Shown piece by piece: positions 1 to 10,817 of a stretch of 10,817 nucleotides of DNA (the first letter of the stretch is position 1; every line of letters begins with the position of its first letter). This stretch comes from Candidatus Thorarchaeota archaeon. GTDB lineage: Archaea > Asgardarchaeota > Thorarchaeia > Thorarchaeales > Thorarchaeaceae. The notes beneath the pieces are model-generated. The model worked only from the letters and a program-made list of their open reading frames with translations, was not told the origin of the DNA and did not search any database. Made by a program: the position numbers and the translations under genes. The stretch spans positions 1 to 10,817 of the forward strand of contig JBHLRP010000081.1 in assembly GCA_048882485.1 (NCBI GenBank), given 5' to 3'.

Positions 1-225
1 GGAGGGACTGGCAATGAGATTGCACAAGTCCAAGTAGATGTCACTCGTGATATACTGAATGCAATTGGCTGGAAAGGAGAACGTGTCGATATGTTTCGAA
101 TGTTCAGTGCTGAGCCTGAGAGATTCACAAGTGCAATCAGTGAGATGGTTAAACGAGCCAAAAAGCTCGGGCCGACACCAGTGCATACGGGAACGGCTGG
201 CAAATGGATGGAGGTGACCGAGTGA
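1..225 (+). CDS. mvhD: Hydrogenase iron-sulfur subunit (MvhD/FlpD family), 5'-truncated by the window edge
   Basis: Not in the ORF track. Frame 1 reads GGTGNEIAQVQVDVTRDILNAIGWKGERVDMFRMFSAEPERFTSAISEMVKRAKKLGPTPVHTGTAGKWMEVTE*, with TGA at 223-225. This matches the C-terminal half of MvhD (GN...L..lG...eR......saE..rF......mv.....LGP.P). The Cys ligands lie upstream of the window. Confidence 0.8.
   Translation, partial: GGTGNEIAQVQVDVTRDILNAIGWKGERVDMFRMFSAEPERFTSAISEMVKRAKKLGPTPVHTGTAGKWMEVTE
210..217 (+). promoter_or_regulatory. Shine-Dalgarno site GGAGGTGA for the GTG start at 222
   Basis: GGAGGTGA at 210-217 lies 4 nt before GTG 222-224, which overlaps the mvhD stop (GTGA). This indicates translational coupling. 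Confidence 0.75.
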
Positions 226-2489
226 GCGAATCCAAGCGCCTGTCCGATATGGCACCAAAACGAAGACGCATGATGGACATGGTCTTGGCGCTTGGCGGTC
301 TGAAAGAAGAAGCCGTTATCCCCCTCAGCAAGGTTAGTGAGGAGATAGCCACTCTGAAGAGCGAGCTAGAGCCACTTACTGCTGAGATTCTTGCATTTCC
401 CGATGAGTACTTCAAGAAGTTCCTTGACGCCTCTGAGAAGTCTGACATCATCAGTCGAATAACCGATAAAGGGCTACTGAGCCAGGCCACCAGCAACCTT
501 CAGGAGGCCGTTTCTCTCCGTGACACACAGGGCACTCGTGGCCTCCTCAATTTGATAAGTAGCGCATTAGAGGGTCTAGAAGTCACAGATGAGATTGAAG
601 ACACTGCAACGGTCGATATCGAGTCAGTTCTGAGTCCAGTATCTGGTCTAATCACACAGATTGAAGAGGCAGTCACAGAGTTTGAGGTTGATGCCGAAAC
701 TGCTGCGGAATCAGCTCGATCTGAGCTGAAGTCGCTGATTGCCTCGATATCAAAGGCCGTTTCAGGAATCCAAGATGATATCACATCAGCTTTGGACGCT
801 CTTCAGAAGCTAGGGACGAAGACCAGATATGGGCCATTTCTTAGAACCTCAGCCCAAGTGAAACGAGGGATTCGCGAGGGGCGTATTGATGAAACACGCG
901 CATTATGGTTAGTTTCCGAGAATATCCTGACTGAACTCAGACGTGGAGTAATCATGTTCATCCTTTCCAAGATGGGCTCTCGTACGGTCCTCGAAATCAG
1001 CAGACTGATGGAAGCACGTTCATCCGACATCCAAACAGCCATAGTAAGCATGATTCAAAGAGGCGAGGTTGAGATGGTTGGCCTCGACGAGGACGCGCCT
1101 ATATTCTCACGAGTTCTTGAATCCATCCCTAGTTCTACATTAGTATTCAAGAGACTACTGCAACAACTCAATGGCATAGGAAAGTCGCTTGAGGGTGATG
1201 TACAAGCCTCTGTCAACCAATCGGTAGAAAGAATGGAGCCTTTGCTTGGTAGGCTTCAGAAGCTTGGCCAATACGATGAAACCAGTCTTGCTGAACCCAT
1301 GAACAACCTACGAGAAACTATCGATCACGCAACTGAGGCCGTTCTGAAATCAAAGCCTGCAGACAGCTCTGAAGATCTTCGCCTACTTGTTTCTGCAGGT
1401 CTTGAGGCCTTTGCCAGATTCAGACTGAAGATTACACTCGAAAAGGGTCCTAATCTTGTTTCTGGGACCAACGTCTATGGGGAGAAACTAGACCCAGAAG
1501 TCTATGAGAGAATGATGTCCAGCTATCTGGATAACGAGATTGAACGCGGAACAATCCTCATTCTCATCCGTGAATTAGGCGCAATGACCGCCAAGGATCT
1601 TGGAGAGAAGACCAACATCCCAACAGACCGGATCTTGCAGCATCTGCTTCGCATGAAAAGGGACGAGCTGCTCACCTCAGCAGGTGAGAGTCACGGATAT
1701 CTTCTCTATGATGTTCCTAGGACCCCTACAGAGGCTGAACTCGCAATTGAAACAGCAAGTTCTCTGGCACTTCAACTCAATGAGGCGTCATCTGCACTTG
1801 AGGCCCTTCTTCAAGAACTGAAGGCTGAGGACATTGGCAAAGTCGTTATTGCTCTAGAAACCCTGTCAAAGGGTCGTGACAAGTTGATTAAGCTCACGAT
1901 TGAGGGAACTGTGGTGGGAGAGGAGTTGCTCATGGGAATCGAGGAGAAGATACGTTTAGCTGTATCCCTTTCCTACCGTACACGAGCTAAGATTCCCAGT
2001 ACCCGTCCAAAGGTGACATTGGACGACTTGGCAGAGGTGGATGTTCCATCAGTTCTTGATGAATACAAGGCAATGATGGGTTATGCTCCCTTGCTTGGCT
2101 TTGGCACAATCGAGTGGGACATCTCCAAGTGTCTTGGTTGCAAGTCCTGTGAAATTGCATGTCCTGAGGACGCAATTGAACTGAAACCTGTGGTCGAAGT
2201 TTCCAAAATCTTTGACATCTCCGATGAGGCCCTTGACAACCTGCCCGTAAACAGATCGCTCTTCTACAAAACCGTGAAGGGACTTGCAACTCAGAGGCCA
2301 ACAAGTGATATTGTTCTGGCAGATGATTCGCCTGGCTTTGGCAAAGTCGAAGTTGACCTCTGGTTGTGTGTCGCGTGCCGAACATGTGTAAGACGCTGTC
2401 CAGGTCCTGATGAAGGTGCACTTGAGCTGGAACTCAGGTGGAGTCTTCCAGAGGTAGTTCGTCAGATTACAAGCCAGACCGATACCTAG
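222..2489 (+). CDS. Large helical protein with two winged helix-turn-helix modules and a C-terminal 2x[4Fe-4S] ferredoxin domain
   Basis: ORF 204..2489, with the true start probably GTG 222 (SD and GTGA overlap). Two CxxCxxCxxxCP motifs: CLGCKSCEIACP (2130-2165) and CVACRTCVRRCP (2367-2402). Two wHTH-like segments begin at ~933 (ELRRGVIMFILSKMGSRTVLEIS...) and ~1536 (EIERGTILILIRELGAMTAKDLG...). The rest is acidic and helical/coiled-coil-like. Confidence 0.85.
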   Translation: MSESKRLSDMAPKRRRMMDMVLALGGLKEEAVIPLSKVSEEIATLKSELEPLTAEILAFPDEYFKKFLDASEKSDIISRITDKGLLSQATSNLQEAVSLRDTQGTRGLLNLISSALEGLEVTDEIEDTATVDIESVLSPVSGLITQIEEAVTEFEVDAETAAESARSELKSLIASISKAVSGIQDDITSALDALQKLGTKTRYGPFLRTSAQVKRGIREGRIDETRALWLVSENILTELRRGVIMFILSKMGSRTVLEISRLMEARSSDIQTAIVSMIQRGEVEMVGLDEDAPIFSRVLESIPSSTLVFKRLLQQLNGIGKSLEGDVQASVNQSVERMEPLLGRLQKLGQYDETSLAEPMNNLRETIDHATEAVLKSKPADSSEDLRLLVSAGLEAFARFRLKITLEKGPNLVSGTNVYGEKLDPEVYERMMSSYLDNEIERGTILILIRELGAMTAKDLGEKTNIPTDRILQHLLRMKRDELLTSAGESHGYLLYDVPRTPTEAELAIETASSLALQLNEASSALEALLQELKAEDIGKVVIALETLSKGRDKLIKLTIEGTVVGEELLMGIEEKIRLAVSLSYRTRAKIPSTRPKVTLDDLAEVDVPSVLDEYKAMMGYAPLLGFGTIEWDISKCLGCKSCEIACPEDAIELKPVVEVSKIFDISDEALDNLPVNRSLFYKTVKGLATQRPTSDIVLADDSPGFGKVEVDLWLCVACRTCVRRCPGPDEGALELELRWSLPEVVRQITSQTDT

Positions 2490-2568
2490 CCAGCTCTTTG
2501 CCATTTGGCAATGGCCTTATACTGTGCAGTCCTACCAATTCAAGTTTCAATATCAATGAGGGAGAATA

Positions 2569-3768
2569 ATGGTCGATTTTAATCTCACGAAAGAGCAGAC
2601 TGATTTACGGGACAGAGCACGCGAATTCGCTCAGGAGTATATGATCCCATATGCCCATTACTATGACAAGACAGGTGAGTTTCCCCGCCCCATCATCAAG
2701 AAGTGTTGGGAAGCAGGTCTCATGAACTTAGCTATACCAAAGGAGTATGGCGGTTTGGGTTTAGGAGCCATAGAGCAGTGCATAGCAGTGGAAGAAATGG
2801 CTGCAGGCTGTGCGGGAATGACCACCAGCATCTATGTGAACAGTCTTGGTGCTGAACCGATCCTTATTGCCGGGAACGACGAGCAGAAGGAGAAATATCT
2901 ACGCCCCCTCATAGAAGACCTGAAGTTTGTGAGCTTCGCATGTTCAGAACCTGGTATGGGCAGTGATGTAGCTGGAATCAAGACACGCGTAGAGAAGGAT
3001 GGTGATCATTATGTCCTCAACGGATCTAAGTTCTGGATAACAAATGCACCTCATGCTGACTACTTCACAGTCTTTGCAAGTCTAGACCCTAGCAAGAGGC
3101 ACAAGGCATTATGTGCTTTCATTGTTGATGCAGATGCCCCTGGAGTGAAGACCGGTCGTCCGGTAGAAAAGATGGGACACAGAGCATCCACGACTTCTTC
3201 GGTCATTTTTAGAGATGCGAGAGTTCCTGCCGAAAACCTGCTAGGTGAAGAGGGGAAGGGCTTCAGAATTGCAATGCAGACCTTCAGTATGACGAGGCCA
3301 TCAATAGCAGCCTTCGCAACTGGACTGGCCCGGTCCGCAATGGAGTACGCTAGAGAATATGTCAACAGAAGAGAGGCATTCAATCAGAAACTGAAGGACT
3401 TCCAAGTCATCAGTTTCAAACTGGGTGATATGTATGCCAAGGTCGAGGCTGCACGACTTCTATACTTGAAGGCTGCCTGGGCTGCTGATAATGGAATGGA
3501 TCCCACAATTCCGGCGAGCGTTGCGAAGGTCATGGCGACAGAAGCCGCCATGGAAGTGGCTCATCAGGCTGTACAAGTTCATGGTGGGTATGGATACATC
3601 GATCAATACCCAGTGGAGAAGCTGTTCAGAGATGCGAAACTCTACGAGATCTATGAAGGTACCAGTGAGATTCAAAGGCTTGTCATTTCCCGCCATGTGT
3701 TGGACGGCTATAAACCCGCAATGGAGAAGATTCCCAAGTGGTATAACAAGAGCCCTCCGGACTTCTAG
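2569..3768 (+). CDS. Acyl-CoA dehydrogenase (short/medium-chain, butyryl-CoA dehydrogenase-like)
   Basis: Family motifs FACSEPGMGSD, LNGSKFWITN, KMGHRAS, REAFNQKL, QVHGGYGY and KLFRDAKLYEIYEGTSEIQ, with the catalytic Glu in the YEG position as in SCAD/MCAD. RBS GAGGGAG at 2558-2564. Confidence 0.95.
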   Translation: MVDFNLTKEQTDLRDRAREFAQEYMIPYAHYYDKTGEFPRPIIKKCWEAGLMNLAIPKEYGGLGLGAIEQCIAVEEMAAGCAGMTTSIYVNSLGAEPILIAGNDEQKEKYLRPLIEDLKFVSFACSEPGMGSDVAGIKTRVEKDGDHYVLNGSKFWITNAPHADYFTVFASLDPSKRHKALCAFIVDADAPGVKTGRPVEKMGHRASTTSSVIFRDARVPAENLLGEEGKGFRIAMQTFSMTRPSIAAFATGLARSAMEYAREYVNRREAFNQKLKDFQVISFKLGDMYAKVEAARLLYLKAAWAADNGMDPTIPASVAKVMATEAAMEVAHQAVQVHGGYGYIDQYPVEKLFRDAKLYEIYEGTSEIQRLVISRHVLDGYKPAMEKIPKWYNKSPPDF

Positions 3769-3852
3769 GAGGGACATACTCCAATTCCACGTCAGTATTG
3801 TTACACAAGATAAATACGTCTGAATTCACAGCCAGCAATTGAGTTGGATTGC

Positions 3853-4224
3853 ATGTGGATTAAGCGGTTTGATGACTGTGAGGAGATAGTGGCCCTGGAT
3901 GGGACAATACTTCGAGAACTTCTCAACCCTCGTCATGACAAGGAGGACCTGAAGCTCGACTATAGCATTGCTCATGCTATTGTAAAACCAGGTGAGGCAT
4001 CCTTTCCACACAGATTCTTTGAGGCCTCTGAGGTCTATTACATTCTGAGTGGGATAGGACGAATGCATGTCGACGAGAGTTCAACAGAAGTAGGCCCTGG
4101 AGACACAATGTATATCCCACCAAAAGGAATCCAGTACATCGAGAATAATGGATTAGAGGACCTAGTGTTTCTCTGTATCGTGTATCCATCGTGGCATCCA
4201 GATGCAGAAGAGTTGGTCGAGTAG
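3853..4224 (+). CDS. Cupin domain protein (single-domain Cupin_2, mannose-6-phosphate isomerase-like archaeal family)
   Basis: ORF 3844..4224; ATG 3853 is preferred over TTG 3844. Cupin motif 1 PGEASFPHRFFEASEVYYILSGIG and motif 2 GPGDTMYIPPKGIQYIEN. Confidence 0.88.
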   Translation: MWIKRFDDCEEIVALDGTILRELLNPRHDKEDLKLDYSIAHAIVKPGEASFPHRFFEASEVYYILSGIGRMHVDESSTEVGPGDTMYIPPKGIQYIENNGLEDLVFLCIVYPSWHPDAEELVE

Positions 4225-4379
4225 ATTCTCACCGCTTTGTCGCGCCATCTTGAAACTGCACCCCCGTCTTAAAAGCCCGGAATTCAACCAGACCTAGAAA
4301 GGTCTCATATGCATAGAATAGCTGATTCGGCAGAGGGCATCCTCTTAGATACTCTTTTCATATTTTCACTATAGATGTA

Positions 4380-5300
4380 TCATTCCGGTTGAAAGGGGAC
4401 ACAGAGAGATGTCGGCGCTCCAACTATTCTCTTCACCTTTTGCATGTTCAGAAGGACACCCCAGATGATTAGGAAGAGAATAGTGGAGAGGAATGGTAGC
4501 ATGTTTAGGAAGGCAGTTGGCACACCTACCCCTTGAAAAGCGTACCGAAGAACACTGAAAGCTCCGAAGATATAACTCCCTACTAGACCCCCAACAGGAT
4601 GCCATAACCCAACAACTACCAACGCAATGACAATCCAGCCCCGTGCAGTTGTTATGCCTTCAACCCACATTGGAATCCATGCAAGAGTCAGGTATGCTCC
4701 ACCGAGACCACACATCATCCCTCCAAAAACCACGCTAAGGTATCTAATTCGGACCACGTTAACGCCCTGAGTATATGCAGCCATTGGATTCTCTCCAACG
4801 CTTCGTATCATTAGACCATAGCGTGTCCTGAAGAGAATAAACCAAAGAACTGGGACCATTATATACGAGAAATAAACGAGTATGTTCTTGTCAAAGAAGA
4901 TTGGGCCAATAATCGGAATTGCACTCAGACTAGGAATTGCAATGGACCCAAATGGCACTATTGGTATGCCAATTAGACCAAGGCCTAGAATGCTACTCAG
5001 CCCTGTTCCAAGGATTGTCAGTGATATCCCTGAAACAACCTGATTTCGATTGAAGGTGATGGTCACTATTGCGTGAACGAGTGCTAGTAGACCACCTACT
5101 AGTGCTCCAACTAGTGCCCCTATCAAAAGACTACCTGTTGCATGTGCTGCCGCAAAAGCTCCGGCTGCCCCTGAGATTACCATTCCTTCCACACCCAAGT
5201 TCAATATGCCAGAGCGTTCGGTCACCATCTCACCTAAAGTTGGAATCAGGAAAAAGGTGGCAGTTATCACAATCTGGGAACCTGTATGTTCAATCGTCAC
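4380..5300 (-). CDS. ABC transporter permease (BPD_transp_2; nucleoside/simple-sugar importer, NupC-like)
   Basis: LGEMVTERSGILNLGVEGM, RTRYGLMIRSVGENPMAA and GRGW-like ARGWIVIALV motifs; multiple TM helices. GTG start with GGAGGT RBS; overlaps the upstream permease by 11 nt. Confidence 0.92.
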   Translation of the reverse strand: MTIEHTGSQIVITATFFLIPTLGEMVTERSGILNLGVEGMVISGAAGAFAAAHATGSLLIGALVGALVGGLLALVHAIVTITFNRNQVVSGISLTILGTGLSSILGLGLIGIPIVPFGSIAIPSLSAIPIIGPIFFDKNILVYFSYIMVPVLWFILFRTRYGLMIRSVGENPMAAYTQGVNVVRIRYLSVVFGGMMCGLGGAYLTLAWIPMWVEGITTARGWIVIALVVVGLWHPVGGLVGSYIFGAFSVLRYAFQGVGVPTAFLNMLPFLSTILFLIIWGVLLNMQKVKRIVGAPTSLCVPFQPE

Positions 5301-6483
5301 GACGCAACCTCCCTTCTACTGTAAATCTAAGAAAGAATTCTGCAACAAGTACAAAGAACAGAATGGCACCGTTGAATAGATTCACGACACCAAAGGGCAT
5401 TCCTGCAGCCTGTATCTCAATACCCCCAGCTAGAAGTGCTGCGAAGAATAGCGAGCTAAAGATGACTCCAATGGGATTGAGTCCACCAAGCCATGCTACG
5501 GCAATTCCTGTAAATCCAAGCCCTGTGGATATTTCCATCCGTAGCCGGTAGAGATTCGGATTACCCGCAACCTCACTCACTCCAGCAAGACCAGCTAGAC
5601 CTCCAGAAAGCAGTACAGTTATTATCGCAACTTTGAGAAAACTCATTCCCGTCGCCTCACCCGCCTCCGGGTTTTCCCCCATCACATTGATCTCGTAGCC
5701 CAGTTTTGTTTCTGTGATACCTTCTTTGGTTCTCACAAGATATTGGTAGATCAGAAGCGTCAACACGACCGCCACAAAGATGGTCAGATGGATTCTTGTT
5801 GTGCCGGGGATTAACGGGATTCGTGCTGCGTCGGGTAGCAATGGTGACTGAGGAAAGCCCCAACCCTCTCGATCTCGCCATGGACCGGTTACAAGGTATT
5901 CTACTAAATATAGAGCAGGGAACACCAATAGAAAACTGATCACTACATCTGATCCCTTGAACTGACTCTTTACTCTGAAGATTGCTATAGGCAGTGCCCA
6001 AAGAGCGCCTGCTGCAAAGCTTGTCAGGAACATGAGTGGTATCAGAAGTGCGCTTGGCAACTCCGGAAAAGCGAATGCGACTCCCGCAGCTGCTATGGCT
6101 CCGACGATTAGTTGGCCTTCTGCGCCAATATTGTCAATCTTAGCTCGAAATGGTATTGCCAGACCTATGGCCACCAATAACAATGGAATGAAACGGGAGA
6201 GTGTCCCGATTATTCCATACCTAGTGAAGAACGCAACTCCAAAGATTTCAAGATAGAGCTCTAGCGGGTTTTGTCCATAGGCAAGAAACACAAAGGCGAC
6301 CGCTAGCAGTCCGAGAAACAATGAAATTATCCTAATCCCGACTGCCCTCTCAAAAGTGAGTCTAGAAGACCGCTGCTTAAAACGAATCTCAAAGGGCCAG
6401 AGTTTCTTTTTCAGATGGCCTAAAACATCTTTGAGTCTATTCCAAGCAACACTGAGAGTGGTCAAAGAGCCCTCATTGCTCAT
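5290..6483 (-). CDS. ABC transporter permease (BPD_transp_2; nucleoside/simple-sugar importer, NupB-like)
   Basis: NIGAEGQL, LGYEINVMGENPEA, SGGLAGLAG and GFTGIAVAWLGGLNPIG motifs. The ORF runs to 6528, but ATG 6483 (MSNEG...) has a GGAGGAG RBS and an 11-nt overlap with the ATPase stop, so it is the preferred start. Confidence 0.92.
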   Translation of the reverse strand: MSNEGSLTTLSVAWNRLKDVLGHLKKKLWPFEIRFKQRSSRLTFERAVGIRIISLFLGLLAVAFVFLAYGQNPLELYLEIFGVAFFTRYGIIGTLSRFIPLLLVAIGLAIPFRAKIDNIGAEGQLIVGAIAAAGVAFAFPELPSALLIPLMFLTSFAAGALWALPIAIFRVKSQFKGSDVVISFLLVFPALYLVEYLVTGPWRDREGWGFPQSPLLPDAARIPLIPGTTRIHLTIFVAVVLTLLIYQYLVRTKEGITETKLGYEINVMGENPEAGEATGMSFLKVAIITVLLSGGLAGLAGVSEVAGNPNLYRLRMEISTGLGFTGIAVAWLGGLNPIGVIFSSLFFAALLAGGIEIQAAGMPFGVVNLFNGAILFFVLVAEFFLRFTVEGRLRRDD

Positions 6484-8071
6484 GCTGGCTCTCCTCCATT
6501 GGACCCAGGGAGTCAGCAACATATCCACCCATCATGAGACCGACCTGTTCTCTAGTTGCATCTTCCGATGAGAGGGTTCCAATAATCTCACCCTTGTAGA
6601 TAACACTGATTCTATCACTCAGGGTTAGAATCTCGGTTAAATCGCTAGAAACCAGAAGAATAGCAGTTCCCGAGTCACGTTGTCTGAGAAGCTCTTCACG
6701 AACAAACTGGGTGGTCGCCACGTCCAATCCGGATGTTGGATTCTCAGCAATTAGGAGATGTTTTAGGCCTTGTTTTGGTTTACGTGAGATCTCCCTTGCA
6801 ACGACGACCTTCTGCTTATTTCCACCTGACAAACTTCTCATTGGCGCCAACGGACTAGGGGTGTCTACTGAGAACTGCTCAATGAGTTTGTCTGTTAGAC
6901 TGACAATTGTCTCGTGATCAATGAGGGGCCCTTTCGAATCGGAGTAGTAGCTCATCATTAGATTCTCTCTTACTGAGAGATCTAAAACCATTGCCTTCTT
7001 TCTATTCTCGGGAATGTATGATACACCAAGATTCCTGATTTTGGCAATGGACATGTTAGTGACATTCATTTCGCCAGTATCCGAATGTAATATGACCGCA
7101 CCGGATTTTATATCCCGCATATGCACAATGGATTCGAGCAGCTCCCTTTGACCGTTACCTGCAATCCCGGCAAGACCGAGGATTTCTCCACTTCGTACAT
7201 CGAGGCTGATATTGTTCACAACTTGCATTCCCATATCGTTGTCAACACAGACATCTCGGACCTGCATCACAATTTGCCCTTCTTGCAGCTTTGTTCGTTT
7301 CAGGTCATACAATGCGTCACGACCCACCATTAAGCGAGCAAGCTCTCGAACACCCTTACTCGGATTGGCCTTCAATTGTTGGACCCATTCTTCGTCGAGC
7401 GTGTCAACCACTTGACCTCGTCTTAGAACGGTTATCCTATCGCTTATTCTGATTGCCTCCTCAAGGTGATGAGTAATAATCACTATTGCCTTTCCCTGAG
7501 CTTTCAATGACTCAAGAAGTGCGAAAAGGCCATCAACCTCAGGTGGAGTCAGCATAGAGGTTGGTTCATCAAGAATGATTATTCTTGGATCGGTTATTAG
7601 GGCCTTAAGTATCTCAACACGCTGTTTCTCTCCGCCTGAGAGCTTCCATACAGCCATTTTTGGGTCTAGTTCACCTAGGTCAAATTTCTGCAATGCCTCT
7701 CTTACTGCATCTTCTACCGCATCTATGGATAGAAGAAAGCCCTTTGTTAAACTCAGGACATTTTCTGCAACAGTGTGTCTTTCAATCAGAGTGCGGGAAA
7801 GGTCCTGATATGCAATCCCTATCCCATGTTCAAGAGCGTCACGCGGTGTCTTTAGATCGAGTTCCCTACCTTCTATAATTACAGATCCACTGTCTGGTCT
7901 TCGACACAGATTCATGATGAGTGTGCTTTTTCCTGCGCCGTTTTCACCAAGAAGGGCATGAATCTCTCCCTTTCTAAGCTTGAAATTGACATTGTCATTG
8001 GCACGGATTTCTACTTCACCCTCTCCGTAGAAGGTCTTGCAGACTTCTCGCATCTCTAGTGCAGTTTCCAT
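6473..8071 (-). CDS. ABC transporter ATP-binding protein with two fused NBDs (CUT2 family, NupA-like)
   Basis: NBD1: Walker A GENGAGKST, LSGGEKQRVEI, Walker B IIILDEPT, H-loop ITHH. NBD2: degenerate Walker A GIAGNGQ, LSGGNKQK, NPTSGLDV. RBS GAGGAGG. Confidence 0.95.
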   Translation of the reverse strand: METALEMREVCKTFYGEGEVEIRANDNVNFKLRKGEIHALLGENGAGKSTLIMNLCRRPDSGSVIIEGRELDLKTPRDALEHGIGIAYQDLSRTLIERHTVAENVLSLTKGFLLSIDAVEDAVREALQKFDLGELDPKMAVWKLSGGEKQRVEILKALITDPRIIILDEPTSMLTPPEVDGLFALLESLKAQGKAIVIITHHLEEAIRISDRITVLRRGQVVDTLDEEWVQQLKANPSKGVRELARLMVGRDALYDLKRTKLQEGQIVMQVRDVCVDNDMGMQVVNNISLDVRSGEILGLAGIAGNGQRELLESIVHMRDIKSGAVILHSDTGEMNVTNMSIAKIRNLGVSYIPENRKKAMVLDLSVRENLMMSYYSDSKGPLIDHETIVSLTDKLIEQFSVDTPSPLAPMRSLSGGNKQKVVVAREISRKPKQGLKHLLIAENPTSGLDVATTQFVREELLRQRDSGTAILLVSSDLTEILTLSDRISVIYKGEIIGTLSSEDATREQVGLMMGGYVADSLGPMEESQHEQ

Positions 8072-8150
8072 GGGAGCCTCCTCTGTGTTCTTAGGATTTC
8101 TTTACGGGAAGATGTGATATTTCAATGATAGGCTTGGACACAGCAATTGC

Positions 8151-8183
8151 GAAAAAGAAAGAAACGGGGGATTGCAATCCCCC
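8151..8183 (-). terminator. Hairpin plus U-rich intrinsic terminator or processing site after the binding-protein gene
   Basis: Perfect 18-bp palindrome GGGGGATTGCAATCCCCC (8166-8183), 11 nt after the stop codon. On the - strand it is followed by GTTTCTTTCTTTTTC. Confidence 0.8.
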
Positions 8184-8194
8184 TACAATGCTCA

Positions 8195-9415
8195 CTAGGG
8201 TGCAACTGGTATGGTTCCAATGACCCCTTCGACAAACCAGTCTATTGTCAGAAGAGTCCCCATGTCAGCACGTTCTCCATCTGCCAGCCACTGTGTTCCA
8301 TTCTTGTAGTTCATTGGTCCAGAGTATGGATCGAAAACAACATTGGGATTCTTCATCTGTGCTATCCTTGCCATGACAAGGTCGTATACGCTGATGGTGC
8401 CTAGAAGGGGATCTGTCACATCGATGGCCTTGAGGGCATCCTCAAACAAGGGGTTGATTGGGACTCCAAACTCGCCGCCAAGATCGATACCGCCCTCTTG
8501 TAGCAACCAGAGATAGTCGACATTTTCAAGATTTGTGTTAGTGTATTGACCAAGGTATATCTTCTGGATTATGTCATCGTAAATCACGCCCCAGTCAGCC
8601 AACTGACCACTAATGGTGCTCGTTGGCGCATAAGACTGCATAGGTGAATAGTGACTGAAGACATACACACCATCTGTCCCGTTTGCTACAAGTGGCACAG
8701 CTGTGGAATCCTCGGTGAAAGCAAGCATGTCAACACCATCTCCCACGAGTTCATTGGCTGCAGTGGTGGCTGCCTCTGGATCAAACCAGTCTGTCTGAAG
8801 CCATTTCACATCAACTGTAGCCGAGGCATTGACTTCTTTCGCGCCAATAGCGAATGCGTTGATGTGTCTGATAAGCTCCGGAAGCGGAAATGCTGCAACA
8901 TAACCTAGTTGCCCTGACTGGGTGAGTGCACCAGCCATCAGTCCGTTCAGATAGTAAAGCTGATAGAAGTCTGCAAAGTAGGTACCTACATTATCACTTC
9001 TTAGATACCCCGAGCAATGGAAGAATATCTTATCCGGATGCCGACTTCCAGCTGCAATTGTTGCATCCATGAAACCAAAGGATGTCGTGAAGACAACATC
9101 ACAGCCTTCATTTTCAATTAGAAAGTCTATCTTTTCTCCTGCTTCAGCCTCATCTACCGATTCCAAATACGTTGTGTTGAGCCAATCGTACTTGTCATCA
9201 ATATATCGTCGTCCCACATCATGGGCATTGGTCCAACCATAGTCGCCTATTGGTCCGACATAGATGAAGCCAGCCTTCAGAGTTTGCATAGCAGGTCCCC
9301 CATCACCTCCATCATCTGGGGGTACGCTGAAAACAACAAAGCCAGCTCCAAGACCAATGCCGACACCCACTATTAAGAGAATGATGGGCACGACAACCGT
9401 TCTTGTACTACTCAT
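8195..9415 (-). CDS. BMP family (PnrA/BmpA-like) ABC transporter substrate-binding protein, probably for purines/nucleosides
   Basis: KAGFIYVGPIGDYGWTNAHDVGR, VFTTSFGFMD, YLNGLMAG and LGYVAAFPLPELIRHINAFAIGA motifs. N-terminal hydrophobic anchor with no lipobox Cys. RBS GAGGAGTGAT at 9421-9430. Confidence 0.93.
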   Translation of the reverse strand: MSSTRTVVVPIILLIVGVGIGLGAGFVVFSVPPDDGGDGGPAMQTLKAGFIYVGPIGDYGWTNAHDVGRRYIDDKYDWLNTTYLESVDEAEAGEKIDFLIENEGCDVVFTTSFGFMDATIAAGSRHPDKIFFHCSGYLRSDNVGTYFADFYQLYYLNGLMAGALTQSGQLGYVAAFPLPELIRHINAFAIGAKEVNASATVDVKWLQTDWFDPEAATTAANELVGDGVDMLAFTEDSTAVPLVANGTDGVYVFSHYSPMQSYAPTSTISGQLADWGVIYDDIIQKIYLGQYTNTNLENVDYLWLLQEGGIDLGGEFGVPINPLFEDALKAIDVTDPLLGTISVYDLVMARIAQMKNPNVVFDPYSGPMNYKNGTQWLADGERADMGTLLTIDWFVEGVIGTIPVAP

Positions 9416-9570
9416 TCAAAATCACTCCTCTTCATGCACAGCATGGACTGAGGTCTTGTTTCTCAGAACAACCTCTAACAAACCATGGCATCTCACGCCT
9501 AAATATCTTGTCAGAACTGCTCAATCAATCATTTGAATGAAAGAAACGACTGAATCCCCAAAACGCAGGA

Positions 9571-9793
9571 AAGCCGCTCAAGTCTTAGCTCCAACAGAGG
9601 TCGATTCTTCTCGTCCAGTCGGGCTACCTTTTTCGCGCCTTATACTATCGAACTAGTATTTCGACACATAGCCTAACCATTCGCCAACCTGTTCTTGTAC
9701 CGTCTTTATCGCTTGATCACTTTCGGTTGGGTCCGTGACCTAGCTCGGTACGAAGAGCCCAGACGCTATTGGTAGGCGCCTCTTGAGCGGCTT
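9571..9793 (-). ncRNA. Candidate structured non-coding RNA (~223 nt), class unknown
   Basis: 12-bp perfect terminal helix (9571-9582 with 9782-9793), five internal stems and a 6-bp pseudoknot. About 8 G-U pairs work on the - strand only. TATA-like TTATTA at -24..-29 and a U-rich tail. No ORF-track ORF overlaps it. Confidence 0.6.
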
Positions 9794-9816
9794 AACTATA
9801 GTAAAGCAACTTCCGC

Positions 9817-9822
9817 TAATAA
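9817..9822 (-). promoter_or_regulatory. Putative archaeal TATA box for the candidate ncRNA
   Basis: The - strand reads (CC)TTATTA, ending 23 nt before the first base of the terminal helix (9793), which is canonical archaeal spacing. Confidence 0.45.
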
Positions 9823-9927
9823 GGTCTGAGATGTCTGCACATATCTGAGTTTAGGTACTAGAATTACTCCATTTCGCAAATATCTGAACATTGATAGGAT
9901 GGACATGTAAGTTCCTGATCGATTTTG

Positions 9928-10413
9928 ATGAAGGTCTTCAAACCTCTGGTTGCATTTCTGACTCTGCTCGTCATAACATCGATAATTGCTGGACTGCTAT
10001 TCCCAGATGTTGTTTCGGTTCTGAGCTATTCTTCAACGATGTTTCTCATGGTATGCTTTGCCAATGCGGCACACTTCCTTGAAGAAACCTACACAAAAGC
10101 ATGGGAGGTCGAAGGTCAACTCAGAATGAACCCCGATGGCACTCCAAAGGAATCACTCTATGACAAGGCATTCTTTGTGACATTCTCACATTCCATTGTG
10201 CTCCTGAGTTTCTTGTTCTATTTCCCCATTGCCAATGGTGATTCTTGGGCATTGCTATTCGGTCTGGGTGTATCATTCAATGGCATCCTCAACGGAGCGG
10301 TCCATCTTGGAATCCTTGCTAAATTCAGGAGGAACACAGGGGTGGTTTCAGGGCTTTTTCAATTGATATTTGGCTCCTTAGTAATAGCTTCCCTGTTTAT
10401 TCCCATTCTGTGA
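9928..10413 (+). CDS. HXXEE domain-containing integral membrane protein
   Basis: AHFLEE (HxxEE), NGAVH (NxxxH) and a YNPG-like RNTGVVSG motif; about 5 hydrophobic helices. TTG 9925 or ATG 9928 start. Confidence 0.78.
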   Translation: MKVFKPLVAFLTLLVITSIIAGLLFPDVVSVLSYSSTMFLMVCFANAAHFLEETYTKAWEVEGQLRMNPDGTPKESLYDKAFFVTFSHSIVLLSFLFYFPIANGDSWALLFGLGVSFNGILNGAVHLGILAKFRRNTGVVSGLFQLIFGSLVIASLFIPIL

Positions 10414-10473
10414 AACAGCACATCATGTCCGCTTTCAAGGTTCTCCCCAAAACTCAAGTCATTTCCAGCTGAA

Positions 10474-10817
10474 ATGACACCAATTATGTCGATTCATGAC
10501 TTGGATGCAGAGGAAATTGACCTTGTTGAGCCTATCTGTCTTGACCCTAGTGTTCCCAAGAAGTGGAAGGAAGCCATGGCTCCGTGTATGGAGCATAGGA
10601 AGGATTGGCTCAGAGATATGATGAAACAGAAACTTGGTGTGACCATCGCCCTTGGTCCCAAAGGCGGAAAGAAGGGGCTGATAGAGTATTGTCCCCTAGA
10701 GCTTGCATCAGAACCTATCACAAAAGGAAACTCACTCTTCATAAATTGCATGTGGGTCGTACCTCCATCATGGCACAGTGGAATCGCAAAGGCTCTGTTG
10801 AGTCATGTCATTGAGAA
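10474..10817 (+). CDS. GNAT family N-acetyltransferase (YoaP-like), 3'-truncated by the window edge
   Basis: Not in the ORF track. Open frame from ATG 10474 (or 10486) to the window end: MTPIMSIHDLDAEEIDLVEPICLDP...RKDWLRDMM...GLIEYCPLELASEPITKGNSLFINCMWVVPPSWHSGIAKALLSHVIE. The GxIEYxP, INCxWV and motif-A-like xxxGxAKALL patterns fit YoaP-like GNATs. Confidence 0.75.
   Translation, partial: MTPIMSIHDLDAEEIDLVEPICLDPSVPKKWKEAMAPCMEHRKDWLRDMMKQKLGVTIALGPKGGKKGLIEYCPLELASEPITKGNSLFINCMWVVPPSWHSGIAKALLSHVIE

Follow-up and report, generated by a model that had tools for sequence, protein, structure and literature searches.

The window examined here, a 10,817-nt stretch of DNA from a Candidatus Thorarchaeota archaeon, carries on its minus strand a predicted non-coding RNA gene of about 234 nt (9560–9793). 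The gene extends from A9793, a start predicted from the TATA spacing, to a U-tract; it is matched by a covariance model, R1, and shows covariation. It is flanked by two variable neighbors: a gene for a BMP-family ABC substrate-binding protein (8195–9415, minus strand), which starts 144 nt downstream on the same strand and lies outside the system, and a divergently oriented gene for an HXXEE-like membrane protein (9925–10413, plus strand). Positions 4380–9415 of the window and related loci form a conserved neighborhood reaching from the MvhD side to the cupin/acyl-CoA dehydrogenase side. Cargo genes, this ABC operon included, change there on both sides of the RNA, and this type of neighborhood may be an insertion hot spot. 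At 204–2489 the window also encodes a protein of 761 aa that has coiled and winged-helix-like stretches and, at its C-terminus, a 4Fe-4S dicluster domain, with no other Pfam match.

We assessed folding on both strands of the element. The minus strand folds with -82.3 kcal/mol and a z-score of -4.08, the plus strand with a z-score of -3.36. A scan of the element with the Rfam 15 covariance models returned no match at E≤10, which places it outside the Rfam families, and a scan of 18 relative loci comprising long, one-arm and two-arm forms gave none at E≤1. ARAGORN detected neither a tRNA nor a tmRNA in the element. A canonical RNase P RNA (162.7 bits, contig C110) and a full-length SRP RNA match (90.3 bits, contig C58) are found at separate loci of the same genome. 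Since separate copies of both exist and neither model matches the element, a divergent RNase P or SRP RNA was rejected, in agreement with the preliminary description, which by eye had seen no features of tRNA, tmRNA, SRP or RNase P RNA. Long open frames on the RNA strand are almost absent among the homologues.

BLAST recovered relatives in 14 of 61 genomes. With R1 we obtained 63 matches. They are spread over 47 of 86 Thorarchaeota-family genomes, none of which has more than two, and the mean identity among 35 non-redundant copies is about 58%. One copy (L012:130–357, genome G009) has its 5' part, the 5' strand of the terminal helix, swapped for unrelated sequence with the rest intact, and is either a truncated gene or an assembly join.

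Structure models were scored on an alignment of 14 homologous sequences by the percentage of paired cells and the number of pairs with double changes, counts that ignore kinship. All complementary segments named in the preliminary description are indeed present where it placed them. Its model gave 85.5% paired cells and double changes in 28 of 62 pairs, compared with 90.1% and 42 of 72 for our revised model. Both the terminal helix P1 (95% paired, double changes at 6 of 12 pairs) and the CCAACC/GGUUGG pseudoknot, PK1 (95% paired, double changes at 3 of 6 pairs), covary, and at one PK1 pair A-U, U-A and G-C types all occur among the homologues. Covariation likewise supports the GGUCA/UGAUC stem and the long 3' arm. 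PK1 had been drawn as a simple H-type pseudoknot across an A-rich linker; this part of the proposal did not hold, because the supposed linker belongs to a long arm, as its 3' strand. Three hairpins of the first model were also abandoned: AGGCGC/GCGUCU (84% paired, ensemble probability 0.02), GGCUC/GAGCU (73%, 0.0) and GGACGA/UCGACC (67%), each with a single double-change pair. The disfavored hairpins are replaced by a GUACCG/CGGUAC pairing with an ensemble probability of 0.98. A CCAAUAG/CUGUUGG pairing is seen by covariation only and has probability 0 in the single-sequence ensemble. The GUUCGA loop pairs with 9604–9600 to form a second pseudoknot, PK2, absent from the first model; it is 92.5% paired in the alignment and 93% in the orphan copies described below, and its support is weaker than that of PK1 because double changes are few (one pair in the alignment). 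A UCUG/CAGG pairing proposed by RNAalifold was discarded in favor of the covarying PK1 and the 39–110 pair, with which it competes. We also rejected, on inspection by eye, a pairing between the 3' tail and the internal CAGG, because it lacks covariation.

According to covariation, the fold consists of a closing helix in three parts from which two kinked arms extend; a pseudoknot closes each arm. All elements are read on the minus strand. P1a pairs 9793–9782 with 9582–9571 and P1b pairs 9772–9766 with 9597–9591 (double changes in 5 of 7 pairs). P1c, which closes the two-arm junction, pairs 9763–9761 with 9611–9609; it is 98.6% paired in the orphan clade, with compensatory variants in distant members. 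Arm A (9759–9690) contains the stems 9759–9753/9696–9690, 9751–9746/9702–9697, 9744–9743/9712–9711 and 9740–9736/9719–9715 together with a purine-rich 1×8 hinge (9710–9703). PK1 (9730–9684) joins its loop (9730–9725) to 9689–9684 directly 3' of the arm base, and the same knot covaries in one-arm forms. Arm B (9683–9612) contains the stems 9683–9682/9613–9612, 9679–9671/9624–9616, 9667–9663/9639–9635 and 9659–9654/9647–9642, an A-rich hinge (9634–9625) and the loop 9653–9648, which forms PK2 (9653–9600). Each arm thus has an asymmetric A-rich internal loop and a tip loop that pairs with sequence just 3' of the arm base; the secondary structure suggests that the arms bend at the A-rich hinge. 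One hinge pattern occurs in both arms in 32 of 63 copies, and this common motif suggests that the two arms arose by duplication. The conserved 3' tail (9570–9560) ends in four U residues and is probably a terminator or the 3' end. The U-rich tail noted earlier is therefore borne out by the conserved U-tract at 9563–9560, but not by the later U-rich stretch that had been taken as the 3' end.

The TTATTA element noticed at -29 to -24 corresponds to a TATA box (9817–9822, minus strand), and both TATA box and U-tail keep fixed distances from the RNA among the homologues. The flanking genes vary from locus to locus. This bears on the possibility that the element is a cis-acting riboswitch of the BMP/ABC transporter operon. 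It does lie on the same strand 144 nt upstream, and the single sequence allows other pairings to be drawn, but these hairpins lack covariation. Only 5 of 63 copies have the BMP gene downstream; most of the genes found there are different ones, and many of them face the RNA. Together with the conserved closing helix, the U-tail and the RNA's own promoter, this leaves the riboswitch scarcely probable. A MITE or other mobile DNA hairpin would account for the terminal inverted repeat and the variable flanks. We found a single copy in this genome and never more than two in a relative instead of many dispersed copies, the G-U pairs and the pseudoknot covariation point to RNA, and the conserved promoter lies outside the inverted repeat. 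Copy number and covariation thus largely refute the mobile hairpin, to which we assign next to no probability. The lack of an Rfam match, the fixed TATA box and U-tail, the changing flanking genes, the single copy in this assembly (G000) and the separate RNase P and SRP loci support the original proposal of an independently transcribed, conserved ncRNA. Judged by comparative sequence evidence, the element is a real, folded RNA gene of an archaeal family not described before.

A protein gene recurs near these RNAs. F0, of 210–240 aa, is located near 22 of the 63 Thorarchaeota copies, in tandem with the RNA or in divergent or convergent orientation. It has no sequence match in Pfam, NCBIfam, PADLOC or the PDB. 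Its AlphaFold model (pLDDT 90.2) most closely matches XisH (Z 9.8, rmsd 2.9 over 115 residues), and the top fold matches are PD-(D/E)XK proteins. F0 shares its core fold with the XisH-like structures 2okf and 3dnx (Z 9.8 and 9.2), to which it adds a helical hairpin at the N-terminus and an E-x-E-T motif. Conservation of the His, Asp, E-x-E-T, Lys and Tyr positions reaches as far as Sulfolobales-level homologues. The model therefore presents F0 as an unannotated, nuclease-like protein of the PD-(D/E)XK fold, with nuclease activity not certain because Thr stands where the canonical motif has Lys. Relatives occur in at least 572 stretches of the species-genome collection, from Sulfolobales and ammonia oxidizers to Asgard archaea, and in 22 of 65 Thorarchaeota-family genomes. 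The gene is single-copy and evolves slowly, and it commonly occurs without the RNA. In several Nitrosopumilales loci (L247:3220–3350, L252, L253, L258, L259, L246, L251) a tiny Cys/His-rich ORF (about 35–45 aa, by eye), which is conserved, lies downstream of F0 in place of the RNA; its product is possibly a protein partner. Three Bathyarchaeia genomes without an RNA match carry F0 with one internal stop each (G443:C15, G447:C20, G454:C38).

In loci from Bathyarchaeia, Nitrososphaerota and Brockarchaeota a short RNA lies upstream of F0 and head-to-head with it. Short and long forms have a closing-helix core motif in common, with G-RAG-YANG-CU on one strand and GGCUUHGA on the other. R2, a covariance model built from the Thermoproteota short forms only, finds the F0-linked Thorarchaeota long forms at E values of 4e-9 to 4e-7 and leaves the window copy unmatched; conversely, R1 finds one- and two-arm Bathyarchaeia forms. 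Family members measure about 130–260 nt; some have no arm, others one or two, and others again a different middle domain. Hinge and pseudoknot recur, with covariation, in the one-arm form (91% paired, double changes in 27 of 45 pairs, six sequences). In one Thermoproteota subtype (L123, L136, L141, L142, L158, L191, L235) a middle domain with a conserved GAU-NNN-AUC-AA hairpin replaces the hinged arms. Some Bathyarchaeia F0 promoters (L106, L109, L118, L143, L145) show TGTGCA about 75 nt upstream of F0, as in the window-type RNA promoter, where this element (9836–9841, minus strand) is conserved in the paralogue; genome-wide, TGTGCA is not enriched before TATA-like words.

We then determined how strictly RNA and F0 co-occur. 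R2 matched 20 of 150 sampled Thermoproteota genomes, all among the 60 with F0, with the RNA head-to-head with F0 within about 350 nt in 18 of the 20; in the Bathyarchaeia class sample it matched 11 of 41 genomes, all among the 23 with F0. These counts include kin genomes and are not independent, and R2 favors F0-positive lineages because it was trained on F0-adjacent RNAs. In the other Asgard families F0 turned up in a single genus, and each of the three genomes of that genus has the RNA next to the gene; R1 and R2 gave no further match in the sampled genomes of those families. R2 found nothing clear in ammonia-oxidizer and Sulfolobales-like genomes, and about two thirds of the F0-positive Thermoproteota genomes, including Nitrosopumilus, Aramenus and Sulfolobales, have F0 without a detectable RNA. 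The pair may therefore not be obligate, with the reservation that filtered genome searches lose true copies (for example in G344), so absence from negative genomes is not established. A narrow arm pattern had no match in metagenomes, which is uninformative.

The core motif follows the linkage to F0. Both halves are kept in all 20 F0-adjacent Thorarchaeota copies, whereas of 40 copies with no F0 nearby 6 keep both halves and 28, including the window copy, neither. In the window the 5' half (9781–9773) is degenerate, as is the 3' half (9590–9583), which reads AGCUAAGA in place of the family consensus GGCUUHGA. On a tree calculated without the core columns five state changes are needed, at least four of them forced by well-supported branches; the motif has thus been lost more than once. 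The window copy, which lacks both the core motif and an adjoining F0 and retains both pseudoknots, falls into a 25-member group from two genera (support 93/78); this orphan group as one clade is not rejected (p-AU 0.126). In an unrefined alignment its members are 84% paired with double changes in 48 of 75 pairs. Since the arms and both knots stay paired and covarying, covariation indicates that the orphan RNA is still under selection for its fold. Several genomes of the group possess an F0-linked RNA copy too. F0 was not found in the present assembly (90.5% complete); because close relatives have it beside a second RNA copy, such a copy with F0 may be unassembled here. One 98% complete genome (G027), in which F0 was not found either, holds tandem RNA copies 1.6 kb apart (L077:2501–2744 and 4111–4353), both without the core motif and both with the operator described next.

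Over the predicted start of the window RNA (9805–9792) we noticed a 14-bp palindrome with the consensus TTAACWATWGTTAA, a putative operator. Genome-wide there are 37 sites with at most one mismatch versus 0.7 expected; 27 are intergenic. Among the RNA copies, 25 of 33 core-less ones have the operator versus 2 of 27 core-bearing ones, and it keeps its place with respect to the RNA even where the divergent gene is a different one. According to Pfam, genes downstream of the sites encode two peroxiredoxins, a ferritin, a photolyase, a DUF255 thioredoxin, a disulphide oxidoreductase and a pirin, as well as an aldo-keto reductase, an aldehyde dehydrogenase, a glyoxalase and START-like proteins (examples in this genome are L278, L282, L287, L288, L289 and L291). 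The 20 downstream genes submitted to Pfam, among which these are the named ones, were picked from the top-scoring sites with a preference for recognizable genes, so the label "stress" is a reading and not a statistic. The motif probably marks a previously unreported stress regulon; repression at the operator would be released under stress. In the literature, including a recent preprint on intergenic clustering, we found no description of the RNA, F0 or the operator, with subscription journals mostly outside the coverage.

RNA and protein could also be substrate and enzyme. F0 would then be an endonuclease dedicated to maturation of the RNA and would cut it in the core, for which a bulge-helix-bulge-like drawing with a 3-bp central helix is possible; the arms would be the functional product, and the window-type RNA would no longer need processing. 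The core can pair RAG with CUU leaving bulges on both strands, its G/A variation fits pairing to U, and the motif is lost where F0 is not adjacent. The core logo was drawn from sequences selected with the motif itself, though, and such a logo cannot tell the RAG/CUU pairing apart from two alternatives, a YNMG-type mini-hairpin and a kink-turn-like junction. The element departs from the canonical 3-4-3 geometry, and tRNA splicing endonuclease appears low in the F0 fold list, its Z of 5.3 being at background level. We regard processing by F0 as improbable.

Another possibility is catalysis by the RNA itself, for example as a reduced RNase P derivative or as a new self-cleaving ribozyme. The compact double pseudoknot would suit a ribozyme, and the core RAG...GGCUUA beside the closing helix resembles, over a short stretch, the P4 helix of RNase P RNA. 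RNase P RNA (RF00373) likewise has a closing helix, and F0-linked members have the GGCUUA-like motif just before its 3' strand, but P2/P3 and the other conserved regions are missing, no RNase P or ribozyme model matches any form, and the canonical RNase P RNA is encoded elsewhere in the genome. Moreover, the sole invariant motif of the family is degenerate in the window copy, and an HDV-like GGCGAAU stretch is not conserved. Catalysis is thus very improbable, and the suggestion of a ribozyme-like RNA gained no support; the linked nuclease-fold gene lends weight to the other early guess, an RNP scaffold.

In overall design the closest known system is the raiA motif RNA (RF03072; PMC12968392), which has one kinked hairpin, P4–P8 and one linker that forms both PK1 and PK2. 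Both RNAs are about 200–250 nt long, have their own gene, a P1a–c closing helix, two pseudoknots and optional peripheral modules, and share a stem with an asymmetric A-rich loop whose tip loop enters a pseudoknot, an analogy at the level of secondary structure only. Here, in contrast, two parallel arms each have their own knot, a P4-P5-P6 domain with a shared linker is missing, and the family is archaeal and linked to a nuclease-fold gene. Membership of the raiA family was rejected: the best match to RF03072 in the genome is at another locus with 11.8 bits, at a cut-off of 101.3.

Type III toxin-antitoxin systems come closest in gene logic, although, like raiA, they differ from the present family in their defining features. 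ToxIN, CptIN and TenpIN are single operons in which short tandem repeats and a terminator accompany the gene for a MazF/Kid-fold RNase (PMC5086642). By analogy, F0 could be a toxic nuclease blocked by the RNA as antitoxin, and the window copy an orphan antitoxin or decoy. Pseudoknotted modules in variable number beside a nuclease-fold gene fit this picture, as do the patchy occurrence of F0 (22 of 65 family genomes, 23 of 41 Bathyarchaeia) and the three interrupted F0 copies, none accompanied by an RNA match. On the other hand, the genes are arranged head-to-head in Thermoproteota and downstream, divergently or convergently in Thorarchaeota, not as antitoxin repeats upstream in one operon; short sequence repeats are missing, and the modules sit within one closing helix. 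F0 models as a PD-(D/E)XK protein, and MazF/Kid folds are not among its listed fold matches, although such a listing may miss a MazF/Kid-like fold. F0 has no PADLOC match, evolves slowly as a single-copy gene and is often present without the RNA, and the F0-linked motif resides in the closing helix, not in the pseudoknots. We consider a toxin-antitoxin pair possible but unlikely.

The neighboring nuclease fold and an RNA size like that of omega RNAs could also indicate an RNA-guided nuclease, with the RNA programming F0 against DNA or RNA targets. In contrast to the OMEGA RNAs of TnpB and IscB, the family has neither a recurring RuvC nuclease neighbor nor a variable guide region: no variable single-stranded segment is available, as the loops are taken up by internal pairing and the short tail is conserved. 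A transposon or array context is missing, and neither F0 nor the exact core pattern was found in viral contigs. An RNA guide is accordingly highly improbable.

What we favor, at slightly better than even probability, is a trans-acting modular RNA that in most lineages is the RNA subunit of an F0 ribonucleoprotein, with the window copy as an F0-independent, stress-regulated orphan paralogue. The adjacent F0 probably binds the RNA; contact with the core motif in the closing helix would yield the ribonucleoprotein, in which the RNA may hold, restrain or position the nuclease-fold protein and the pseudoknotted arms may serve as a compact effector or scaffold domain. The window paralogue would be a stress-induced scaffold or decoy that acts through its arms independently of F0. 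Y RNAs bound by Ro60/Rsr offer a parallel: they have a protein-binding motif in the terminal stem, a variable effector domain in the form of a tRNA-like module, a link to stress and a nuclease partner. A conserved motif in the terminal stem, a variable effector domain, a probable stress link and a candidate nuclease partner recur here; the differences are the absence of a sequence or Rfam match, a neighbor that is not Ro60, and pseudoknotted arms in place of the tRNA-like module.

In summary, the findings point, with a likelihood a little above one half, to an unrecognized RNP present in both Thermoproteota and Asgard archaea: a PD-(D/E)XK-fold nuclease would be bound and controlled by an RNA with zero to two pseudoknotted arms, the RNA having been separated from the protein repeatedly and become stand-alone and stress-regulated in the window lineage. 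Few large structured RNA classes occur in archaea, and they are usually a sign of basic machinery. With a specific candidate partner, a predicted binding motif and natural minimal (130–160 nt) and orphan versions, binding, cleavage and structure are testable in vitro. The analysis also reveals the motif of a probable, previously unreported stress regulon in Thorarchaeota, and the RNA family would provide the first handle on F0, a conserved, unannotated nuclease-fold protein.
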